From IMG/VR virus record IMGVR_UViG_3300044843_000488, positions 1 to 64,000 of that record: a DNA stretch of 64,000 nucleotides; one strand, 5' to 3'. The notes beneath the pieces were generated by a model that saw nothing but the letters and a program-made list of their open reading frames with translations, had not been told where the DNA came from and did not search any database. The stretch comes from a virus. The translations under genes and the position numbers were made by a program. Shown piece by piece: positions 1 through 64,000 of this stretch (position 1 is its first letter; each line of letters begins with the position of its first letter).

Positions 1-2
1 TT

Positions 3-1679
3 GGGCTGCCTGACAGGGTTTATGTCTTTGATTGCCGTCAGCTAGGGCAGGAGCTGCGTCACCTGGCTCCTGTTCTGCGAGCCTCCCGGATTGTCAAACT
101 CGGTCAGAACCTGGCGTTCGACTGGGGCTTCTTGGAAGCTAATGGGCTTCCGCTGCGGGGGCCTCTCCTTGACACGATGCTGGGTGCTCGGTTGGTCAAT
201 CTTGGGTTGCGGCACAAGAATGACCTGGGCTCCTTGGTGCAGCGCTATTTAGCGATGCGGCTGGAGGATAAGAAGGAACTTCAAAAGAGTTTCATCGGTC
301 ACGAGGGCCCATTCACTCAGGAGCAGCTGGAGTATGCCGCTCGTGACGTGATTCTGCTGTTTCCCCTTTATGAGAAACTTCGTGAAAAGCTTAAAAAGGA
401 GGAGCTGACTCACATCTTCAAGCTGGAGTGCCGCTGTCTACCGGCGTTTGCCAGCATGACGTACAACGGCTTTTTCCTCGACGTCGAACACTATGAGCGG
501 CTGCTGGTCGAACGACGAGCTGCTTGCGATGAGGTCGAAAAGGAGGTTGTGGCCCACCTTGAGGAGCTTGGGGTGCTTGACGAGTACAAGCATCCCGAAA
601 CCGGGGAAGTCATGATTCACCCCGCCTCTTATGGCCGGGGTAAGAACAAGATCAAGGGCTTTAATCTGCGCTCTCCTTCCCAGCTAGCTCCTGTATTCAG
701 AGCGGGTGGAGTTCCTGTGACCGGCAGTTTGGACCAGAATGTCCTGGCTTTCCTGGCACCGGACTATCCGATTGTCCGGCAGTATTTGCGCTATAAGCAC
801 GCGGCGACCGAGTGCTCACAGATCGAAAAGTTGATTGGGCACGCCAAGGAGTATCCCGATCACAGGATCCGGGCTTCCTACAGGCAGTGCGGCACGGACA
901 CGGGGCGAGCATCGTGCTCGGGACCCAACCTTCAACAGGTAAACCGCAGCAAGGAGCACCGGCAAGGATTCCGCGCTTCTCCTGGCCACAAGCTGGTCAT
1001 CGCAGACTACTCCCAGCTAGAGCTGCGGATTGCAGCAGAGTGCAGCGGAGAGGAGCGGATGGCTCAGGCTTATCGAGAAGATGCTGATTTGCACTTGCGA
1101 ACAGCTGCACTAATGCTTAACAAGCCGGAAGATCAAATTGATAAGGCTTCTAGAACCTCCGCCAAAATTATTAATTTTGGGGCTCTATACGGCGCGGGTG
1201 CGAAGACGATTCAAAAACAGGCCGTCGCTCAGTATGGCGTCGATATGCCCTTAAGGGAGGCAGAAGAAAAGCTGTCGCAGTGGCGCAGAGCTTATCCGCA
1301 GCTGATTGGTTGGCAGAAAACGCAGGGGAACCGGGCTGAGCTACAAGTCAAAACCTTGATGGGTAGGCGCCGTCTCTTGGTTCCAGGCGAGACAGATCGT
1401 TTTACGGTCAGGCTCAACACTCAAGTCCAGGGTACAGGCGGTGATTGCATGAAAGCCGCGCTGGCCATGCTTTGGGAAAGCTATCTCGCAGTCAATCCGG
1501 ATATGCGTTTAGTCGCATGCGTGCATGACGAATGCGTGATGGAAGTTCCTGAAGACAGGGTTCAGGAGGCCATGGACATGCTCAAGCACTGTATGGAAGC
1601 AGCGGCTTACGAGGTATGCATCACCAACGTCCCAATTGTGGCCGAGCCTGGATTCGGAGATGACTGGTCCGCTAAATAG
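3..1679 (+). CDS. polA: Family A DNA polymerase (3'-5' exonuclease + polymerase), 5'-truncated by the window edge
   Basis: Frame is open from base 3 (GLPDRVYVFDC...GQNLAFDWGFL, exonuclease motif). Contains TGRASCSGPNLQQ, motif A ADYSQLELR, motif B RTSAKIINFGALYG and motif C VHDE. Confidence 0.97.
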   Translation, partial: GLPDRVYVFDCRQLGQELRHLAPVLRASRIVKLGQNLAFDWGFLEANGLPLRGPLLDTMLGARLVNLGLRHKNDLGSLVQRYLAMRLEDKKELQKSFIGHEGPFTQEQLEYAARDVILLFPLYEKLREKLKKEELTHIFKLECRCLPAFASMTYNGFFLDVEHYERLLVERRAACDEVEKEVVAHLEELGVLDEYKHPETGEVMIHPASYGRGKNKIKGFNLRSPSQLAPVFRAGGVPVTGSLDQNVLAFLAPDYPIVRQYLRYKHAATECSQIEKLIGHAKEYPDHRIRASYRQCGTDTGRASCSGPNLQQVNRSKEHRQGFRASPGHKLVIADYSQLELRIAAECSGEERMAQAYREDADLHLRTAALMLNKPEDQIDKASRTSAKIINFGALYGAGAKTIQKQAVAQYGVDMPLREAEEKLSQWRRAYPQLIGWQKTQGNRAELQVKTLMGRRRLLVPGETDRFTVRLNTQVQGTGGDCMKAALAMLWESYLAVNPDMRLVACVHDECVMEVPEDRVQEAMDMLKHCMEAAAYEVCITNVPIVAEPGFGDDWSAK

Positions 1680-1790
1680 GGCTATCCTTATCCCGACAGA
1701 GACGTTGAGTGGCCCGTGAGGACCTCAAGGCGAAACTTGATCACATAGTTGATCAGCTTCCGATGGGGCTGCTGCATCGCTTGATAGACG

Positions 1791-2408
1791 ATGCTCAGTT
1801 TTTCCTCGATTGGTACCACTCCAAACGTCAACTCCGGCGCCAGTACCGGGGTAAAAAGAAAACTCGCTACTCCCGCTTTGATTGACCGTCGTATTGCCGA
1901 GCTTGCTGCCGCCGGCATGGTGCGCCCTTTTGTGGAGGACTGCGTTCAACCTTGCAGTTACGACGTGCACCTAGGTGAGGAGACCTTTGTCGAAGGCCGG
2001 GTTGGTTTTGAGCCTTTTAGCTTGGCTGACTATTCGCCTGATAAGCCTTTTATGCTTGGCCCTGGTCAGTTTATGTTGGGCGAAACAATCGAGTACTTGT
2101 CTATCCCGCCAAATGTGGAAGCTCATCTGCATTTGGTGAGTAGTCGAGCAAGAGAGGGACTTAACCACTCGCTCGCTGGTCTCATTGACTGCGGCTTTGA
2201 AGGGAAAATTACTTTGGAGCTTAAGAATATCTTGAACTGTGGTCATATCCCTATCTATCCAGGTCTTCGCATAGCTCAACTTACATTCTTTGAGTACGAC
2301 GAGCCTGCGCAAAGACCCTACGCCGGCCGTTATTTTGGAGATACAAAAGTCTCTTTAGCTAAGGATGGGGCGGATGTATTACGACTTTCACGGTATACGA
2401 ATCTTTGA
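1791..2408 (+). CDS. dcd: dCTP deaminase
   Basis: VQPCSYDVHL, SSRAREGL, AGLIDCGFEGKITLEL and PGLRIAQL motifs of the trimeric dUTPase/Dcd family. Start codon uncertain. Confidence 0.9.
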   Translation: MLSFSSIGTTPNVNSGASTGVKRKLATPALIDRRIAELAAAGMVRPFVEDCVQPCSYDVHLGEETFVEGRVGFEPFSLADYSPDKPFMLGPGQFMLGETIEYLSIPPNVEAHLHLVSSRAREGLNHSLAGLIDCGFEGKITLELKNILNCGHIPIYPGLRIAQLTFFEYDEPAQRPYAGRYFGDTKVSLAKDGADVLRLSRYTNL

Positions 2409-2473
2409 AGTTGGCTTTCCTGTTGGAGATGACGCTGCTTGGTTTTGTGTCATCGACAATAGCCGTCACTATT

Positions 2474-2683
2474 TCAGGACTCTTGCGGCGGCGAAGTCTT
2501 ACATTTCTCAGAAATATCCTGAGGAACCTCGTCGCTAGCAGCTTTCAGGCTAATGGTCCCATCCTCCCTGACATCCCATTCAAGGATGGTTCCCTCAGCC
2601 CAGCCCATCTTCTCGATTAGCTCTTCAGGAAAGGTAATGACACCGTCTTCGTCTACGGGTAGAACCCAGCTCTGTTCAGTCAT
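2474..2683 (-). CDS. AbrB/MazE-like small DNA-binding protein
   Basis: VDEDGVITFPEELIEKMGWAEGTILEW pattern of the swapped-hairpin AbrB fold. Confidence 0.7.
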   Translation of the reverse strand: MTEQSWVLPVDEDGVITFPEELIEKMGWAEGTILEWDVREDGTISLKAASDEVPQDISEKCKTSPPQES

Positions 2684-2885
2684 TTGATTCGAGGATACCT
2701 AAATAGTTTTCTAGCAGCTCAAAGAAGAGCGAGTTGTCTTCTGCGATTGCTGCGCAGAGATTTGCGTAAGGAGAGTCTTCATCCCAGTCGAGTGTTACTA
2801 CCCCGTTCTCCTGGTCAATCGAGATGGATAGCCCGTCTACTTTTTCCTCCGGCTCCAATGCCCGGTCAGAATTACTGTTTCTCAT
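2676..2885 (-). CDS. Hypothetical protein
   Basis: Acidic 69-aa ORF overlapping the start of the AbrB-like gene. Confidence 0.6.
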   Translation of the reverse strand: MRNSNSDRALEPEEKVDGLSISIDQENGVVTLDWDEDSPYANLCAAIAEDNSLFFELLENYLGILESND

Positions 2886-2947
2886 TGAGCTACTTAAGCG
2901 TCCTTATTTAAGCGAAGGGGCGCGGGCTTTAATAACGCTGCAGATAA

Positions 2948-3151
2948 TTAAACTTCAGGAGCAATTGAAGGCTGATCAACTTTGAGGTTTTCTCCTCTGT
3001 AGTTCACAGCATATTTTTGAGCGTTCCACTGTTCCAGGTACATCTCCGCCATCCAGCACGTACCGCAATAGGCTCGGTTGCCATCTGGGAACGTCACTCG
3101 GTAGTACACCGTTCCTTGAGGGTCAAAGAGTTGTTCGATCACAGCAGCCAC
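2948..3151 (-). CDS. Hypothetical protein
   Basis: 67-aa ORF co-oriented with the two preceding minus-strand ORFs. Confidence 0.5.
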   Translation of the reverse strand: MAAVIEQLFDPQGTVYYRVTFPDGNRAYCGTCWMAEMYLEQWNAQKYAVNYRGENLKVDQPSIAPEV

Positions 3152-3230
3152 GCCTGTTAGGCCATCCTAACGAGAACGGCTGGCGTCTCCATCCAAACAG
3201 AGCTATGCTGCGAGGACCTTCTGGCCTGGC

Positions 3231-3521
3231 ATGGCTTTGATTGAGCACCAAGGGGAAGAGACCCTTTGGCACGATGCTTTTACGGCGCAGCTCGCTGCAT
3301 ATTCAGAGCTGTGGGCGTATGTCGATCAGTATTTCAAGCAGCAGCTAAACGTCACCTTGCCACTTGACGTGCTGCGCAAGGTTGTCGACGACTTGATCTG
3401 GGACGCCAATGATGTGGTGCGCAACAAAAACACACATTCCGACCCAGCCCGCTCAGATATTGCTGCAGTCCTCAGAGAGGCGGCCAGCGTTTTCGACACT
3501 TCTGAAGAGGTCGTTACATGA
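3231..3521 (+). CDS. Hypothetical protein
   Basis: ATG start; ATGA overlap with the next gene. Confidence 0.65.
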   Translation: MALIEHQGEETLWHDAFTAQLAAYSELWAYVDQYFKQQLNVTLPLDVLRKVVDDLIWDANDVVRNKNTHSDPARSDIAAVLREAASVFDTSEEVVT

Positions 3522-3742
3522 CTCAATCAGTTTTTAAAGACCTCTTTCAGTTAAAGAAAGAACTTCGCGAAACACACTCATTCTTGTGTTTCTTTGTTGT
3601 GCTCTTACTGTTGGTCTTTGTTTGGCGCTTTCTTGTGGCCTTTGCCATCGGAGTAGCTGCCACGGCCATCTGGCCCACTATTCCTTTCTGGCCTGTTGTT
3701 GGCCTTGTGGTTTCTCTAACTTTTCTCATTCCCGCACAATGA
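3518..3742 (+). CDS. Small membrane protein
   Basis: Long hydrophobic segments; ATGA coupling on both sides. Confidence 0.6.
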   Translation: MTQSVFKDLFQLKKELRETHSFLCFFVVLLLLVFVWRFLVAFAIGVAATAIWPTIPFWPVVGLVVSLTFLIPAQ

Positions 3743-6018
3743 ATACTGACTTCTCTCCTTCGGCACCCGCAGCAAATCCCGTCTTTTACCGCACTTATAG
3801 CCGCAAACTTGATACAGGGCGAGAGAGTTGGAGTCATGTGGTTGAACGCACACTTGCTGGCATAGCTGACCTCGGTGAATTGTCTGAAGACGAAAAAGCT
3901 CTGATTTACCGCATGCAGGCGGAACAAAAAGTTTTGCCTTCGGGTCGTTGGCTTTGGGTTGGCGGAACTAAATGGATTGACGATCCTTCAAACTATTCCG
4001 GAGCTTACAACTGCACTTCCACTAATTTGGTGGATTGGGAAGCCTTTGGTCTCATGATGGATCTTGCCATGATGGGCTCTGGTACTGGCGCAATCCTTGA
4101 AGATCGTTGCATCAGTAAGCTTCCAGTTATCCGAAATAGTTTCAAGATTGTCGCTGTTTCGGCTATCGGTACTGTTCCCGCAGGTCAGCGCAAAGAAGTC
4201 ACTCATGTGACTTATACAGGTAATAAAGTCAGCATTTGTGTTGGCGACAGTCGTCAAGGATGGGTTGACAGCTATCAGGCTCTTCTTGAATGTGCAAGCG
4301 ATGAATGCCTTGATTCAACGTGCCCGGTTGAGGTCACTGTGGATCTTTCAAATGTTCGACCGGCTGGGGAGACACTGAAAGGCTTTGGTGGGACAGCAAA
4401 CCCAATTAAGCTTAAAGATCTATACGGTCGTATGGCCGCTATTCTCAACCGTGCTCAGGGTCGGAAACTGTCTTCCGTTGAATGTTGTCTGCTGATTGAT
4501 GAGGCCGCTGCTGTCGTAGTTGCAGGGAACATCCGCCGTTCCGCCGGTATGCGTCAGTTTTCTTCAGACGATGACTCTGCTCGTTTAGCTAAGCAGTACC
4601 TCTGGCAGCAGGACAGCGACGGCAACTGGCGTATCGACCCGGAGCGTGATGCATTGCGAATGGCTAACCACACCCTTGTTTTTCATACAAAGCCGTCGAG
4701 GGAGGTGGTTTATCAGTCGGTGCGAGACCAGTTCATTTCGGGTGAGGGTGCTATCCAATTTGCGCCAGAGGCCATTGCGCGTTCCAATGCCGACATCCTT
4801 AAAACGCCGGAGCAGCGGAAAATCTTTGTTGATCTTTACTGTGATGAGGGCATTGATACGGCGGCTTCTTATTTGTGGATGCAGCTTCCGGAATGCTCCT
4901 ATGAGGAAATGCAGCACCGCATGGGGCGTTATGGGCTAAATCCCTGTGGTGAAATTCTCGGTTCTGACTTTCACTGCAATTTGTCTGAGGTCCACCTTAA
5001 CCGGATTGATCCCACTGATATCCATGGCCAAACTGAAGCCTTCAAAGCCGCTGGAATTGCAGTGGCAGCCCTCCTCCACCACCGCTTTACCGTCAAGCGC
5101 TACAGAAAGAGTCGTGAGTTGGACCCTATCGTGGGAGTCAGCTTCACCGGTCTTTTCGACTTCTTTGTCCACTCCTTTGGAGTCGCTTGGCTCCAATGGT
5201 GGCAAGCCGGAAGACCTAATACAGACGAAGGAAAAGCGTTTAGGGCGGCTGAGCAAGGTTATTTGATGCGCTGGCGCCGAACTGTTGAGGATGCAGTTAG
5301 TGCCTATTGCGAGCGTAACGGACTCCGTGTTCCTAATCGCTGCACAACTGTTCAGCCCGCAGGGACCAAAAGTCTTCTGACGGGTGCATCTTCTGGGTGG
5401 CATCCTCCTAAGGCCGCACGCTTTGTTCGCCGCATTACCTTCCGCAAGGACGACCCTGTTGCCTTGGCTTGCCTTGACTTTGGTTATTCCGTCGTGCCTT
5501 CTCAGTCGGACAAGGATGATGAAGGCCGTCTTCTTACCGATCCTTTTGACCCTCGTTGCACAGAATGGCTTGTTGAAATCCCAACTGCTGTGAGCTGGGC
5601 AGGTATGGAAGGTGCCGATCAGATTGACATTAGTCAGTTTTCTGCACTAGCTCAGTTTGACTTCTACATGCAGGTGCAGAAGTACTACACCACGCACAAC
5701 ACCTCAGCCACAATTGAGTTTCGCGAGCATGAGATTGAGCCCTTGGCCGACGCCATATTTTCCGCCATTGACAACGGCGATGGCTATATCTCTGCGGCTC
5801 TATTGGCGCGTTTTGACGCCAATGAAACGTTCCCTCGGCTACCTTTTGAGCCTATTGATGAAGCTCGTTACGATGAGCTGCACGCCCAGGTTCTGGAGCG
5901 CAGACAAACCTCTGATTTCTTTGCCGCACTTCAAAAGTATGACAGCGGCGAACTGGTAGAGGCCGGTCCTGCTGGCTGCGATTCAGACAAGTGCCTTCTT
6001 CCCCTTGCAAAAGGTTGA
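3739..6018 (+). CDS. nrdJ: Class II (adenosylcobalamin-dependent) ribonucleoside-triphosphate reductase, cyanobacterial type
   Basis: True start is MNTDFSPSAPAANPVFYRTYSR at 3739. Contains PSGRWLWVGG, YNCT, GNIRRSA, NPCGEI (thiyl radical Cys), TTVQPAGT and the C-terminal CDSDKC redox pair. No intein seen. Confidence 0.96.
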   Translation: MNTDFSPSAPAANPVFYRTYSRKLDTGRESWSHVVERTLAGIADLGELSEDEKALIYRMQAEQKVLPSGRWLWVGGTKWIDDPSNYSGAYNCTSTNLVDWEAFGLMMDLAMMGSGTGAILEDRCISKLPVIRNSFKIVAVSAIGTVPAGQRKEVTHVTYTGNKVSICVGDSRQGWVDSYQALLECASDECLDSTCPVEVTVDLSNVRPAGETLKGFGGTANPIKLKDLYGRMAAILNRAQGRKLSSVECCLLIDEAAAVVVAGNIRRSAGMRQFSSDDDSARLAKQYLWQQDSDGNWRIDPERDALRMANHTLVFHTKPSREVVYQSVRDQFISGEGAIQFAPEAIARSNADILKTPEQRKIFVDLYCDEGIDTAASYLWMQLPECSYEEMQHRMGRYGLNPCGEILGSDFHCNLSEVHLNRIDPTDIHGQTEAFKAAGIAVAALLHHRFTVKRYRKSRELDPIVGVSFTGLFDFFVHSFGVAWLQWWQAGRPNTDEGKAFRAAEQGYLMRWRRTVEDAVSAYCERNGLRVPNRCTTVQPAGTKSLLTGASSGWHPPKAARFVRRITFRKDDPVALACLDFGYSVVPSQSDKDDEGRLLTDPFDPRCTEWLVEIPTAVSWAGMEGADQIDISQFSALAQFDFYMQVQKYYTTHNTSATIEFREHEIEPLADAIFSAIDNGDGYISAALLARFDANETFPRLPFEPIDEARYDELHAQVLERRQTSDFFAALQKYDSGELVEAGPAGCDSDKCLLPLAKG

Positions 6019-6365
6019 TGTACCAGGATTCTCACGTCACACTCAAGATTGAGATAAAGGAGTCCGGCGGATATGAGCTGGACTCCTTGGCTCCTCACAC
6101 TGTCTGCTTTGAAGCCGACATGCTCGACTGTAACGCCCACGGTTGGTTTGCTGCGTTTGAAAAAATCATGCGCCTGCAAGGCTTCTCGGAAGACGCCATT
6201 GCAAGGGGAGCTTGCCAATTGGCCTTTAACGAGTACAGGCCGAAGGAGTTGATGGCCTCAGTGGCTAAGGAGTACGACCTTATTCTTTTGGAGGATCAGG
6301 TTGAGATGGAAACCTCGCAAGATCTTGCCACCTTTACTATCACGTCTGCCACGACTGATGTGTGA
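6018..6365 (+). CDS. Hypothetical protein
   Basis: TGATG coupling to the nrdJ stop; starts MYQDSH. Confidence 0.65.
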   Translation: MYQDSHVTLKIEIKESGGYELDSLAPHTVCFEADMLDCNAHGWFAAFEKIMRLQGFSEDAIARGACQLAFNEYRPKELMASVAKEYDLILLEDQVEMETSQDLATFTITSATTDV

Positions 6366-6498
6366 CCTCCAGTGTTGGTCTGGTCTTTTTTACGAAGGCT
6401 TAGTCCTCTTTAATATCGCTGTAGGTATGACCTGTGTCGGCATTCTTGTAGCGGCTCTTGTTTATTTCTATTTAGGCGGAGGTCCGCCAGGTTTCTGA
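6358..6498 (+). CDS. Small membrane peptide
   Basis: 46 aa with one hydrophobic helix; overlaps the upstream stop. Confidence 0.45.
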   Translation: MCDLQCWSGLFYEGLVLFNIAVGMTCVGILVAALVYFYLGGGPPGF

Positions 6499-6499
6499 A

Positions 6500-6868
6500 A
6501 TGCCAAACCCTTCTCTGAGAACTAGAATCATAGACGCAATGAGGACCGCTTCGGACACTTCTGCGGCGTCTGATTGGTGGGATGTGGCTGCCACCAATGT
6601 TATGCAAGAAGTGGCACAAGCTTTTCGAGATGACGACCTCCAACTTTCTGCTGACTGGGTCGATCAACAACGTCGAGCAGCACGACCCTTGTGGCTTGAC
6701 ATGGAAGAAGCTTTTGACAGCCAGATTGACGACTGCTTCTACGAGTTTCATCAAGCAGCCGCTGCCATGCTCAAGGTAGTTGCAACCCGGCTCGAAAATA
6801 ATGTCTTCTTGGAGGCGGCAAAATACTTGAGACAGCAGGCTGAAATTGCGGAATCCCTTAAGAAGTGA
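6500..6868 (+). CDS. Hypothetical protein with internal duplication
   Basis: Two similar helical units (AATNVMQEVA..SADWV / AAAAMLKVVA..AAKYL). Confidence 0.6.
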   Translation: MPNPSLRTRIIDAMRTASDTSAASDWWDVAATNVMQEVAQAFRDDDLQLSADWVDQQRRAARPLWLDMEEAFDSQIDDCFYEFHQAAAAMLKVVATRLENNVFLEAAKYLRQQAEIAESLKK

Positions 6869-7098
6869 TGTGGCGACTATGGGCTAAAGCTTTAGGGGAT
6901 AAAGCATCTTCCTGCAGTCGTGAGTCCGATATCGTTGCTTTGATTAGGAGCTTGATTCTTCTTGCCTATCTAGTGACGAATGGTTTCATCGTGGCTGGTG
7001 TCTTGAGGAATTGGAATGACAACTCCAAATTTGTTCCTAATTTGAACCAAATTAGGAGTTGCGGGCAGGCCACTCTTTGCTTATACGCAACTAGTTGA
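6865..7098 (+). CDS. Cyanophage-type small membrane protein
   Basis: MWRLWAKALGDKAS...NGFIVAGVLRNW resembles small ORFs I recall from cyanophages. Confidence 0.6.
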   Translation: MMWRLWAKALGDKASSCSRESDIVALIRSLILLAYLVTNGFIVAGVLRNWNDNSKFVPNLNQIRSCGQATLCLYATS

Positions 7099-7208
7099 AG
7101 GGGGGCGTATAGAATGGCAAAGTCTGATAGCGGACACCGGTTGGCAGACCGATGACCGGTGTAAGCGTGCTGTAAGTCCCGCCGCGTTTTCTGAGTAATA
7201 GGCTATAA

Positions 7209-7391
7209 ATGCAGCTAGAAGAAGCGTTTCAAATTCTCTACCGTGGCCAGAGCAACGTTGCCCATGTTGCGGCTGCTGTCGACTTGCCTCTGGGCAAAAT
7301 GAAATCCCTCTTCCGCGAATACGTCTCCCGTAATCCGCTTGATGAGCAGGCTTGGCTTAACGACATTGTTATGACGTGGCCTTATGCTTAG
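7209..7391 (+). CDS. Small putative HTH protein
   Basis: NVAHVAAAVDLPLGKMKSLF helix-turn-helix-like pattern; converges on the integrase. Confidence 0.55.
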   Translation: MQLEEAFQILYRGQSNVAHVAAAVDLPLGKMKSLFREYVSRNPLDEQAWLNDIVMTWPYA

Positions 7392-8479
7392 GTCAGCCTG
7401 TCCTGGATAGATCGTTTGAGGTCTTCTTTTTTGCACCATTTCAAATAGGTCTTTTTATGGACGTCAACGCCGTGGCCCATCAGTTGCGCGGCGTCCTCTG
7501 TTCTCACATGGCTGTATGCCTGGTGCGTGTGGAGCCTGGCGGCGTAGGCGTGGCGAAGGTCGTAGCTCGATGGGCTGCTCCATTCAGCTAGGTGCTTCCA
7601 CCGGGTGAAGAAGGTCGAGACTTTGCTGCCCAGTTCCCGGTGGGTTGATTCCGGCACGAACTCGGGTATGTCCCCGGACCGGAGGCTCCAGCGCTCGATC
7701 CACTCCGGATGGGCGGGCATCACCGGGCGGTATCCGGTCTTGGAGTTGGCGGCGATCTCGATCCAACCCTTGGCGTCGGGTCTGGATTCGAGGCGGAAGA
7801 CCTCGTGGTTACGGAGGCCGTAGGTGGCGATCAGGCCCATGGCGGTTTTCCAAGGCCCGTCATGGAGGTTGTCGACAAACCCGACAACTTGCTCGTCAGT
7901 CGGCAGATCCCTGGGATCGAGGATTTTGTCGCCGCTAAAGGTGCTCTCGGCCCTGGTGCGGTCAAGCCAGTCCCGGTCGATCCCCACACCGATCTCGAAC
8001 AGCCGCCGGGCTGTGGTGACGCGACGAAGTCGTTCGCGGCTGTCAAAGGGGGCGCGGAGCACCCACCGTTTGACCGCTTCTGCGCTGACCCCACCCCGAA
8101 ACGCCTGCAGCTCGCGGATGTGGCGCGCGTAGTCGGTGTGGATGCTGGTGCCCCGCCGGGTGAGGTGCTCCTTGAGGCGCAGGGTCAGGGCCGTCCAGCC
8201 AGTCAGCTCCTCGGCGCTCCCAATTTGGGAGGTCTTGCGCTCGATCAGGGAGGGGGTCTCCTCCAGCTCCAGGCAGAAGCGGAAGGCCCGGTTCAGGGCG
8301 TCAGACTCACGTGAATCTATACACGTGGATTTGATCTTCGTGCCATCCGGAAATGGTTGCGTAGCACGGATGTAGTAGATGGGCGATTGAGACGTCAGTC
8401 GCAGCCTAAAGCGGCAGCCCATCTCAGCGAGGACAGCGTTGCGCTCCTGCCAGGCGGCCAGGCGTTGTTGTCTACTCAT
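7388..8479 (-). CDS. int: Tyrosine recombinase / phage integrase (cyanobacterial type)
   Basis: Catalytic residues R (YGLRNHE), K (SKTG), YDLRHAYA, H (MGH) and Y (KTY). ATG at 8479; alternative TTG at 8494. Confidence 0.93.
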   Translation of the reverse strand: MSRQQRLAAWQERNAVLAEMGCRFRLRLTSQSPIYYIRATQPFPDGTKIKSTCIDSRESDALNRAFRFCLELEETPSLIERKTSQIGSAEELTGWTALTLRLKEHLTRRGTSIHTDYARHIRELQAFRGGVSAEAVKRWVLRAPFDSRERLRRVTTARRLFEIGVGIDRDWLDRTRAESTFSGDKILDPRDLPTDEQVVGFVDNLHDGPWKTAMGLIATYGLRNHEVFRLESRPDAKGWIEIAANSKTGYRPVMPAHPEWIERWSLRSGDIPEFVPESTHRELGSKVSTFFTRWKHLAEWSSPSSYDLRHAYAARLHTHQAYSHVRTEDAAQLMGHGVDVHKKTYLKWCKKEDLKRSIQDRLT

Positions 8480-8716
8480 TTCTTTACTCCGCAACGCCTG
8501 TCCAAAATAGGATGAGACTGCTCGCGGCGCAAGGGATCCCAGTCCAGGACTGCTGTCCTGTTTTGTATAGGTGTCTCAAGTCAGTGCCCAAGCGGCTTTT
8601 GCGCGGCTTAGAAGGCAGACTAAGACCCCTGTCAACGACTGGGTTTCTCAAGCCGTCTCTATTTGGGCTTTACTCAGCAACACAAAACTGGATTGGATGC
8701 TGAGGCGATGAAAAGA

Positions 8717-8790
8717 CGGGCCGTGCTGGACTCGAACCAGCGACCGAGTACTTAGAAGGTACTTGCTCTATCCAGCTGAGCTAACGGCCC
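8717..8790 (-). tRNA. tRNA-Arg, anticodon UCU (no encoded CCA)
   Basis: Reverse complement is GGGCCGTTAGCTCAGCTGGATAGAGCAAGTACCTTCTAAGTACTCGGTCGCTGGTTCGAGTCCAGCACGGCCCG, a full cloverleaf with AGTAC/GTACT anticodon stem and CTTCTAA loop. Confidence 0.96.
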
Positions 8791-8850
8791 AAATCCCTTG
8801 CCAGGACAAGGTTGTTGCCACTGTAACGCGGGACCCAAAAAGTTCAGTTG

Positions 8851-8864
8851 GTAACAATTGTTAC
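8851..8864. promoter_or_regulatory. NtcA binding site (GTA-N8-TAC)
   Basis: Perfect palindrome GTAACAATTGTTAC, 8 nt upstream of a TAAAAT -10 box (8873-8878). This is the repressing geometry for the + strand promoter. Confidence 0.8.
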
Positions 8865-8885
8865 AGTTTCCCTAAAATGGGGTCA

Positions 8886-8944
8886 CGTTGAGTGCAGGAG
8901 TGCCTGCACCGCAGTTTGAGCTTGACCAAGCAACGGGGGTCAGG
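8886..8944 (+). ncRNA. Glutamine-II riboswitch (Downstream-peptide RNA motif)
   Basis: P1 CGTTG(8886-90)/CAACG(8931-35); P2 GTGCAGG/CCTGCAC; pseudoknot CTTGACC(8921-27)/GGTCAGG(8938-44). Lies directly 5' of a DUF4278 ORF, the canonical context. Confidence 0.8.
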
Positions 8945-8962
8945 CCGCTGTTGGGTTGACCC

Positions 8963-9145
8963 ATGACCGTTCTCAATCACCTGTCCCTGATCAAGGACCA
9001 GATCACCCGTCACAGGGCTCTGAGCGACGCCCAGATGATCTCGCTGAAGGCTTACCGGGGTGTGCCGTACACCGTGGCACCTCATGAGGAGCACGTCTCC
9101 ACCGAGCTCATGTACAGGGGGCAGCGCTACCACCTCGACCGGTGA
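8963..9145 (+). CDS. DUF4278 protein (putative glutamine synthetase inactivating factor, IF17/GifB-like)
   Basis: Two YRG motifs (AYRGVPY, LMYRGQRY); 60 aa; downstream of the riboswitch. Confidence 0.82.
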   Translation: MTVLNHLSLIKDQITRHRALSDAQMISLKAYRGVPYTVAPHEEHVSTELMYRGQRYHLDR

Positions 9146-9207
9146 CGGTTGGCGGATCGTCCACTATTTGATTAGCGTGCTTTATAGCATTTATTAGAAT
9201 CCATAAT

Positions 9208-9242
9208 GCCCAGTCTGAGATTTCCTCGGGACTGGGCTTTTT
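9208..9242 (+). terminator. Rho-independent terminator closing the DUF4278 transcript
   Basis: GCCCAGTCTGAG-loop-CTCGGGACTGGGC followed by TTTTT. Confidence 0.8.
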
Positions 9243-9559
9243 GACTACTAGTGTTTTCCGCAGTTTTTTCTGTCTCAAGACTGCTGAAAACCGGCGTCAC
9301 GACTGGCTTGACAGATCCGTTTTAATTGTTTGCCGCATTTTTCCCCCCATTAGTCCCCAGCTGCTGTAGGGGTATAAGCAAGCCTTAACACTGTGCCTGG
9401 TGTGCCAAGCGCGTTTCAGACCCCACCAGACCCCATACATTGAATTAGTCCGCTAATTCGACCGATGCGTCGTACCGCTTTTGCCTTGTGCTGCTGGGTG
9501 TCTGAGCTTGCTCTGGCGTGGTCTGAAATGGCGGCGACAGTCAGCGACCGGTTCGCTCC

Positions 9560-9790
9560 TTATGACGCCGCGTCGAAGGACTGGAGGGTTAGTGCGTCAC
9601 GGAGCCGCTCGCTGTAAGGCAGCATCACGACTCCGTTGGGGGCGTCCGGGCTTTTGATTAAGACCTGCTCGTAGGTGAGGTCTGATTCAAGTATCTGAGC
9701 GATCAGCTCGCCTGCGCCCTTCTCGGTAGTACGAACGGTCAATTCCCACTCCATTGTTGGTACATTCGGCTGCATCAAATGTATCGGCAA
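9560..9790 (-). CDS. Hypothetical protein
   Basis: Open frame with protein-like composition; start uncertain. Confidence 0.5.
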   Translation of the reverse strand: MPIHLMQPNVPTMEWELTVRTTEKGAGELIAQILESDLTYEQVLIKSPDAPNGVVMLPYSERLRDALTLQSFDAAS

Positions 9791-10111
9791 ATGTTTGCCC
9801 CAGTGTTTGGATCATCTGGAGAGGATCATCTCAGCTTCAGTCTGCCCTCGACGGAGAATGATGCTGCCAATCCAACTCATTACAACAAAGGAGTGTCGCC
9901 CTACGACGTAGGCGAATCCATGTATGGCTTGGCAGGGTTGTTGACATATGTGCTGATCAATTCGATAAAGTATATTCAGCGCTATCCTCATAAGTATTTG
10001 GGGGTGCCAGAAAAGCAACTAGAGGATTTGATTAAGGCTCGCCAGAGTCTAGATACAGCTATCGAGTTGCACAAAAAATTGCATTGCAACGGCACCATCC
10101 GCCATGGGTGA
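9779..10111 (+). CDS. DUF3310 family protein (T7 gp1.7-like nucleotide kinase family)
   Basis: NPTHYNKG ... NSIKYIQRY ... EDLIKARQSL signature. Confidence 0.75.
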   Translation: MYRQMFAPVFGSSGEDHLSFSLPSTENDAANPTHYNKGVSPYDVGESMYGLAGLLTYVLINSIKYIQRYPHKYLGVPEKQLEDLIKARQSLDTAIELHKKLHCNGTIRHG

Positions 10112-10295
10112 AAAGGTTAAGTACGTCAGATTTCGTTTTACTGGTACTCTTGAAGACTTGAACGAAATTAAGGATGAGATTGAAGAGGTTATGCGTCAGC
10201 ATAATTGGAAGCGTGGCTTTTCTGAGATGGCTCCTTTAGAAGCCAATCCTGAGATCTACGCATTAGCCACGGGTTGGAAACGTTTTCAAGAATAA
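10104..10295 (+). CDS. Hypothetical protein
   Basis: Coupled to the DUF3310 gene. Confidence 0.55.
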   Translation: MGEKVKYVRFRFTGTLEDLNEIKDEIEEVMRQHNWKRGFSEMAPLEANPEIYALATGWKRFQE

Positions 10296-10299
10296 ACTC

Positions 10300-10446
10300 A
10301 TGTCAATCACTCGTGAGGAAGTGCAAGAGCTGATTGACGCGGCTATTCGAAAACACAACAGAAACGCCAGCATCATCTCAGCCTTTTTGGGCTGGACGGT
10401 ACTGGCGTTTTACGCTGATGGTTTATTTAGGTTAGTTGGGCGCTAG
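10300..10446 (+). CDS. Small cyanophage membrane protein (below the ORF-track cutoff)
   Basis: MSITREEVQELIDAAIRKHNRNASIISAFLGWTVLAFYADGLFRLVGR, 48 aa. Confidence 0.65.
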   Translation: MSITREEVQELIDAAIRKHNRNASIISAFLGWTVLAFYADGLFRLVGR

Positions 10447-10607
10447 CCCTTACCTTGGCCTCTGTATTTTTTGCGAGCACTAGCACGCTTAGTGCGACCT
10501 GAAAAGACACGGGAACGCACACGCCAGCCGTCACCAATTCGTGTCCTTTTAGGCTTACCAGCGATATGAATAGTTCCGCTGAGTCCTTTCTTTGCGCGTA
10601 CAGCCAT
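10443..10607 (-). CDS. Small basic protein (KKYRGQG type)
   Basis: MAVRAKKG...KPKRTRIGDG...KKYRGQGKG, 54 aa; TAATG-coupled to the endolysin stop. Confidence 0.7.
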   Translation of the reverse strand: MAVRAKKGLSGTIHIAGKPKRTRIGDGWRVRSRVFSGRTKRASARKKYRGQGKG

Positions 10608-11797
10608 TATTTGTTAAGAAGAATACCCCACCCAGTTCCTGGACCTTCAACAGTCCATCTGGGAAGGAAGTTTTTGATTGAATACTTAAGGTGATCACCG
10701 TTCTTATTAGCGAGATATCCGCCAGTAATCACGGACATTTCTCCGTAGGGGTCGTTGACCACTAGATAGGAATCGTCAAGCAGTCCAACGACCAAAAGCC
10801 AGTGCCCCGTGCCAGTCGGCGCTGTATTCGGTCCTTTGTGCAGCACACCAATCGGCACTGGAATTCCCTTTTCCAGCTGAATCTTGATGTCGCTTAAGGC
10901 CAAATTCTGTCGATACGACCCACGAACACCAAATGACTCCATAGCTCTAAGTTGAGCCTTGTAGTCAGTGGTATCTCCGAATTGCTGTACGCGCTTCAAG
11001 TAGAAATCATCTTTTTGACTACTTTGAAGCTTTCCTGGTCTCAAAAAGTCAACAGCCATCGCACAAGTGCTTGAAAAGCACATGCGATACGCCTGATCTG
11101 TTTCGGAGTCAAGCTGGGAAAAGAAAGGAACCGGTAGATCTATGCCGGTGTCTTTATCTGATGGGAGTTTGGTAGTTGAACCGGCGTACTGATCAAGCAG
11201 CTTAATAAGCTTGCGACTGTATGCCGGATCAGTTGCGTAACCCTCTTTCACTAAGAGCTGAGCAGCTTCTTCCCGAGTCGCGGCTCTATTGATTCCTTTG
11301 TACGCGTCGTAGTCTTTGTACCAGCGGTTAACAACGTAGTCGACACCCTCTTGGATAGAGGCGAAATTCATGAAGCGAGCCTCAATGGTTACCCACTCGC
11401 CCTTGATAAACTCTTTCGTTGTCTTAATAGTTCCGCCAGTTCTACCTGTTTGCTTCACTCCCCAGAAATTGAACTTACCACTGGGGTAGCGGCCAAATCC
11501 AGACTCAAGTGCCCATTGTGCCGCAAGGACTTCAGGGAATTTAGCTCCGGCAATAGAGGCGGCTTTTTCAATACCTGCCCAGGTGTTTTCCACTTCGGCT
11601 GCAGGCTCTTGCTGAGGTGCTTTGGCGCGGAACAGCTCGATCCATTCAGCTTGTTCCACCATCAAGGATGGGTCAGCTTTTGCAACGTGTTGCTGAAGCA
11701 AGTCAACAGCAGCGAGATGCTGAGGGTTATCGGGATTGAAGTATTTGAAAAAATCTCGCAGTTTGCCTGGTGCGAGAGCTAGATCAGACATTGTCAT
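10607..11797 (-). CDS. Endolysin: GH73 glucosaminidase + C39-like peptidase
   Basis: AQWALESG, NFWGVK and GYATDPAY (GH73); PFFSQLD, CFSSTCAM, GHW and DPYG (C39-like Cys-His-Asp). Confidence 0.88.
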   Translation of the reverse strand: MTMSDLALAPGKLRDFFKYFNPDNPQHLAAVDLLQQHVAKADPSLMVEQAEWIELFRAKAPQQEPAAEVENTWAGIEKAASIAGAKFPEVLAAQWALESGFGRYPSGKFNFWGVKQTGRTGGTIKTTKEFIKGEWVTIEARFMNFASIQEGVDYVVNRWYKDYDAYKGINRAATREEAAQLLVKEGYATDPAYSRKLIKLLDQYAGSTTKLPSDKDTGIDLPVPFFSQLDSETDQAYRMCFSSTCAMAVDFLRPGKLQSSQKDDFYLKRVQQFGDTTDYKAQLRAMESFGVRGSYRQNLALSDIKIQLEKGIPVPIGVLHKGPNTAPTGTGHWLLVVGLLDDSYLVVNDPYGEMSVITGGYLANKNGDHLKYSIKNFLPRWTVEGPGTGWGILLNK

Positions 11798-12026
11798 TAT
11801 TTAACCAAGGTGCTCTAATTTCCATGGTCCCTCCAAGGAGTTCCTGGGCTTTAGAGCCATCGGGTGGATGCTCAACAAATTGGGGCTGGGGCTCTGATGG
11901 CTGGCCGGCATGCCACTCTTTCTCCGCCTGGTCAAGTTTTCCAGGAAGAGTGGTGTAGAACTTTTTAGCTTGAGCCCAGCGTAAAAACTCCTCCTGCCAA
12001 GAACGAGAGGAGAATCGCAGTTCTAC
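11784..12026 (-). CDS. Start-less ORF: predicted -1 frameshift extension of the holin-like protein
   Basis: 80 codons open (VELRFSSRSWQEEF...GGTMEIRAPWLNNDNV) beginning at the A_AAA_AAG heptamer at 12032-12026. No upstream start codon; fills the gap up to the endolysin. Confidence 0.7.
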   Translation of the reverse strand, partial: VELRFSSRSWQEEFLRWAQAKKFYTTLPGKLDQAEKEWHAGQPSEPQPQFVEHPPDGSKAQELLGGTMEIRAPWLNNDNV

Positions 12027-12181
12027 TTTTTTCCGGAACGGGCTTTCAGTACAAGCTGAAGCGCGGACGCGAGAAGCTGCAGCACGGAGTTTGATTTGAC
12101 TTTGTCATTGGGGATCAAAGCCAAGATCTCCGATACGGCAGTAAGGATTACCCAGAAAATGGGGGATTCAATAAGACCCAT
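12023..12181 (-). CDS. Holin-like small membrane protein
   Basis: MGLIESPIFWVILTAVSEILALIP..KSNSVLQL..GKK; hydrophobic and upstream of the endolysin. Confidence 0.7.
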   Translation of the reverse strand: MGLIESPIFWVILTAVSEILALIPNDKVKSNSVLQLLASALQLVLKARSGKK

Positions 12182-12473
12182 TGTGATGAGCTTCAGGGGC
12201 TGACTTATTGTAACCAATCAATATTTTGTCTAACTTGTAATCCATTCGGTCAATCCGGTTGTCAAGTCGCTCCATCAAGGCCGCAAGATCTTCCTTGTCC
12301 ACATATTCTTTAGCCAGCCGAATCTCGATAGCATTCATGCGCTGGTCGACTTGCTCAACTCGTGTTGCATTCAGCTTCTCCATATCGTCAAACCGCTTGC
12401 CCAGAGTAAGGAGAGCAGATGCCGCCCCGCCTACTAGGCTGAGCGCAATGCTCAGAGGTAGTACAGGCTCCAC
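12168..12473 (-). CDS. Membrane-anchored coiled-coil protein of the lysis module
   Basis: N-terminal TM helix, EYVDKEDL motif and a coiled coil. Confidence 0.7.
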   Translation of the reverse strand: MEPVLPLSIALSLVGGAASALLTLGKRFDDMEKLNATRVEQVDQRMNAIEIRLAKEYVDKEDLAALMERLDNRIDRMDYKLDKILIGYNKSAPEAHHNGSY

Positions 12474-12544
12474 AAGTTCAACGCTTTTCTTTTAATATAA
12501 CTAGATTTGTATTCTAAACTGTATTTATAGACTGGCTTTGTGCC

Positions 12545-12886
12545 GTGATTGAGCCGGGGACATACGACATCACCATTCATCAGGGTGCAACCTTTTCACT
12601 GGATCTCCAGTACAAGGATTCCACGGGTGCTGGTGTCAACATGACTGGTTATACAGTTGCTGGCAAGCTGGTCAATAGGCTCAATACTGCCGCCGTAGCT
12701 TCGTTCCAGACTTCTTGGGTAGACCAAAGCAACGGGAAGTTTCGCATTAAATTGTCTGCTCCTGTTACTGCTGGTATTACAAGCGAGTGTCAGTACGATG
12801 TGCTTATCACGGAACCTGGCGGTGATAAATACTACATATTGCAGGGAAGAGCCTTCCTTGATCCTGGATTTACGGGGGTCCCGTGA
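12545..12886 (+). CDS. Tail-fibre anchor / BppU-N-like virion protein
   Basis: YDITIHQGATF...YDVLI..PGG..ILQG pattern; first gene of the fibre cassette. Confidence 0.7.
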   Translation: MIEPGTYDITIHQGATFSLDLQYKDSTGAGVNMTGYTVAGKLVNRLNTAAVASFQTSWVDQSNGKFRIKLSAPVTAGITSECQYDVLITEPGGDKYYILQGRAFLDPGFTGVP

Positions 12887-13167
12887 TTAACCACCAAGTT
12901 CAGGTGTCTCGCACACTTTCTAGTGTGTTACGTGTGACTGAAACTGCGACACAAGTCGAGGTTAAAAAGCCAGTCACATCTGTTGTGACACTCACAGCGC
13001 AAGGCCCTCAAGGCCCGTCAACTGCCGAGACTGGTTATTTCAATATCGCTGCAATTGACGCCCTGAGCTCAGGGGACATCGGAAAAGTTCTGGAGTGGGA
13101 TGGTTCCGCTTTTACGCCCACAAATGAACTTGAAAACGACTTGACCATCACTGGAGGTGCCTTCTAA
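12883..13167 (+). CDS. Tail-fibre connector protein
   Basis: GPQGP motif; ends in ITGGAF. Confidence 0.6.
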   Translation: MINHQVQVSRTLSSVLRVTETATQVEVKKPVTSVVTLTAQGPQGPSTAETGYFNIAAIDALSSGDIGKVLEWDGSAFTPTNELENDLTITGGAF

Positions 13168-14456
13168 TGGCTGTCACTCTTAAAATCAAACGCAGAGCTA
13201 GTGCAGGTGCCGCTGGTGCCCCTAATGCTCTGAAGGCCGGCGAACTCGCTTACAACGAGAACACGGGCGATCAATCTCTTTACTACGGCTACGGCGACGA
13301 TGGCAGTGGTAATGCCACTAGCGTCATCGCAATTGGCGGTTCTGGTGCTTACGCCACACTAAGCACCAACCAAACTATTTCCGGCAACAAGACCTTTACA
13401 GGTACCGTTGCGCTTGGTAGTGCGACTGTTACTGGTCTGGACACTACTGAAGTTTCCGAGGGGACTAATCTCTATTACACCGATGCCCGGGCACGGGGAG
13501 CAATCTCTGTAACGGATTCTGGTGGCGACGGATCTCTCTCCTATAACAGTTCGACTGGGGTTCTGACCTATACCGGCCCCTCTGCTGCCGAAGTCCGAGC
13601 TCACTTTAGTGCTACGTCGGCCTCCGGTGTTACTTACAACTCTTCAACTGGTGTCATTGCTCTGTCAGCTGTCCCGAACAGCTCCCTAGCAAACAGCAGT
13701 TTTTCCATTAATTCAAATTCGGTCAGCCTAGGTGGCAGTGTCACCTTGGATACCGACGACATCGGTGAAGGTAGTACCAATAGGTACTACACCGACGCTC
13801 GGGCCCGTGCTGCAATTTCGGCAGCCAGTCCGACGACGGGGGTTGCCTACAACAGCACCACTGGTGTTATTAGCCTTGCGTCCATTCCCAATAGTGCGCT
13901 GTCTAACAGCAGCATCACTATTAATGGTGTTGCTACGCCCTTGGGGGGATCGACCACCACCACTGCGGTCACCACTTCCCTCGGCGCCACGATCACGCTG
14001 CAGGGTACAGCGGGCGAAGTTGATGTTGCTACTAATGCCGGGACCGGGACCTTCACCATTGGTCTCCCGGATATTGTCAACATTACAGACGATCTGAATG
14101 TTGGCGGTGATCTTACTGTTACAGGCGATCTGACTGTAAACGGTGCCATCACCAGCCTGTCAACGACCGAAGTAAAGGTCGAAGATAAGAATATTGTTCT
14201 TGGTGACACTGCTTCACCTACTAACACCACGGCTGACGGTGGTGGTATTACCCTTAAAGGCGCTAGCGATTACACCATCACTTGGGTTAACGCTACAAGC
14301 TCCTGGAGCTTTAACCAGTCGGTTAACGTCACCTCAGGTGGGTACAAAGTTGCTGGAACTGAAGTTTTGAGCAGTTCCCGAGTAATGAGCAATGTCGCCA
14401 TTACTGGTAGTGGCAACACTATTGATAACGTGACCCTTGATGGGGGAACTTTCTGA
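13167..14456 (+). CDS. Tail fibre protein
   Basis: N-terminus LKIKR..GELAYN; repeats EGxxxYYTDARAR (x2) and YNSxTGV (x3); ends TLDGGTF. Confidence 0.8.
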   Translation: MAVTLKIKRRASAGAAGAPNALKAGELAYNENTGDQSLYYGYGDDGSGNATSVIAIGGSGAYATLSTNQTISGNKTFTGTVALGSATVTGLDTTEVSEGTNLYYTDARARGAISVTDSGGDGSLSYNSSTGVLTYTGPSAAEVRAHFSATSASGVTYNSSTGVIALSAVPNSSLANSSFSINSNSVSLGGSVTLDTDDIGEGSTNRYYTDARARAAISAASPTTGVAYNSTTGVISLASIPNSALSNSSITINGVATPLGGSTTTTAVTTSLGATITLQGTAGEVDVATNAGTGTFTIGLPDIVNITDDLNVGGDLTVTGDLTVNGAITSLSTTEVKVEDKNIVLGDTASPTNTTADGGGITLKGASDYTITWVNATSSWSFNQSVNVTSGGYKVAGTEVLSSSRVMSNVAITGSGNTIDNVTLDGGTF

Positions 14457-14464
14457 TTTAACCT

Positions 14465-14791
14465 ATGGCTAACACTATCCGGATAAAAAGAAGCTCGGTT
14501 CCAGGCAAGGTACCAAGTGTTTCAGACCTTAGTGGAGGTGAGCTAGCTGTCAATATTGCAGATGGCAAGCTGTTTACCCGCAAGGAATCTGGTGGTGTTG
14601 CGTCGATCGTTGAAATTGGGTCCGCAGGCGGAGCCTCATCCGCTTCCGGACCTATTTTGCTTAGTCAACAAACAATTGCAGAAAGTATTGTTTTGACCTC
14701 TGGATACAATGGAGTATCGGTAGGCCCAGTTGAAGTGGCCGCTGGGGTGACCGTGGAGGTGCCCACCAACGCAACCTGGGCAGTTATCTGA
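14465..14791 (+). CDS. Tail-fibre connector protein
   Basis: MANTIRIKRS..GELAVN..DGKLF N-terminus; C-terminus GPVEVAAGVTVEVP..TWAVI. Confidence 0.7.
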   Translation: MANTIRIKRSSVPGKVPSVSDLSGGELAVNIADGKLFTRKESGGVASIVEIGSAGGASSASGPILLSQQTIAESIVLTSGYNGVSVGPVEVAAGVTVEVPTNATWAVI

Positions 14792-14792
14792 A

Positions 14793-15728
14793 ATGCCGTA
14801 CGGAACAGTAAAGGTCGATCAAATTACGACCAGCACCCAAACTGTAAATGTAGATGGACTGGCAGCTAAAGCGTCACCAGCGTTAACTGGTACGCCCACA
14901 GCACCAACTGCAGCAGTTGACACTAATACTACTCAGATTGCTACTACTGCCTTTGTTGTAGGTCAGGCAGGTGGCAATACCCCGGTGATGAACGGCGCGG
15001 CAGCTGCGGGAACAGCTACCCGTTTCTCGCGTGAAGATCATGTTCACGCCTCGGATACAAGTAAAGCAAACGTCGCAAGCCCGACGTTCACGGGGACGCC
15101 GGCCGCACCTACTGCTGCTGCGGATACCAATACGACACAGCTTGCCACCACTGCCTTTGTTGTGGGTCAGGCAAGCAGTTCGACGCCAGTTATGGACGGC
15201 GTCGCGGCCGTAGGTACTTCACTTAAATACGCGAGAGCTGATCACGTTCATGCCTCGGATACCTCGAAGGCCAACCTTGCTAGTCCCACGCTAACCGGCT
15301 CACCTTCAGCTCCGACAGCCGCCGCCGACACCAATACGACGCAGATTGCTACTACTGCTTTTGTTCTTGGACAAGCAGCCAGTACCACTCCCGCTACAAA
15401 TGGTACGGCTACGGTTGGCACGTCGCTCAAGTACGCCCGCGCTGACCACGTTCATGAGACCGATACTTCTAGGGCTCCTGCGGCAGCACCCGTTTTTACG
15501 AGCAGCGTCACACTAAACGCACAGGCACCGATTCGTTTTGCTGATTCCGACAGCACCCATTGGGTAGCTTTCAGAGCCCCTGCTGCCATTACCGCAAACG
15601 TGACCTGGACTCTGCCAGCGAGCGATGGCACGGCTAACCAAGTTCTCAGGACTGACGGATCTGCCAATCTTTCGTGGATGACTATCGCAGCTGGCGCATC
15701 GGTTGGTGTTGCAATTGCCCTGGGGTAA
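14793..15728 (+). CDS. Tail fibre protein with three 68-aa repeats
   Basis: ASPxxTGxPxAPTAAxDTNTTQxATTAFV..R.DHVH (x3); ends VGVAIALG. Confidence 0.82.
   Translation: MPYGTVKVDQITTSTQTVNVDGLAAKASPALTGTPTAPTAAVDTNTTQIATTAFVVGQAGGNTPVMNGAAAAGTATRFSREDHVHASDTSKANVASPTFTGTPAAPTAAADTNTTQLATTAFVVGQASSSTPVMDGVAAVGTSLKYARADHVHASDTSKANLASPTLTGSPSAPTAAADTNTTQIATTAFVLGQAASTTPATNGTATVGTSLKYARADHVHETDTSRAPAAAPVFTSSVTLNAQAPIRFADSDSTHWVAFRAPAAITANVTWTLPASDGTANQVLRTDGSANLSWMTIAAGASVGVAIALG
14871..15482 (+). repeat. Three degenerate tandem repeats, period 204 bp
   Basis: Repeat units start at about 14871, 15075 and 15279; differences are mostly synonymous. Confidence 0.8.
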
Positions 15729-15773
15729 CCCACTGAGCTCTTTTGCTACATTCGGCTGTACGCTCAAGGCGTT

Positions 15774-16574
15774 ATGCCATTTAACAGAAAAAATCTCTAT
15801 CTACATCTTCGGGAAGATTCGTATAGGGGCGTTCTCCCTCCTCCCGTTGCAGCAGCAAGAGAGCTGCCTAAGTGGTGGAAAAATATGGACTACACTGTCG
15901 ACCCTAAGCGGCATCCGCATCGGTTTGGCAATGTTTACGACCCCAAATTCTGGGCGGCTTTTAGCAAAAAAGATGCGGCCCTAATTTCGCAACCTTCAGT
16001 CAAGGGGTGTCCAGCAATCGCTGACTGGATGACCAGTGGCTTCATCATCAGACTTTGGTCCGATGTCCTTATTGTCAAAACTGAAGAAGGCGAAGTAAAG
16101 GTTAATCACGGCGACAAGCTTTTCGATGAACAAATCCATGGATTTGATGTCGATATGATGTTTGGCCCTGACTCCGGGATTGAGTCTAAAACCCTCATCA
16201 AGCTCAGTGCACCGTGGACGATTACCGGTGACCCTGGGGTCTCCGTTCTCTACGAACCGGTTCCTGGTTACTTTGATCGGCCTTGGCGAACGTTTTCTGG
16301 AATTGTTCCAGTTGATCAGTACCCCTTAGACGTGAAATGGATTTTTGAATTCACGGGGCCAGTCGGTGAGCATTTGGTCCCCGCTGGCACTCCGATTCTG
16401 AGGATGCTTCCTATTTATCGAACCAATTTCTCGTTAGAAGCTGGGAAGGATCTTGATCCCGCTGCAGATAGAAGCCGTTGTCCCTACTTCATGCTTAGAA
16501 AAGCTGTAGCTGACAGGTGGAGTTTCATGTCAAAACTGTTCTCCAATAAGTATGAAGACGGCAGTTCCAGTTGA
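15774..16574 (+). CDS. Conserved phage protein (beta-rich, often near 2OG-Fe(II) oxygenases)
   Basis: LPKWWK, KGCPAIADWMTSG, APW and GTPI motifs. Confidence 0.65.
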   Translation: MPFNRKNLYLHLREDSYRGVLPPPVAAARELPKWWKNMDYTVDPKRHPHRFGNVYDPKFWAAFSKKDAALISQPSVKGCPAIADWMTSGFIIRLWSDVLIVKTEEGEVKVNHGDKLFDEQIHGFDVDMMFGPDSGIESKTLIKLSAPWTITGDPGVSVLYEPVPGYFDRPWRTFSGIVPVDQYPLDVKWIFEFTGPVGEHLVPAGTPILRMLPIYRTNFSLEAGKDLDPAADRSRCPYFMLRKAVADRWSFMSKLFSNKYEDGSSS

Positions 16575-17220
16575 GCCACAATTACTTTTTCGGAACACCA
16601 TCATTCCGGCTACCCGGGCTATTGACCTGGGACGTTTAATCCTTGACAACAACGAGGATTTTGTAGACGGTGGGTGCTACATAGAACACCGGTGGCCCCA
16701 TGGCTATGACCAGTTCAACTGGCTCAGGACGTCCCTTGGTGATGAGCTAGTGCCTGGCATTCAGGCGGCTTTGACTGAACTGGGTTACTCACGCGCTTTT
16801 GCCGCAGCCTGCTGGGTCTCTATCTACCGTCCTGGGGACTGGATTGAGCCGCATATGCATGGCTGGGATAACGATCCCTACACTTTTCTCACAGGTACTC
16901 TGTGTCTGAGTGCCCCGAATAATGGCAAAGGTCTGGCTCTCGGTTTAGATGGTGCGGGGCAACCCTGGACTTGGATCGCTGACGTCCCGGGTCAAATGTT
17001 GCTGTTCAATTCCACTCTGATGCATGGGACTGATCCTCACGTAGGACCAGAGCCTAGAGTCATTGTGAGCTTTGATATTTATCCAGAGGGCGTCGCCCGT
17101 CCTGCAATCGTTGATAGCAACGAGCAGCGGTTTGCTCACTATTCTGCTTTCACTTCACTTTATTCCTTACCCGAATACGAGCTGTTAGACAGCAAAAGAC
17201 CACCATGTCAGGCAAGTTGA
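16552..17220 (+). CDS. Putative 2OG-Fe(II) oxygenase
   Basis: PHMH, LLFNSTLMHG and RVIVSFD (HxH...H...RxxxSF). Confidence 0.78.
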   Translation: MKTAVPVEPQLLFRNTIIPATRAIDLGRLILDNNEDFVDGGCYIEHRWPHGYDQFNWLRTSLGDELVPGIQAALTELGYSRAFAAACWVSIYRPGDWIEPHMHGWDNDPYTFLTGTLCLSAPNNGKGLALGLDGAGQPWTWIADVPGQMLLFNSTLMHGTDPHVGPEPRVIVSFDIYPEGVARPAIVDSNEQRFAHYSAFTSLYSLPEYELLDSKRPPCQAS

Positions 17221-17537
17221 GCCCGTCAGTTCTCCTCAAGTTTTCTTCTGAAAACTGCGGTTTATGCAAGAGGATGGCGTTTCATGATCAAGCCATTGCT
17301 GCTGAATTTGAGTTGGAATTCAAGGAGGTCTATCCAGACAGCTGCTCTGAACAAGCACTGACTCAACTCTTTAATAGTTTTGTGGCTGTTGACGAAATAT
17401 TCGGCTGGCCAACTTATGTCCTTGCGTCTCGTGGAGAGCAAGGAGAGTTGACCCCCTTGGCGAAATACCAAGGAGGGTTGCCTAAAGCTCGATTTAGAGA
17501 AGTTATTGCCGGGCTTGTCGAGCAGACAGCTATTTAG
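17205..17537 (+). CDS. Thioredoxin-fold protein
   Basis: KFSSENCGLC CxxC motif and GWPTY cis-Pro loop. Confidence 0.75.
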   Translation: MSGKLSPSVLLKFSSENCGLCKRMAFHDQAIAAEFELEFKEVYPDSCSEQALTQLFNSFVAVDEIFGWPTYVLASRGEQGELTPLAKYQGGLPKARFREVIAGLVEQTAI

Positions 17538-18772
17538 TACGCACTGTTTGAGAGCGTACCGCGCTCTCGGAAATAAACGCGCACGGTACCACCACCGCCG
17601 TACCCACTCCAGCTTGAATAGTCTGAGTAGCAATTCTGTTGGTAGCCAATATACGGGAAGATATACCAATAGCGTCTGACATTTCCGCAGTGGTCACCAC
17701 AACCATCAGAAGTTCCAGGGTCGGAGTGATAGCCTCGAAATACTTGGAAGTAGCCGTTATTCCACCCCGGCGAGTAGCCCGAGACGAAGTGATTGATATT
17801 CTGAGAACTAACGCAGTAGCTGCTGGTATTATTTAGCCTACCTGACCACCAACCAACTGTGTTGTTGTTAAACCAACCAAAATCAAAGTGCCCAGATGAG
17901 ATATTGCTGATATTCCTGGCATTTCTTGAGCCTACGCCAGGGTCTCCTTCCATAAAGCTGTCCATGGCAAACTTGTAGTTACCCGTGGTTTGCTCCAACA
18001 GGTATTCATGTCTACCGCTAGTGCTGTACGTTCTGCGACCCTCCATATACGCAAAGGCGTTGTAGTGGGACGTATCCGTATCAAATGAGGTAAGGTTGTA
18101 ATTGCTGACAGTATTGGATGGGGCGGTCTTGCTGGCCGATGAAATCGAAGGCTGATTAAAGAACCGAGTCCAGCCCCCGCCGTCAGTCGTCATGTCACAG
18201 TACAACTGCCTGGCATTCGTACCATCCACGCTCCTAATCCAATAGTTACCGGAACTGGTAAACCCCGAGTTGAGAAGACTTTTAGCGGAACCGGCGCCGT
18301 CGCTACTGTTGGCGCCTGAGGCTCTTCTTGCGGCAGTACCACTAAAACTGTTGCAGGAGAAACCTTCGGTCGTTCTAAAGCATCCGGCTGAGCAGCTATA
18401 CGTAAGATTTGTATTGGGACTTGCGTAGGCTGTGGTATTCGTGATCGTGAGGGTACCTCCCGAGATACTCCAGTTAGTACCCGAATAAGCTCCTGAGGCC
18501 ACGCTCAATGTCGTAGAACCTAAATCACCTGAAAGACTGATCGTCCCGCCGTTACCAACGATATTTTCAGAAAAACTAATCGTAAAGCTAGATACGGCAG
18601 TAAAGCTGCTCGGGGTAGCGGTAACTGTGGCAGCCGCTTTTGAACTTGGTCTGTTGTTTCTTCTACGCTGAGCCCCCTCGTATTCACGGCCAGCTAGACC
18701 CGGGTGAGCCGAAGTGTTTTGAGAGGGGCGGCCCGCCAAGTAACCACCCTGAGAGTTGTTAATCGATGCCAT
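17534..18772 (-). CDS. Putative receptor-binding protein with fibrinogen-like (YCDxxxxGGGW) domain, paralog 1
   Basis: Ig-like N-terminal half; YCDMTTDGGGWTR; Cys-rich C-terminus. Confidence 0.75.
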   Translation of the reverse strand: MASINNSQGGYLAGRPSQNTSAHPGLAGREYEGAQRRRNNRPSSKAAATVTATPSSFTAVSSFTISFSENIVGNGGTISLSGDLGSTTLSVASGAYSGTNWSISGGTLTITNTTAYASPNTNLTYSCSAGCFRTTEGFSCNSFSGTAARRASGANSSDGAGSAKSLLNSGFTSSGNYWIRSVDGTNARQLYCDMTTDGGGWTRFFNQPSISSASKTAPSNTVSNYNLTSFDTDTSHYNAFAYMEGRRTYSTSGRHEYLLEQTTGNYKFAMDSFMEGDPGVGSRNARNISNISSGHFDFGWFNNNTVGWWSGRLNNTSSYCVSSQNINHFVSGYSPGWNNGYFQVFRGYHSDPGTSDGCGDHCGNVRRYWYIFPYIGYQQNCYSDYSSWSGYGGGGTVRVYFRERGTLSNSAY

Positions 18773-18773
18773 T

Positions 18774-19637
18774 TTAGATAAGTTCCACTGTCAATACATC
18801 TTTGTTGCTGCAAAGCTGTCCGGCTTTGGTCGCTTTAAGTTCCAGCTCGTGTCTTCCCGTTCCGTTCAGCCTTACTTGGTCATGCTCGACAGTAAGCTCA
18901 ACCCCATTATCTGTGACCACTAACTCGTCGTACGACCCGTAGGCATTAATTAGTACATCTCCCGTAGCGTTGAAGTGATCTTCCACACGTGAGAAGAACG
19001 CTACGCAACTGTATTGAGCCTCCAGCGTGGCGCTAAGAAACTCGGGCATGACCGCTACCTTGTGCGCTTCAAACAACCCTTCATCGCGTATTTGAAGATC
19101 TTCTCCTTCAACGTGATAGCCGTGACTAAGATCAGACTCAAAATGCTGCTTTAGCCACTCGTGAAAGGGGTCGTTCAACGCTCTTACTCCGGGAACAATG
19201 CCAAGCAGAGTAAGAGATGGCAACCTCAGATAGAACGGGTTCTGGTTGTCTAACCCAATTGCGTTCAAGTAGGCTACAAACTGATCGACTGCAGCAGTAC
19301 TAAGTCCTAGTGCCTCAAGTTGTCCCTTACGAGCTACGGCTACAGCTCTGAGCTCTTTAATTACCTCGTTATTCTCTAGACCTTTCTGTAACCAGAGACT
19401 GGCTCGTTCCTCTTCTGACAGCTCAATTACCCGGTAGCTTTCTAGCTCAGAATCCCACTGCAGTTTCTCTGCCCCAAGCTCGAAAGGAGGTGGAGTGAAT
19501 GGCCCAGTCCAGCCAGCTTCCGCAAGCTCTTCAGTGCTGAGCTCACCCTCAGAGAGATAGTGCGTTCTACCCCCGGGGAATTTGATTCTATTAGGCAGCT
19601 CGGTAGGCTCCGCGCCTTGAAATGAGTACAACATCAA
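18774..19637 (-). CDS. Hypothetical protein (possible fibre/RBP chaperone)
   Basis: Acidic; N-terminus LYSFQGAEP..LPNRI..AGWTGP; lies between the two RBP paralogs. Confidence 0.6.
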   Translation of the reverse strand: MMLYSFQGAEPTELPNRIKFPGGRTHYLSEGELSTEELAEAGWTGPFTPPPFELGAEKLQWDSELESYRVIELSEEERASLWLQKGLENNEVIKELRAVAVARKGQLEALGLSTAAVDQFVAYLNAIGLDNQNPFYLRLPSLTLLGIVPGVRALNDPFHEWLKQHFESDLSHGYHVEGEDLQIRDEGLFEAHKVAVMPEFLSATLEAQYSCVAFFSRVEDHFNATGDVLINAYGSYDELVVTDNGVELTVEHDQVRLNGTGRHELELKATKAGQLCSNKDVLTVELI

Positions 19638-19638
19638 C

Positions 19639-20910
19639 TTACAACGAGCCTGAACCTAATGTACCAACTTCCCTGTAATAAATACGAAGCGTACCGGACG
19701 TTGTGGTGTCGCTTACGCTGTAATAGCTGCTAAAGCAGTTTTCCTGATACCACAATGAAGGAGATACATACCAATACTTTCTTGTGTTTCCGCAGTGATC
19801 TCCGCACCCAGCGCTTGTACCTGGATCTGAATGATACCCCCTCCAAAATGCGAAATAACCGCTGTTCCAGCTATTACTGCCCGATACCCCATGAACAACA
19901 TTGGTTGAACTTGAACAGCTGCTGTTAGTGCTGTTGTTGTAGCCCTGCCAATAACCATTGTTGCTATTGGCAAACCAGCCAAAGTCGAAATGTGAAGATG
20001 AAACCCCGGAAATGTGTGAAACGTTTCTATTGCCGGCGCCAGGGTCGCCTTCCATCAAGCCGCGAAAGCGATACTTAATATTGCCTGCTGTTTGCTCAAT
20101 TAAATAGTCAAGCCTTCCTCCACTGCTGTGGCTATCAGCTCGGCTTTTCCTATGAGTGGCTGCGCTGTAGTGCGACGTGTCAGTATTAAATGAGGCTAGG
20201 TTGTAATCAGCGATTGTCTGACTTGGCATGTTATTTCTCCATGCCCCAGGCATGTTGTACCACCGGGTCCAGCCACCGCCGTCAGTACTCATGTCACAGT
20301 ACAGCTGCCTAGCGTTTGTACCGTCTACGTTTTTGATCCAGTAGTTGCCACTCGTGGTCGTTCCCGTGACCTGCTGAATAGCCTTGGCAGAAGTTGCAGC
20401 GCTACCAGCTGCGCCTCCATAGGCAGCCGTTGTGCAGGCGACCGTAAACCCTGTGAGGTTAGGGAACCCGTCTGTGCTTTTGACAGCCTGCGCAGGGACG
20501 GTCAGCGTAAGTGCGGTACCAGCTGACAGGGAGCTTGTTGCAGTTCCCAGGACAGTCAACGTCAGAGAATTGTTTGAGATTGACCAGTTGGTACCTGACG
20601 TGGCTCCATTGGTCATCACCCAGGACGCAATCAGACTGCTATCGCTATCCCGTCGCAGTGTGATCGTCGTTCCGGCATTGCCTACGACATTTGCTGACCA
20701 TGTCAGGGCAAAAAGAACTGTATCGCGACCGCCAGTCAGCGACATCGTGCCCGAGCTATACGTTGACGTCAGCTCCGCAGTTCCCGCCCAGTTACCAGAT
20801 CTTTTTCTCTCTTCTCGGTACCTAGCACTATGCACGCCAGGTGTGGCCGAGGCATTCTGAGTGGGAGCGGCGCCTACGTACCCACCCGAACTATCGTGTT
20901 TTTCTGCCAT
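19639..20910 (-). CDS. Putative receptor-binding protein with fibrinogen-like domain, paralog 2
   Basis: YCDMSTDGGGWTR; RGYHSDPGTSxGCGDHCGN shared with paralog 1. Confidence 0.75.
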   Translation of the reverse strand: MAEKHDSSGGYVGAAPTQNASATPGVHSARYREERKRSGNWAGTAELTSTYSSGTMSLTGGRDTVLFALTWSANVVGNAGTTITLRRDSDSSLIASWVMTNGATSGTNWSISNNSLTLTVLGTATSSLSAGTALTLTVPAQAVKSTDGFPNLTGFTVACTTAAYGGAAGSAATSAKAIQQVTGTTTSGNYWIKNVDGTNARQLYCDMSTDGGGWTRWYNMPGAWRNNMPSQTIADYNLASFNTDTSHYSAATHRKSRADSHSSGGRLDYLIEQTAGNIKYRFRGLMEGDPGAGNRNVSHISGVSSSHFDFGWFANSNNGYWQGYNNSTNSSCSSSTNVVHGVSGSNSWNSGYFAFWRGYHSDPGTSAGCGDHCGNTRKYWYVSPSLWYQENCFSSYYSVSDTTTSGTLRIYYREVGTLGSGSL

Positions 20911-20920
20911 GTTTCACCTA

Positions 20921-21259
20921 TCAGGTGATATCCAAGTAAGAGACCACAAAGTCGAGAAAACCGCTTGCGTTATTAGAGATGGCTCGCAGCTTATCTCCAG
21001 TGGTCAGCACGAGCTTTGACGAGACCAGTTCCAGGGCGGAGTCTGCCGGGATCGGAATCGTGTGAGCAAGCTCGGCCAGCGAGGTGTTCGAGCTGTTCGT
21101 AATTTTCAGCGTACAGTCGACAGAACTTGTCGTGTCAATGGTGTTACAGGCCAACACCGACAGCACAATTCGGGTCGTAGCCGCTGGTACAGCCGCCAAG
21201 ACATCAGTCTCGGTGGTGTTGCTCAGCCTGGCCTTAGCGTTTGCGAAAGTTTCAGCCAT
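20921..21259 (-). CDS. Tail-fibre adaptor protein
   Basis: MAETF..VPAATT..IPADSAL..KLVL.TGD..SYLDIT small beta-sandwich protein following a fibre that ends in -ALG. Confidence 0.65.
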   Translation of the reverse strand: MAETFANAKARLSNTTETDVLAAVPAATTRIVLSVLACNTIDTTSSVDCTLKITNSSNTSLAELAHTIPIPADSALELVSSKLVLTTGDKLRAISNNASGFLDFVVSYLDIT

Positions 21260-21307
21260 ATCGGCCTGTTTTGAACTACAAGAAGTCTCTCAGTTAATTA
21301 TACCGAC

Positions 21308-23176
21308 TTAGCCCAGAGCCATTAGGAGGCCAACAGAGACCGATGCGGCCTGCGTAGATGCACTAATAGTCACATCTACCTCTTCATTTGCTGCATCGTC
21401 GGCAACAGCGATGGTTACGTTGGTGCCAGGAATGAACCGAATCGCTCTCCGGGTACCAGTGGCTCCACTGTCGGTGTTGAACCGGACAGCTACCCGAGCA
21501 TTGGTGTCGGCAGTGCTGGGCAGTGACAGACGAGCTGAATTGATTGTGGCGGACGTCGCCGCATTCACCAAGGCAACAAGCTGATCAGCGCTCAGATCAG
21601 AAACATTGCCTGTACCAGCCCCGGCTGCGCGGCCTTTCAGCGTGGCTTCACTAACCTGCTCAAGTTTGTCGTTGCTAATTGAATTAGTACCGATTACAGA
21701 GGTCCCGAAGACACTAAACGTTATGTCCGAGGCATCAATGGTAATGTTTCGCGTAGTTTGTACATACGCTTTGCCAGCACTGACGGAGCCAGCCTCCACA
21801 AACGTAAAGGTGCCAGCGCCAACCTCGGCACTCTGGTTAAAGTCCTCAGCTCTGGTCAGTACAAAGGGGGCTGAAGCGCTGCCTATAGTCGTTACGGTGT
21901 AAATACCGTTTTGCGATTTAGTCGTCTGATCTTTGATCAGTACTCGGTTGTGTACAGAAAGGGAGACTCCATCCAACGTGAGGGCACCGTTGGAGTTGCC
22001 GGTCAGAGTTTGACCGCTTCCGTTGTAGGTGGCTGCCAAGTTTGCTGTGGAGGCAGCTACACAGGAATCTTTGATATCCAGACCTGTCGTCTGCGCGTCG
22101 ACGTAAGCTTTGGTCGCTACGTCGTTCGAGCTGACAGGGGTGCCCGCGTTGCTAAGCCGGGCGCCATTCAGGTTGCGTGTACCACTGATGCCGTCAAGAA
22201 TATTATTTGGGTTAGCACCCAGCGCAATGTCTGATCCGTCAGTAGCAACGGTGATGTAGTTGGTACTCGTTGCTTTGATACCCCGAAGCTCGGCTCGATA
22301 CGAGCCCGAAACCAGGGTGGCAGACTGAAAAACAAGGTTTTCACCAGCTGCACCAACACCTGCGATGTTATTCAGACCTGCCAAGGCCCGCAGAGCCGCG
22401 TCAGCAGTATTTGCGCCTGTACCACCCTGACTGACCGACAGGGGTGTAGTCAGACCGCTCAGACTGGTGATGTCGCTATTGGCTCCACTTTTGGCCGCAC
22501 CCAGGTTGTTCCGCGCCGTCGATGAGGTGCTGGCCCCAGTACCCCCCACTGATACGCCCAATGGGGTGGTGGTGTTCAGGTCATTAATGTTGATGTTTCC
22601 CGGATCAACATCCAGCGTGATTGCTTGGTTGGAATCCGAATAACTTGCCGTGAGTTTCGAACTACCCAGCTTTAGGGGGCGAAGTTCGAGTGTTTTGGTT
22701 CCGTCTGTCTCCGTCGTAACAGAAGACAAGAATTCGTATCTCGTACCTGTGACGGTATTGTTTTCTGCGTTTACAACACCTGTGTTGGCAACTGTAATAT
22801 CAACACGATTGTTGGTCGTATTATCTGCAACAGTTACGTTGACACCAACACCGTCAATGAAATTGGCTTCTTGACGAGTTCCCTTAAGCGCTCCCCCTTC
22901 CGAATACCTAGCCCGTTGTGTGGAGGTGTCGTTTACGACGTGTGCGCTTAACGTGCCTGCAACATCGTCGTAGGTAACGGTTACCGTGCTAGGGGTAGCA
23001 GGGTCATTAATAAACTGTGAGCCAACAATGTCCTGAATTGCTTCTTGGACATTGCCCCACGTAATTTTCTTCGCTTCTGTACTGGTCGCACTGATCCTGT
23101 CAATAATCAGCAGAAGATCGTCAGCTGCCGGCGTGGTTAGCGCAGCAAGATCAGTAATGTTCCTGGTTGTGGGCAT
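21308..23176 (-). CDS. Tail fibre protein
   Basis: ITDL..DDLL N-terminus; GGTGA repeats; ATKAYVD; RVLIKDQT..QNGIY; ends GLLMALG. Confidence 0.82.
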   Translation of the reverse strand: MPTTRNITDLAALTTPAADDLLLIIDRISATSTEAKKITWGNVQEAIQDIVGSQFINDPATPSTVTVTYDDVAGTLSAHVVNDTSTQRARYSEGGALKGTRQEANFIDGVGVNVTVADNTTNNRVDITVANTGVVNAENNTVTGTRYEFLSSVTTETDGTKTLELRPLKLGSSKLTASYSDSNQAITLDVDPGNININDLNTTTPLGVSVGGTGASTSSTARNNLGAAKSGANSDITSLSGLTTPLSVSQGGTGANTADAALRALAGLNNIAGVGAAGENLVFQSATLVSGSYRAELRGIKATSTNYITVATDGSDIALGANPNNILDGISGTRNLNGARLSNAGTPVSSNDVATKAYVDAQTTGLDIKDSCVAASTANLAATYNGSGQTLTGNSNGALTLDGVSLSVHNRVLIKDQTTKSQNGIYTVTTIGSASAPFVLTRAEDFNQSAEVGAGTFTFVEAGSVSAGKAYVQTTRNITIDASDITFSVFGTSVIGTNSISNDKLEQVSEATLKGRAAGAGTGNVSDLSADQLVALVNAATSATINSARLSLPSTADTNARVAVRFNTDSGATGTRRAIRFIPGTNVTIAVADDAANEEVDVTISASTQAASVSVGLLMALG

Positions 23177-23988
23177 TAGGTGGCACCTCTTACCTTGACT
23201 TCCTTAACTAAGGGCGCCGTACTTGAGGCGGATTGTTCGCGACACCAGTAGAACAGGCGCAGGGGGCTTTGTTGATTCGTATTTGTAAATACGGCTATGG
23301 TATTGGCCCCTTTTCTCAGGGAGACAGCACCGGTAGCCCCGCTCCTGGTGAGAGTAAAGATCTCATCGGAGGCTACAGTAATTGTACCCGAGCCTGCTGC
23401 CTGAATATCGATCTCAGTGCCTGCAATTGCATCGGCATAACTTACAGCAACTTTAATGCTGTTAGTGCTGCTGTTTATGGCGTAGTATGCGGTATCCGTC
23501 GCCAGTCCGCCCGGCAAGCTGCCTGTAGAGGAGACAATAATGCGATCACCCGTTACAAAAGGATGATCATTCATTGCTAGTGTGTTTCCTGTGATGTCTA
23601 CAGAACTTACGTTCTGTGCCCTTGCAATCGTTGTGTACTGCGTGCCCTGAATATTTACGCCTACTTTGGCTGGCGCGGTTGTGGATCTCCCAAACCCTAC
23701 GGCAAACCTGTTGCCACTAGACGCAGAAATCTGGCTTTCTGTCCAGCTCGATAGGGTATTCAACTCGGCATCGGTCGCAAATCCAATAGCAAGGTTTGAC
23801 GTGCCTGCTGCCACGGTGTCAGCCAGCAACGTTGGGTTGACTTTGAACGACACCACAGCATCGGTAGGAGAATCCGCAGGATTCAAGAAGATCTGCGTAC
23901 TCATGGCAAAGCTAAACGGCCGGTCCTCTAGATCCGTGGGCCTACCTGTGCTGGAGGTATTAATGAGTTGAGAGCCTACGACTGGCAT
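23176..23988 (-). CDS. Virion structural protein
   Basis: HPFVTGD..LPGGL..YYAI beta-barrel insert typical of tail proteins. Confidence 0.65.
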   Translation of the reverse strand: MPVVGSQLINTSSTGRPTDLEDRPFSFAMSTQIFLNPADSPTDAVVSFKVNPTLLADTVAAGTSNLAIGFATDAELNTLSSWTESQISASSGNRFAVGFGRSTTAPAKVGVNIQGTQYTTIARAQNVSSVDITGNTLAMNDHPFVTGDRIIVSSTGSLPGGLATDTAYYAINSSTNSIKVAVSYADAIAGTEIDIQAAGSGTITVASDEIFTLTRSGATGAVSLRKGANTIAVFTNTNQQSPLRLFYWCREQSASSTAPLVKEVKVRGAT

Positions 23989-26135
23989 TAGACAACACCA
24001 TGAGTAATGTATAGATCCACAGTGGGAACCGAAAGCGGTGTAAAGGTGTTATCCGTCGTTGCGTTGACAGGATTCATCCACTGTGCATTTTCGTCCACAG
24101 ACGGTTGAGGACGCTCGGGTAATGCCATAAATGGCTTAGCCACAAACACCAATTCCGTGTTGTAGATAGGTGTAAGCTGCGTGGCTACGGCGCCCGATAG
24201 ATCGGCTTCGTAGTGAGCCACAAGCGTGTCTCCGGCAAGAATCCCTGCGGTAACAGCTGTTGTATTTACTTTAGCCGCTTTCAGAGTGAACGTCGTCGAT
24301 GAGGTGATTGCCAGAACATAGTAGTTTGTACTACCTAGCGACACCCGTTGATTGGGATATAGCCTTAGTGGAAACGCTCTTGAAACGCTGATTTCCCCGG
24401 TAACGCTGTTAAATGCACGGACTTCAATGCTGGTCGTACGGATCGGAAAGTCCGGCGGGCTATCAAACTCAGAGGTTATCGTTTCCCTCTGCCCACTAAA
24501 TATTTCTTCCAGGTTCAGCGACAGTCCTTTTGCATCAACCATGTAACTGCCGATCTTGCGGCCTCCCACCACTAAACGATGGTCATTCAGTGAAAGATCC
24601 AGGGTTACGGTACGCCCCGTGTAAGTTGTAGTGACTGCCAACGTGTTGTTGACTGGAGTCGCGTCGCTTAGTGCTATCTCAGTTCCAGCACTGTCGTACG
24701 AGGTGAGGACCTCGGGGACCATATTAAATGGAGACACGTAGTCTCCATCTCGATACGGCAGCTGCCCGTTAATGTGGCCAGTATTTTCAGGCTTGACCAT
24801 TATCGGGTCTTTCCAGATCTCCAGTTCCACTAGGGCGCTGGCTGTTGCACTCAACTTGAGTGGTTTAGTTACCAGCAAATTCTCCACCAATGCGTTGTCG
24901 TTATTGGTGAGAAAAGGTCTGGAGCGCAGTGTTAAAAGCGCTCTGCCTGCTCCGTGAGTCGTGCCTCCAATCGCGGGATCGGCAGGAATACCATTGACGG
25001 CGTCTACCGTGGCAACCTTGGCCTTGTTCTCGTCACCACCGTCGACAATGACAGATGCGCCATAGCGCTCTATAAACTCGGAACGCGCCAGGTTGCCACT
25101 GTTGGCAATCTCCACCCACACAGGCAGTCCAGGTCTGCGAAGTGAGGGCGCGTCATAGGTGCGCAATCCTCCAGCACCATCGCTTTCCTTCAAATCATTT
25201 CTCTTGGCTCTGTCTGAAAGAATCAGCTCGTGCGCCAGAATCCACCTTGCACGTGGAATCTGTGTGATTGATGTCGGGAGGTCTTTATTGTTATCAACTA
25301 GGTAGAAGTAAATTCTGACGTTGCTTGCTCCGTACCACCCCCACTCAATGAGGGTCATAAACGTCTTGGTCAGATCAAGCTTCTGCCCAGATTTTCCGCT
25401 GCCATCAACTTTGTCTCCGGTCCACTGTGACCTGGGAATCCGTGTTTCATATCTTAAGCCGCTTCCGCTGCTTGTTCGGTAAAGGATCTGCAGTCTGTCT
25501 CCTTCACCATCTCCTTTGGCCTCAACAAAGAAACCGTCGTTGGGGTCACCTACTCCCCATAGGCGCGTCACACTGATCGGCGTGTCGTCCAGCGACATCC
25601 TACAGGCCAGGCTGACACGAACAATTCTCCCCGGCTGGTAACGATATCTTTTCTTTGTGCAGACCCTGGCTCGTTGAAAACCTCCGTTTGCACTGTTGAG
25701 AATTAACTGAGCTGAGCTTGCACTAGGGTTGTATTTCACCTCCCCATACGGGGCCGGAAAGTAAATGGGCTTCGCTTTGGCTATCTGCATCCAACGAGCC
25801 GACTCAGTGCTGTCGACGTCTGGGCGCTCGTCAATTCCAGTGACGTCGTAGATCCAATCAGCCTCCGTCAGCTCATAGGCATCGTTCTGAGTAAGGAAGT
25901 TGTAAGGAGTTGTCGCTCTGGGGAAGCCCAGTAAGTCCCTGTCAACCTGTGTAGGTGCCCTGTAATTGTCAATAATCGGGAGTGTATAGCCATTCCTTGG
26001 CATAACCACTGGAAGGCTCTTTTCCTTTAGCGCTTGGCCACTAGGAAACTCCGAGGCGGCCTGTACTTCCTCCCCATTCCTGGAAATCGACTTTTGCCCG
26101 ATATCTTCCGGGAGTTGGTAGGCTTTATCCGCCAT
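23988..26135 (-). CDS. Virion structural protein (paralog of 26135-27751)
   Basis: SLPVV, DLLGFPR, YQPGRI and EWGWYG motifs shared with the neighbour. Confidence 0.7.
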   Translation of the reverse strand: MADKAYQLPEDIGQKSISRNGEEVQAASEFPSGQALKEKSLPVVMPRNGYTLPIIDNYRAPTQVDRDLLGFPRATTPYNFLTQNDAYELTEADWIYDVTGIDERPDVDSTESARWMQIAKAKPIYFPAPYGEVKYNPSASSAQLILNSANGGFQRARVCTKKRYRYQPGRIVRVSLACRMSLDDTPISVTRLWGVGDPNDGFFVEAKGDGEGDRLQILYRTSSGSGLRYETRIPRSQWTGDKVDGSGKSGQKLDLTKTFMTLIEWGWYGASNVRIYFYLVDNNKDLPTSITQIPRARWILAHELILSDRAKRNDLKESDGAGGLRTYDAPSLRRPGLPVWVEIANSGNLARSEFIERYGASVIVDGGDENKAKVATVDAVNGIPADPAIGGTTHGAGRALLTLRSRPFLTNNDNALVENLLVTKPLKLSATASALVELEIWKDPIMVKPENTGHINGQLPYRDGDYVSPFNMVPEVLTSYDSAGTEIALSDATPVNNTLAVTTTYTGRTVTLDLSLNDHRLVVGGRKIGSYMVDAKGLSLNLEEIFSGQRETITSEFDSPPDFPIRTTSIEVRAFNSVTGEISVSRAFPLRLYPNQRVSLGSTNYYVLAITSSTTFTLKAAKVNTTAVTAGILAGDTLVAHYEADLSGAVATQLTPIYNTELVFVAKPFMALPERPQPSVDENAQWMNPVNATTDNTFTPLSVPTVDLYITHGVV

Positions 26136-27751
26136 TAGCGCTGACCCCAGGTAATGCTGGCTTTACAGGAGTTAGACAGATTGTCGACGGATTTAGCAGC
26201 AATAATAAGTACATCCCCGGCTGTCCCGGATGCTGCGGTGGCTTCCCGAGTCAGATACTGACGGGCAAAGGCAAAAATTTCGGTGAGGTCGACCGTATCT
26301 GCTGACCCGTCGCCTGTAAAGAAACTAGCTAGTTGTTCGCCTCCCGTAAACGAAGTAATTGCGTTCGTAGCGCTTTCGGGGGAGTTGAACTCGATTGCTG
26401 AGAGGGTGCCAGTACTCGTAAACGCGGTTACCGGAGTCGAGGAGGCATCGCTCATCGTGGCCGGATTCTTAAACAGGGCAAACTGAGCTCTGGCTTCACT
26501 GCACATCGACAGCACCAGAGGGAACACCCTCATCAGGTTTCTTTTCGTCTGACCCTGATTATTGGTGATATTCTCTTTAATTCTCAGTGCGAGAAGTGGC
26601 TTGTACGAGGTCGTCCCGATGCTCGCCACTTTTGGACTATCCTTGCTGAAAATTGCAAGCTTGCTATAGTCGCCGCCATCAATGGAGATCTGGGCTCCGT
26701 ACTTGCGAATGTAGGAATTTGCCGACAGTGCACCAGTCTTCTCAATGCGGAACTGCATCGGAAGCGTTGGGTTCCCCAGCGACGGGTATGGGATTCTGTC
26801 TGAGCAGTTCAGATTGTGCGCAATGACCCAGCGGGAGGCTTTTACTGTTTCACCGCTAGGCAGGTTGGCATCGACAGGCACGTAAAACAACAGCCTTGAC
26901 CCGGTACCGCCATACCAGCCGTATTCAATACGGCACATCACCAGATTGGTCAGGCTGAGCTGGTGAGCCGATTTGGTATCAGCGGCACCCAGAATGGTCG
27001 TATTTGCACCGACCATCGTGTCGCCATTCCAAAAACGGCGCGGAACAATCTCTTCCATCACAGTGGGAGAGGTCGACACGAGTTGATAAACGGTGCCTCT
27101 ATCAGTACGGCTCGGTTGAGCGGTCATTACAGCCGCATCAACGGTAAAGGTGGTTGGGTCAGTACCTTGAGCCGTGTAGCCCTTCAGGTGGTCTTGTGGC
27201 CGCTCACCCGAGCTGGTCCGGCGCACGTAGTAGAGCTCGTCACCGACGATCCTCAGGAAATAGCCGTCCGTGCTGTCGAACATGCCAAACTCAATCTTGG
27301 CATTCGCGTCACGGCTCATGGCGACGCCAAAGGACGCCGAAGTAATGCGGCCGGTTTGGTACGGGAAGGCTTGCTTGGTGATCAAGCTAGCCAGCGCCCC
27401 ATTCGAAGCGGACGGGGTAACAAGCACTTCTGCTGCAGACTGCTGCAGAAGGTGATTGACCTGCGTTACCCGGCTTCCAGAGGCCGTTTGTTCATTCTTA
27501 GCCCAGATATTGGTGTCAATATCGAGCAGGTTAGTATCATCAAAAATTGCCAGGGGCGTTTGCACCCTTGGGATCCCCAGCAAGTCATCCCTGACTTGTG
27601 AAGGTGCAGACAAGTTGTCGAGGATTGGGATCGGACTCTGATCCGATGCCACCACCACAGGGAGGGAATTAGCCGAGGTCGCCTGACCAGCCGGAATAGG
27701 CGTTGTGCGACCTACTGTAATTACACTTACGCCTTCTTCAACGTCGGGCAT
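26135..27751 (-). CDS. Virion structural protein
   Basis: SLPVVVASDQ, DLLGIPR, YQTGRI and EYGWYG motifs. Confidence 0.7.
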   Translation of the reverse strand: MPDVEEGVSVITVGRTTPIPAGQATSANSLPVVVASDQSPIPILDNLSAPSQVRDDLLGIPRVQTPLAIFDDTNLLDIDTNIWAKNEQTASGSRVTQVNHLLQQSAAEVLVTPSASNGALASLITKQAFPYQTGRITSASFGVAMSRDANAKIEFGMFDSTDGYFLRIVGDELYYVRRTSSGERPQDHLKGYTAQGTDPTTFTVDAAVMTAQPSRTDRGTVYQLVSTSPTVMEEIVPRRFWNGDTMVGANTTILGAADTKSAHQLSLTNLVMCRIEYGWYGGTGSRLLFYVPVDANLPSGETVKASRWVIAHNLNCSDRIPYPSLGNPTLPMQFRIEKTGALSANSYIRKYGAQISIDGGDYSKLAIFSKDSPKVASIGTTSYKPLLALRIKENITNNQGQTKRNLMRVFPLVLSMCSEARAQFALFKNPATMSDASSTPVTAFTSTGTLSAIEFNSPESATNAITSFTGGEQLASFFTGDGSADTVDLTEIFAFARQYLTREATAASGTAGDVLIIAAKSVDNLSNSCKASITWGQR

Positions 27752-27762
27752 TGAAACAAACC

Positions 27763-28488
27763 TCAGCTAACTGAATCTCTTGAGATACGCGGAATCACTT
27801 CCAATGTGCCTATGGCCAGCGTATCTTCCTTATACACAGATATTGTACCCGAGCTCGCACTAACACTGAATGCGGGCGCACCTGCGGATGTGGGTACTAA
27901 TTCAAATACTGTTGGACTAATAATCTGAAGTGTATTTGCTGAGAAATTAACCCCGTCGTAAACCGTCTGCCCAGTTCCAGATATTAGGACCTGATCTTTT
28001 TCGGTCAAGCCGTGGTTGGTCGTAGTCGTAATTCTGACTCTGTTGCTAGTTACACCAGAGCTGCTTGTAAATGCTGTGCCAGCGGCTATCCCACTGATCT
28101 GAGCCTGAGTTTCAGCGAAATACTCTCGAAGATCCCATAGGTAAACACCTTGAGGTTCGTCGGAGGGGTCTACGCCAAAGGAAACACCCGATTGTGTCAG
28201 ACCTCGTTCTTCGTAGCCCAGGGGTACGTTTCTTCCTAGAGCTTCTGTTTGCCTGCTTGTTAGTTTCAGTGCAACAAGACCCTCCGTGGGCTTCAGCCGA
28301 ACTACCCCGAACGAGTCCACCGTTGACGATGGGGCCGTCGTGGTGTTGTTGAAGTATCTACGGATGTCTGCAACTAAGACCGAGTTGGTGTAGTTGTAGG
28401 GCTTACCCCAGGGCTTTTCGACTCGGAGGTACAGTTCATCAAAACTGTCCCCTTCGCGTACAGTGACTGTTATTGGGCTCAGTGCCAT
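27763..28488 (-). CDS. Tail-fibre anchor / BppU-N-like protein
   Basis: ITVREGDSF..ADIRR..YLWDL; similar architecture to 12545-12886. Confidence 0.6.
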   Translation of the reverse strand: MALSPITVTVREGDSFDELYLRVEKPWGKPYNYTNSVLVADIRRYFNNTTTAPSSTVDSFGVVRLKPTEGLVALKLTSRQTEALGRNVPLGYEERGLTQSGVSFGVDPSDEPQGVYLWDLREYFAETQAQISGIAAGTAFTSSSGVTSNRVRITTTTNHGLTEKDQVLISGTGQTVYDGVNFSANTLQIISPTVFELVPTSAGAPAFSVSASSGTISVYKEDTLAIGTLEVIPRISRDSVS

Positions 28489-28490
28489 AT

Positions 28491-29243
28491 CTACTTAGCT
28501 GCAAGCTGGTTAATTAGGCGCTGATGGGGCGTCAACTGACCCTCTCCCACTGCCGGACTTGTAGGAGCCGTAGGCGCTCTATCTAACTTTAACTGATATA
28601 GTTCGACCACGGATTTGTAGTACTCACTGTTTAACTGCTGTAGCTCTTTGTTCTGGGCCTCTAGGTTTCTGATGCGTTCCAGAAGTGCCTGATCAGCGAC
28701 GGGGACATATTCTTTTATCGTCTTGGTGAGTGGCTTCTTTGTCTCTCTTAGGGCCTCAAGCTCAGTATCTTTTAGCTGCATAGCCCTTTCGTGAGCCTGC
28801 TCTAGGCGGGTAACTTTTGCTTCAAGTTCCTCTTTATCTTCCTCCATAGCTTCCACACTGTCCTTAAACTTCTGGATTTCAGCCAGCAGCACGCTCACTT
28901 CCTCTGCCAGTCGCATCGCTTGCAGCTTGCAGAAAGTATCTGCTTGCTCGGTTTCCGCTCCCTCATTCCGCTGGTTATCGTCCTTTGGTGATAGGTCTAG
29001 TTCCTCTTGGTTGGGTATGCGCCACTTTAAGGTGTAGACCGTATCTCGGATATCTCCTTCTTCCTTATATCCGACCTCGTAGTAGATGCCAGGTGGAGTC
29101 GCTGTCAACTCAATATCGATTGCGCCATTCTTGACTGGATAATGACGTTCGTATTTGTCAGCACCAAAAAATGGTTTTGACGGTTTGATTGCGACTACAC
29201 CGTTTCTGTCATCCTCAAACAATCGGCCCAACACCCGTGTCAT
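28491..29243 (-). CDS. Coiled-coil hypothetical protein
   Basis: Likely start MTRVLG at 29243 (TGATG coupling); heptad-rich C-terminal half. Confidence 0.65.
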   Translation of the reverse strand: MTRVLGRLFEDDRNGVVAIKPSKPFFGADKYERHYPVKNGAIDIELTATPPGIYYEVGYKEEGDIRDTVYTLKWRIPNQEELDLSPKDDNQRNEGAETEQADTFCKLQAMRLAEEVSVLLAEIQKFKDSVEAMEEDKEELEAKVTRLEQAHERAMQLKDTELEALRETKKPLTKTIKEYVPVADQALLERIRNLEAQNKELQQLNSEYYKSVVELYQLKLDRAPTAPTSPAVGEGQLTPHQRLINQLAAK

Positions 29244-29656
29244 CAGACTTCGCGGTAAGCAATACTTATACCAATGGTAGTGCCCGCAGTTGGCAGCCAA
29301 GCATGCAACACATTGAGCTTTTCTCCTGCTCCCGTCTGAAATAGCCCCAATGGATTACTAATCGCAATTGTGCCATTCTTAGGGGCATAGATATGTCCAG
29401 TCAGGTTCGTTGTTGTATTTGACTGAAACTGCAATCTAAACGCCTCATCAGCACTGGCGATTAGGCTCATTACCCTGATTCGCTTTCCCGATACGGCACC
29501 GATAAGATCATCTGACCCGGTAATGTTGCCCGCCCAGAACTTTAGATCGCTGGTGAACTGGTCGTGAAACGTGATAAATGGGTCAGCGGTAGTCCCTGCT
29601 CCGCTTGACCTGATATACGCATCACTACCGTTTGCGTCTCTTCCAAACAGTGGCAT
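29243..29656 (-). CDS. Virion structural protein
   Basis: Coupled gene in the tail operon. Confidence 0.65.
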   Translation of the reverse strand: MPLFGRDANGSDAYIRSSGAGTTADPFITFHDQFTSDLKFWAGNITGSDDLIGAVSGKRIRVMSLIASADEAFRLQFQSNTTTNLTGHIYAPKNGTIAISNPLGLFQTGAGEKLNVLHAWLPTAGTTIGISIAYREV

Positions 29657-30022
29657 TTAAATAATCCCTAAATAGAACGAGGTGTTCCTGTAGTCGCGAA
29701 AATCCGAGGTAAAGCCGTACAGGGCTAGCCATCTTGAGGTTTCCCATGCAGAGGAGACCCCTGAGCGCAACATTGCTCTAACCCTAACTCTAACGGCTCT
29801 TTCAAACGTGAAATTCAGTACGGCCGAGTTTAGCGTCAGCTTACCCAGGCTGAACCATTCATCCTTGTCGCTGTCATTTGTTTGATATTCAAGCTCGTAG
29901 TTTGCCAGCCTAGGATCCGGTCTAACTTGTGCGAACGCCACTCCTGAGAACAGCATGTCCACAATTGAATAATCCTTAAACGTTAAGGCGGGCCAGTCTA
30001 CAGTAATCTTCGTGGTTGCCAT
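29657..30022 (-). CDS. Fn3-like tail tip-associated protein
   Basis: YELEYQ...VRVRAM..SAW Fn3-like pattern; follows the J-like gene. Confidence 0.55.
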   Translation of the reverse strand: MATTKITVDWPALTFKDYSIVDMLFSGVAFAQVRPDPRLANYELEYQTNDSDKDEWFSLGKLTLNSAVLNFTFERAVRVRVRAMLRSGVSSAWETSRWLALYGFTSDFRDYRNTSFYLGII

Positions 30023-32562
30023 TATGGACTGACCAAGATAGTGAAAGAGATAGGAGAACCAAGTTTTGGCGTTCCCGTAGGGCTAAACAAACTTGTTCCC
30101 AGAGTAGCGAGAGTGTCTTTTGTTTCTGATTCCATAAATTCAAACTTCTTTTGGTCATATTTAATTGCCACCACGTTATACGTCCCATTTCCTTCTTCTG
30201 AAATCTCCTGAATCCTGTAGCGGCGGAATGATTTCTCTTCAGATTCCTTTACCAGGATCCATGAGTGTTTGACTGTAGGCGTGGACGAATAGGTGCTTGT
30301 ACTCAGTACGCGGCCAGCCAAGCCAGAGACTGTTGCTTTCATGCAGACTCCAGTCGCCCCATACACGTATAGCGAGTATCCGGCGTAAATACCAGCTGGT
30401 AGGTCTCGGTCAATCGTGACTGAGGTAGTGGATGCGGCACTCACACGACCCCCGTACGTTCCCGGTGTCTTATTTCCATCAGCGATCATCACGATGTCGC
30501 CGGGCAGTAACAAGATGCCTTCGCTCGCGACCCTGAACGTCACAGTCTCTGTGTTATAGATATTACTTCCAATCGTGTAACGCCCAAGCCGCTGTGCTTG
30601 AGCTTGACTGGTACAACCCAGAGCTCGAATATTTACTGGCCGATAGCCATAGCGATCAATCCCTTCGGGGTGGTGAACTGCAACTTTTGTTTCTTGGTAA
30701 AACCTGTTTGGGTCTACAAAGCTTACATTTGCAATAGTTCTACGCGCGGCCTTTGCCACACCCTCATAAGTAAAGCAGGGCGCCTTGACAGTACCATCCT
30801 CTTCTTTTTCCTGAATCACATTTGATTCCGTAAATAGCTTTAGTTCGCTCTCCGACGTGTAGGCTTTATCTACGACAACACCAATCTTTCCGCCCGCGTA
30901 ATACAGCGATCCCTGGAATGTCGATGCTACGCCCTTTATGAGATCATAGGCGTCAGATGCTCCATCTATAACACCATTAAACGTTATACCTTTGTCTTCA
31001 CAGTAGTTTGCTGCTTCTTTAAACGAGCCTAAATCGACATCCTCCATCCGAATGCCCGGCTGAACAACTGTCCCGCCTCCCGAAGTTGTTTTTGTATAAC
31101 TACGTCCTCCCGCCCCATATCTAGGGTTGGTTATCAGATCGAGGAGTACATATACGGGATTTGTGCTGTATTGGTAGGTAATTGACAAGCTGCTTGTAAT
31201 GCATGGCACTTTTATCCCCTTACACTTTGCATAGATTGTCGGCATCTGAGTAAATTCAGACACATCAAACTTCAGTCCAAGCATTGCCGACTTAGGGAAT
31301 TTGAGTTTTTCACTCCACATGACATCAGCAGACACAAAGGTCACATCACCTTTGACCCATTGCCAACTTTCACTATCTTCATCTCCTGCTCGGCTCTCCG
31401 GATCGGGGACCCCGTCTCTGTCCAAGCGCGTAATCCTTATGCTGATTGGTTGAGGAACGCCGCTGATATCAACTTCTAGTACATCAAGCTTTTGGGATTT
31501 AACGGGACCGCTGTTCCCCCATTCAAATAGCTTGCTATAGAAAGTCAATCCATTTCCGTTAATACACTCGACGATATACCTTAGAAAATTTGTCTTGCCC
31601 CTAGTTGTGTAATCTCTGTACCTCGTCCATGAAGAGCCTTTTGCCCCGTAGCTGTTGACGCAGTAGCAGGGCCCATACGTCAGACGGATTTTTAACGTAT
31701 CCGCGTATGGCTGCTGAAATGAACGAATTACCTGTTGATTTGGCGTAGTACCCTCCATTGCCTGAAGGGTGGCGCCAGCTGAGAGGTGAAAACCACCTGA
31801 TTTAACAAATGAGCATGGTTGAGCTGTCTGTTCCCCGTCGCTTAGTTCGATGTTGTCAACGCTTGAGGAGGCTAGACGCGCCCCATTCAAATAAATGTTG
31901 TCCTTTGCCTCTCCTGCCAGCCCCTCAATCTGACCTTCTGATACTACGCCTAGGTAGTAGCCCTTATTGTCATCGATGTAGGAGCTAACAATTGGGATGC
32001 TCTGGCATAAAAACGTTCCATAGAGTAATGGAATCGGTGCGCCTTGACCGGCTGTAGATTGAGCTCCGTCAAATACAGCATCATCTGCTTCTCGCCCTTC
32101 GTCACTTTTATCCCCCTGCGGAGTTCCAGGCGCCAAGAGACCAGCAACTCCAGTGAATAACAAGCCAAAACCTAAAGCCGCGATCGCACTCTGTATACCA
32201 GCGGAAATAGTACCTACTGCGCCAAATGCAACCAAGCCAAAGCCGGTAAAGGCGAAGACTATAAGGACGATGCCCAAGAAGATATTAAGGATATTCTTCC
32301 AAAGATCTGCAGAGCCTGTAATAACCGGGACAAGGATAAGCTCTGAACACCCCATTGCAAGTTCTTCCGCGTTAACGCCCTCCTTATTCCTGTTCGTTAA
32401 TACCCGCCAGTAAATCCCAAACTCGTGTGAACCTTCCATGAAGGTCCTAAATCCGGGTATTCTATGGCTCAGTGCTCTGATGGCGTCGTTAGGACTATGT
32501 ACATCTAAATTAAATTCACGCCCAAAGCGCTTACCAGCTACTCCTTCCAGAATGATCTTCAT
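30022..32562 (-). CDS. Tail tip protein: lambda gpI-like N-terminus fused to a gpJ-like central fibre/hub
   Basis: I-like part: FGREF..AIRAL..VPVITG, hydrophobic stretch, PIPLLYG. J-like part: SEGQIEGL, NPVYVLLDLITNPRYG, GCTS..QAQRLG, PGDIV. Confidence 0.85.
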   Translation of the reverse strand: MKIILEGVAGKRFGREFNLDVHSPNDAIRALSHRIPGFRTFMEGSHEFGIYWRVLTNRNKEGVNAEELAMGCSELILVPVITGSADLWKNILNIFLGIVLIVFAFTGFGLVAFGAVGTISAGIQSAIAALGFGLLFTGVAGLLAPGTPQGDKSDEGREADDAVFDGAQSTAGQGAPIPLLYGTFLCQSIPIVSSYIDDNKGYYLGVVSEGQIEGLAGEAKDNIYLNGARLASSSVDNIELSDGEQTAQPCSFVKSGGFHLSAGATLQAMEGTTPNQQVIRSFQQPYADTLKIRLTYGPCYCVNSYGAKGSSWTRYRDYTTRGKTNFLRYIVECINGNGLTFYSKLFEWGNSGPVKSQKLDVLEVDISGVPQPISIRITRLDRDGVPDPESRAGDEDSESWQWVKGDVTFVSADVMWSEKLKFPKSAMLGLKFDVSEFTQMPTIYAKCKGIKVPCITSSLSITYQYSTNPVYVLLDLITNPRYGAGGRSYTKTTSGGGTVVQPGIRMEDVDLGSFKEAANYCEDKGITFNGVIDGASDAYDLIKGVASTFQGSLYYAGGKIGVVVDKAYTSESELKLFTESNVIQEKEEDGTVKAPCFTYEGVAKAARRTIANVSFVDPNRFYQETKVAVHHPEGIDRYGYRPVNIRALGCTSQAQAQRLGRYTIGSNIYNTETVTFRVASEGILLLPGDIVMIADGNKTPGTYGGRVSAASTTSVTIDRDLPAGIYAGYSLYVYGATGVCMKATVSGLAGRVLSTSTYSSTPTVKHSWILVKESEEKSFRRYRIQEISEEGNGTYNVVAIKYDQKKFEFMESETKDTLATLGTSLFSPTGTPKLGSPISFTILVSP

Positions 32563-32897
32563 AGCTCTTTAAGCACCTCTGCAAAAACCGTTAGTCCTTC
32601 ACTTGCTGTCCAACGTTCCAGTCTGTCGCTTTCGACGATGTACACGTAGGAAGTTAATTCCATATTCGCAGCTACTGCCAAGTCATGGTCGCTAAAACCC
32701 GAAGTTCCCTTTGGGTGCGAATGAAAGATCGTATCTGGTCTGTGCTTTAAGTAGTCCTCTGCAGATATGACAAAGCTGTCAATTGGATTATCAGATGAGT
32801 TCTTGCATCTAACGGCAGCGCCGTTTACCACGACCCCACAAGCTTCTTCAGGTAGAGCCTCAATGCACAACTGCGCTATGTGTTTGTGTAAGTTCAT
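32559..32897 (-). CDS. Tail assembly protein K-like, JAB/MPN domain only
   Basis: PEEACG, HSHP and SDHD metal-binding motif; no NlpC/P60 domain. Confidence 0.85.
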   Translation of the reverse strand: MNLHKHIAQLCIEALPEEACGVVVNGAAVRCKNSSDNPIDSFVISAEDYLKHRPDTIFHSHPKGTSGFSDHDLAVAANMELTSYVYIVESDRLERWTASEGLTVFAEVLKEL

Positions 32898-33535
32898 GCT
32901 GTTGTCGCTGGGAATCCCCCAAATGGGTAGGGCTCCGAGTTTCTTTCTTTACAGTCTTCTAGAGTCTTAGCGCACGTGAGCTTGGTCGATGTGGAGCCGC
33001 ACTCAGGGCTGCCATAGGCAAATGGACAGAAATTGGCGTATAACTTTCTGGTCGGTATCTGGAGTCCCTCTATATCCATCGCAGACGCTAATTCATAAAT
33101 CACACCTAGGTTTGTCTCTTCCGTCTTTCGGTTGAACCACCACAGCTCTGGTGTAAATACCGCTGCAGCGTCATACGTAGACTGCGTTACCCCTCCCACT
33201 GAGTGCAAATATTTTGCGTAGGTTCTCAGCCTCCACAATCTAAATCCAATGAGATCGTCAAAGTCGTACGACAGACTTGTCATTTGTCCGTCTACATTTG
33301 CAATTGACAGCTTTGGGTTGGGTAGCCGATTGCTTCCTGTGAGCTTGAAATCTGCCGCTGCAATTGGCACGGGTTGATAGTTGACCAAACTAGTAGCGTC
33401 TAATCTTTCGTCGACGTAGCGAACTGATTTTCCACCGGTTTGTTCCGGTGAAACGAGGTATATCTTTCCGCCCCATTTTGGGCTTAGGTGGCTACCGTCA
33501 ATAATGTACAGATTGATAAGGGCGTCTTGTTGCAT
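32894..33535 (-). CDS. Minor tail protein L
   Basis: PKLSIANVDG, RTYAKYL, ELAS..D, four C-terminal Cys and PFGGFP. Confidence 0.88.
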   Translation of the reverse strand: MQQDALINLYIIDGSHLSPKWGGKIYLVSPEQTGGKSVRYVDERLDATSLVNYQPVPIAAADFKLTGSNRLPNPKLSIANVDGQMTSLSYDFDDLIGFRLWRLRTYAKYLHSVGGVTQSTYDAAAVFTPELWWFNRKTEETNLGVIYELASAMDIEGLQIPTRKLYANFCPFAYGSPECGSTSTKLTCAKTLEDCKERNSEPYPFGGFPATTA

Positions 33536-33537
33536 TA

Positions 33538-34446
33538 CTAGATTCCGCGCAGCTCCTTAACCAATTTGACGCTTAGTTTCCCTGGTCTGTTTACTCCATT
33601 ACTCTCTGTCTGTTTATACCCCTCCCATAAACCCTTTGTGCTCGCAGAATCAAACACAAATGACGCGGCAGATTTGGATGAGTCTTGGTATTCCTTGAGC
33701 TTTTCTTTGTAAGTACCTAGAGTTGGTCCTACGCTGTCATTCCAGGCAAGGCCAACAAGCCTATTCATATGAGCTTCCCAGTCGCTCAGTCCTCCTTTAC
33801 CGTCATAAGCAATGGGAACATTGCCAAAGCCTGAGTAATAGTCAGTATTTCTGTCGACAGAACCCCACGAAAATCCGCTTAGTGTGTATGTTTGATGTGG
33901 CTCTCGCTTGGTGAACAGATTGTTATACCCACTCTCGGCGGCCAGGAGATCAATCCAGTTTGCTCCTCTGGTGGGTAAGTATCTCCACATCTTCGGGGTG
34001 TTTACATTCATACCTGTTTCGGGATCAGTTGTTGTCTCGATCCATACATACGGATATCCTTCACTCGGCGTAGATTGTGGAGATCCCGGCCAATTCATAT
34101 TTATCCAGAAACAGGTCTCCGTGCTATCTGCTAGCTCCTCGAATAAGGGATTCGATCCACCCACGCTAGGTGTGGGGTAGCTTCCGCTCTTCAAGGTTGA
34201 TCCAGAGGACTCATATCTCTTGAAATAATTCCAGGGCTCAACACCTATCTTTCTGTCGTACAGACTTTCAACCTCTATAGTCGTAAAGTCCTTGATTTTG
34301 CCTGGGTAGCTATTAAGTAAGTCCTTCCTGTCCTCGTAAAACTTCTGTTCCGCATCTTGCAATGCTTTTATGGCGCTGAGAACTTCCGTTGTCTTTGGCA
34401 ACGTGACATCCATGGTTCCCGTGTTGACAACAGGGTATCTGGCCAT
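33538..34446 (-). CDS. Hypothetical tail-tip region protein
   Basis: 302-aa ORF inserted between the M and L genes. Confidence 0.65.
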   Translation of the reverse strand: MARYPVVNTGTMDVTLPKTTEVLSAIKALQDAEQKFYEDRKDLLNSYPGKIKDFTTIEVESLYDRKIGVEPWNYFKRYESSGSTLKSGSYPTPSVGGSNPLFEELADSTETCFWINMNWPGSPQSTPSEGYPYVWIETTTDPETGMNVNTPKMWRYLPTRGANWIDLLAAESGYNNLFTKREPHQTYTLSGFSWGSVDRNTDYYSGFGNVPIAYDGKGGLSDWEAHMNRLVGLAWNDSVGPTLGTYKEKLKEYQDSSKSAASFVFDSASTKGLWEGYKQTESNGVNRPGKLSVKLVKELRGI

Positions 34447-34450
34447 ACGT

Positions 34451-34807
34451 TTAAGGAGTAAATGCTTCCTGCAGTGTGAACGTGTAAATCCTTCTGTTTG
34501 TAGAGGGTAGTACCTGTTCTGTGTAGCTACCGTTCTTTAGACGATACCTTTTTGACGAGCTTGAGAACGGCGTAATCGTTGCGAGGAAATAGTCTCCTAC
34601 CGCCACTAAGTCGAGATTGGCCTTCAGCGCACTGGCGTCGGCTGTCCGCAGTGGCTTGGTCGTTATCTCGTATTCAGTGATTTTCGAGTTTATGCCGTCC
34701 TTCTGGATTTGCTCGTAGCCATCGCCGAATCCGTACTTCTTTACCCTATGCGTCACCTTCTCGGTGACGTTAAGGGTCAGATCTAAGGCAAGTGCTCTAT
34801 CGGCCAC
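34451..34807 (-). CDS. Minor tail protein M (distal tail)
   Basis: FGDGYEQ..DGIN signature. Confidence 0.88.
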   Translation of the reverse strand: MADRALALDLTLNVTEKVTHRVKKYGFGDGYEQIQKDGINSKITEYEITTKPLRTADASALKANLDLVAVGDYFLATITPFSSSSKRYRLKNGSYTEQVLPSTNRRIYTFTLQEAFTP

Positions 34808-37800
34808 TCAACATGCCTCCTGGTCGCTTCTCTTCAAGGATGACGCGCTTAACAGCGCTATCAATAGCTTTACTGAGTTTACCGGCCTGGTCTCCAGACA
34901 TTTGCGTGTCTGTTTTACCTTCGTTGTTCACATTAACTGTGATATTGGTGGTTATAGGTGCTCCAGCACCGCCGCTACCTTTCATATCTACTGGAATCGC
35001 CTTCCCGTTGGGCAATGGCACAATCGCTTCGTTGTACGCGCCCTCCCCTACCAGGCCCAGCGTAGGTCGCTTTACGACACCTCCTTGAGCAAATGCCTGG
35101 AAGCCCCCAACAAGAATGTTCCCGTTCCGGCTGAATACTGCGGAGTAGTCCGGAGGCCCATCTTTGAGGAACATGCCGCCCCCGCCGGAACCCATTCCAC
35201 TCATTAGGCTCTCCAGCCCGAAGCCACTTGGTGCGCTCCCTCCTCCGCCTCCTCCGCCAAATAGCCCGCCAAATATCCCACCTCCTCCGCCTCCACCCAT
35301 TGTGTTGCCAAACAGTCCAAGTAGTGATTTCAGCACAATCATTTTGATCATGTCTGCAATGATCTTTTGTGCCATTTGGAAGAACGAATCGGCAACACTC
35401 GTAAACATGTCAGCGAGGACTTCCTTTACTGTCTTTGAGCCCGTAAGAATGTCGCGTACACCGAACGAAAATGCTTGACCAACGGCTTGGCCAACCCCAG
35501 ACGCCACATCGCTGAGCATTTGGAACTCATTGCGCATTGCCTCAAATTCGCCCTGTCGCTCAGCATCGAATAGCTTCTGCTGTCTGAATGCTTCAAATTT
35601 TGCTCTTAGCTCGTCGGCCGCATCCCCTGTAGCGGTACGCCAATCACCATTTTCTTGATCAAGACGTGCAGCTTCTGCTGCGATTTCACCTTCCGCCAGT
35701 ATGCGTTGCTGCTCGCGAGGGTCGTAGTACGTCTGGGCCTGCATCTGTGCACTTCCCGTGATGATGCCCTGGGTTGTTCCCAGTGCACTTTGACGGGTCT
35801 TATTCATCATGTCGATGATGGCTGCTTTTTGCCGTTCGGCATTCAGCGCTTGTAGCCGCATCTTTAATTCTGTGTCAAGCTGTTCTTTCGTTCCACCCGG
35901 TCCGTAGAAGCGTTTCTTCAAATCTGCTTCGATCTCTTTTAGTTTTTCCGCAGTCATCCCCCGCTGCTTTCCGGCTTGTTCAATAGCCTCCGCCATCTCT
36001 CTTTCGTAAATCCTGAGTTTTGCAAGTTGCTCGCCGTATATGGCAACTTTCTCAGGGTCCATCCCCTTCTTCGCAGCCTCAGCAAATGCTTGGACTTGAA
36101 TCGTGACGTCCTTAAACTGCTCTACAGGAATATTTGGAGCCAGAGCTTTAAAGAACTGCTCTAGGTTCTCTTGATTGGTAATTTCTTGGTTGCGTTTTTC
36201 GAAGGTTAGTAGCTGATCATTCAAACTAATTAGCCCTCGCTTCGCTTGTTCAATTCCTCCTGTCGAGGGGGCGGCCACTGTAGGAGTACTCATATCCGGT
36301 CTCGCAGTCGGCGCACTACCGGTCGCTTTACTACCCTGCTGAAGGTGCAGGAATCTATTGCCAAACCCAAATCTCGAGGGTGCGGTATACCCTCCCCCAC
36401 TGCTGTCGTATGCGACAGGTCCCACGGGTACAGGTACTGGTGTGCCCATCGGTACCGCTAGATCGATGGCCCCACTACTCGCCCCGGGACGTCTCCCTCG
36501 GGTCGCATCATGGGCTACCTGTTCCATTCTCAGCAGTCGCTGAAGCTCACTGGAGCTTGTGACCCTCGTGATGTCTTTGTTGATGTTTGACAGCACGATG
36601 TACTTCACTCCCATCTGTTGCCATGCTTTAATGATCGCTTCGGCTTCTTTTAGGACGTTTGCAGGGTTTGGTCCCCTTAGATCCAAATGAGGGCCACTGC
36701 TCCTACCGCTGCTTCCTACACGTGCTGTAGCGCCTGCCCCGCCGGGGAGCATGGCACCGCCCCCTGTGGGGGTGCTTCCACCAGGGGGGTTGCTTCCTCC
36801 TAAATTTGCAAGTTCTTGTTGCTTTCTTGCATATTCTGCGGCGTCCATCTCAATCTTGGCGCCTTGTTTCTTCATTTCCAGAATTTTCTGGGCAATGTCA
36901 TACTTGTAGTTTTCAATTTCTTTTTCGATCTCTGCTGCACGAAGTTGGAATTCTCTTCGGCGGGCCTCAATCGCAGTTTCCCCTTTCTCTTTTTCACTAA
37001 TGTAGGTATTCAGCGCCTCAAGGGCAGCTGCCGATGCTCCTTCTTGGCCATCGATCAGTTTTTTGTTGTAGATGTCAAGCTCTCTTACACGCAGCTCTTC
37101 GCCAGCTTGAAATACTTCTATTTGCTGGCGAGCCAGCTCCATGCGAGCCGAAAATTCGGCATTAGCTGTTTCGCGGGCTAGATCTGCTTGTTGTTTGGCC
37201 AGTTGTTCATTGGCTGCGCCGATCTCTTTCTTTCTGGTCTCTACCTCGTCTGACAGCGATTCTCTTTTCTTTGTCTTTTCGTAGTCTGTAAGAGTATCGG
37301 TATATTCTTTCTCTGCCGCGAAGCGTGCACCGACCGCTTTTTGTAGTTCTGACTCCTTACCCTGTAGCGCGCTTGTGAGCGCGTTTATACCTTGAATATC
37401 CAGTCCGAATGCAAACCCTTTTCTGTCTGCCAGCTCTTTCTTAAGCTTCTTGATGTCTTCTGTTAGTTGATTGACTTTCTTGTCTGCGTCGTTAAAAGCG
37501 TCTTTTTGCTCGGCAAGCTTACTAGTAACAATGCTCTCAGCCAGTTCTTTTTGTGCGCGGGATGCAGCAGATGAATTCTCATCGACGTATTTAAGTTCTC
37601 TATTCAGGCTCTGCAGAGCATCCTTAGCCCTTTTATCGCTAGCAACTTTTTCTTGAGCTCTCTGCCACCTGCCGAAGGCGTCTACAACAGCTGTTATCGC
37701 CAACTGAACCAGTAGCAAAATAGCGTTGAACTTAAGCATGTTCAACGCCAGCATCTTCATACCGTTACCAAGGGCATTTGCCGCAACATTGGCGGTCGTC

Positions 37801-39635
37801 ATTGCTGTACCTGCTCCCTTAGCAGCAGTGCCCGTAGCCGTAAGAGCAGCAGCTAATTGATTCACTGCTGGGACCGCTACTCCAAGACGAGCTATTAGCG
37901 CTGTGATTGCTTGCCCTAAGGCTGTCATCATCGTGCCCGCAGCAAGCAGTGCCTGACCTAGTGCACGTTGAATGGCTGCGGCAGCAGACGTAACTGCCGC
38001 CACAATTGTGCCCCACATCTGCGTGAACGCAATTCCGCCGGCTACCAGCTTCACAAAGCCCATTACACCGACAGTTTCCAGCAGCTTGAACTGGGCAGTT
38101 AGTGAACTGAAGTACTGGACAAGCGGAAGGTTTAGAAACTGCCCGTACAGCTGTAGTAGCGATGATGTTGCTGAGATTAAGGGCTGTGCTGCAGCCAGAA
38201 GGTTCTGGAACGCTTGCAGCAATTGCTGAAAGACTTCGACTTTAAGACCTACGAATCCAGAGGCTAAAGCACCTAAGCCTTGCGTGAGGCTCGCAATGCT
38301 TTTTGCTAAAAGATCAAATACGTTGCGCAGCGGCTCTGCCACTTTTGCCGCAAGAGCTGCGATCTTTGTTGAAATTCTGTCTAGGGCAGTGGCGGCATCT
38401 TCCGCAATTTGTTTGCTTTGCGCCTGCCCTCCACTCAACGCTCTTGAATTTCCAACTGATTGTGTTCCTAGGGTCGAGAAAGCCCCCGCAATTCCCCCTC
38501 CAAGAGCTTTGGCTGCGGCGAACGCCTGTTCTTTAATTCCACTTAAAAGTCCGTAGACCTTCCCAAGCCCAGCAACCAGGGGATCTACTAACGGTGCACC
38601 AAATTCCTTACCCAACAGCTCGGCAAGGTCTCGGAGGTTAGACGTGATTCCACTGAAGCTTTTAGCCGCTATGGCTTGGCCAGCTACAGCAGCTTGTAGT
38701 TTCTTGTTTAGGAAACCAACAACACCCTCTGTGCTTGTCTTCGCCTTACTGACGTCTTCGTTTGTTATGCCTAAAGCTTTTGCCAGGTATGAATCAGTTG
38801 TAATGTCACCCCGCAAGATTGAACCAATCTCTTGTCGGGCTTGGTATAGCGGTATGCCGAAAGTACCAAGAGCACCTGAGAATGCAATTGCTAGGTCTTC
38901 AGCATCTTTTAAGCTCCCTCCAACTGACCCGATTTGCTGGGCCACCATGCCAAAGACTTCAACAACTTCACCACTAGTAACACCAGCGAGATCCAGCGAC
39001 CGCTTTCGGATACTATCAATCCGCTTTTCAATCGTGCCGGTTAGAGCAACAATTGCTTTGTACGGGTCTGTTACTACTTTCCCGTTTACCAGCACGTCAT
39101 TGGTCGAAGCCAATGCAGTCTGTGTCTTTAGAAGCTGCTCGCGAAATGCAATCTCTTGGCCTAGTGTTGCTTTAAAGAAACCCCCAAATGCGCCCTGGAG
39201 TGCACCAACGATTTGCTGAAGACCGTAAAGCGCAAAGCCTGCTTTTGCCAGATTATTGGTTAGCTTTCCGACTGCACTTATTGAACCCTCGAATGAATTC
39301 TTTAGGATGTTTCCAGCCTTGGCGCCTTCCTTAAGATCCTGGCTGATCTGTGGAATTTGCTTTGTGGTCTGGATTAGCTTCTGCGCTGATTCAATCTTGT
39401 CTTGGAGAAAGGGTGTGCGTTGCGCAACATTTAACGTAGTCTTTAGGGCGCCCCCAATTTCTTCAATGTCTTTTTTGAGTCGTCGAATATTATTCGCTGC
39501 GGTGCTAATCGAGAAATCTATTTCACGTTTCTTATTCGCTACGTTATCGGCCGTCTTGCCGAGGTCGCTGATATCCTGCTTTGCCCTTCCGGTCTCAGCG
39601 GAAATAAAAAGAGTTAGGTCCCCAAGAGAAGCCAC
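34797..39635 (-). CDS. Tape measure protein with an embedded M23-like peptidase region
   Basis: 1612 aa, Ala-rich helical; C-terminal FAQGG..GEG..EAIVPL..EKRPGGML; follows the chaperone genes. Confidence 0.92.
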   Translation of the reverse strand: MASLGDLTLFISAETGRAKQDISDLGKTADNVANKKREIDFSISTAANNIRRLKKDIEEIGGALKTTLNVAQRTPFLQDKIESAQKLIQTTKQIPQISQDLKEGAKAGNILKNSFEGSISAVGKLTNNLAKAGFALYGLQQIVGALQGAFGGFFKATLGQEIAFREQLLKTQTALASTNDVLVNGKVVTDPYKAIVALTGTIEKRIDSIRKRSLDLAGVTSGEVVEVFGMVAQQIGSVGGSLKDAEDLAIAFSGALGTFGIPLYQARQEIGSILRGDITTDSYLAKALGITNEDVSKAKTSTEGVVGFLNKKLQAAVAGQAIAAKSFSGITSNLRDLAELLGKEFGAPLVDPLVAGLGKVYGLLSGIKEQAFAAAKALGGGIAGAFSTLGTQSVGNSRALSGGQAQSKQIAEDAATALDRISTKIAALAAKVAEPLRNVFDLLAKSIASLTQGLGALASGFVGLKVEVFQQLLQAFQNLLAAAQPLISATSSLLQLYGQFLNLPLVQYFSSLTAQFKLLETVGVMGFVKLVAGGIAFTQMWGTIVAAVTSAAAAIQRALGQALLAAGTMMTALGQAITALIARLGVAVPAVNQLAAALTATGTAAKGAGTAMTTANVAANALGNGMKMLALNMLKFNAILLLVQLAITAVVDAFGRWQRAQEKVASDKRAKDALQSLNRELKYVDENSSAASRAQKELAESIVTSKLAEQKDAFNDADKKVNQLTEDIKKLKKELADRKGFAFGLDIQGINALTSALQGKESELQKAVGARFAAEKEYTDTLTDYEKTKKRESLSDEVETRKKEIGAANEQLAKQQADLARETANAEFSARMELARQQIEVFQAGEELRVRELDIYNKKLIDGQEGASAAALEALNTYISEKEKGETAIEARRREFQLRAAEIEKEIENYKYDIAQKILEMKKQGAKIEMDAAEYARKQQELANLGGSNPPGGSTPTGGGAMLPGGAGATARVGSSGRSSGPHLDLRGPNPANVLKEAEAIIKAWQQMGVKYIVLSNINKDITRVTSSSELQRLLRMEQVAHDATRGRRPGASSGAIDLAVPMGTPVPVPVGPVAYDSSGGGYTAPSRFGFGNRFLHLQQGSKATGSAPTARPDMSTPTVAAPSTGGIEQAKRGLISLNDQLLTFEKRNQEITNQENLEQFFKALAPNIPVEQFKDVTIQVQAFAEAAKKGMDPEKVAIYGEQLAKLRIYEREMAEAIEQAGKQRGMTAEKLKEIEADLKKRFYGPGGTKEQLDTELKMRLQALNAERQKAAIIDMMNKTRQSALGTTQGIITGSAQMQAQTYYDPREQQRILAEGEIAAEAARLDQENGDWRTATGDAADELRAKFEAFRQQKLFDAERQGEFEAMRNEFQMLSDVASGVGQAVGQAFSFGVRDILTGSKTVKEVLADMFTSVADSFFQMAQKIIADMIKMIVLKSLLGLFGNTMGGGGGGGIFGGLFGGGGGGGSAPSGFGLESLMSGMGSGGGGMFLKDGPPDYSAVFSRNGNILVGGFQAFAQGGVVKRPTLGLVGEGAYNEAIVPLPNGKAIPVDMKGSGGAGAPITTNITVNVNNEGKTDTQMSGDQAGKLSKAIDSAVKRVILEEKRPGGMLSGR

Positions 39636-39670
39636 AGCGCACCTTTCCGTTTTCTTATTTTAGCTGGCTT

Positions 39671-40123
39671 CTAAATCGATGTGACCTTACTTAGCGCGGC
39701 TACTACGTGAACGGGTAGCTTCCTTTCTCTGATCACCTTATTTAAGATCTCCTCGGTTTCGGTCTGCTTTGCGGCTACTTCTTCGTTCAAAACAAAAGGC
39801 AATAGCTCGTCAAGCGTCAGCTTTGCCTCCTTCTTGCTACCTGCTAAGGCTTGAGCAACATTGACGACTACTAGTGCTAACTTTGCCGTCGATATAGAGG
39901 CTATATTGGCGCGCCTTTTTTCTTCCTCGTAGACGAACTCTAAGAGCATATTTACCTCTTTTAAAGGTGTTCGCAAAAAGGTTGCACGAGTATAGTCCTC
40001 CCCAAAAGGAGAGACTTTTAGTTTTAGGTACAGCTTGGTGACGTCGAGAGGCTTTTGCGCCAGGAACCTTCGATAACTGTCTATGTGCTTTTCTGGATCC
40101 TCGTCACCCTCATTCAGTTTCCC
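39671..40123 (-). CDS. Tail assembly chaperone T segment (gpGT via -1 frameshift)
   Basis: Frame is open from the G_GGA_AAC slippery site (40123-40117) through the 39671-39976 ORF. Confidence 0.8.
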   Translation of the reverse strand, partial: GKLNEGDEDPEKHIDSYRRFLAQKPLDVTKLYLKLKVSPFGEDYTRATFLRTPLKEVNMLLEFVYEEEKRRANIASISTAKLALVVVNVAQALAGSKKEAKLTLDELLPFVLNEEVAAKQTETEEILNKVIRERKLPVHVVAALSKVTSI

Positions 40124-40611
40124 GCTTCTTCCTCACCAGTGGGCCAGCCATTTCGCTCCCAATTAATGAACGTAAAAATGTCGTTCAACAACCGGCTGGG
40201 AATCAGAAGGGTGTCTTCTCGCGTCCAGTCACGAGTCTCTACCCATTCGTTAGTTTCCTTGATCTCCCCTCTGAACCGCAAGAAGAGTGTCACCATCTCA
40301 ATTTGCTGCTCAGCGACCGTCGAACTATCCTTTTGGATTTCTGCCAGTTCTTCGGCGTGCTCGTACAGAACCTCATTATCGCTTTCAGTATTGCTAAGCA
40401 ACTCCAACGCATCCTTGACGCCAATCTTGCGCTTTTTGGAAACCGCTTTTGCGATTTTAAGCAGGGAGTACGTGTTCTGTGCCTGCTTCCTGGCAATATC
40501 CTCGACGCCCTCTGCTTCGCCCGCAACAAGATCTTTATAGATCGGGAAACGAAACGGGAGAATCTCGTGATATTCCTTTTCTTTGAAAAAAAGCTTTGCG
40601 TAACGGCTCAT
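40114..40611 (-). CDS. Tail assembly chaperone G
   Basis: Between the tail tube and tape measure genes; ends GCG GGA AAC TGA. Confidence 0.82.
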   Translation of the reverse strand: MSRYAKLFFKEKEYHEILPFRFPIYKDLVAGEAEGVEDIARKQAQNTYSLLKIAKAVSKKRKIGVKDALELLSNTESDNEVLYEHAEELAEIQKDSSTVAEQQIEMVTLFLRFRGEIKETNEWVETRDWTREDTLLIPSRLLNDIFTFINWERNGWPTGEEEAGN

Positions 40612-40838
40612 CAGTCTATGAAAAACGATGTATCTGACGCCACAAGCTCTGTGGCTGAGTTTTCCGCGTCAGGTGGGATAACCACAGTCAATTTACCACC
40701 CTCTTCGGTAATGAGTGTCATCAATGAAGACGAAAAAGGGGCGATATAAACCGCCCCTACTTCCAGTAACTCGCCTGACACTGTGCAGTTAATAAAGTAC
40801 GATTGCTTGTCTTCTGAGACCAGCAGATCGTATTTCAT
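40611..40838 (-). CDS. Hypothetical protein
   Basis: TGATG-coupled on both sides. Confidence 0.6.
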   Translation of the reverse strand: MKYDLLVSEDKQSYFINCTVSGELLEVGAVYIAPFSSSLMTLITEEGGKLTVVIPPDAENSATELVASDTSFFID

Positions 40839-41407
40839 CAGTACACGGTCAGAGCAGTCGAGCTGGCGTCGTAGATTCCCGACCAGATGCGGCCACGGGA
40901 CTGGAACGTCCAGGAGTATTCGATCAGGCCGTCAGAAGGCGAAGCCTCAGACACGCCCGTGATACAAGCTTGGAACATGCGAGCGTGGTACTTGTGGTTG
41001 CCTGTGGTGTCGGCTCCGAGGTAGGTGAACTGTTCCACCCAAATCTCGGTATCAGGATCCGACTCGGCGTCCAGGACCAGCCTCAGACCGGGATCAACGT
41101 CAGCGTTCGGGACGCCACCAGTAGCCAGGCTATTGATGAAGTAGGCGGAGCAAGCCAGTTCACCAGCTTGGGTCACACCCACGGAGTCGCGCCAGCCGCT
41201 GTCACCCAGCAAATAGAACTCCTGAGAGTTGGGCGACGGGGTGAATTCTGCCTTCGTGGCCCCTTTGAGCCAGTTATAGGTCAGGCCAGTCGGAGCGGTG
41301 ATTGCGCCTGACGACACAGTAGCGGTTTTACGGGTGCTGCCAGGGTCAGCGACACGGACGATACGGTCCCGCCCCTTGGCAAATGCACCACCAGGAAGAT
41401 TAGCCAT
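40838..41407 (-). CDS. Major tail tube protein
   Basis: Position and size; ends ..DGLIEYSWTFQSRG; strongly biased codons. Confidence 0.8.
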   Translation of the reverse strand: MANLPGGAFAKGRDRIVRVADPGSTRKTATVSSGAITAPTGLTYNWLKGATKAEFTPSPNSQEFYLLGDSGWRDSVGVTQAGELACSAYFINSLATGGVPNADVDPGLRLVLDAESDPDTEIWVEQFTYLGADTTGNHKYHARMFQACITGVSEASPSDGLIEYSWTFQSRGRIWSGIYDASSTALTVY

Positions 41408-41808
41408 TAGCCTCTCTCAGGTTGAATCGAGTAATCGGGGATAAAAACTTTCAGCGTTTCAAATGAGATGTCAGTTTGCGGTACGTGGACTGCATCCTGA
41501 ATATCAGGGAACCACTGAAAGAGAAGCTCGCGCACCTCGGCTAGTGTTTGAGCCGTGTCGTAGCTGGTGAGATTGATCGGCCAACGGACGTCCAGAATCA
41601 CGGCTTGCGACAAGGTGGGCTTGTTCACCATTTCGGGGACTTCGTCGATGACACATTCAATGCCACTAACTGTCCAGTCTTTGGGAACTTGCTGCTGGCC
41701 CCGTACCCATAGGGCGGGGGACGTAGATCCATCTGGAAGATTATAGTTTCCCAATCTGGACCCAATTGCCGAGTTAATTAGGCCACGTATTTGTGTGATA
41801 CTAGCCAT
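41407..41808 (-). CDS. Tail terminator / completion protein (putative)
   Basis: Synteny and size. Confidence 0.6.
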   Translation of the reverse strand: MASITQIRGLINSAIGSRLGNYNLPDGSTSPALWVRGQQQVPKDWTVSGIECVIDEVPEMVNKPTLSQAVILDVRWPINLTSYDTAQTLAEVRELLFQWFPDIQDAVHVPQTDISFETLKVFIPDYSIQPERG

Positions 41809-42172
41809 TTAACTCTCTCCTAAGTATAGTCTCAAAGAACTTCTTAGGGTCTACGTTCTCCAGAGCCGTCTTTGTCCAAGGGCGTGCAGGCCATTCGCCG
41901 CCTCCCTTCAGCTTTGTACCTTCATGAACTTGAAGGGCATACTCAACGGGCCAGCTGAACTGATACCTATTGTTTCCGGCCTTTTGGACCGTCTGGCTTG
42001 CGCGCAGGCGGCCTGTGTCCACGATGTCGCGTAAGCTTCCATCATTCCACTTCCATTTATCAGCTGATATTTCACTGGTGTACTCAGCTGATAGCCGATT
42101 TACAAGTTCTTGAGTAGCGGCCGTAATCGCTCGATCTAATACCTTGGTATCGACCTTCTGTTGTTTAGCCAT
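41801..42172 (-). CDS. HK97-gp10-like neck/tail completion protein
   Basis: IVDTGRLRAS, YA..VHEG and ARPW; start MAKQQ at 42172. Confidence 0.78.
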   Translation of the reverse strand: MAKQQKVDTKVLDRAITAATQELVNRLSAEYTSEISADKWKWNDGSLRDIVDTGRLRASQTVQKAGNNRYQFSWPVEYALQVHEGTKLKGGGEWPARPWTKTALENVDPKKFFETILRRELNG

Positions 42173-42173
42173 T

Positions 42174-42551
42174 TCAGCCTCCTTTGCCAACTTGCTCAAA
42201 TACACCAGAAAACTCCTGGTGCAGTGTGTTTCGAGCAAAAGTGAGGGAGTTTGACCCTAGATCCGTTAATCGTAACGTCCCGGATACACCGTTCACGGTG
42301 CAGGAGGCAACGGCGCCTACTTTGACTTTTGGGCTGAACGTTGTCGGACTGAGTAAGCGACCCTTGCAACTGAACTTTGCCTCATCAATGCCAGCCTTAT
42401 AGTCTTGACTACTAGTCTGCAATTGGATATGAGCCGTATAAGTCTCCGCAGTATCTACGGGGACTTTGTTGCCCGTGTTTGGGTCTATGGCGTAAGTGCT
42501 ATAGACCTTAAACACCAAGGCTGCGTTATCAAAGGGTGCGTAGGCTCCCAT
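42174..42551 (-). CDS. Head closure protein (putative)
   Basis: Synteny and size. Confidence 0.6.
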   Translation of the reverse strand: MGAYAPFDNAALVFKVYSTYAIDPNTGNKVPVDTAETYTAHIQLQTSSQDYKAGIDEAKFSCKGRLLSPTTFSPKVKVGAVASCTVNGVSGTLRLTDLGSNSLTFARNTLHQEFSGVFEQVGKGG

Positions 42552-42856
42552 CAGAACGCAAATCCTACGTTAATGAGGCTGCGTTGTAAGGCGTTGAAGG
42601 TTGCACCGTATGCCGTTGCTGCGTAGCCCAGTTCGCTCTTGCTTCCTGAACCTACCCCGACTTGTGCACCTATAGCTTGGGTTCTGGAGGCCAACAGATG
42701 AGCAGCTAAGTAGCTTATGCCGTTATCGTGCTGAGCGCCCCAGACCTCACTATCACAGAAAAGCTGAGCTTCGGCGATTGCCCCCGCCACTACTGCAGGT
42801 TCCAGATTTCCAAATTCAGGGAATCTGGACAGAAAAGTGGTGGAGGTTACGGCCAT
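42551..42856 (-). CDS. DUF4054-like head-tail adaptor
   Basis: FLSRFPEF, YLAAHLL and TAYG. Confidence 0.8.
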   Translation of the reverse strand: MAVTSTTFLSRFPEFGNLEPAVVAGAIAEAQLFCDSEVWGAQHDNGISYLAAHLLASRTQAIGAQVGVGSGSKSELGYAATAYGATFNALQRSLINVGFAF

Positions 42857-43266
42857 CAGCCTTCTCCTTCAGTAATCGCCTTTACTCGCTTGGCAATCGC
42901 GTTCTTGATCCTGACGCGGTTTTCAGCAAAGTCCCACTCTTTGAGCAGGTCCAGGTCAAAGGTAGCGTCAATAGCATCAAGCGCATCTTTTACGGGCATA
43001 GTGGTGAGACCCCCGGCCGCTTTGACCGAGGTGTCCACCACTTCCACGTCTTCTTGCACTTTCAGAGCGCCGAGGGAGAGCAGGTCCTTTACCAGTGGCA
43101 GTCCCTGAATCTTCTCCCAGTCAGCCTGAGAGACATCACGGTTTACACCGGACTTAAGTTGGACGTGCTCGGTACCGCCTGCTTTGTTCCCGATGATCGA
43201 GAAACCAAGTGTGACTTCTTTGTCACGCGGCGGGTTTTCCAGCTGAGGCGTGTAAGTGATAATCAT
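42856..43266 (-). CDS. Hypothetical head-associated protein
   Basis: Directly after the capsid gene; C-terminal E.R..I..AI.KR helix. Confidence 0.65.
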   Translation of the reverse strand: MIITYTPQLENPPRDKEVTLGFSIIGNKAGGTEHVQLKSGVNRDVSQADWEKIQGLPLVKDLLSLGALKVQEDVEVVDTSVKAAGGLTTMPVKDALDAIDATFDLDLLKEWDFAENRVRIKNAIAKRVKAITEGEG

Positions 43267-43287
43267 GTTCTGAAAAACTAGGTCTTA

Positions 43288-44202
43288 TCAGGCTTTTTCG
43301 ACGTAAAGTGCGCTCTTGGGGTAGTACAGAGCGACGCCGCCGATGCGGGCGTGTGCCGCCACGGTGAACTCCAGGTTTTGGCGCACAGGGGGCAAAAACT
43401 CCAGAGTGCGGGGCACGTGCAGCTGCAGCTTTTCTGGGCTGCGGTCGTAGCAGATGATGCGGTCCTTGGACAGCTTGCTGCCAGACTTCGAAGCTTCCAG
43501 CTCGTTGATCGGCTCGATAGAGCGGATCATGGGGTTAGTGCGGAGGAAGAACTCCATCACCGTGGTATCCGAGGTGGTGCTACGGGGAGTGGTGCTGATA
43601 ACGCGATACACGTCGTAGGGCACCAGCATCGTGTTGGGAGCCTCCTTCATGTTGGAGTTCTGCACGATGCGGGTAGGAGCCTCATTCAGCAGCTCCAGCA
43701 TCTCGTCGGTGGTGATGGTTGCGTCGTCAAACCACTTCGAGGGGACAAGCTTGTCGACGTTGGCGTTGTTAAAGAAGCCGTCCATCGCCACGGCACCATC
43801 GCCGAAGTAGGCGACCTCTTGGACTTTCTCCTCATAGGCGCGACGCACAGCATTGGCGCGGCGCTGCTCCAGGTTCATGCCGGGCACCATGGCGGCAGCA
43901 CGAGTTTCCTGGATCGTGTAGGAGAAGGAGGCGCCCAGGCTGCGAACAGCATGAGTCACTTCCTTGCGCAGGACGTCCGCACGCGGCAGATCGCTTGCCT
44001 TGTCCTGAATAAGCTTCATTTTGCCCTGAGCATCAAAGATGCGGTAGGTGAAGCTGTCAGCACCAGGACCCACTTCAGTGGAAATGGGGATGATCTGGGA
44101 GTACTTGATGTCAGCGTATTGGACTTCAAAAGTCCGGGCCAGAATCTGCTCAAGCTCTCTAGCAAGAAACAGACCGGCGTCGTCGTTGCGAATATCAGTC
44201 AT
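43288..44202 (-). CDS. Major capsid protein (DUF2184 family)
   Basis: Start MTDIRNDD at 44202; FLARELEQI, DLPRAD, YTIQE, AYFGD and GGV..YYP. Confidence 0.9.
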   Translation of the reverse strand: MTDIRNDDAGLFLARELEQILARTFEVQYADIKYSQIIPISTEVGPGADSFTYRIFDAQGKMKLIQDKASDLPRADVLRKEVTHAVRSLGASFSYTIQETRAAAMVPGMNLEQRRANAVRRAYEEKVQEVAYFGDGAVAMDGFFNNANVDKLVPSKWFDDATITTDEMLELLNEAPTRIVQNSNMKEAPNTMLVPYDVYRVISTTPRSTTSDTTVMEFFLRTNPMIRSIEPINELEASKSGSKLSKDRIICYDRSPEKLQLHVPRTLEFLPPVRQNLEFTVAAHARIGGVALYYPKSALYVEKA

Positions 44203-44219
44203 TGGTTGGGTGCCTCCTA

Positions 44220-44846
44220 TCAGGTGTCTGCGGAAACAGTGAAGGTCGGGATGTCGATCTCCAGGAGGGCAATGCCACCGGCTGCAGCTGCGCTGAGCCA
44301 ACGGGCACCAGCAGTCACCTCGAAGGTCTTACCGGCAGAAGCGGTTTTGCCGAAACGGCCCTTGTATCCGCCATTGGTGGCGGCACTGGCGTGATCGGTG
44401 TGGTACAGCCGTACGGCGTCGCCCAGGGCAACGGCGTCAACGGAGTACACAAAAATGACGCCCTTGCTCAGGACATTCATCACTTGCTTGTTGGCGTAGC
44501 CGACTCGACCATCGGAGGTCTTAACGGTGCCAGGAATGGTGCCGGTGCCTTGGTAAGAACCATTGGCGTTGGCTTCAAAGGTGTAGCTGTCTGCAGCAAT
44601 GCCCAGGACTTTGGTTCCAGTAGCCCCGGCGGGGAGCTTGGCGCCAAGACCAGAGGTAGCGGCGCTATCAATGATCACGGCGTGACCAAAAGGAATGACA
44701 GCAGACGATTCATTGGTGTACGACCGGGAGACATAAGCCTGCAGGTCGCCGAGCATGCCTTCGTGACCAACAGTCAGGGTCTGAGGGTAGGAACCCTGAG
44801 CACCTGCGGGATTGGCGACGGTAGTGGTGGTGTAGGTAATAGCCAT
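44220..44846 (-). CDS. Head decoration/cement protein
   Basis: IPFGHAV, VMNVLSKG and ARW; between the scaffold and capsid genes. Confidence 0.75.
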   Translation of the reverse strand: MAITYTTTTVANPAGAQGSYPQTLTVGHEGMLGDLQAYVSRSYTNESSAVIPFGHAVIIDSAATSGLGAKLPAGATGTKVLGIAADSYTFEANANGSYQGTGTIPGTVKTSDGRVGYANKQVMNVLSKGVIFVYSVDAVALGDAVRLYHTDHASAATNGGYKGRFGKTASAGKTFEVTAGARWLSAAAAGGIALLEIDIPTFTVSADT

Positions 44847-44861
44847 TACTTTGCGCTCCTA

Positions 44862-46094
44862 TCAAACGTGAGCAGTGAGGTCTGACTTCCAACCGTTCAG
44901 CAGACGCTCACGGTAGGAGGATTGGCTGTCCATCTTCTCGGCCGCGTGGACTTGGGCCAGGGCAGCACGAACTTCAGCCACATTGGAGCCATCTTCCTCA
45001 GGCTGGAAGTCGGCGTCCTCTTTGATCTCCTCCTCGTCACCTTCCATGTCTTCCATGGCGGCAAGTACACCGTCAAGGACACCCAGAAGGTAGTCGTTGG
45101 AAGCGTCTTCGCGGGGGGCTTTCTCAAAGACGTTCTCGTATGCAAGCGCCATGATCTGGTGCTCGTTCTCGCCGTCAAACTTGTAGTTCTCAGGGAGAAT
45201 TGGGGAGAATTTGTCGAGGCAAGCCAGACGTGCATTAACAGCCTGGTTGATTTGATCAGCATCGCTGCGCTCTGAGGCGGCGTCAGCAACTTGCTTTTCC
45301 AATTCTTCAATCCGCTCAAGGGCGGCGTCAAGACGACCAAGAACTTCTTCGTTCTCGGTCACAACAGCTTGGATCTGTTCTTCCTGCGAATCAAGCTTTT
45401 TAATAAGCTCGGCCTTGGCACGATCACTCTCCTTCACGAAGGATTGGACCACACCGGCAGTATCTGCTGGAAGTTCAAGATCCAGGCCGTCGAGGGTGAT
45501 TCGTGCCATGGAAGTTACGGGCGAATTCGACGGGTTTTCGTCCCATGCCACCGCATCGTTGCGGTCACATGAGTCGAGGATCAGACGGACATCACGACCG
45601 GCACGACCACGTGGGACAATCGCGATGTGATTAACGCGAATGTTCCGTTGGATGCCGTCGTAACTCTCGCCTGCGGGTGTGACGCCAGGGGTGGGGTCAT
45701 AGTCGACGCGGTAGCCGGCACTGACCTCTTGTGCGTCACCCCGCTGGATACGTTCAATCGCTGCTTTGTCCGTGACGACAAGCGCGACTTCTACGAAGCC
45801 ATCGGAGAATCGAACTTGCGAGCCAGCATGTCCGATCTGATGAACCTTTGTATTTTCAGCATCCAACAGAACCGGGGGATGACCCATGGTTACTGCTTTC
45901 ATGCCGAAAGAGGCTAGAGACTCAGGTTTCGCTACTTCTTCTTCAGGGCGATATTCACGCACTTGCGTTCCATCACCCCTGGTATAAAGCTGCGTCCCTA
46001 CTCGGGCCGCCTTACACCACACTTTCAAGTAACCTTCGTCCGTTGTTTCGGACTTGGTTACCTGACCGTAATCGTAGCGACTTACAGTCTCCAT
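44862..46094 (-). CDS. DUF2213 prohead protease/scaffold
   Basis: TDEGYL, ARVG, EYRPEEEV, TMGHP, EVSAGY and NHIAIVPRGRAG; acidic coiled-coil C-terminus. Confidence 0.9.
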   Translation of the reverse strand: METVSRYDYGQVTKSETTDEGYLKVWCKAARVGTQLYTRGDGTQVREYRPEEEVAKPESLASFGMKAVTMGHPPVLLDAENTKVHQIGHAGSQVRFSDGFVEVALVVTDKAAIERIQRGDAQEVSAGYRVDYDPTPGVTPAGESYDGIQRNIRVNHIAIVPRGRAGRDVRLILDSCDRNDAVAWDENPSNSPVTSMARITLDGLDLELPADTAGVVQSFVKESDRAKAELIKKLDSQEEQIQAVVTENEEVLGRLDAALERIEELEKQVADAASERSDADQINQAVNARLACLDKFSPILPENYKFDGENEHQIMALAYENVFEKAPREDASNDYLLGVLDGVLAAMEDMEGDEEEIKEDADFQPEEDGSNVAEVRAALAQVHAAEKMDSQSSYRERLLNGWKSDLTAHV

Positions 46095-46103
46095 ATCCTG
46101 ATA

Positions 46104-46568
46104 CTAACTAAATTTAGCGCTATAAGTATCAGAACTTCTGATGCACCCTTTGTTTATGAGGTAAGGGGACCAGTTAAAGCTGTCAAAACGTCTTCTGTGA
46201 TTCTTTTCGGGTGGGTGCCAGCGTAAGGATGTGACACCTTTCGTTGCCGAAAGCGGTACCATCCAGATTCTCTCGTATTCGAGGCTAACGACTCCGAGAT
46301 AGTCGATTTCTTCGCTGGTGTAGGCACGGTTTCCTTTGGACCCGTTGCTTGTCTTCGTGTCTGCCTGGTAGTACTTCCCGGAGGGAACCCAGTGCAGCGT
46401 TTTCACGTTGACGCGCTGGAGGCCACCGTTCCATTCGACTACGTAGTCGACACGGTGGAGGTCGTGCTTAGGAGCGGCGATGAACACACCTTGTTCAAGG
46501 AAATAGCCCTCAAACATGTGCTCGCCCTTCGCGCCCCGGTGGGCTGAGTGCGTGCTGATACAGGTCAC
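46104..46568 (-). mobile_element. Free-standing PD-(D/E)XK homing-type endonuclease
   Basis: G..GE, DYVVE, RVNVKT and Y...EIDY of the group-I-intron-associated PD-(D/E)XK family. Confidence 0.75.
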
Positions 46569-46604
46569 GTACTGTCATCAGTTACGCCTATTTAGCAGAT
46601 CAAA

Positions 46605-46688
46605 TCAGTTGGCTACTTGCGTTAACCATACTGTTGCTATCAGCATCCCACCTAGCCAGGTCAAGCCAAATATGACAACTGGGGGCAT
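46605..46688 (-). CDS. Possible 27-aa transmembrane peptide
   Basis: MPPVVIFGLTWLGGMLIATVWLTQVAN; TAATG-coupled to the upstream stop. Confidence 0.35.
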   Translation of the reverse strand: MPPVVIFGLTWLGGMLIATVWLTQVAN

Positions 46689-47302
46689 TAGGGTCTCGAC
46701 TTCTTGTAGCCATCCATAATCGTGGATAAGCGTTCGCGTACTTTCTTGGTCTCTGACCCTGCATCTTTGTAAAAACTGCCGAGATCTCTGCGGCGTCTAT
46801 AGCCAGGTTCATATTTGCGTCGCATTTTCTCCACAGTCAGGTTGTGGGTTCGCATGCCGCTCGTCAGTGAAGCCCGAGTTGCCTTCCCTGCCTTGTACAT
46901 GGCCTCGCCTACTGCCATGGCACGGTTCACCTCTGCAGTGGCAGCGCGCTTCATGGCACCTTCAGCTGCAACGTTGGCTGACCTGGCAGTCTCGCGAAGG
47001 CGCTCAGTCTTCGAGGGTGGACGCATGTTGTTCAGCGCCTCCCCCGAGAAATTCATTTTTTTCTTGTTTGTAGCAATCTTCTCGACCGCGTTCACCAGGG
47101 CCTTGTTCCCAGCACGGCGCGCAGCTCCTGGAGCAGACAGGATCGCTTTTCTGGAGTTTCTGTTCAGCAGAGCACCAGTTACAGCGACACCACCGGCTGC
47201 TACTGCAGCCTTGGCCACCGTGCTGCCGATGGATCCCTTGTTGCAGCGCCTGTTATCGGGTATCCCGGAGGCGCCGCACTTTTTGTCGAGCCGGCGTTTC
47301 AT
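46688..47302 (-). CDS. Basic head-region protein with a DKKCG..C.KG motif
   Basis: Very Arg/Lys-rich; shares the Cys motif with its neighbours. Confidence 0.7.
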   Translation of the reverse strand: MKRRLDKKCGASGIPDNRRCNKGSIGSTVAKAAVAAGGVAVTGALLNRNSRKAILSAPGAARRAGNKALVNAVEKIATNKKKMNFSGEALNNMRPPSKTERLRETARSANVAAEGAMKRAATAEVNRAMAVGEAMYKAGKATRASLTSGMRTHNLTVEKMRRKYEPGYRRRRDLGSFYKDAGSETKKVRERLSTIMDGYKKSRP

Positions 47303-47307
47303 CTCCT

Positions 47308-48216
47308 TCAGGCGTTGCGGGGCATACGGCGAATCCCGGATGCGCGCTCGCGGGCACGCCAGTAGAGATCCTTCAGGGGAGGAACACTACCGTTATTGGC
47401 ACGCTTGTACCCTTTCGCAGCTTCGCCGCCGACATAACCAGCCAGACCAGCGGCATTACCGAGGGTCTGACGCTTAAAGCCTCGTCCAATGTTGCCGGAG
47501 GCGAAGGCGTTAGCGCCTGTGAGATTGCCAGCCGCCATAGCGCCCTGGCTCACGGCTTTGCCGTACTGACCCTTAGACAGTGCCTCACCTGCTTGGACAG
47601 CGTTACTGATCCCGGAGGCAGCTGCCATCGTGGCGAGGTAGGTGCTGAGAGCACGCTTGCCTGCGCCCATTTTCTTCCCTTTATTGGGCTTGTTGATTTC
47701 CGCAGCTTTTGCCTGGGCCTGAGCCTTCACATCCGAGTCTTTGCCCTTTGGTGCAGCTCCGGTCCCCTTATTGCATTTTTTATTGTCTGCGATACCAGAG
47801 GCGCCGCACTTTTTGTCATCTCGGTCGTCGTCTGGCTCCTCTTCGCCCTTGGAGATCTTTTCAACGCCCATGCTGTCCAGGACAGCGTTGAAGTCAGCGG
47901 CCACGCTGTCCTTCATGTAGCCGCAACCGTCGGCGTAGGGAGACTTCTTCATGCCGCCGTCCTTCTTGCCGCAGGAGCACTTGCCCTTAGTGCCGTCGGT
48001 GCAGTCACAGCCTTTCTTCATACCCATGTCCTTTTTCTCCTCTGGTTTGGCAGTTTTGGCGGCTTGTTTGAAATCAGAAGCGCTGGGAGCCCCTTTCTGA
48101 CCCGGCTTCTTCATCTTTTCACCGGAACCAGCGGCGATGCGTTCGCGCTTTTTGCGGATGTTTTCGTAGAGACCGGGCTTGTTGCCATCGGCTTTGCCTA
48201 TGCGTGTCTCTTTCAT
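47308..48216 (-). CDS. Basic modular head-region protein
   Basis: KPGLYENIRKKR module, CDC/CSC module and DKKCG motif. Confidence 0.7.
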   Translation of the reverse strand: MKETRIGKADGNKPGLYENIRKKRERIAAGSGEKMKKPGQKGAPSASDFKQAAKTAKPEEKKDMGMKKGCDCTDGTKGKCSCGKKDGGMKKSPYADGCGYMKDSVAADFNAVLDSMGVEKISKGEEEPDDDRDDKKCGASGIADNKKCNKGTGAAPKGKDSDVKAQAQAKAAEINKPNKGKKMGAGKRALSTYLATMAAASGISNAVQAGEALSKGQYGKAVSQGAMAAGNLTGANAFASGNIGRGFKRQTLGNAAGLAGYVGGEAAKGYKRANNGSVPPLKDLYWRARERASGIRRMPRNA

Positions 48217-49073
48217 GTTTCCCTCGTCGGGATAGGAGCTAATTCTTCGAAAACGGATGGACCGTAACTTAAGTCCACACCTTTATTCCTAGCGTAACGC
48301 AGTACTTCTTGGCGATGCTTCTTTCGGAGGTTGTCGTATTCAGGATCGACCTCCCAGACATTGTCGCTATAGGGCGCTAAATAGCATCTGCAGCGGGGAT
48401 GCCTGGGTACAGCAATTGCCCCTCGCTTAAAGATGTTCCCGGCGTGGGCAGTGCAGTAGGGGCAGGAGCGGTCGTCAGTTGTGGCGTAGTACATCACAAG
48501 GTCGATCCCGTTTTGGGTGTAGTACGCATTAGCCGCTTCGTTGTGGGCGCGCAGAGACTCTGTTCTTACAATGACTTCAGCTCTCGACTTGGTAACTTTC
48601 AGACGGCGCTGCAGATCTTTTGTCATTTCTTCAGTAGGGCGCCCTTCTGCTACACCTTGCGATAACACCTCTGCGGCGGCGGTAGAAAATGTTGCTCCAT
48701 GTCTCTCTAAGTATCCTCGCGCTGTCCTTGCTGCTGCTACAACTGCTTCTACTGGGACGGTTACGCCAACTTGAGAATCTTTTACAGACTTCGATAGCTG
48801 TCCAGCTAGATCTAGGCCAAAAGATGTTGACCGAGATAACAGGCGTTGAAACGCAGATAAGTATTCGTCAGCCTGGTCAGGCCGTAGTGGAGGAATCAGC
48901 TCCAAAGCCCGAGCGTTTCTCTCTGCAGTCTGAAATCGACCGCTACGTAACTGACCGTATGTACGGCGAAGAAGACGATTGAATGCTCGGTCCAGTGATC
49001 CGTTGACAATATCAATTATCTTTTGCTCTTCGTTCTTGAGAGCTGTGTTGTAAGCTTCGATCAGGTCTTCCAC
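48213..49073 (-). CDS. Head morphogenesis protein (SPP1 gp7 / MuF)
   Basis: RAEVIVRTE, DDRSCPYC and PRHPRCRC. Confidence 0.9.
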   Translation of the reverse strand: MEDLIEAYNTALKNEEQKIIDIVNGSLDRAFNRLLRRTYGQLRSGRFQTAERNARALELIPPLRPDQADEYLSAFQRLLSRSTSFGLDLAGQLSKSVKDSQVGVTVPVEAVVAAARTARGYLERHGATFSTAAAEVLSQGVAEGRPTEEMTKDLQRRLKVTKSRAEVIVRTESLRAHNEAANAYYTQNGIDLVMYYATTDDRSCPYCTAHAGNIFKRGAIAVPRHPRCRCYLAPYSDNVWEVDPEYDNLRKKHRQEVLRYARNKGVDLSYGPSVFEELAPIPTRET

Positions 49074-49076
49074 AGC

Positions 49077-50618
49077 TCACCATTTGGCTTGATTTGCCCA
49101 GTAGGCTGCGCTCATCTTGCCCTTTGCAATGTTCGACGCATGGCGTGCTTTCCAGGCGCGGCGTCGAGATGCATATGCCTTTGACTCACCTTGTTTCGGT
49201 GGGCTCCCTTCGACACCTTGCTGGCCAAAGCGGATCAGCTTCACATCACCACCTTCACGGGCCAGTACGGCGTGCGATTTGGTCGGGTGGTTGGGGGTGC
49301 GCTTCGGCTTGTTGTAGTCGGAGAATGTTTCGCCGTGATGCTCCACCGCATCCCCAGTACGGCGCCTAGGCTGAGCTCCGTATTTACCTTGACCTTTTTC
49401 GCGCATCCGGCGGAGAGCTTCTACCTCCTTGACGGTCATTCGCCGGCCTTTTGACGCCACCCAGGGACCCTTAGGTACCAGGGTGGCCTGCGTCTTTCCC
49501 AGGCTGGCTTTGCTCGCGTGACGGAGCGCAACGGCGCCGCCGGCTACCAGGGCAGCGGTTGCAGCCGCTTTGGCGACCTGGCGTCCTTCGCCAGATCCCT
49601 TGTGGCACTTCTTCGACTCCTCGATTGCTGAGGAGCCGCACTTCTTGTCTGCACGCTGCTCCTCGGCATCGAGCCCGAAGCGCTCCTGCCAACTACGGCG
49701 ATCTGGCTTAGGCCCCCGGCGGCGTTGGGGCCGGAGGTTGCTGGTCTGGCGGCGCCCTGAGCGGAAGTCCTTTGCTCTCTGCTCGATGGTGCGAACTACC
49801 TTCTCAGCTGTGTTGTAGTTGCCTGTCAGGAGTCCCTCAATGTTTCGGGTCGCCTTGGTGATGCTGGCGATTCTGCGTGTGGTGACCGATCTGGCTGTCT
49901 CTTTCTCCTGAATCTGCCGAGTCAGGCGATTAAGTGTCGTGTCCAGGGAGCGAAGGCTCCGGCGTTGGGCAGTTGTTCCTCCCTGAGTCCCCATGCGGGT
50001 CATCAGGCTGGAGCGTTCACGCTCGTAAACCTCACGCTTGCTCTTGAGCTTGCCGATGCTTTCACCCATTCGGCGAGAAGCGATCTGCGTCTGTGCCAAC
50101 ACACCTTTTAGTTGCCTGAGTCGTGTTCGCCCTCTCTGGTTCTGGGCCAGGCTGGCTCCCATGTTTGCGCCAGCTTGAAAAGCGCCAACGCCCATGTTTA
50201 CGACACCTGCCGCAGCGCCTGTTGGGCCGGGAAGGTTGGATGCCATACCTGCAATGTTGGACATCACACCCATACGGTTCGCTACACGGCGAGTGGCTTG
50301 AGGATTCTTGCTGGCCAGGTAGCCAGCCCCCACAGCCGCCCCCGCCACGCCAGCAGCACCAGCCAGCACCCGGATAGTCTGATTTCTCCGGCGGCGGGTT
50401 CGTAGCCCCCTCAGTCTTTCTTTTTGAGCGCCACTCAGCTGGACCTCATTCCCCCGGGTTGGGGGTGTATCGCCTTCGCCCCGGATCCGGCAGTTCCAGT
50501 TTTTTGGGATGCAACGGCCCCCGCAGGGCTTTCCGTTTGCGGTGCACTTTCTCTGAGCGGCTACGTCACCACGCAGTGCTGCGAGGTAGAGATCTTTGGC
50601 TTCTTCTCTCTTCGTCAC
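49077..50618 (-). CDS. Large basic modular head-region protein
   Basis: KPCGGRCIP...C, DKKCG..C.KG, and C-terminal YNKPKRTPNHPTKSH..IRFGQQG..SAAYWA module. Confidence 0.72.
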   Translation of the reverse strand: MTKREEAKDLYLAALRGDVAAQRKCTANGKPCGGRCIPKNWNCRIRGEGDTPPTRGNEVQLSGAQKERLRGLRTRRRRNQTIRVLAGAAGVAGAAVGAGYLASKNPQATRRVANRMGVMSNIAGMASNLPGPTGAAAGVVNMGVGAFQAGANMGASLAQNQRGRTRLRQLKGVLAQTQIASRRMGESIGKLKSKREVYERERSSLMTRMGTQGGTTAQRRSLRSLDTTLNRLTRQIQEKETARSVTTRRIASITKATRNIEGLLTGNYNTAEKVVRTIEQRAKDFRSGRRQTSNLRPQRRRGPKPDRRSWQERFGLDAEEQRADKKCGSSAIEESKKCHKGSGEGRQVAKAAATAALVAGGAVALRHASKASLGKTQATLVPKGPWVASKGRRMTVKEVEALRRMREKGQGKYGAQPRRRTGDAVEHHGETFSDYNKPKRTPNHPTKSHAVLAREGGDVKLIRFGQQGVEGSPPKQGESKAYASRRRAWKARHASNIAKGKMSAAYWANQAKW

Positions 50619-52423
50619 GGGTAATCAAAGACAGATGTTTGCAGATGCTCGATATCGCTTTCCTTGATTTGCTGCACTCCAGTGTTCCTGCCAGGAGCGA
50701 AAGTTTGCAGGGCTTTAGAGGCGGAACGCGATGAGTAGAAGCCGAGCAGAAGCGGTCCTACTTCCATTGTGCCGTCTTCCCGCACAAAATGACCGCGATA
50801 AATCTTACGGTCGTTGAATCGATTTCCCACCAATACTACGTTTTCGGCGTCCTTCCTGTGGCCCAGGGTGTCCGTCAAAACACACATTCGATACACCCCA
50901 TTTGACGCATTGGCTTGGAGGGTCAAACCATGCATGTGGATGATCTCTTCAGAGTCGGTGTTGACCTGCTGCTCTTCCGCAGAGGTAGTCTGCTCGGTTT
51001 GCGGGGTGAGCTGTTGCTCCAGCGCTGCTTGTTGACCGACAAAGCCCTGAACCATGGACTCCTGCTCAAGTTCCCGCTTGAGCTGCAGGGCTTGCTCTTC
51101 TTCCTCCAGGAGTACCGTATCCATGCTGTACTCAGTGCCACCGAAACGGGATTGTCGGATCTCCATAGGTGTCAGCACGCCCATGTCGACGTAGAGCTTG
51201 TCTGTGTCGGCGACTTGCTTGCGTAATTCGGATTTGTCCTTATCAGACTCCGAGAAGTAGGGAGGGAAGTAGACGCTCCATTCCTCGGGTACTTGACCCC
51301 TGGTTGGTCCTTGCGGCATGGAGAGAACCAGCTGGAAGAACTGGTTCAAGGGCTTGCGGAGACTGTGGGTCTGGTAGCGCTCCACTGATTGCGCCCAGGA
51401 CTTGTCTTCGTACTTACCAGATTCGGACAATCCTCCAGCAGGTGACTGGCCGAACAGCAGGGTTTTGGGCATGTCCGCTGCTGCTACGAGGTCGTCGAGC
51501 AGCCGGTCAAACAGATCCTGTGCCCCAGAAAGGCTACGGGAAGCAAAACTTACTTCCTCCTCCGTGTCCAGAGCCATGCCGCCGTAGAGCGATCTGGCCA
51601 GCGCATTCGCCTCCATGCGAGCCCGCAACGCAGACTCTTTACCTGCGGTGACTTTGCTCGCTAAGCCCGGGATCTTGTGGACAAACAGGTCCATTTCGTT
51701 GAGCATCGTGGCCATACCGTCTGTTGCACCCCGGTACCGCTTCCACACCTCGTAGAAGGGTTGCAGGTACGACATACCCCAACCCTCATTGATCAGCCGT
51801 TGTCGCCAGGGGAGGAATAGTCCGTCGAAGCGCAGAACCCTTGAGCTGTGGACGAGCAGGTATTGAAGGTCGTTTTCTTGAAAGACGGCTTTGCTAGTTG
51901 AGATCCGGTAGAACTCGGGGTTCCTGTAGTTGAGGTAGTTGTAGTCGTTGGGCGTAATTTCTCGTCTGGAGAGGGGGACGAGGTCTGCAATGCCCCGTAT
52001 AAGCTCAGGCCGTACAGGCTGATCAGGAGCCAGCCCATCATCGAGCACCATAAAGAGTGCAGCCCCTCCGTACAAGCGTTGGAGCTTGAGCGCCTCTTCG
52101 CTGTAGTCAAAGAAATTGAGATCTTCTAGATAGTTCTCAAACGACTTTACTGTCCCTTCGTAGTCTTCTGTCTCTTCGCTGATCTTGATTGTCGGTTGCT
52201 CCGTTACAGCTGCTTCGGCATAAATATCGATTACCCGGCGGCACAGCGGGTCGTAGTACAGCGCCTCCAGTTCCTGCTCAGCCAGCAGCCTTGGGGTACG
52301 GACGGCGTAATACTCGCTCTTATCTTTGGTAGTGCCCAGGCCGGTGATGGCATTGATCAATACGCCGTCGTTCCGGACCTCGGAATCAAGCCTAATATCA
52401 GGAGTTTCAGAAGTTTCCGACAA
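50615..52423 (-). CDS. Portal protein (DUF1073 family)
   Basis: N.ITGLG..DK, RLYGGA, HSSRVLRF, GWGMS and P.T.LFG.SP.G. Confidence 0.9.
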   Translation of the reverse strand: MSETSETPDIRLDSEVRNDGVLINAITGLGTTKDKSEYYAVRTPRLLAEQELEALYYDPLCRRVIDIYAEAAVTEQPTIKISEETEDYEGTVKSFENYLEDLNFFDYSEEALKLQRLYGGAALFMVLDDGLAPDQPVRPELIRGIADLVPLSRREITPNDYNYLNYRNPEFYRISTSKAVFQENDLQYLLVHSSRVLRFDGLFLPWRQRLINEGWGMSYLQPFYEVWKRYRGATDGMATMLNEMDLFVHKIPGLASKVTAGKESALRARMEANALARSLYGGMALDTEEEVSFASRSLSGAQDLFDRLLDDLVAAADMPKTLLFGQSPAGGLSESGKYEDKSWAQSVERYQTHSLRKPLNQFFQLVLSMPQGPTRGQVPEEWSVYFPPYFSESDKDKSELRKQVADTDKLYVDMGVLTPMEIRQSRFGGTEYSMDTVLLEEEEQALQLKRELEQESMVQGFVGQQAALEQQLTPQTEQTTSAEEQQVNTDSEEIIHMHGLTLQANASNGVYRMCVLTDTLGHRKDAENVVLVGNRFNDRKIYRGHFVREDGTMEVGPLLLGFYSSRSASKALQTFAPGRNTGVQQIKESDIEHLQTSVFDYP

Positions 52424-52458
52424 AGTTTCAGCGCAAACTCTTTAACTCCAGCGTAACG

Positions 52459-52689
52459 TCAACCGTTTTCCTGTGCGTCGGTTTTTCCGTACATATAGCC
52501 TGTCACGTAAGCCAAATGGATCCACTTGTACATCAAGTCCTCTCTTGTCTTCAAATCCTCTACGGCGCAGTCACCGTAGAAGTATTCAGACATGAAGGTA
52601 AAAGGTCCGCTGAAACTCTGAAACCACTCCTGGAATGAGATTTGAGAGGCGTCATCCCAGTCCCATTGCTGAGTCGGGATCTTGCTCAC
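52459..52689 (-). CDS. Hypothetical protein
   Basis: Small ORF between TerL and portal. Confidence 0.6.
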   Translation of the reverse strand: MSKIPTQQWDWDDASQISFQEWFQSFSGPFTFMSEYFYGDCAVEDLKTREDLMYKWIHLAYVTGYMYGKTDAQENG

Positions 52690-52907
52690 TGTGTTGCTTC
52701 CATCATGAGAACATCCGATGCTTGCCAGAAACCTTCTTCCGCTAGCCAGTTAGCCACGCACTCCAGTACCAGGCGTGCATCGTCTTCGTAGTCAACTCTG
52801 TCATTCCAATCAGCAATGATGTCGGCAATCTGAGTGATGAGAGCCGGGGGATGAATTTCCGTCATTTGTTCTGACCGTATGAGATCTTCAGCATTTTCTG
52901 TATTCAA
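52686..52907 (-). CDS. Hypothetical protein
   Basis: Small acidic ORF; start uncertain. Confidence 0.55.
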   Translation of the reverse strand: MNTENAEDLIRSEQMTEIHPPALITQIADIIADWNDRVDYEDDARLVLECVANWLAEEGFWQASDVLMMEATQ

Positions 52908-52913
52908 TCGTGG

Positions 52914-53126
52914 CTAGGTCGGTGTCAGTCCTTCAGGTAACGCCAGAGTGGTCATGATCGATTCCCATTCGGAGTCGGATACCATCTGGTCGTCAGCTGC
53001 AGCTCCCCACTCATCGAGTTTCTGGAGCCACTGCTGAATTCGTGAGTGATCCATCGTGATGTTCCTGTAGACATAGAGACGGCTCAGGAACTTCCGATAG
53101 GTGTCCGCCCTCTGCTTGTCGTTCAT
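52914..53126 (-). CDS. Hypothetical protein
   Basis: ATGA-coupled to the upstream gene. Confidence 0.6.
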   Translation of the reverse strand: MNDKQRADTYRKFLSRLYVYRNITMDHSRIQQWLQKLDEWGAAADDQMVSDSEWESIMTTLALPEGLTPT

Positions 53127-53371
53127 TGCTCACCCATTTCCGGGGTGCTTTCACCCTCGGCTGGGGTGGTTTTGAAAAGCTTGTCGTGAGCTGCTCGAAA
53201 CCATAGGGCCTGCTGCATGAAGCGGTCCTCCTCTTCCACGAGCACGGCCTTGAGGTCCGTTAGGAACGTCACTATGTTCCCCTCGTCGAGGTACTCCGCT
53301 ACGGCGCCTCGCAACAGCCGCTTGTGATGGCTGTCGTCCTCTGTATTGAAAGCGGGGGTCGAAAATGGCAC
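53123..53371 (-). CDS. Hypothetical protein
   Basis: Coupled to the TerL stop. Confidence 0.6.
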   Translation of the reverse strand: MPFSTPAFNTEDDSHHKRLLRGAVAEYLDEGNIVTFLTDLKAVLVEEEDRFMQQALWFRAAHDKLFKTTPAEGESTPEMGEQ

Positions 53372-54786
53372 TAGATCAAGTCCAACCAGTCAGTCGTGGG
53401 CGTTGTAGCAACTGCAGACAGCGCCAGCGCAAGAGCCATGACTGAGTCGTCGTGAGCACCATCGCCTGCACAGCGATCTCCGGTTTCGAGCTGCCGGAAC
53501 ATCAGCATCTCGTGATAAAAGGGCTCTCTTGGAACGACGAGCTCCTCCCGCTCTAGGAAGTAGGTGATGCGGTCGGTATTGCTGATCTTGTTGGGACGGT
53601 TGGTGTTGTAGGGCTCGACCATGTACTTGGCCAGTGCCTTAGAAAGAACCTCAGATACGACAGCACCAACGCCGTTCTTTTCGCAGATCACCTTGTTAGG
53701 GGTGAAGTTCTCTGCCTGCTCGATGATCTGTTGGATGCAGTAGTCGCTGGACTTGTAGCGGGTGCGGAAGATGTTGACGACTCGGTAGGGCGGCTTGGTT
53801 ATATCCAGGACGACAGAGCACCAGAAGTCGTCGCCACCTGCTGCCGGGTCGACGGCCATGATGTAGTCGCGGTTCATCAGACCGCACTCGATAAGCTCCC
53901 CGTGGCATGCCTTCTCCACCAGGAGCGGGGGGAAGATCTGAGCGTCGGAGGCGACGAAGTCCATTTCGTACTCCTGACGCCAAGCCCGGTCTGTCAGCTT
54001 GGCCTTCGCCTTGGTCTTCTCCGCCCACTGAGGGTCGGCGGCGTAGATCGGGATGTCGGAGTAGTGGATGCGGAAGCGGTTCCAGCCGTCTTCCTCTTCG
54101 CCATGCCAAAGGTTGGCGAACATGTTGCCCATGCCATTCGGCGTGGACAGCAGGATGAGCTTGCCCCGGTCGCCCAGGGTGGCCATCGTGGGTTGCGCTG
54201 CGGTGTAGATCTCTTCAGCGCCGTCTAGGAAAGCGGCCTCATCCAGGACAACAACCGAAACGCTTGGGATTCCACGAGCTGCGCGAGGCGTCGCAGGGAG
54301 GAAGTAAATCGTGCCAAGGCCCTTAAACGAGAGCTCACTATTTGATTCTGTCGTGAACTCGATTCCTGAATCAGCAATACTGGCCGCTTGTGCGCGAATC
54401 CTTTTACCCAGCGCACCAGAGTCAGAGGCAGTTTTAGAGAACACAACCGCTGCAAACCCAGGCTCAGTCAGGGCTCGACACAGTAAATAGGAGCACACCG
54501 TTTCCGATGCGCCCACCTGGCGACTTTTTAGGACAATTGTGTACTGACTCTGACAAATGGAGTTGATCAGCTGCTTCTGAATATCGAAGGGCTGGAAGGG
54601 TTTGACGCTACCGGATGTACGAATCCAGGTCAGCGGGGCGAATTGATCCCAGTGATCAGCAGTGGGGAAGCGAGGTTTGAAGCCAACGGCGGTGGAGGTG
54701 AGGCGTTTTTGTTCCTCTTCCTTCTCACGCTGCGCTTGTAATTTCTCTAACCTCTCCAACCGGGTTAAGAGCTTGGCGCTGGGCAT
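53371..54786 (-). CDS. terL: Terminase large subunit
   Basis: Walker A KSRQVGAS, Walker B VVLDEAAF, STPNG; nuclease AVDPA and HDDSVMA. Confidence 0.95.
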   Translation of the reverse strand: MPSAKLLTRLERLEKLQAQREKEEEQKRLTSTAVGFKPRFPTADHWDQFAPLTWIRTSGSVKPFQPFDIQKQLINSICQSQYTIVLKSRQVGASETVCSYLLCRALTEPGFAAVVFSKTASDSGALGKRIRAQAASIADSGIEFTTESNSELSFKGLGTIYFLPATPRAARGIPSVSVVVLDEAAFLDGAEEIYTAAQPTMATLGDRGKLILLSTPNGMGNMFANLWHGEEEDGWNRFRIHYSDIPIYAADPQWAEKTKAKAKLTDRAWRQEYEMDFVASDAQIFPPLLVEKACHGELIECGLMNRDYIMAVDPAAGGDDFWCSVVLDITKPPYRVVNIFRTRYKSSDYCIQQIIEQAENFTPNKVICEKNGVGAVVSEVLSKALAKYMVEPYNTNRPNKISNTDRITYFLEREELVVPREPFYHEMLMFRQLETGDRCAGDGAHDDSVMALALALSAVATTPTTDWLDLI

Positions 54787-55153
54787 TGGCTTCTAGATGT
54801 TCCAGGCGGCGCTCAATCGTTCTCGCTTCGTATTGCTTATGAGCCGAGTCGATGAGGATCTTGATAGCCTGAACTTTAACGCTCACACTGATTTCCGGAT
54901 CGTCGTTATCGATGATCTCTCGGAGCTTCTGGATCGCCTCGGGCAGAGCTTCTGAGGTGACACCGAAGGTTCGGTGGAAAATTTCTTGCTGGTACTGCCA
55001 GATGGCGTCGTTGAACTCTTCCAGTTGCTTCCACGCGCGGATGCCCTCGGTTGAGCACTTGGCACGCTTCGCTGCCTCCCGCCAGGTTAAGCCAGCTGCT
55101 AGTCCCTGGGCCGCCAGAACCTGGCGCTCATTCAACTCCTTTGGTCTTTCCAT
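54725..55153 (-). CDS. Putative terminase small subunit (HTH)
   Basis: N-terminal HTH (LTWREAAKRAKCS..IRAW); directly upstream of terL. Confidence 0.7.
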   Translation of the reverse strand: MERPKELNERQVLAAQGLAAGLTWREAAKRAKCSTEGIRAWKQLEEFNDAIWQYQQEIFHRTFGVTSEALPEAIQKLREIIDNDDPEISVSVKVQAIKILIDSAHKQYEARTIERRLEHLEANAQRQALNPVGEVREITSAA

Positions 55154-55373
55154 TGAATTGTTCTGAGAGATTCTGTGCTGCTTCCATCGCCGCCCAACGC
55201 ATTCCCGCTGGCTGGATGACGAAGGCGAGTCGAGCTAGCTCGATTGCGGTCTTAAGGAGTTGCTCATGGCTCATCTTTTCAAGCCCTTTTACCAGATTGG
55301 CGTAACGAAGCTGATCGTTAACACTGGCCTCAATCTTCGTCATCGTCGCTCTCGCTTGCGGAGATGCCCTCAT
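55128..55373 (-). CDS. Hypothetical protein
   Basis: Overlap-coupled; start may be MTKIE. Confidence 0.55.
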   Translation of the reverse strand: MRASPQARATMTKIEASVNDQLRYANLVKGLEKMSHEQLLKTAIELARLAFVIQPAGMRWAAMEAAQNLSEQFNGKTKGVE

Positions 55374-55734
55374 GCTGTTCAGCCAGAGCGGATCCCAGAC
55401 GAGAAATGAGTGTGCGGGCGAAGGGGTAGGCAGCTGCCTCGTTCCCTGCTTTGATCCCCCGCTTGATCATGCGAAATAGTTCTTTGTTTTCTGAGCGGCT
55501 GTGCCTTGACTCTTCAAGGCAGGCTCCCATGATTTCTTCCATCGTGCTGTAGTCAGCACGTGCCGCGACCTTGCGGGTGTAGGCGTATGTCAGAACTGAG
55601 GCCAGGCCCCACTCGTCGTAACTCCGTACTAGATCACCGTCGTCATCGATCTCCTCGAACTGTTTGGCAAGAGGATGAACGTACGCTGAAGGAATCAGCG
55701 CGAGCGGTACAGCACAATCTGTGGTGTATTCCAC
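55330..55734 (-). CDS. Hypothetical protein
   Basis: 134-aa ORF with protein-like composition. Confidence 0.6.
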   Translation of the reverse strand: MEYTTDCAVPLALIPSAYVHPLAKQFEEIDDDGDLVRSYDEWGLASVLTYAYTRKVAARADYSTMEEIMGACLEESRHSRSENKELFRMIKRGIKAGNEAAAYPFARTLISRLGSALAEQHEGISASESDDDED

Positions 55735-55768
55735 TGGCAGTAGAAGTACCTGCCCTATTCAAGCGTTT

Positions 55769-55933
55769 TTATAGCGCAAATTTTTTCCCGGGAGTACGGC
55801 GGATACGGTACGGCGCGTCTCCACTGATAAATCTGTTGTTTGCTTGCCTGATTTCCTCGTCAGTGATCGACATAATCGTGTACAGATCCCCAGAGGGTTC
55901 TGTGAGCTTGACCATTACTGCGGGAGCGCCCAT
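55769..55933 (-). CDS. Hypothetical protein (54 aa)
   Basis: MGAPAVMVKLTEPSGDLYTIMSITDEEIRQANNRF...; fills a gap in the operon. Confidence 0.45.
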   Translation of the reverse strand: MGAPAVMVKLTEPSGDLYTIMSITDEEIRQANNRFISGDAPYRIRRTPGKKFAL

Positions 55934-55995
55934 TCTTCGGCTTTCGGCGATCCCAAAATTAGCCTCAAATGCTGCCTCAAGCCTTAAGACAAAAC

Positions 55996-56187
55996 CTAGT
56001 CTTGCCAGTCATCGTCGTACACCGATACCGAGCTAAATCTCGATTCTTTAGGGGTACGCTTTGGCTGCCTGTGGACTCGTATTATCTCGAATCCCAATAA
56101 ACGACAAATACGCGAAATCCAGCTAAACCGCTTGCCCATGGCGTTTTTCGCTTTTTCCAGTTTTACATCAATGGTGAATCTTTGCAT
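55996..56187 (-). CDS. Hypothetical protein
   Basis: Small basic ORF. Confidence 0.45.
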   Translation of the reverse strand: MQRFTIDVKLEKAKNAMGKRFSWISRICRLLGFEIIRVHRQPKRTPKESRFSSVSVYDDDWQD

Positions 56188-56193
56188 CCATTG

Positions 56194-56225
56194 AAAAAGC
56201 CAGGCTGGGTGGTCCCAACCTGGCT
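56194..56225 (-). terminator. Rho-independent terminator near the early/late boundary
   Basis: Minus strand AGCCAGGTTGGG-ACCA-CCCAGCCTGGC followed by TTTTT. Confidence 0.75.
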
Positions 56226-56366
56226 GGTTTGGTTTTTAAAGCTACAGAATCTCTTTTGATTCGTTAGATTGAGTCCGCACCGAAGAACAAGCTCGTCAGG
56301 TGCTTACTACCGGTGGGGGAGTGGAGTTAGAGCTTGTCCACTCCTGAAATGAGGCGGGTCCTCTGA

Positions 56367-56513
56367 TCAAGGATCCACCTCGCCCTCCAGCTGGTACCCC
56401 CACTCCGATGCGAGGGCTTCAGCCTCTTTCATTTTTGCCTGATCTAGCAGCTCTATAACTCTCTCGCTGCACCAAAGCGTGTTTAGGTCAGCGAGAGACA
56501 CAACTGTGTACAT
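56367..56513 (-). CDS. Hypothetical protein (48 aa)
   Basis: MYTVVSLADLNTLWCSERVIELL..AEALASEWG. Confidence 0.5.
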   Translation of the reverse strand: MYTVVSLADLNTLWCSERVIELLDQAKMKEAEALASEWGYQLEGEVDP

Positions 56514-56518
56514 TGCCT

Positions 56519-56719
56519 TCACATTGCCACGTCTACTTTAGTGGTAGCTGTAGTAGTTGTGGGCTCTGTAACGGGTTCGGTGTTCAGCACTTCTAGCCGA
56601 GTGGTTGCCGAAACTATGCCGTCTGCAATTGCGCATCCTGCTTCCAGAATTTCAATTGCACGCGGTTTCAGCGCCTCTAGAAAGAACGAAACAAAAAGTG
56701 CGCGGCGTTTGAGGCTCAT
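56519..56719 (-). CDS. Hypothetical protein
   Basis: GGAGGAAG RBS before the ATG. Confidence 0.55.
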   Translation of the reverse strand: MSLKRRALFVSFFLEALKPRAIEILEAGCAIADGIVSATTRLEVLNTEPVTEPTTTTATTKVDVAM

Positions 56720-56998
56720 TCTTCCTCCATTTCAAAAACAGTTTCTAGTGCGCGTATGTATCCATCCCAGTAGATCCTGGCGTAATGCTCCTTCTCTTCT
56801 GTGTTTCGGCTGTTCTCTCTCGCATACGAGAGGAGACGGATGAGGGCTGGCCTTGAGACGTCGATTGAGGGTTCTGTGGTGATTGGCATGGTGGTAGTAC
56901 GTGAGAGCCGTCTGAATAGATTTGATTAGCCCAGAAGCGTTGCATTGCCCCAGAGAGCATCCTGAAACTCTTCTTGCGCTGTTGACGTGAGGGCATTT

Positions 56999-57349
56999 TT
57001 AGCTATGAGCTTCTATGAAGCAGTCAATGAAATCATTAACGTCAAAAGGTTTCTCGTGATGCTCGCTATACAAAGCAATTGAGTTCTCCAGTGCATCCTT
57101 AGAGCGCTTCAGCTTCGCTGCCTTTTCCGGGTAGTTATTGTCTAACTCGCATAAGCATGCGGTTAGGTCAGCGAGCATAATCCTTGCGTGATCTGTTGTG
57201 CTTGCGTTTAGCGGAACGATCAGGCTGAGTTTTATTGAACGACACCCTTCTGGATCCATTCCAAACTTGCGCATGAACTGCGCCAGCGGATCGTTGGCTA
57301 TGTCCTCGTCAGCAATGGTCACGAGGCACTCGTGCATTAGTTTTGTCAT
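56999..57349 (-). CDS. Hypothetical early protein
   Basis: Start MTKLMH directly after CTCTCTCACC. Confidence 0.65.
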   Translation of the reverse strand: MTKLMHECLVTIADEDIANDPLAQFMRKFGMDPEGCRSIKLSLIVPLNASTTDHARIMLADLTACLCELDNNYPEKAAKLKRSKDALENSIALYSEHHEKPFDVNDFIDCFIEAHS

Positions 57350-57607
57350 GGTGAGAGAGAGAGAGCTGGTTCGGTGCAAAAAATAAAAATGGTGGCTGGG
57401 CTTACGGCTGAGCTCTTGCATCCGGCCTGGAACGAGCATTACGCGGAATCACCGGATGTCCTCGACGGGACCCATTGGCTTCAGGGAGAGGCTTGCCGCC
57501 ATGTCTGGAAACACAGTGGTCCCCACCACCTGACCCGGGTAGTGGCAAGCATCACCAGGGAGAGCTAGGGGAGCATGCAAGCTCCCCATCCACCTGCCAG
57601 CTATCAA

Positions 57608-58747
57608 TCAGACGAGCTCCATGCAAGCCTCACGAGCGCGGCTGATGCGCTCAGCGCCCTGGCCACCCCACAGGGATTCCAGGCGTGTGCGTGCCCTCTC
57701 GATCTCGTCCTTGGACCGACCGGCGTCGTGGGTTTCGAACTGGCTGATGGCCTGGAACATGGCCCAGACGCTGCCGGGTTCAATGCCGAAACCGGTGTTG
57801 CCGCTGTAGTGGGAGCGGATGGTTGCGATCTGGGGCAGGTCTGAGAGCTTTCGCTCCCGCTTCACCTTCGTATCCTTGTCCGTAATAGGACGGGCGAGGA
57901 CGTCTGAATAGGTGCTTTCCAGGATGTGCCGTGCCATCTCCTCGTTCAGCTTCAGGGTGGTGAGGGGCTTTAGGGCTTCCAGGTCGCGGCTGAACTTCTG
58001 CTGCTCAAGATTGATCAGCGCGGGGAGGCTCTTGGCGAACTGCTCGACGCTCTTGGTGTGGCGCATCACCAGACCAGCATCGGCGTGCTGGGCTTTGCGG
58101 GCACCCTTGCCGCTCAGGTAGCGGAGCTGGTTGGCGCAGACCAGGCGGACGTCGCTGAAGAACACGCCAAAGGCGCTGGAGCCGTCGAAGCTGTTGAAGG
58201 CGTGGAGGTACCGGCGGACCTTGTCGCCTTCGGTGACCTCACCCTCGATGTTGCAGGAGGCGGTGACGAAGACCTTGCGCCCGTCGCGGATGCTGACGAT
58301 GTTGTCGATCTCGACGTCCTCGCGGAGGTACTCGAAGAGCTGGATCAGACTGTCGTTCTGGACAGGGGTGTAGCCCTTGCCCATGATGCCCAGCAGCGCT
58401 CCGGTGTCGCAGCGGGTGATGGCGCAGTGGTCCGGAGACTCATCCATCACCCGATCCAGGATGCTATCTGGCGTTGCAAAGAACACTGGGGTCTGAGCGA
58501 CGCGGAAGTCGGCGCCGGCCATCTGGAAGGCTTGGCGGGGGGTGGCGTCTTGAGGCACCACAGTGCCGCCTGCCTGGGCTGCCAGGGGGTTAACGCTGTA
58601 GCCCCGGTCCTGGAAACGACCAGGCTTGAGGAGCTGCTTCTCCCGGGCAAACTCTTGGGAGATGCTGTTGACGAGCTGGGTGCGGAACTGCATGTCCGAC
58701 ATGGACAGAGCTTCGGGGGTGTCGGCGTGAGTGGGGGTGATGGTCAT
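57608..58747 (-). CDS. DUF932 (DUF945/TIGR03299-like) family protein
   Basis: Y.PVQN, G.KVF, NSFDGSS, VRLVCANQ, RHT and W....A..F..H motifs. Confidence 0.85.
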   Translation of the reverse strand: MTITPTHADTPEALSMSDMQFRTQLVNSISQEFAREKQLLKPGRFQDRGYSVNPLAAQAGGTVVPQDATPRQAFQMAGADFRVAQTPVFFATPDSILDRVMDESPDHCAITRCDTGALLGIMGKGYTPVQNDSLIQLFEYLREDVEIDNIVSIRDGRKVFVTASCNIEGEVTEGDKVRRYLHAFNSFDGSSAFGVFFSDVRLVCANQLRYLSGKGARKAQHADAGLVMRHTKSVEQFAKSLPALINLEQQKFSRDLEALKPLTTLKLNEEMARHILESTYSDVLARPITDKDTKVKRERKLSDLPQIATIRSHYSGNTGFGIEPGSVWAMFQAISQFETHDAGRSKDEIERARTRLESLWGGQGAERISRAREACMELV

Positions 58748-58919
58748 GGTGAGAAAAGGGTTGGTGAGAGAGTCCAGGCGGCAGTGGTGCCGCTGTACAA
58801 ATCAGGATACGTGGCCTGTCCAAACAAAACCGGACAGATAAGCGATCCTGATGTGGTTGTGGTATTTTGATCCTGCACCACCCGTCCGCTTCGATGCGGG
58901 TGGATGGTGAGAGAGTCCC

Positions 58920-58947
58920 GCCCCGGTGTGAGAGCCGGGGCTTTTTT
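58920..58947 (+). terminator. Hairpin with U-tract on the + strand (antisense to the early genes; possibly bidirectional)
   Basis: GCCCCGG-TGTGAGAG-CCGGGGC followed by TTTTTT. Confidence 0.55.
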
Positions 58948-58950
58948 GTG

Positions 58951-59106
58951 TCAGGACGCTGCCGGCAGTCGGACCTCAAGGGTCTGGCCATCGTCACAGG
59001 GCACTGATAGGTCGGTGGTGCCGTCAGGCTTGGTCACGACCGTGATAATGCGGCCACCTGGCAGCTCAATGCGTGCCACCTGGCCAACGGGGATGTCGAG
59101 CCACAT
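58951..59106 (-). CDS. Hypothetical protein (51 aa)
   Basis: MWLDIPVGQVARIELPGG... Confidence 0.5.
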   Translation of the reverse strand: MWLDIPVGQVARIELPGGRIITVVTKPDGTTDLSVPCDDGQTLEVRLPAAS

Positions 59107-59108
59107 GC

Positions 59109-59306
59109 TCAGAACTCGTAGTAGAAGGCGCCCTCCCAGGTGTCAAAGGGAGGGCTGGTTTCGAGGCGGCGCATCTTGAGGGCCTCCCAGTAGGGGAAGC
59201 ACCTGCTGATCTCGCAGACCGTCTTGGTGGCCAAGGTGTCGGAGTCGAACACCAGGCCAGGGGTGGCACTGGCCCCGTTGCTGAAGCGCACTTTGCGGAA
59301 GGTCAT
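59109..59306 (-). CDS. Hypothetical protein
   Basis: Closely spaced small ORF with GC3-rich codons. Confidence 0.55.
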   Translation of the reverse strand: MTFRKVRFSNGASATPGLVFDSDTLATKTVCEISRCFPYWEALKMRRLETSPPFDTWEGAFYYEF

Positions 59307-59309
59307 AGC

Positions 59310-59537
59310 TCAGTGCACCGTGAAGTAGAGCCGATCCTGTTTGCGGACTTTGCCCCGCTGGATCAGCTTCTCCAGCAGGCCGTAGCTGAACCACTGCCTG
59401 GAGTCGTTGTACCCAATGGCTTTGCCTACATCGGCGTTGCGAACGCCACTTGGGTTGCAATCCAGGAAGTCAATGATGTGCCGCTCAAGGGTGTAGGAGT
59501 CGATGAGAGGCTCTGGGAAGGTGACGGGCTTGGTCAT
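59310..59537 (-). CDS. Winged-helix DNA-binding protein (putative)
   Basis: GVRNADVGKAIG..YGLLEKLIQRGKV wHTH pattern. Confidence 0.65.
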   Translation of the reverse strand: MTKPVTFPEPLIDSYTLERHIIDFLDCNPSGVRNADVGKAIGYNDSRQWFSYGLLEKLIQRGKVRKQDRLYFTVH

Positions 59538-59610
59538 GGTGAGAGTTGTTGGTGAGAGAGGGGGAGGTGAGTCCCCAAGAGAGCCCCGGAGGGCTCCGTT
59601 GGGGATTCAG

Positions 59611-59955
59611 TTAGAAGCGCTGAATGGAGACCCGACCGATTCCGTCAGTCGGTACGCCAAGAGCTTTGGCGGCGGCGTAGGAAAGGTCGATGCCACAGGC
59701 ACACCTGTCGTTCACACGCACTGGGAGCTCTCGCCCTTTGTGGCGGATCAGGAGCTTCGTCCCGCAGGGATAGTGCGGGTGAGCTGCTGAGATCACAGAG
59801 TCCTGGTAAATATCACCGCAGGCTGTTCTGCGGCCGATGTACCAGGGGTGGTAGACAGTTGCCGTTGTGTGATCACCAGTGTGGTGAGCAAACGACGGGG
59901 TGGCTGACACCACTGCGAAAAGCGTCAGTGCGCAGTTACGAAGAAAAGTCATCAA
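59611..59955 (-). CDS. RlpA-like double-psi beta-barrel (lytic transglycosylase-like) protein with signal peptide
   Basis: GRRTACG, SAAHP.YPCGT, VRVNDR and IDLSYAAAKALG. Confidence 0.85.
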   Translation of the reverse strand: MMTFLRNCALTLFAVVSATPSFAHHTGDHTTATVYHPWYIGRRTACGDIYQDSVISAAHPHYPCGTKLLIRHKGRELPVRVNDRCACGIDLSYAAAKALGVPTDGIGRVSIQRF

Positions 59956-60310
59956 TCAATTGCAGGGAACAAGCAACAGGACTCACAGGTGTACACAAGA
60001 GGGAATCGAAAGCGCGAGTCTGTTGATTGGGCGACGGCCGATTGATTCGGTCGTAGGAGCGGATAGGTGAGCGTCGGGTGGAATACCGATCTTCAATCTC
60101 CACTTCAATGCCCTGGGAAGCACACATTTCCAGAAAGAACGGGGCATCGCAGTCTTCTTCGAGATAGAGAGACTTGCCCTGTTCGTAGGAGTAGTCGGAA
60201 ATGCATGTAAGCGTTCCGACTACTTCTTCTACTATCTCTCGTTTGACAGATAGCCATGCGTGACCAGGGTCGTGGCGCATGATCAATTTGAGCTTTTTAG
60301 GTCTGTTCAT
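59936..60310 (-). CDS. Conserved phage hypothetical protein
   Basis: DPGHAWL, ISDYSY and YLEEDCDA motifs. Confidence 0.7.
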   Translation of the reverse strand: MNRPKKLKLIMRHDPGHAWLSVKREIVEEVVGTLTCISDYSYEQGKSLYLEEDCDAPFFLEMCASQGIEVEIEDRYSTRRSPIRSYDRINRPSPNQQTRAFDSLLCTPVSPVACSLQLIDDFSS

Positions 60311-60555
60311 TCGGTTGGGTCGAAGTTCACAATGCGGTCAAGAGCGTCGAGGGCTTCCTCTAGCCACTCCTCAAAGGGGTGACCAAGAGCGTCCATCTGA
60401 TGACGCTCGGCGTCCTGGTATTGGATCTCAAGCAGTTCGCGATAGATCCGTTCGATCTGGGAAAGATGGCCCAGGCCGTAACGGTTCTCGCGAGCTCGCA
60501 TACGATTCAAAATCTCCAGGTTTTGATCGCGACGGGTTAGTTCGTGGAGTTTCAT
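60307..60555 (-). CDS. Hypothetical protein
   Basis: Start MKLHEL (ATGA coupling). Confidence 0.55.
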   Translation of the reverse strand: MKLHELTRRDQNLEILNRMRARENRYGLGHLSQIERIYRELLEIQYQDAERHQMDALGHPFEEWLEEALDALDRIVNFDPTE

Positions 60556-60728
60556 ACAGGAATGGGCCAGATGGCTTTTGGTTGAGCAACTCGAAGGATT
60601 TGCGTGCGAGTGGTCGGAGAATCTGTGACGAAGATCTGGCCAGTATTTGTGTCGGTAACGACAAAGAAACAGCGATTCGTAACAGTCGCGCATGTACGAG
60701 CGCGGAACTCAAGATCATCGAGAGACAT
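60552..60728 (-). CDS. Hypothetical protein
   Basis: Start MSLDDL after the TCTCTCACC motif. Confidence 0.55.
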   Translation of the reverse strand: MSLDDLEFRARTCATVTNRCFFVVTDTNTGQIFVTDSPTTRTQILRVAQPKAIWPIPV

Positions 60729-60870
60729 TGTTAGAGGTGAGAGATGGAGATGCGTGGGTCGAGAACAGCTCATCTGTGGAAGGCCACGGTGTAAAAGCGA
60801 GAACTGTTGTGCAGAAGATGATCACTGCACCCGTGAGAAGCCGCTCTGTGACTGAGGTTTGGGGAAACAT
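60715..60870 (-). CDS. Small membrane peptide (51 aa)
   Basis: MFPQTSVTERLLTGAVIIFCTTVLAFTPW... Confidence 0.4.
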   Translation of the reverse strand: MFPQTSVTERLLTGAVIIFCTTVLAFTPWPSTDELFSTHASPSLTSNNVSR

Positions 60871-60872
60871 GC

Positions 60873-61280
60873 TCAATCCTCTTCGGCGGCCAGACCCGTA
60901 GCTTTGACAGTCAGATAGACAGATTCGCTGGCGGTAGCGATGCCATCTTCCTGCTCCTTGCGTTGTGCATGTTTGATGCGCTCTGCTTCACGACGCAGCT
61001 CATCGCTGTAGCGCCACACCTTTCGGCGGCAGATCACAACCTGTTTGTCATCCAGCTGGGCAGCCTGAATGTCACGGCTATCCATGTAGGTGAGCAGTTG
61101 AGCCTGCAGAGCTTTGATGTCGCTCTCCATCTGGCTGTACTGCCCTTTGAGATTTAAGTAGATCTGCAGCTGTCGCTCGTAGATCTCTTCATTCCAGGAT
61201 TCAGCAGTCATCTTGCGAGATGCAGTGGTTGAGAACTTGATGCGTTGTTTGGGGCGATTGCGAGTTGTTGAGATTGTCAT
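60873..61280 (-). CDS. Coiled-coil hypothetical protein
   Basis: Start follows CTCTCTCACC; heptad-rich. Confidence 0.65.
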   Translation of the reverse strand: MTISTTRNRPKQRIKFSTTASRKMTAESWNEEIYERQLQIYLNLKGQYSQMESDIKALQAQLLTYMDSRDIQAAQLDDKQVVICRRKVWRYSDELRREAERIKHAQRKEQEDGIATASESVYLTVKATGLAAEED

Positions 61281-61338
61281 GGTGAGAGAGTTGATGTGAC
61301 TGTCCGCGTGTGGGATGCGCGGCCCCCATAAATAGGAA

Positions 61339-61692
61339 TCAGCGGAGAGCCCAGGCGCGGCGCTCTGTGAGGACTACTTGCCTGGATGTGGTGAACTCGC
61401 TGTAGTCGTGGCGCCACACAAAGGTGTCGTGAATTGTGGGGACGTAGGCGAGCTGTTTGTGGTCCGGTGTGAGATCGAATAGGCCGGTCTCGACATCACC
61501 TTCTAGGAAGGCGTGCACATACTTCTTGCCCTCACGACGGGTGCGCTCCTGGCCATGTTTGTGAATGACAGGCTGCACGTTGTTTAAGGCAAGGAAGTTG
61601 GTATGAGTGCACAAACGCCAACCTTTGCCGGGCTCACGTTTGAGGACACTCCAGCACTTTTGGTGGAGGTTGAAATAAACACGCACTTTCAT
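61339..61692 (-). CDS. Conserved phage hypothetical protein
   Basis: VRVYFNLH..WSV and R.R.E.KKYVHAF motifs. Confidence 0.7.
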   Translation of the reverse strand: MKVRVYFNLHQKCWSVLKREPGKGWRLCTHTNFLALNNVQPVIHKHGQERTRREGKKYVHAFLEGDVETGLFDLTPDHKQLAYVPTIHDTFVWRHDYSEFTTSRQVVLTERRAWALR

Positions 61693-61931
61693 GGTTCGGT
61701 GATTGTGATGTTTGTGGTCTCACAGATAGGGAGTCCGGCCCAGTCAGGGTCGCCATGTTTCTTGACCCAACGACACCAGCGGCGGTTGTTGGATACAACA
61801 AACCAATCCGTATCTGTTTCTTGTTCAATCAGCACAACGGGCTCGTTGTTCATTGCATTGGCAAGTCGATTCCTCGCCTTTTTGCTTTGAGGAATTAACC
61901 AGAGCTGGTTTGTCATGTTCATTGGCCACAT
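61689..61931 (-). CDS. Hypothetical protein
   Basis: SKKARNRLANAM..W..K..DPDW. Confidence 0.6.
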   Translation of the reverse strand: MWPMNMTNQLWLIPQSKKARNRLANAMNNEPVVLIEQETDTDWFVVSNNRRWCRWVKKHGDPDWAGLPICETTNITITEP

Positions 61932-62149
61932 CCGTAGATTTCACGACGACGATCACGCAATCCATCACAGCAACCGTCATCTTCTGCGCTGCATTGCATA
62001 TACACAGAAGCGTGTCTGCGTTGCTTAAATGTCACATCACGCCACTGAGTGATGAAATTTTTGCGCCTGTAGATGTTGGCTTCGGTCTTTGCTTGTGCGA
62101 ATGTGTCAGCCGAGGCAACAACTTGTCCTTTGTAGTAAATGTCAAACAT
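61919..62149 (-). CDS. Hypothetical protein
   Basis: Coupled small ORF. Confidence 0.5.
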   Translation of the reverse strand: MFDIYYKGQVVASADTFAQAKTEANIYRRKNFITQWRDVTFKQRRHASVYMQCSAEDDGCCDGLRDRRREIYGCGQ

Positions 62150-62324
62150 GATTGGCCTCCTTAATGTCTGCGTGGGTTAGTTCTTCTTCAGAGAGAATGT
62201 CTATGTAGCCGTGCGGATACACATTGCAGAAGTAATCAAGGTTGTGATCAGCTTCGGTATATGTGAAATAGACAGCGAGCTTTTCGTAGCCGTACGGCGT
62301 CACGTTGACGATGTAGTGTTCCAT
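62142..62324 (-). CDS. Hypothetical protein
   Basis: Start MEHYIV downstream of CTCTCTCACC. Confidence 0.55.
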   Translation of the reverse strand: MEHYIVNVTPYGYEKLAVYFTYTEADHNLDYFCNVYPHGYIDILSEEELTHADIKEANHV

Positions 62325-62365
62325 GGAAGATACGGTGAGAGAGCTTACAAGACCAGATAAGGACA

Positions 62366-63112
62366 TCAGGCGCCGGCAAAATGCTTGGCGCCTGTGCCAT
62401 GGGCCTCGACAAAGATGTCAGTCTTTGCGCCGTCGCAGAGAGCACACGTGCGGCACTGCGCAGAGGAATTGTCAATGGTGGCAGGGCATTGTTTGCCGCT
62501 GAATGCCTCAGAACCTTTGGGCACAACGGCAAACGTCTTCCAACCGTGCGCAGATGCGTCGAGATAATCTGCCAAACCGTCGCAGCTTGCCTGAAACACA
62601 CCTTTGCACCATTGAGCAAATGGCTGACGCCACTGGTGCGTGTAGCCGGTGTGACCAGCAGCAAAGATGTTAATGTCGCGAACAACATGCTCATCGAGGA
62701 TGCTGGGATCGCCATATGCACCCCAGCGAATCTTGCGATTGTTGAGATACATAGAAATGTTGATGCTGGCAGCTACTGCTGCATCGGTAAGGTCAACATA
62801 CCCACCAGCTTTGTAGGTTCGCCACACTGACAGCGGGGCCTGGCCGACGTTGACATAGCAGGAGCGCTTGCCGTTGGATTGCTTGCGGTGTATGCAGTTT
62901 CCGCATATTGTGTAGTCTTCGCCGAGCATGAGAGCATCGACTGGGTTGATGTCGTCACGCAGAATCCAGACCTGGCACATGTTGCCGGTCTTACGGTTGC
63001 CTGATTCGAGCGTCATAACGGCCACAAAAGGTTTGCCGTCGATAGGGGAATTGCCACGTTGAATGACAAAACCCAGGGGCTTTTTAAAGCCACGTGCTGA
63101 CTTGTTAGTCAT
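62366..63112 (-). CDS. Cys-rich conserved phage protein (possible Fe-S / radical-SAM-like fold)
   Basis: NRKTG, ICGNC..CYV, RWGAYGDP, TGYTHQW and CPA..CRTCALC..AHG; start MTNKS at 63112. Confidence 0.7.
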   Translation of the reverse strand: MTNKSARGFKKPLGFVIQRGNSPIDGKPFVAVMTLESGNRKTGNMCQVWILRDDINPVDALMLGEDYTICGNCIHRKQSNGKRSCYVNVGQAPLSVWRTYKAGGYVDLTDAAVAASINISMYLNNRKIRWGAYGDPSILDEHVVRDINIFAAGHTGYTHQWRQPFAQWCKGVFQASCDGLADYLDASAHGWKTFAVVPKGSEAFSGKQCPATIDNSSAQCRTCALCDGAKTDIFVEAHGTGAKHFAGA

Positions 63113-63173
63113 GGTGAGAGAGTTGCTGAATGCACAGCTTGAGAGGTGAGAGAGTGCCACAAAGTGTGGCAAT

Positions 63174-63284
63174 CACACAAGGTGGGAATTGAACCCACTT
63201 ACTGTGTGCAAATACGTTGCCTGTTGATATACACCGGGTCAGTATTTGCACAGAGCGCCGTTCTAGCTGTTAACTAGCTTGTGC
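63174..63284 (-). ncRNA. tRNA-like RNA with an elongated anticodon arm
   Basis: Acceptor stem GCACAAG/CTTGTGT; T-arm GTGGG-TTCAATT-CCCAC; D-like hairpin; perfect 11-bp stem TGTGCAAATAC/GTATTTGCACA closing a 26-nt loop. Confidence 0.65.
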
Positions 63285-63769
63285 AAGATCTGAAGGGATG
63301 ATCAGTCACCCTGGCCCACATTAAATACGCTTCAGTGCTGAAGGGACACCACACCTATCGCGTAAGTTGCAGTCCTAAATGTTAAATATTCAAGGCCGGG
63401 TTGGCAGCAGTTCCTAGCAGATCCGGGATGATGAAATCAGTCACACCTATGGCGTGGCCTACGTTTGCCCCTCTAAACCTGCCAGCACTTGCTGACAAAC
63501 AAGCCAGACCGTTTGCACCTGTCGCAAGCGTCGGGGCCTGGTTCCTTTCGGTCACCCCCATCGGATCGCTGTCGCGGGTTGCGCGTGCCTTATGTCGCCG
63601 GATGCTCGGCGGCTGGTTTCGGTCGTTGCGGGCCTCTCCGCTTCGGTCCCCTCAGTCTGCATCCTCAACCGGACGGAGACGAGAGCCCGTGTGTCAGAGA
63701 TCCAATTGGCACTAGTACAGGCTAGTACAGGCGTCGCTCCCGCCACACATAAAAAGAACCGCACACGCG

Positions 63770-63797
63770 CGCTTACCATGAAAAATCTTTTTGTCAA
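63770..63797 (-). promoter_or_regulatory. Candidate sigma70-type early promoter
   Basis: TTGACA (63797-63792), 16-nt spacer ending TGG, then TAAGCG (weak -10). Confidence 0.35.
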
Positions 63798-64000
63798 GGA
63801 ATTCTTAATAATTCTTAACTACTGCGGGATCCGTTGTCTCGACATGGGTCTCGTGAGTCGATATTACTTTGCTAACTCTTGATTAATACTTTACATTTAG
63901 TTGTTTTATATCTTGTATTAAACGCTGGACTAGTGTAATTAAATATACATACATAGATGCATCAAGCTACGTTAGCGCTGGGGTTTTGGCCTGTCAACCC

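Follow-up and report, generated by a model that had tools for sequence, protein, structure and literature searches.

The crossover core of the phage attachment site attP is located between the phage tRNA-Arg(UCU) gene and the integrase gene int, and the integrase (Int) targets the anticodon stem-loop of a host tRNA-Arg(UCU), distinct from the tRNA carried by the phage itself. Integration splits this host tRNA and neither junction re-forms a tRNA. Since the attP core lies between the phage tRNA and int, the NtcA box and int are found at opposite ends in the lysogen, and therefore excision is not gated from the NtcA site. As a whole, the locus is probably a module split by attP, with a replacement tRNA, a cassette repressed by NtcA, and int expressed from a promoter-like block of its own.

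The window (the whole stretch of 64,000 nt analysed) belongs to a complete 74-kb genome with direct terminal repeats at its ends, which is best explained as that of a temperate, terminally redundant phage infecting lake picocyanobacteria, and positions 7388–9242 as its integration module with attP-proximal cargo. Along the minus strand, the NtcA box is followed by the tRNA promoter, the phage tRNA-Arg(UCU), the P arm, the 13-bp core, the P' arm, the promoter-like block of int and int itself; the nitrogen cassette runs from the NtcA box in the opposite direction (Table 1). The phage was detected in lake metagenomes by a search of sequencing runs, the same search giving no RNA runs with this phage, and no close relatives were found among 50,697 deposited phage genomes. 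Logan contigs over positions 6800–9800 spanned the locus with precisely the arrangement seen in the window and gave no integration junction; their loose ends were all inside the tRNA and came from other tRNA genes.

Table 1. Features of the integration module and the adjacent nitrogen cassette (positions in the window).
Feature	Position	Strand	Evidence or remarks
int, 363-aa tyrosine recombinase	7388–8479	−	predicted fold and catalytic residues
int-proximal conserved promoter-like block	8500–8539	−	TTGCGC 8532–8527, 17-nt spacer, TATTTT 8509–8504; about 20–55 nt before int start
P' arm of attP	8540–8605	−	nearly invariant block with hairpin and repeat copy
P' arm hairpin CAGGAC-N4-GTCCTG	8545–8560	−	stem invariant, loop variable (alignment A1)
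P' arm repeat copy GGTGTCTCAAG	8570–8580	−	direct repeat
attP crossover core CTGCCTTCTAAGC, 13 bp	8606–8618	−	identical to anticodon stem-loop of host tRNA-Arg(UCU); between phage tRNA and int
P arm of attP	8619–8714	−	joined to phage tRNA at attR in L033, L028, L034 and L037
P arm repeat copy GGTTTCTCAAG	8642–8652	−	direct repeat
Phage tRNA-Arg(UCU), complete	8715–8791	−	ARAGORN; Rfam, 66.1 bits
5' leader hairpin of tRNA	8811–8796	−	RNA fold
tRNA promoter −10 box TACAGT	8825–8820	−	TAN3T form; 25 nt from NtcA box, 28 nt before tRNA
NtcA-type palindrome GTAACAATTGTTAC	8851–8864	no strand	GTA-N8-TAC, perfect 14-nt palindrome
Cassette promoter, sigma-70-like	8851–8878	+	promoter scan; −35 GTAACA (left half of NtcA box), 16-nt spacer, −10 TAAAAT 8873–8878
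Glutamine-II (type 2) riboswitch aptamer	8883–8945	+	Rfam RF01704, 46.9 bits (cut-off 33 bits)
60-aa DUF4278/IF17-like ORF, two YRG motifs	8963–9145	+	Pfam DUF4278 and phrog_545
Cassette terminator	9208–9242	+	stem-loop of 30 nt followed by TTTTT (RNA fold)

Attachment site, host target and phage tRNA

The junctions attL and attR and the core were defined from five independent metagenome contigs carrying integrated remnants. The core was common to attP, attL (contigs L026 and L033), attR (L033, L028, L034 and L037) and an intact host-type tRNA (L028, positions 1–58), and it was found once in the 74-kb genome. Joining of the host flanks across the core gave a canonical tRNA-Arg, and ARAGORN detected no tRNA on attL or attR alone. 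The P' arm contains neither a T arm nor an acceptor strand, and the displaced 3' part of the tRNA is not supplied by the phage of the window. Thus, the attR end of the prophage bears the NtcA box, the phage tRNA and the cassette, and int is at the attL end, some 74 kb from them and behind the host tRNA's 5' half. The whole phage tRNA had been considered as attP and was dropped, because attL and attR put the core 96 nt downstream of it.

The P' arm block was invariant in alignment A1, its flanks being variable, and the hairpin together with a T-run would form a terminator on the plus strand only. A 30-nt invariant piece of this arm gave no match in a scan of genome contigs. The two copies of the direct repeat flank the core at a distance of 24–26 nt on each side, which suggests an arm-type site for Int.

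The stems of the phage tRNA are unlike those of the host tRNA and the 13-bp core is absent from it, only 9 nt (CTTAGAAGG) being shared with the core. The phage tRNA was nearly invariant in all relatives, and it was kept in the remnants with a truncated int. It is most likely a replacement copy for the split host tRNA. This role is putative, since L028 also carries an intact host-type tRNA-Arg(UCU) copy; a literature search on phage-borne replacement of a disrupted tRNA gave nothing relevant. In relatives with integrases 34–49% identical, attP instead contains a 3' portion of tRNA-Ala(GGC) that begins at the anticodon stem, and a strong terminator lies between it and int. This sister clade does supply the displaced 3' part of its target tRNA, and such relatives, which restore their own target, have no whole tRNA at the position of the phage tRNA.

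Integrase and transcription around attP

The 363-aa ORF is, according to its predicted structure, a tyrosine recombinase (phage integrase). Its start was set at the ATG at 8479, preceded by GGAG, the ORF caller having begun at an upstream TTG (8494). No match was obtained for Int in Pfam (PF00589 included) or PHROG, nor in the PDB by sequence profile, and its identity was resolved only by the predicted fold: the AlphaFold model (pLDDT 82.7) retrieved with Foldseek only tyrosine recombinases (Tn1549 Int, lambda Int, Xer and Cre), all with probability 1.0. Residues R228, R314, H341 and Y350 were invariant in 16 homologues (alignment A2), and Tyr311 occupies the position of the first His of the HxxR motif. 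Int is 23% identical to the integrase of P-SS2, and PF00589, PF27132 and PF27551 are found in more distantly related cyanobacterial homologues. In L026 and L033, both remnants, the truncation of Int falls after about residue 243, and there the tRNA, NtcA box and 60-aa ORF have all stayed intact.

The int-proximal block was conserved in 10 sequences whose integrases are 34–88% identical (alignment A5; also A1 and A3), suggesting that it is the promoter of int, although it matches only 7 of the 12 consensus positions of a promoter. The terminator in the tRNA-Ala clade is predicted to insulate int from upstream transcription. In the window, the scan of the interval from the tRNA to int (8715–8494) revealed no minus-strand terminator-like site, and therefore read-through from the tRNA into int is possible on the unintegrated genome.

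The initial annotation had described an NtcA palindrome between divergent units and, on the minus strand, a TACAGT box 25 nt from it followed by the tRNA and int; each of these elements was located, and the adjacency of the cassette and int was conserved down to 34% integrase identity. It had also proposed minus-strand termination before int as a point against its hypothesis, and no such site was detected. In contrast, the "tRNA-integrase unit" itself was not sustained: the attP core lies between its two members, int has a promoter-like block conserved across all clades, and in the tRNA-Ala clade a strong terminator precedes int.

On the tRNA side, both a GTA-N8-TAC site and a −10 box of the TAN3T form are present, as in canonical NtcA-activated (class II) promoters. 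In these, about 22 nt separate the site from the −10 box and the site is centred near −41.5, whereas the spacing here, as the initial annotation had pointed out, is longer: 25 nt, with the centre near −44.5. This spacing falls outside the N21–N24 range of the listed NtcA promoters of Synechococcus WH7803 (PMC9430850), and the centre borders on the −41 to −44 range of induced genes (PMC5714215). The proposed check of its conservation gave 25 nt, with the same layout, in 8/8 distinct related phage sequences; this constancy is weak evidence, as the whole 120-nt region is almost without indels at such divergence. In relatives the −10 box reads TAAAGT or TAGATT, its TA...T positions being invariant in 10 sequences, including two (L028 and L034) that are devoid of the NtcA box (alignment A4). 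No conserved −35 box was found at the tRNA promoter in the alignment of relatives.

As a separate observation, an invariant 25-nt spacing together with the lack of a conserved −35 box would suit an activator-dependent tRNA promoter, and this counts against the explanation preferred here.

NtcA palindrome, glutamine riboswitch and alternative readings

The window contains 17 matches to GTA-N8-TAC versus 7.1 expected, a count that 0 of 100 shuffles reached, and among these matches the palindrome between the divergent units is intergenic and conserved. The palindrome, both TAN3T boxes and the 25-nt spacing were retained in the 8 distinct related phage sequences. Across relatives the GTA and TAC triplets are conserved and the inner N8 is variable (AACAATTG, AACGGTTG, AGCGGTTG), most of the clade having GTA-N8-TAC and one subclade GTA-N8-AAC. 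Relatives L008–L010 show one or two extra GTA-N8-TAC or GTT-N8-TAC boxes at the same cassette promoter.

The cassette −10 box (TAAAAT or TAAGAT in relatives) begins 8 nt past the TAC of the NtcA site, and the predicted transcription start near 8885 practically coincides with the first riboswitch position. Because the NtcA site overlaps the core promoter of the cassette, with its centre near −27.5 from the predicted start, NtcA most likely represses this promoter, as predicted from the sequence and as the initial annotation had suggested. Repressing NtcA sites cluster around −30, activating ones (induced Synechocystis genes) being found at −41 to −44 (PMC5714215), and a position near −27.5 is typical of repression (PMC5714215, PMC6212724). 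The combination of NtcA and a type 2 riboswitch on IF17-like genes has been described (PMC6212724). The Glutamine-II riboswitch was also present in relatives L001–L003, L009 and L011–L014. The 60-aa ORF matched phrog_545 (2.9e-15) and Pfam DUF4278 (E = 2e-4, 22.1 bits, under the 25.3-bit cut-off), and it was undamaged in all relatives, including the int-truncated remnants. The cassette terminator was overlooked by a simple terminator scan, whose loop limit was too short. The notion of the complete cassette being common among lytic T4-like cyanophages was not upheld: S-RIM4 has a homologue of the 60-aa peptide and no riboswitch at the gathering threshold.

From these features, the stem-recoded phage tRNA would replace the split host tRNA and would be made from its own −10 box whatever the nitrogen state. 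At high 2-oxoglutarate, NtcA bound to the palindrome would mainly occlude the cassette promoter, and at high glutamine the riboswitch would permit translation of the cassette, which may act like a host gifB-type gene sited at the prophage end in the manner of a lysogenic-conversion gene. Int would be expressed mainly from its own promoter-like block, and any effect of NtcA on the tRNA promoter would be a modest side effect.

An improbable alternative is that, on the unintegrated circularised genome, NtcA activates the tRNA promoter and read-through across tRNA, attP and int yields more Int and more lysogeny under nitrogen starvation, the cassette being shut off by the same dimer. A single palindrome between divergent −10 boxes, a spacing fixed in eight distinct sequences with variable spacer letters and no conserved −35 box, the absence of a minus-strand terminator-like site, the deeply conserved adjacency of cassette and int, and single NtcA sites reported to serve two divergent starts in Anabaena (PMC3898017) all favour it. 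Nevertheless, 25 nt departs from the N21–N24 spacing, its constancy says little in a region almost free of indels, the −10 box survives where the NtcA box is absent, int has its own conserved block, a terminator parts attP from int in the tRNA-Ala clade, the link between NtcA and int is broken in the prophage, and a replacement tRNA should not hinge on nitrogen starvation. The fuller scheme also appears doubtful; it holds that one NtcA dimer works in both directions on the unintegrated genome, the IF17-like gene being turned off and the tRNA-attP-int read-through raised so that nitrogen-starved picocyanobacteria are preferentially lysogenised, recombination then uncoupling int and leaving the sensor with the tRNA and the cassette. 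The nitrogen-gated lysogeny switch proposed in the initial annotation, acting through the tRNA promoter, is thus unlikely, since the −10 box is invariant even without the NtcA box and the spacing lies outside the listed range. A boost by NtcA to integration on the unintegrated genome is likewise unlikely, as judged from the sequence, and control of excision from 8851–8864 is excluded by geometry.

The phage tRNA could instead be a codon-usage helper as in lytic cyanophages, brought next to attP accidentally by module shuffling. Its identity to the tRNA-Arg of the T4-like cyanophages S-RIM4, S-H35 and S-B64 is 88.6%, AGA accounts for 15.7% of the phage's Arg codons (9.6 per 1000 codons), and a scan of 185,579 species genomes gave no exact match to the 42-nt 3' part of this tRNA. 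This origin seems unlikely to us: the tRNA is only 96 nt away from the core, it shares its anticodon with the gene that integration destroys yet contains no core sequence, it is retained together with the attR arm in five contigs that are integrated or remnant, some without int function or cassette, and no whole tRNA is present there in the relatives that restore their target. Very improbable is a palindrome that serves as an operator for a phage repressor or for Int/Xis, or that is a −35 region palindromic by chance, instead of an NtcA site. NtcA binding there is a prediction and parts of the cassette can occur apart, as with the S-RIM4 peptide; against this, it is the GTA and TAC triplets that are conserved and the inner N8 that is variable, the riboswitch and gene type next to the site are under NtcA control in hosts (PMC6212724), and L008–L010 carry further NtcA-type boxes at the same promoter.

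Significance and comparison with known systems

Lysogeny in picocyanobacteria has so far been hard to demonstrate, and the present locus provides a temperate lake cyanophage whose genome is complete and whose attP and host target are defined, together with relics in chromosomes, which allows attL, attR and attB primers to be directly designed. The integration is unusual for a tRNA gene, the target being destroyed and a recoded copy brought along, and such a replacement copy would explain why the tRNA is kept in relics after decay of the integrase. The presence of a host-style nitrogen and glutamine sensor beside attP in divergent phages (down to 34% integrase identity) points to nitrogen-dependent expression of cargo in lysogens. 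For the original idea the outcome is mostly a correction, as the attachment site parts the NtcA site from int.

In the Williams classification of 2002, elements that cross over in the tRNA anticodon loop reportedly include phage HP1 and many islands. Like what is said of HP1-type elements, the phage studied here has a crossover in the anticodon stem-loop, arms flanking the core and int adjoining attP, and the tRNA-Ala(GGC) sister clade fits this type fully; unlike them, the clade of the window brings a whole second tRNA gene and not the displaced 3' part. The tox gene of corynephage beta, located by attP and controlled by the host DtxR, is a lysogenic-conversion gene under a global regulator. 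The cassette resembles it as prophage-end cargo with its own promoter under a host nutrient-sensing regulator, and differs from it in the use of NtcA and a glutamine riboswitch and in that the cargo is a putative metabolic regulator instead of a toxin.

In agreement with gifB of Synechocystis and the marine picocyanobacterial IF17-like DUF4278 genes (Klaehn et al. 2018, PMC6212724), the core promoter of the cassette is overlapped by an NtcA box, its 5' UTR contains a glutamine aptamer, and its ORF is short and DUF4278-like. In contrast to these host genes, the unit is phage-borne and situated beside attP, where it is conserved across a temperate phage family, and the phage ORF scores under the Pfam DUF4278 cut-off; action on glutamine synthetase is putative even for the host versions. 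GTA-N8-TAC sites in phage DNA have also been found in lytic T4-like cyanophages, in which they were taken as exploiting the host nitrogen-stress regulon and read as activating (Sullivan et al. 2010, PMC3037559), whereas the phage studied here is temperate and its site is placed, on the cassette side, as for repression. P-SSP7 and S-TIP37 (tRNA-Leu; PMC8776855) and P-SS2 (PMC2784084) likewise have a tyrosine integrase next to a short attP that exactly matches a segment of a host tRNA gene, their integration having been inferred from junctions or relics (PMC8776855, PMC2784084). The attP-tRNA identity extends over 36–42 bp in P-SS2 and P-SSP7 (PMC2784084, PMC8776855); unlike these, the phage described here has 13 bp in the anticodon stem-loop, a target left split and unrestored, and, 96 nt away, a recoded tRNA that is complete and has the anticodon of the target.

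Attachment site and integrated relatives

The window makes up the initial 64 kb of a virus record (74,307 bp, with direct terminal repeats and rated complete), and the same sequence was present in about 20 lake-water metagenome runs; no close DNA-level relative was found among deposited phages. The locus (see table) is preceded on its left by DNA polymerase A, dCTP deaminase and ribonucleotide reductase genes and followed on its right by DUF3310 protein, endolysin and tail-fibre genes. Elsewhere in the window ARAGORN called a tRNA-Gln(TTG) within a 538-aa ORF; the call, not reported by the Rfam tRNA model at gathering score, may be false.

Features of the locus and its window (window coordinates)
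Feature	Position	Strand	Remarks
int, 363-aa ORF	8479-7388	minus	
Int-proximal promoter-like block	8532-8527 (TTGCGC), 8509-8504 (TATTTT)	minus	17-nt spacer; before int start
P'-arm hairpin	8545-8568		CAGGAC-N4-GTCCTG
Direct repeat	8570-8580 and 8642-8652		GGTGTCTCAAG / GGTTTCTCAAG
attP core	8606-8618	minus	CTGCCTTCTAAGC; single copy in phage genome
Phage tRNA-Arg(TCT)	8791-8715	minus	
tRNA -10 box	8825-8820	minus	TACAGT; 25 nt from NtcA-type box, 28 nt before tRNA
NtcA-type palindrome	8851-8864		GTAACAATTGTTAC; GTA-N8-TAC
Cassette promoter	8873-8878 (-10 TAAAAT)	plus	-35 hexamer is left half of NtcA-type box
Glutamine-II riboswitch	8883-8945	plus	46.9 bits
60-aa DUF4278-like ORF		plus	Downstream of riboswitch
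Cassette terminator	9208-9242	plus	
tRNA-Gln(TTG) call	26988-27066	minus	ARAGORN

Among the contigs retrieved from metagenomes were some in which phage sequence abuts non-phage sequence. Followed in the direction of the tRNA, contig L033 passes from the 5' half of a host tRNA through the motif CTGCCTTCTAAGC and the P' arm to int; 2.7 kb later come the cassette and the NtcA box, then the phage tRNA with its P arm, a second copy of CTGCCTTCTAAGC, the 3' half of a host tRNA and a terminator. The left junction of L026 was the same, and the right junction was also found in L028, L034 and L037. ARAGORN detected no tRNA on either junction alone; the host flanks of L026 and L033 joined across CTGCCTTCTAAGC gave a canonical tRNA-Arg(TCT), the motif being the anticodon stem-loop of this host gene. 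Since the motif is unique in the phage genome, the attP core lies between the tRNA and int, 96 nt after the former and 126 nt before the start of the latter. Integration destroys a host tRNA-Arg(UCU) gene, which is not re-formed at either junction. In the prophage, the attR end carries the NtcA box, phage tRNA and cassette, and the attL end carries int, preceded by the promoter and 5' half of the host tRNA.

L026 (1-4783) and L033 (1-4337) are chromosomal relics of about 4 kb bounded by attL and attR. Int in them breaks off after roughly residue 243; they enclose a C-terminal fragment of gyrA and have kept the riboswitch, 60-aa ORF, NtcA box and phage tRNA intact. L026 is more eroded at its right junction, where the core ends after CTGCCT. 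At the start of L028 (1-4639; also L037 and L034) is a host-type tRNA-Arg(UCU) that is intact; the next 4.3 kb or so contain an IS481-family transposase and a 722-aa ORF of unknown function. Beyond these are a phage-type tRNA copy, the P arm, the core and another host 3' half. The tRNA-Arg site seems to be an island hot spot.

The direct repeat copies, 24-26 nt from the core on either side, are candidate arm-type Int sites, and the Int model has a predicted N-terminal three-stranded sheet resembling an arm-binding domain. The P'-arm hairpin is conserved and followed by a T-run on the plus strand only (antisense to int); transcripts of that strand running antisense through int might be terminated by it before they reach attP and the tRNA.

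Integrase and phage tRNA

The int ORF matched nothing in Pfam and PHROG; its predicted fold matched tyrosine recombinases only, R228, R314, H341 and Y350 were invariant among homologues, and it was 23% identical to the P-SS2 integrase. The int-proximal block was kept in 10 sequences with integrase identities of 34-88% (alignment A5), and int thus appears to have its own control region. The tRNA and integrase had initially been annotated as one unit, a view that the attP core between them and this conserved block speak against.

The phage tRNA is conserved above all other elements of the locus. It has the same anticodon as the host tRNA-Arg(UCU) and differs in the acceptor, anticodon and T stems, so that it shares just 9 nt with the attP core. 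Together with the P arm it was retained in the int-truncated relics and where the upstream DNA was replaced (L028, L034, L037). We infer that it takes the place of the host gene split by integration; its expression would therefore be needed whatever the nitrogen state. The TA...T positions in its -10 box were invariant in 10/10 aligned sequences, including two without an NtcA box (alignment A4), which is consistent with a nitrogen-independent replacement tRNA.

Conservation of the layout

The whole arrangement was kept in three IMG/VR and 10 metagenome contigs of the same clade (integrase identity 77-88%). Among eight distinct phage-type sequences (alignments A1 and A4) the 25-nt spacing was constant, both TAN3T boxes were kept and the letters between boxes varied; the GTA-N8-TAC letters were kept except in one subclade (GTA-N8-AAC). 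Indels are almost absent from the region at the given divergence, so the constant spacing alone carries little weight.

The adjacency of cassette and int, whose conservation the initial annotation had proposed as a test, held in this clade and in the sister clade L008-L014 (integrase 34-49% identical), where the cassette still divergently adjoins int. No whole tRNA was found at the sister-clade locus; its attP is the 3' part of a tRNA-Ala(GGC), from the anticodon stem on (e.g., L009 2150-2520), followed by a strong intrinsic terminator (hairpin and T-run) and the same int-proximal block, and int is there predicted to be insulated from upstream transcription. L008-L010 contain two adjoining NtcA-type boxes, GTA-N8-TAC then GTT-N8-TAC, and L011-L013 the second only.

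Homologues of the peptide were found in 71 cyanophage records, mostly of lytic T4-like phages. Lytic T4-like Cyanophage S-RIM4 (L040; MK493321.1 154748-161306) encodes a 60-aa-protein homologue; 2.7 kb from it on the same strand is a tRNA-Arg with 88.6% identity to that of the window, and an NtcA-type box GTAACGAAAGTTAC lies upstream of its small-ORF cluster; no riboswitch was detected at gathering threshold in this, the one lytic phage examined.

NtcA-type box and the proposed switch

All the elements on which a nitrogen-gated lysogeny switch had been proposed are present: the box, TACAGT at 25 nt, the tRNA, int and the divergent cassette. The whole window contains 17 GTA-N8-TAC matches (e.g., 13774, 23279, 44836, 63935) against 7.1 expected, a number reached in 0/100 shuffles.

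Relative to the predicted starts, the box is centred at about -27.5 for the cassette and about -44.5 for the tRNA; NtcA sites of Synechocystis lie around -30 in repressed genes and at -41 to -44 in induced genes (PMC5714215). This position and the published model for picocyanobacterial IF17-like genes, NtcA repression plus a type 2 glutamine riboswitch (PMC6212724), make repression of the cassette likely by analogy, and this part of the switch reading is supported. For activation of the tRNA promoter the predicted geometry is borderline, the spacing in predicted WH7803 promoters being N21-N24 (PMC9430850); NtcA may have a secondary effect there, since single sites serving two divergent starts are known (PMC3898017).

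Gating of excision fails: as box and int are at opposite prophage ends, the site cannot drive int in the lysogen, and excision control from it is excluded by geometry. On the unintegrated genome, read-through from the tRNA into int could occur, since no minus-strand terminator was found between them in the window's clade, where the spacer RNA instead scored as well folded (z = -3.6); NtcA gating of integration would be improbable. The cassette as attP-proximal cargo is a simpler explanation than a switch and accounts for the adjacency equally well, the attP-proximal end being the usual place for prophage-expressed cargo; the 60-aa ORF outlasts int in the truncated relics. A more fitting description of the locus is that of an integration module carrying a probable replacement tRNA together with a nitrogen-sensing cargo gene.

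Follow-up and report, generated by a model that had tools for sequence, protein, structure and literature searches.

The stretch of DNA analysed here, referred to as the window, is 64,000 nucleotides long and covers the opening 64 kb of a 74,307-bp virus record in IMG/VR. Next to a tRNA-Arg gene and an integrase homologue, it contains a short series of elements that resembles a nitrogen-responsive transcription unit of cyanobacteria. This raises the questions of whether a phage carries such a unit completely, from its promoter to its terminator, how the unit would read the nitrogen status of the host, and what role its small protein may have.

Composition of the cassette and its location on a phage genome

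An earlier note on this DNA had proposed a self-contained cassette consisting of a palindromic operator, a -10 box, a riboswitch, a small ORF and a terminator. All five parts were found at the positions claimed, and as read from the sequence and the match to Rfam, the unit has everything it needs between its promoter and its own terminator. The cassette is probably a host-derived transcription unit on a complete freshwater siphovirus-like cyanophage, combining repression by NtcA with a glutamine ON logic. The cassette and its neighbours comprise the following features:

7388-8494, minus strand: 368-aa divergent homologue of tyrosine integrases, matching cyanobacterial 'site-specific integrase' proteins at E 1e-27 to 1e-23
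8715-8791, minus strand: tRNA-Arg(TCT), complete, with transcription leading away from the cassette, a candidate attachment site for the integrase; beside the cassette in 5/5 phage contigs
8851-8864, no strand assigned: predicted NtcA-type operator GTAACAATTGTTAC, GTA-N8-TAC, a perfect 14-nt palindrome read directly from the sequence
8873-8878, plus strand: -10 box TAAAAT, separated by 8 nt from the operator and by 7 nt from the CGUU of the aptamer
8885, plus strand: predicted transcription start, the A before CGUU, placed by the position of the -10 box
8883-8945, plus strand: glutamine-II aptamer (Rfam RF01704, 46.9 bits, gathering threshold 33, E 2.9e-8, model positions 1-60 of 60)
8892-8898/8903-8909, plus strand: aptamer helix P1
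8920-8927/8937-8945, plus strand: aptamer helix P2
8886-8890 with 8931-8935, plus strand: aptamer pseudoknot CGUUG/CAACG
8946-8962, plus strand: linker with a weak Shine-Dalgarno-like UGGGU (GGAG in relatives)
8963-9145, plus strand: gene of a 60-aa peptide, stop included, with an N-terminal helix and two YRG..Y motifs (DUF4278 family, phrog_545)
9208-9242, plus strand: intrinsic terminator found by a hairpin search, a 12-bp hairpin with one bulge (9208-9237) followed by UUUUU (9238-9242)

The record has direct terminal repeats and is estimated to be 100 % complete. The window encodes a portal, a head protease, a major head protein, a 1612-aa tape measure, a J-like central tail fibre and a large terminase, and the phage is therefore regarded as a siphovirus-like tailed phage. 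Further genes code for a DNA polymerase, a class II ribonucleotide reductase, a dCTP deaminase and an endolysin. Positions 8600-9400 are present in 20 lake or freshwater metagenome runs, and no RNA run was among the runs listed. In three runs that were not marked as a possible origin of the record, contigs bridge the integrase homologue, the tRNA and the cassette with 0 differences, so the cassette is truly part of the phage. Together with the complete record and its terminal repeats, these contigs bear out the claim that the unit is phage-borne.

Four other IMG/VR contigs (L010 = L147, L011 = L137, L136 and L149) contain the integrase homologue, the tRNA-Arg and the cassette in the same order. 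The peptides of two of them share 85-87 % identity with that of the window, while those of the other two are clearly more diverged. Across all five phage contigs, the box, the spacing, the -10 box, the aptamer, the ORF and a terminator are kept, whereas the flanks diverge.

Glutamine-II riboswitch and terminator

The Rfam covariance model confirmed the proposed riboswitch with a score above the gathering threshold, and P1, P2 and the pseudoknot all pair. As had been claimed, the riboswitch begins at the expected transcription start, which is predicted at A8885, one base before CGUU. Host aptamers of the same class (class B, defined below) score between 46.6 and 54.1 bits against RF01704. Over 22 class-B aptamers, seven of them from phages, 97.3 % of the cells in P1 and P2 are paired, and 10 of the 17 pairs have changed on both sides. 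The covariation score of the two helices in this set is 0.531, compared to 0.17 in shuffles and 0.04-0.12 when slid. One pair of the pseudoknot exists in two alternative forms. Over 94 distinct aptamers among the matches listed, it is C..G in 61 and G..C in 33, and mixed in none.

Members of the type-2 riboswitch family have been characterized by GFP fusions as glutamine ON switches that probably act on translation (PMC6212724, PMC6698751). By analogy, binding of glutamine would permit translation of the peptide. In most class-B loci, a GGAG is located about 8 nt 5' of the AUG, and the window has a weaker variant of it (GGGU). A conserved OFF-state helix was not found among the linkers of the class-B relatives. 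In the window only, pairing between the linker sequence UUGACCC and the 3' strand of P2 is possible and might create an OFF-state helix, but this pairing is not conserved. A helix GGGUCA/UGACCC around the aptamer is likewise present in the window but not kept in relatives, and no expression platform is claimed.

The hairpin and the U-run of the proposed terminator were both verified, although a simple terminator scan missed this hairpin. The terminator of L011 is nearly identical, while L136 and L149 have a different hairpin with a T-run in the same place. Thus, the contigs retain a terminator at this position despite differences in its sequence.

The 60-aa peptide

The ORF with two YRG motifs was found as described, with the motifs at Y31-R32-G33..Y36 and Y51-R52-G53..Y56. 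A peptide profile search found 54 clusters, from which 43 homologues were aligned; Y31, R32, G33, Y36 and R52 are invariant in all of them. The earlier assignment to DUF4278 (PF14105) holds through the family, as 40 of the 43 aligned homologues match this domain at E <= 0.01 (best 9.2e-12), and through phrog_545, which matches over the full length of the peptide (E 2.9e-15). It does not hold for the window peptide taken alone, which at 22.1 bits (E 2e-4) stays below the Pfam cut-off of 25.3.

At the sequence level, the peptide gene is under purifying selection; the differences between the ORFs of the phage relatives cluster at third codon positions of the plus frame (e.g. 7/2/15). An antisense ORF of 90 aa (8861-9133) was also considered and ruled out by this substitution pattern. 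The AlphaFold model of the peptide (pLDDT 82) contains a confident helix at residues 6-27 and a C-terminal hairpin at residues 47-58. A search for relatives with solved structures gave no sequence match and no Foldseek match at E <= 0.001.

A role of the peptide in nitrogen assimilation is likely. Glutamine synthetase (GS) is one candidate target, although a doubtful one. One explanation, which follows the suggestion of the earlier note that the phage could tune host GS, is that the peptide is an IF17-like inactivating factor with which the phage lowers the GS activity of the host during lysogeny or infection. The peptide family belongs to DUF4278, which is common to IF17, but this domain is equivalent to the N-terminal part of IF17, without which GS can still be inactivated (PMC6316151). 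For this reason, the peptide is not classed as an inactivating factor (IF) here. The conserved R32 and R52 and the Arg-rich sequence fit the electrostatic binding mode of the IFs (PMC6316151), and the combination of NtcA and glutamine follows the same logic as in gifB. However, the IF17-like proteins of Prochlorococcus are without the C-terminal GS-binding residues, and earlier work argued against an IF-type control of GS in the Prochlorococcus clade (PMC6212724, PMC6316151); for the peptide itself, neither a fold match nor a solved structure speaks for this function. GS control by DUF4278 peptides in picocyanobacteria has been called unclear in the literature (PMC6316151), and no later test of it for these peptides was found in a literature search. 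Inactivation of GS by the phage peptide is therefore treated as a hypothesis that is less likely than not, rather than as an annotation.

Two classes of host cassettes

Host loci were collected by an aptamer-pattern scan of species-representative genomes, by a search of four Synechococcus genomes with RF01704 and by running the peptide profile against 301 genomes from the same family. About 45 chance matches in unrelated bacteria, among the matches listed for the aptamer-pattern scan, were set aside. Among the matches listed, the cassette loci fall into two classes, A and B, without exception.

In class A, the -10 box is followed by GTAGCAnnnGCTAC, which starts 16-23 nt before the aptamer CGUU and lies over the transcription start. 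The pseudoknot is CGUUC/GAACG, and the peptides open directly with the repeats (MTLTYRG...). This is the commoner class, with the box at -16 to -23 in 75 of 82 distinct host loci among the matches listed, a set dominated by one Prochlorococcus orthologue.

In class B, all 26 distinct Cyanobiaceae loci have a perfect GTA-N8-TAC with its first base 33-38 nt before CGUU. Most of these loci were found through the peptide, so that the counts of the classes are not an unbiased census and the samples are not independent. Between the operator and a -10-like hexamer lie 7-11 nt, and another 7 nt separate this hexamer from CGUU. The pseudoknot is CGUUG/CAACG, and the peptides follow the pattern MNxLxLI(K/R)...AQ..AKAYRGVxY...YRGxxY, with matches over the full length (E <= 3e-16) in 41 host genomes out of the 301 sampled. 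By all of these features, the window and its four relatives belong to class B.

The nearest host copy, locus L193 in genome G062, is situated between a gene for a thiol-disulfide-type membrane protein and a GGDEF gene. No tRNA adjoins it, and the closest integrase homologue of this genome is about 200 kb away. Because of the match to class B and this ordinary chromosomal setting, the phage unit is interpreted as a captured host unit, promoter included.

Operator and promoter

The left half of the operator, GTAACA, doubles as a -35-like hexamer. In a promoter scan, GTAACA and TAAAAT, separated by 16 nt, formed the only sigma-70-like site in 8500-9600, and the -10 box lies 8 nt past the palindrome, as had been noted before. 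The motif GTA-N8-TAC occurs 17 times in the 64 kb, compared to 7.1 expected occurrences; at this frequency, the chance of a site within 40 nt of the only riboswitch is about 0.01. GTAACA-N5-TAC is invariant and has the same offset in 5/5 phage contigs; variation is seen in the 5 nt inside the box and in the upstream flank. The gap of 8 nt from the operator to TAAAAT or TAAGAT and the 7 nt onward to CGUUGA are also invariant in these contigs. Both NtcA half-sites and their position relative to the promoter are kept in the five phage contigs and in all 26 host class-B loci. In most class-B loci, 'CA' directly 5' of CGTT is conserved as well.

With a start at A8885, the operator would cover positions -34 to -21 and be centred at about -27.5, where it overlaps the -35 element and the spacer. 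In the host class-B loci, the operator is centred between -26.5 and -30.5 from the predicted start. In an NtcA-activated promoter, a box centred at -41.5 leaves about 22 nt between the box and the -10 box. NtcA was considered as an activator of the cassette on this basis, but no TAN3T is present at this distance (about 22 nt) on the downstream side, and a transcript beginning there would lack a strand of the pseudoknot. Activation is therefore excluded, and repression fits. Validated NtcA repressor sites are centred at -30.5 (Synechocystis gifA), -28.5 (Anabaena gifA) and -7.5 (gifB) (PMC6316151), and NtcA bound at about -27.5 could only block RNA polymerase, as at the two gifA sites. The comparative sequence data thus support the earlier claim of an NtcA-repressed promoter, with the box at a repressor-type position.

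Under nitrogen limitation, when 2-oxoglutarate is high, NtcA would shut the promoter of the cassette. Together with the riboswitch, this would form an AND gate of low 2-oxoglutarate and high glutamine, and the peptide would be made only when nitrogen is plentiful.

Integrase homologue, tRNA-Arg and proposed alternative roles of the box

The cassette had been assigned to the lysogeny region of a temperate phage. Of this claim, the integrase homologue and the complete tRNA-Arg stand, while neither a recognised repressor nor a close integrase in 401 host genomes was found. The proteins matched by the integrase homologue carry PF27132/PF27551 and some of them also PF00589, but the 368-aa ORF itself has no Pfam, PHROG or PDB match even at E 10. 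No close copy of the integrase and no prophage was detected in 401 sampled Cyanobiaceae genomes, in which the best match is 32 % identical. A search for a matching attachment site in five genomes gave host tRNA-Arg genes that are only 82-85 % identical, and the small ORFs beside the integrase homologue have no HTH or CI-like Pfam match, most of them having no match at all. Loose read ends at the tRNA (8715-8787) gave no readable attachment junction, and most of them look like tRNAs of other organisms. A temperate lifestyle is plausible, the integrase homologue in the sequence being its one indication. If the phage integrates in the tRNA, the cassette would be placed at the prophage end opposite the integrase, next to the tRNA. 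The end of a prophage is a typical place for a conversion gene.

In another explanation, a single NtcA box serves two promoters by repressing the cassette and activating a divergent promoter of the tRNA-Arg and the integrase. On the minus strand, a TAN3T hexamer (TACAGT, TAAAGT or TAGATT) is found 25-26 nt from the box in 5/5 phage contigs. Its sequence and spacer vary while the distance is kept, and no -35-like hexamer was seen for it, which would agree with activation. However, the boxes of NtcA-activated promoters are centred near -41.5 (PMC6316151), whereas a distance of 25-26 nt would place the centre near -44.5, off the usual face. The tRNA also needs a -10 box there anyway, and the constant distance may only mean that indels are few. 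A second function of the box is thus considered unlikely. The same low expectation applies to a joint reading, according to which two cassette designs evolve separately in picocyanobacteria and their phages. Class B, with its gifA-like operator at about -27, the G-C pseudoknot and the helix-bearing peptide, would have been captured by three phage lineages, namely the integrase-bearing siphovirus group, the T4-like myoviruses with phrog_545 and contigs such as L142, and the box would here be shared by the repressed cassette and the activated tRNA-Arg/integrase promoter. If this were true, the integration functions of the phage would be tied to the nitrogen status of the host.

It is very improbable that the palindrome is not an NtcA site but a mere -35-like element, a site of another factor or a part of the attachment site. 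Although GTAACA matches TTGACA at 4/6 positions with a 16-nt spacer, the TAC half is conserved as strongly as GTAACA despite variation in the 5 nt that separate the two, and the motif is identical to the published NtcA consensus, GTA-N8-TAC (PMC6212724). The box is 60 nt from the tRNA that adjoins the integrase, but GTA-N8-TAC is found at the same offset before 26/26 host chromosomal loci, two of which were checked and have no adjoining tRNA or integrase. The least probable explanation, an inert passenger or an assembly artefact joining host DNA to a phage contig, would agree with the clearly host-like cassette and a G+C content of 55-57 % around 7-10 kb, somewhat higher than in the adjoining phage DNA, but can practically be dismissed given the same junctions, found with 0 differences in contigs of several runs and also present in four other phage contigs, the compensatory aptamer changes and the third-position bias of the ORF inside the phage lineage, and the retention of the peptide family in 159 cyanomyovirus records. 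The preferred reading thus remains a captured class-B unit with an NtcA operator that represses its own promoter.

Novelty and significance

The novelty of the cassette had been overstated in the earlier note. The combination of an NtcA box, a type-2 glutamine riboswitch and an IF17-like gene has been published for Prochlorococcus MED4 (PMC6212724). Glutamine riboswitches have been known in cyanophages since 2010, including T4-like cyanophages (PMC9964418), and homologous peptides with 42-46 % identity are found in the 159 T4-like cyanomyovirus records, e.g. S-RIM8 gp198. Three findings are regarded as new, each as an increment on a known kind: a canonical copy with a single aptamer in a lineage of freshwater siphoviruses that bear an integrase, the split into class A and class B with a gifA-like operator position, and a connection that ties phrog_545 both to the DUF4278 family and to peptides of the class-B type. 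In a literature search, no paper describing the single-aptamer siphovirus copy, the two classes or the phrog_545 link was found.

The locus is a clean case of a phage that has taken a complete regulatory unit of its host, consisting of operator, riboswitch, effector gene and terminator. This implies that the phage benefits from reading the nitrogen status of the host through both 2-oxoglutarate, via NtcA, and glutamine, via the RNA. Sorting the 'Downstream-peptide' loci into two designs by operator position, one pseudoknot pair and peptide architecture provides two defined classes for experimenters. In addition, phrog_545, a large phage family annotated as 'unknown function', gains a link to DUF4278, and the phage copies offer compact constructs for probing the function of the peptide.

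Comparison with known systems

The gifB and gifA genes of Synechocystis share with the window an NtcA box inside the core promoter, from which NtcA represses the gif genes and would repress the cassette; a glutamine riboswitch turns the translation of gifB on, and its product IF17 contains DUF4278 (PMC6212724, PMC6316151). In contrast, gifB uses the type-1 aptamer RF01739, and the window the type-2 aptamer RF01704. In IF17, a protein of 149 aa, the C-terminal half contains the part that binds GS, and this half is missing from the 60-aa peptide of the window. The operator position in the window is gifA-like, but gifA has no riboswitch. Inhibition of GS is proven for the Synechocystis IFs, whereas for the window peptide it is a hypothesis.

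The closest system is represented by PMM1846 of Prochlorococcus MED4 and the yfr6-type 'Downstream-peptide' loci (Klahn et al. 2018, PMC6212724; Weinberg et al. 2010, PMC2864571). These loci and the window have the same order of parts, the same Rfam family, peptides of the same YRG..Y superfamily and a presumed expression under nitrogen excess. The box of MED4 lies over the transcription start (Klahn et al., PMC6212724), and the same follows for yfr6, whose transcript begins about 20 nt upstream of the motif. In this type, the box therefore follows the -10 box (class A, -16 to -23), whereas in the window it precedes it (offset -35, centre about -27.5). The distinguishing pseudoknot pair is C-G in the MED4/yfr6 type and G-C in the window. 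Furthermore, MED4/yfr6-type peptides start at the YRG repeats, while the window peptide begins with an N-terminal helix, and the window unit is located on a phage.

The units of T4-like cyanophages (S-SM2 SSM2_270/271, S-RIM8 gp198, T4-GC 937, phrog_545) encode peptides of the same subfamily with a helix and two YRG motifs, which group with the window lineage in the tree (84/99 support). As in the window, the peptide gene is downstream of a glutamine-riboswitch-like leader. The cyanomyovirus aptamer is compact and scores 23-30 bits, below the Rfam threshold, whereas the window has one canonical aptamer directly before the gene. In the cyanomyoviruses, the unrelated small ORF T4-GC 430 is located between the aptamer and the peptide gene, and neither an integrase nor a tRNA-Arg is a neighbour. 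The layout of NtcA box, glutamine riboswitch and DUF4278 gene was also observed in T4-like cyanophages in a more complex, nested form.

The host class-B loci (e.g. L193 in G062 and L168 in G225) agree with the window in the box at -33 to -38, the -10-like hexamer 7 nt before CGUUGA, the CAACG partner, the GGAG about 8 nt before the AUG and the peptide with a helix and two YRG motifs. They differ in being chromosomal, and neither L193 nor L157, the loci checked for this, adjoins an integrase or a tRNA. The host boxes are mostly GTAGCAACCGCTAC, combined with weak -10 hexamers (TTGAAT, CACACT), while the phage GTAACA and TAAAAT or TAAGAT are nearer to the sigma-70 consensus. Judged by these sequences, the phage combination suggests, compared to the host GTAGCA with its weak hexamers, a stronger core promoter once NtcA repression is relieved.

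Habitat and genomic setting

Each of the 20 listed runs containing window positions 8600-9400 was sourced from a lake or freshwater metagenome, whereas the type-2 glutamine aptamer has been described as confined to marine picocyanobacteria (Klahn et al. 2018, PMC6212724). The aptamer family is therefore evidently not limited to marine strains but also present in freshwater relatives and their phages. In two metagenome runs (X1 and X20), one contig each matches the window starting at position 8715 (the tRNA-Arg 3' end) and carries 255 unlike letters beyond this position, on the integrase side. These contigs could represent a tRNA locus of the host or of another phage, or an attachment junction.

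Another tRNA was called by ARAGORN within a 538-aa ORF (26135-27751):

26988-27066, minus strand: tRNA-Gln(TTG) call

Rfam's tRNA model gave no match at the gathering score for this stretch, and the call is probably a false positive.

NtcA boxes and promoters

The whole window contains 17 GTA-N8-TAC sites, compared to 7.1 +/- 2.6 expected from shuffles, none of which (0/100) reached 17. The majority of these sites fall within ORFs. Beside the NtcA box of the cassette, a hexamer is found on the opposite strand:

8820-8825, minus strand: TAN3T hexamer TACAGT, separated from the NtcA box by the gap 8826-8850

A minus-strand TAN3T hexamer occurs in all five related phage contigs with 25-26 nt between it and the NtcA box, as TACAGT in the window, TAAAGT in L149 and TAGATT in L136. 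The hexamer is located about 30 nt ahead of the tRNA-Arg and is probably the promoter of this tRNA. For this predicted promoter, the centre of the NtcA box would lie near -44.5, about 3 nt past the canonical activating position.

Both box positions, upstream (class B) and downstream (class A) of the -10 box, are combined in another phage contig:

L143 (IMGVR_UViG_3300020467_000112), ~7530-7582, minus strand: two NtcA boxes flanking a -10 box

Here, GTAGTAATCGCTAC lies 8 nt upstream of TATAAT in the class-B position and GTAGTTTCAGCTAC downstream of it in the class-A position, both preceding a class-A aptamer. This pair is a putative double operator.

Peptides and aptamer-like leaders

Downstream of class-A aptamers, four loci (L075, L077, L133 and L140) encode a third peptide type, in which an N-terminal MNxLxLL(K/Q) helix is combined with one YRG motif at the C-terminal end, as in MNALGLLKQRELR...KYRGVTYE. 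This type is present in host as well as phage contigs.

T4-like cyanomyoviruses carry a compact leader that resembles the glutamine aptamer and scores 23-30 bits, which is below threshold:

L004 (Synechococcus phage S-SM2), 1205-1500, also in L002-L009: glutamine-aptamer-like leader region

In these phages, the leader is followed by an unrelated small ORF (T4-GC 430) and then by the DUF4278-family gene. CGUUCAUCCC recurs immediately ahead of the first AUG, and GGAACGGG is located immediately downstream of the first ORF. A compact aptamer of this myovirus type was also observed in an assembled host genome, on a contig of a Synechococcus MAG (L166, G002:C1:190949-190996). In form, this aptamer is almost identical to that of S-SM2, and it may be a remnant of a phage or phage sequence assigned to the MAG during binning.

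What the first reader, a model, noticed from the sequence alone, without database searches (positions are those of the whole stretch)
11784..12181. Predicted programmed -1 frameshift in the holin-like lysis gene
Seen: the 52-aa membrane ORF ends GGA AAA AAG TAG, placing the classic A_AAA_AAG heptamer (12032-12026) directly before the stop. The -1 frame is open for 80 more codons, has no start codon near its 5' end, exactly fills the gap and overlaps the endolysin start. Known: A_AAA_AAG is a highly shift-prone bacterial heptamer (dnaX, IS elements); phage frameshifts are best known in tail chaperones and capsid/tail proteins. Inference: 52-aa and ~132-aa isoforms are made in a fixed ratio, e.g. 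a holin/antiholin pair or a membrane tether generated by recoding rather than dual starts.
Basis: partly seen in the sequence, partly recalled or inferred. Interest (0 to 1): 0.78.

Follow-up and report, generated by a model that had tools for sequence, protein, structure and literature searches.

The report
Conserved frameshift in cyanophage holin-like gene
A tiny membrane-protein gene beside the cell-wall-cutting enzyme of this lake cyanophage ends in a slippery sequence conserved in about 70 related phages, so ribosomes very probably slip back one base there and make both a 52-residue protein and a 132-residue extended form, a way of making two lysis-gene products that I found in no paper.

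Summary
On the minus strand the 52-aa membrane ORF (ATG 12181) ends GGA AAA AAG TAG. The heptamer A_AAA_AAG lies at 12032-12026. The -1 frame then runs 80 codons to TGA 11786-11784, has no ATG/GTG/TTG until 13 codons before its stop, and overlaps the endolysin start at 11797.

Comparison makes a programmed -1 ribosomal frameshift by far the best reading:
- Of 77 non-identical loci carrying this holin-like gene, 69 have an in-frame heptamer 0-3 codons before the stop and a -1 ORF of 41-100 codons.
- The heptamers are A_AAA_AAG (66), G_GGA_AAG (2) and C_CCA_AAG (1), the three most shift-prone heptamers in E. coli.
- The -1 peptide is conserved from the slip site onwards, with dN/dS 0.07-0.10 at saturated dS.
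- Seven loci without a heptamer also lack the extension. One, S-CBS2, encodes it as a separate gene with its own start.
- Cultured Synechococcus phages share the arrangement (S-CBS1, S-CBS3, KBS-S-2A, S-B28, WH11-B, S-EIVl), and their records annotate no frameshift.

Function is inferred, not shown: two forms of a lysis-cassette membrane protein, with a role in lysis timing or tethering. No RNA or protein data exist. This scan noted the same phenomenon on other genomes (e1-6035913, e1-3422211). I found no publication on it.

The parts
12168..12473 (-). First gene of the lysis cassette: a 101-aa protein with an N-terminal membrane segment and a coiled coil. Its stop overlaps the start of the 52-aa gene by 14 nt.
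   Evidence: ORF list. Only weak coiled-coil or DUF2730-type Pfam hits and a match to phrog_12220. The same kind of gene precedes the holin-like gene in S-CBS3, KBS-S-2A, S-CBS1 and P60.
12023..12181 (-). Zero-frame ORF of the holin-like small membrane protein: 52 aa plus a TAG stop. It has one hydrophobic segment at residues 8-24 and a basic tail, KARSGKK.
   Evidence: Kyte-Doolittle maximum of 2.16 over 17 residues. Matches phrog_22542 at E 7.5e-10, a family of unknown function. Alignment A1. 208 relatives in IMG/VR.
12026..12032 (-). Slippery heptamer A_AAA_AAG in the zero frame (GG A AAA AAG), the site of the -1 shift.
   Evidence: Conserved in 66 of 69 frameshift-type loci, with G_GGA_AAG or C_CCA_AAG in the other three, and G_GGA_AAG in S-EIVl. 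These three heptamers are reported as the most efficient in E. coli (PMC4066793).
12023..12025 (-). Zero-frame stop codon TAG directly after the heptamer, a possible 'shifty stop' stimulator.
   Evidence: The stop lies 0 codons after the heptamer in 27 loci, 1 codon after in 40 and 3 codons after in 2. The stimulatory effect is inferred from Weiss et al. 1987, as cited in PMC5009743.
11784..12026 (-). Extension in the -1 frame: 80 codons plus TGA, with no start codon of its own. It encodes a soluble module with the motifs RFSSRSW, KFYxTLPxKLDxAExEW and PDGSKAQELLGGxMEIRAPW.
   Evidence: tblastn hits in cyanophages. Alignments A2 and A5. dN/dS 0.07-0.10 in this frame against about 1-4.6 in the other two frames. 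AlphaFold2 model at pLDDT 66: a long helix followed by a small strand-helix-strand unit.
10607..11797 (-). Endolysin, 396 aa, with Glucosaminidase and Peptidase_C39_2 domains behind an uncharacterised N-terminal domain of about 70 aa. Its start lies 14 nt inside the end of the -1 ORF.
   Evidence: The endolysin start overlaps the end of the -1 ORF in the siphovirus-type loci.

Best explanation
This is a programmed -1 ribosomal frameshift in a lysis-cassette gene.

How it works:
- Most ribosomes translating the 52-aa membrane protein terminate at TAG 12025-12023.
- A fraction slip back one base on A_AAA_AAG. This is tRNA-Lys re-pairing from AAG to AAA, probably helped by the slow-to-decode stop codon next to the site.
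- Those ribosomes continue for 80 codons. The product is a 132-aa protein: the same membrane segment and basic tail, plus a soluble, mostly helical module ending in the conserved LLGGxMEIxAPW motif.
- One gene therefore gives a short and a long form, at a ratio set by the slip frequency.

Shown here by comparison: the slip site and the start-less, purifying-selected -1 frame are conserved together across sipho- and podo-type cyanophages.

Inferred only: both forms act in lysis. The long form may be a regulator or antiholin-like partner of the short form, or a membrane tether for the conserved module. My odds are about 0.85 for the recoding itself and about 0.35 for a role in regulating lysis timing. 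The slip efficiency cannot be predicted.
For: 1. Anatomy in the window.

2. The same arrangement is found in 69 of 77 non-identical loci carrying the holin-like gene. Wherever the extension is recognisable (56 loci) it lies in the -1 frame. The cultured phages S-CBS3, KBS-S-2A, S-CBS1, S-B28, WH11-B and S-EIVl are included.

3. The codon before AAA AAG encodes Pro, Ala, Gly, Val, Glu, Lys, Thr or Ser but always ends in A. Elsewhere in the same loci only 8 of 145 Lys-Lys pairs form the heptamer.

4. The only alternatives seen are G_GGA_AAG and C_CCA_AAG. With A_AAA_AAG these are the three best -1 heptamers in E. coli (PMC4066793).

5. In 52 of 69 loci the -1 frame has no ATG/GTG/TTG between its upstream stop and 10 codons past the slip. 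In L005 that upstream stop is only 4 codons before the slip.

6. Peptide conservation starts at the first codon after the slip. dN/dS is 0.07-0.10 with dS of 1 or more in the -1 frame only.

7. Heptamer and extension are lost together. Seven loci lack both. In two of them the Lys-Lys codons have drifted to AAG AAG or AAG AAA. S-CBS2 has no heptamer but gives the module its own GTG start and its own N-terminal region.

8. Some standalone relatives carry their own N-terminal hydrophobic segment (S-B68, P0086, P0116). They therefore have the architecture predicted for the frameshift product.

9. There is no indel at the A run in four other assemblies.
Against: - No protein, ribosome-profiling or RNA evidence exists for any member.
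- In the window's own subgroup no convincing stimulatory RNA structure was found. The single-sequence fold scores z -0.51, and the RNAalifold consensus has an unfavourable covariation term.
- Without a stimulator these heptamers give only about 0.3% frameshifting in E. coli (PMC4066793), so the long form could be very rare.
- Seventeen of 69 loci do have a possible start within 10 codons of the slip.
- The host's tRNA-Lys repertoire was not examined.
- The holin assignment matches no curated family.
- The loci are related by descent, so the counts are not independent events.
Confidence: 0.8

Rival explanations
1. Transcriptional slippage. RNA polymerase adds one extra A in the A6 run, and the resulting mRNAs encode the same 132-aa fusion without any ribosomal slip.
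For: The site is a homopolymer run of 6 A in the window and 8-9 A in L001 and L047. The protein product would be identical, so comparative data on the peptide cannot separate the two mechanisms.
Against: Six A is shorter than the runs of about 8-9 that are known to give efficient slippage in bacteria (own knowledge; reviewed in PMC5009743). The terminal G of the heptamer is invariant. Four members use G_GGA_AAG or C_CCA_AAG, which have only three A and are classical ribosomal heptamers. No RNA run was available to test this directly.
Confidence: 0.07
2. The downstream ORF is a separate 80-aa protein. It would be started at a non-canonical codon, or by re-initiation after termination at the TAG, and the heptamer would be only a by-product of a conserved Lys-Lys tail.
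For: S-CBS2 and many cyanomyoviruses encode the module as an independent protein. Seventeen of 69 loci have an ATG/GTG/TTG within 10 codons of the slip. Stop and restart overlaps are common elsewhere in this cassette.
Against: Fifty-two of 69 loci have no canonical start there, and the window has none for 67 codons. Conservation of the peptide begins at the very first post-slip codon. Codon bias cannot explain the heptamer, which forms at 5.5% of Lys-Lys pairs elsewhere but is present at this position in all 69 loci that have the -1 extension. In loci that lost the extension the Lys codons drift. Independent versions carry an extra N-terminal region of 25-45 aa that the start-less versions lack.
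Confidence: 0.07
3. Artefact or decay: a sequencing or assembly indel in a homopolymer, or a broken gene that was once a single 132-aa ORF.
For: Homopolymer runs are error-prone. One database protein, P0065 (148 aa), is an in-frame fusion of the membrane part and the extension with the junction ..KKKGL...
Against: The same -1 relation recurs in 69 loci from many independent isolates and metagenomes. Four other assemblies show no indel. The -1 frame is under strong purifying selection. P0065 departs from the family motif at its C-terminus, so it may itself carry indel errors.
Confidence: 0.02

Closest known systems
E. coli dnaX tau/gamma and IS3/IS911 OrfA-OrfAB -1 frameshifts (A_AAA_AAG)
   Same: The same heptamer and the same tRNA-Lys tandem or P-site slippage. 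Two products share an N-terminal part, at a ratio set by the slip frequency. The family's three heptamers are the top three in E. coli (PMC4066793).
   Different: Those sites have defined stimulators: an upstream Shine-Dalgarno-like element plus a hairpin, or a pseudoknot. Here none is established for the window's subgroup. Only an adjacent stop codon is present, although some podovirus members have a strong hairpin 5 nt downstream. In dnaX the shift shortens the protein, whereas here it lengthens it. The gene class, a lysis membrane protein, is different.
Phage lambda G/GT tail assembly chaperone frameshift (G_GGA_AAG)
   Same: A conserved phage -1 frameshift near the end of a short ORF that adds a C-terminal domain. 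It is commonly missed by annotation. S-EIVl, L031 and L032 even use the same heptamer.
   Different: The gene and process differ: lysis cassette rather than tail assembly. This phage has its own G/GT-type site elsewhere, G_GGA_AAC at 40123-40117. The finding is therefore a second, unrelated frameshift site in the same genome.
Lambda S105/S107 (and S21 68/71) holin-antiholin pairs made by dual start codons
   Same: One small lysis membrane-protein gene gives two products that share their membrane domains, at a genetically fixed ratio. In lambda this tunes lysis timing, and the C-terminal cytoplasmic tail of S is regulatory (own knowledge).
   Different: There the two forms differ by 2-3 N-terminal residues and arise from alternative initiation. 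Here they would differ by an 80-aa C-terminal module and arise from recoding. No sequence relation was found. Holin or antiholin activity is untested here.
RNA phage MS2 lysis gene expression through frameshifting and termination in the coat gene (Kastelein et al. 1982, cited in PMC5009743 and PMC10885494)
   Same: Frameshifted ribosomes are delivered to the start of a lysis gene. In the window the start-less -1 ORF ends inside the endolysin start region.
   Different: In MS2 the frameshifts are unprogrammed errors, and the frameshifted peptide itself has no role. Here the trans-frame peptide is conserved and under selection. Coupling to the endolysin is only a hypothesis.

Membership tests
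Programmed -1 ribosomal frameshift (X_XXY_YYZ slippage) | Slippery heptamer in the correct phase of the zero frame | tested here: met
   A_AAA_AAG at 12032-12026, in phase. In phase in 69 of 77 loci.
Programmed -1 ribosomal frameshift (X_XXY_YYZ slippage) | An open -1 frame beyond the site that lacks its own initiation codon | tested here: met
   80 codons in the window, with no ATG/GTG/TTG for 67 codons. 52 of 69 loci have no start near the slip.
Programmed -1 ribosomal frameshift (X_XXY_YYZ slippage) | Heptamer conserved beyond what the protein sequence and codon usage require | tested here: met
   The preceding codon varies among 8 amino acids but always ends in A. The background rate is 5.5%. 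Information content peaks on the heptamer alone.
Programmed -1 ribosomal frameshift (X_XXY_YYZ slippage) | Trans-frame region under purifying selection | tested here: met
   dN/dS 0.07-0.10 in the -1 frame against about 1-4.6 in the other two frames. Conserved motifs in alignment A5.
Programmed -1 ribosomal frameshift (X_XXY_YYZ slippage) | Stimulatory element: a downstream structure, an upstream Shine-Dalgarno-like element, or an adjacent stop | tested here: inconclusive
   The window fold scores z -0.51. The alifold covariation term is unfavourable, and the candidate hairpin lies 13 nt from the site. A stop codon is adjacent in all loci. Sixteen of 57 contexts fold with z below -2, and podovirus members have a stem 5 nt downstream.
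Programmed -1 ribosomal frameshift (X_XXY_YYZ slippage) | Trans-frame protein detected | not testable with these tools
   No RNA holder was listed. No proteomic data were available.
Holin (functional class) | Small protein with at least one membrane segment and a charged C-terminal tail | tested here: met
   52 aa. Hydrophobic segment at residues 8-24 with a Kyte-Doolittle score of 2.16. Tail KARSGKK.
Holin (functional class) | Gene located in the lysis cassette | tested here: met
   Directly upstream of the endolysin in siphovirus-type loci. Between the tail fibre genes and the small terminase gene in T7-like cyanopodoviruses, which is the position of T7 holin gene 17.5 by my own knowledge.
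Holin (functional class) | Match to a curated holin family | tested here: not met
   No Pfam or NCBIfam hit. phrog_22542 has unknown function. Atlas clusters are unnamed.
Holin (functional class) | Timed, lethal permeabilisation of the membrane that releases the endolysin | not testable with these tools
   Needs expression and lysis assays.
Dual-start holin/antiholin motif (lambda S type) | Two products made from two closely spaced start codons | tested here: not met
   The window has a single ATG (...ITMGLIES). The two predicted forms differ at the C-terminus, through recoding.
Transcriptional slippage site | Long homopolymer run, about 8-9 or more, as the essential element | tested here: not met
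   The window has 6 A. Four members have heptamers with only 3 A.

The most novel reading that the evidence does not exclude
The frameshift may do more than make a long isoform. It may also gate the endolysin.

The cassette is a chain of overlapping ORFs: the 101-aa gene, the 52-aa gene, the start-less -1 ORF and the endolysin. In the siphovirus-type loci the -1 ORF ends 4-30 nt inside the endolysin start region. Only ribosomes that slipped can terminate there and re-initiate.

If the endolysin start is weak on its own, slip frequency would set the dose of endolysin relative to the holin-like protein. That would be a recoding-based lysis clock, a DNA-phage counterpart of MS2 lysis-gene activation.

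Unchecked earlier notes of this scan (e1-5848419) describe relatives where the holin-like ORF is joined by a frameshift directly to the endolysin. This would fit a continuum.
Probability: 0.2. Interest if true: 0.85.

Novelty: new variant of a known kind. Interest (0 to 1): 0.72.

Why it matters
Programmed frameshifts in tailed phages are textbook only for tail chaperones and a few capsid, tail and polymerase genes. Two-product lysis genes are textbook only through dual start codons.

A frameshift conserved in the holin-like gene of sipho- and podo-type cyanophages would add a new functional class of recoding. IMG/VR alone holds 208 relatives of this gene, and the cultured members include S-CBS1, S-CBS3, KBS-S-2A, S-B28, WH11-B and S-EIVl. 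It would also add a new way of building a two-form lysis protein.

There are practical consequences:
- It corrects annotation. The extension is currently unannotated, or is called from internal starts or from spurious upstream ones.
- It defines a conserved module (...LLGGxMEIxAPW) linked to lysis in all three cyanophage morphotypes.
- It gives a testable handle on how cyanophages time lysis, a poorly understood step that controls burst size and carbon release in lakes and oceans.

Tried and rejected
- **Complex prediction.** The extension (A5) against the endolysin N-terminal domain (A6) gave no support, with scores of 0.00 and 0.01. This is not evidence either way.
- **Expression data.** No RNA holder was listed for this DNA.
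The genomic context of metagenomic standalone homologues and of the in-frame fusion P0065 could therefore not be read.
- **Function by family search.** Pfam, PHROGs, NCBIfam and the ESM Atlas gave no named family for the 52-aa protein or for the extension.
- **Structure.** The AlphaFold2 model of the extension reached only pLDDT 66, so no fold search was run on it.
- **tblastn with the window's 52-aa query** found nothing at E of 0.1 or below, because the query is short. The KBS-S-2A homologue used as query did work.
- **Are standalone relatives full-length homologues of the fusion?** Profile comparison of the holin-like alignment with the N-termini of the standalone family was weak (probability 16%). 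The idea stays open.
- **Stimulatory RNA structure in the window's subgroup** was not established.
- **The AAAAAAG at 39921** was considered as the tail-chaperone site and rejected, because it is out of phase.
- **Not done.** Host tRNA-Lys anticodons were not examined.
- **Literature.** Seven full-text searches and reading of the recoding review, the PRFect paper and the heptamer survey found no description of a frameshift in a holin-like gene.
Full report
**What is in the window**

The genome is a single 74,307-bp contig, so this is a phage genome. It recurs in about 20 lake-water metagenome runs.

On the minus strand four ORFs overlap head to tail:
- A 101-aa protein with an N-terminal membrane segment and a coiled coil (12473-12168).
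- A 52-aa protein (ATG 12181, stop TAG 12025-12023) with one hydrophobic segment and the basic tail KARSGKK.
- A start-less ORF in the -1 frame.
- A 396-aa endolysin (11797-10607) with Glucosaminidase and Peptidase_C39_2 domains.

The 52-aa ORF ends GGA AAA AAG TAG, so A_AAA_AAG lies in phase at 12032-12026. From the G of that heptamer the -1 frame reads 80 codons to TGA 11786-11784. Its only ATG/GTG/TTG is 13 codons before that stop.

Contigs from four other runs cover the A run without any insertion or deletion. An assembly error is excluded.

**The -1 frame is real coding sequence**

tblastn with the 80-aa translation hits cyanophages: S-CBS3 at 6e-11, plus KBS-S-2A, S-CBS1, S-CBS2 and several cyanomyoviruses.

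In S-CBS3 and KBS-S-2A the homologous peptide again lies in the -1 frame, behind a homologous small membrane-protein gene. Those genes end GGA AAA AAG CTC TAG and GCA AAA AAG AGC TGA. The public records either call the extension from an internal ATG (S-CBS3 gp22) or leave the stretch unannotated (KBS-S-2A).

Five IMG/VR relatives of the window's endolysin (74-77% identical) show the same 10-mer, A AAA AAG TAG. Within this subgroup synonymous sites are saturated (dS of 1 or more). dN/dS is 0.07-0.10 in the -1 frame and about 1-4.6 in the other two frames.

**Survey of the family**

A scan of IMG/VR with the alignment of the small membrane protein found 208 relatives. Eighty were kept. Together with the earlier loci this gives 77 non-identical loci, with these results:

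| Class | Loci |
|---|---|
| In-phase slippery heptamer plus a -1 ORF running 41-100 codons past the stop | 69 |
| No heptamer and no extension module | 7 |
| No heptamer, module encoded as a separate gene (S-CBS2) | 1 |

- **Distance to the stop.** The heptamer lies 0 codons before the stop in 27 loci, 1 codon in 40 and 3 codons in 2.
- **Frame.** Wherever the extension profile scores (56 loci), it is in the -1 frame.
- **Heptamers.** A_AAA_AAG occurs 66 times, G_GGA_AAG twice and C_CCA_AAG once. The cultured arctic phage S-EIVl also uses G_GGA_AAG. Sharma et al. 2014 report exactly these three as the most efficient -1 motifs in E. coli (PMC4066793).
- **Preceding codon.** It is CCA, GCA, GGA, GTA, GAA, AAA, ACA or TCA. 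That is eight different amino acids, always ending in A.
- **Background.** In other long ORFs of the same loci only 36 of 145 Lys-Lys pairs are AAA-AAG, and only 8 (5.5%) complete the heptamer.
- **Information content.** It is 1.7-2.0 bits on the heptamer and 0-0.8 bits on the flanks.
- **Starts.** In 52 of 69 loci the -1 frame has no canonical start between its own upstream stop and 10 codons past the slip. In L005 that stop is 4 codons before the slip.
- **Peptide motifs.** The peptide is conserved from the first post-slip codon: (G/D)L-IPxDGxW-RFxSRS, KFxATLPxKLDxAExEW, and a C-terminal ...LGGxMxIxAPW. The last motif persists even in the short extensions of 42-62 aa in T7-like cyanopodoviruses.

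**The exceptions are informative**

Seven loci without a heptamer also lack the extension module. The next gene has its own ATG and is unrelated. In two of these loci the retained Lys-Lys tail is encoded AAG AAG or AAG AAA.

S-CBS2 lacks the heptamer but keeps the module. There it is a separate gene whose GTG overlaps the upstream stop (TAGTG), with an extra N-terminal region.

Heptamer and start-less extension therefore occur together and are lost together. This is what a functional frameshift predicts.

**Relatives of the extension**

Database searches found a family of standalone proteins of 100-215 aa that end in the same module.

In cyanomyovirus S-B68 the member lies two genes after the endolysin. 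It has its own N-terminal hydrophobic segment with a Kyte-Doolittle score of 2.14. Two other members score 1.6-1.7, and many have only an amphipathic N-terminus. Membrane-anchored versions thus have the architecture predicted for the frameshift product.

Many gene-caller products in the databases begin inside the membrane-protein gene, read in the wrong frame (..QQHHP..). That is the signature of an ORF without a true start.

One protein, P0065, is an in-frame fusion with the junction ..KKKGL... Its C-terminus departs from the family, so it may contain indel errors. I give it little weight.

**Mechanism**

Tandem or P-site slippage of tRNA-Lys on A_AAA_AAG is the simplest account.

The members with G_GGA_AAG or C_CCA_AAG, which have only three A, and the invariant final G both argue against transcriptional slippage as the general mechanism. 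It cannot be excluded for the A6-A9 members without RNA data.

I found no convincing stimulatory structure for the window's subgroup. The adjacent zero-frame stop codon is conserved and may act as a 'shifty stop' (Weiss et al. 1987, cited in PMC5009743).

Other subgroups do have strong downstream stems. An example is a helix starting 5 nt after the heptamer in T7-like cyanopodoviruses, at -28 to -32 kcal/mol over 77 nt.

Efficiency is unknown. Bare V_VVA_AAG heptamers give about 0.3% in E. coli, so the long form may be a minor species.

**Function (inferred)**

The short protein looks like a holin in four respects:
- Its size.
- Its single membrane segment.
- Its basic tail.
- Its position. 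It lies next to the endolysin in siphovirus-type genomes. In T7-like cyanopodoviruses it lies between the tail fibre and small terminase genes, where T7 has its holin gene.

It matches no curated holin family.

The extension is soluble. The model is of modest confidence and shows a long helix followed by a small strand-helix-strand unit.

By analogy with lambda S105/S107, a second form that shares the membrane domain could tune lysis timing. Alternatively it could tether the conserved module at the membrane. A complex prediction with the endolysin's conserved N-terminal domain gave no verdict.

In siphovirus-type loci the -1 ORF ends inside the endolysin start region. Frameshift-dependent delivery of ribosomes to the endolysin is therefore an open and more novel possibility.

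**Prior knowledge**

Seven full-text searches found no description of a frameshift in a holin-like or cyanophage lysis gene. Neither did the main recoding review, the PRFect paper or the cyanosiphovirus genome papers.

Earlier AI notes of this scan report the same phenomenon on two other genomes (e1-6035913, e1-3422211). I reached the same conclusion independently from this window before reading them.

**Verdict**

The recoding interpretation is strongly supported by comparative evidence, at about 0.85. Biological role and efficiency are untested.

This is a known mechanism in a new gene class, with a new consequence for lysis-gene architecture.

Noticed in passing
window 40114-40132 (minus strand); heptamer 40123-40117: This is the phage's tail-assembly-chaperone frameshift of the lambda G/GT type. 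ORF 40668-40114 ends GCG GGA AAC TGA, giving G_GGA_AAC directly before the stop. The -1 frame (40132-39671) continues to just upstream of the tape measure gene (39635-34797). The genome therefore carries two 'heptamer plus adjacent stop' -1 sites.
   Followed up: partly
window 11590-11797 (minus strand); L023, L024, L075, L078, L083, L094, L100, L102: The endolysins that follow the frameshift cassette share an uncharacterised N-terminal domain of about 70 aa (L.D.FRY(F/Y)..LPHQ.AA...L...ADP). Their catalytic domains differ: glucosaminidase plus C39 peptidase, or other catalytic domains annotated only as 'endolysin'. There is no Pfam match, and its role is unknown.
   Followed up: partly
L051, L057, L074, L082 (T7-like cyanopodovirus contigs), 5-70 nt after the heptamer: A strong stem-loop (-28 to -32 kcal/mol) begins 5 nt downstream of A_AAA_AAG. 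This is the classical spacing for a frameshift stimulator, and it is absent from the window's subgroup. Sixteen of 57 contexts fold with z below -2.
   Followed up: partly
L023 (S-CBS3), L024 (KBS-S-2A), L107 (S-B28), L108 (S-CBS1), L109 (S-EIVl): Public records mis-annotate the locus. The extension is called from an internal ATG or GTG (S-CBS3 gp22, S-EIVl AHV82131), is annotated as a separate gene (S-CBS1 gp23), or is left as an unannotated gap (KBS-S-2A). In the S-B28 RefSeq record the holin-like gene itself is not annotated.
   Followed up: yes
L111 (S-B68) 579-1856; L112 (DSL-LC02): In cyanomyoviruses the standalone member of the extension family follows a conserved gene of about 210 aa. 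In S-B68 it lies two genes after the endolysin and is followed by a Cys-rich 81-aa ORF. This may be an unrecognised lysis module of T4-like cyanophages.
   Followed up: no
protein P0065: This is a 148-aa database protein in which the holin-like part and the extension are in one frame, with the junction ..KKKGL... Its C-terminus departs from the family motif. It is either a natural fused variant or a read-through of indel errors.
   Followed up: partly
L110 (P60) 1477-1707: The distant homologue in podovirus P60, gp39 (76 aa), has no heptamer. It carries a short in-frame helical tail of about 25 aa without the APW motif, which is a third way of extending this protein.
   Followed up: partly
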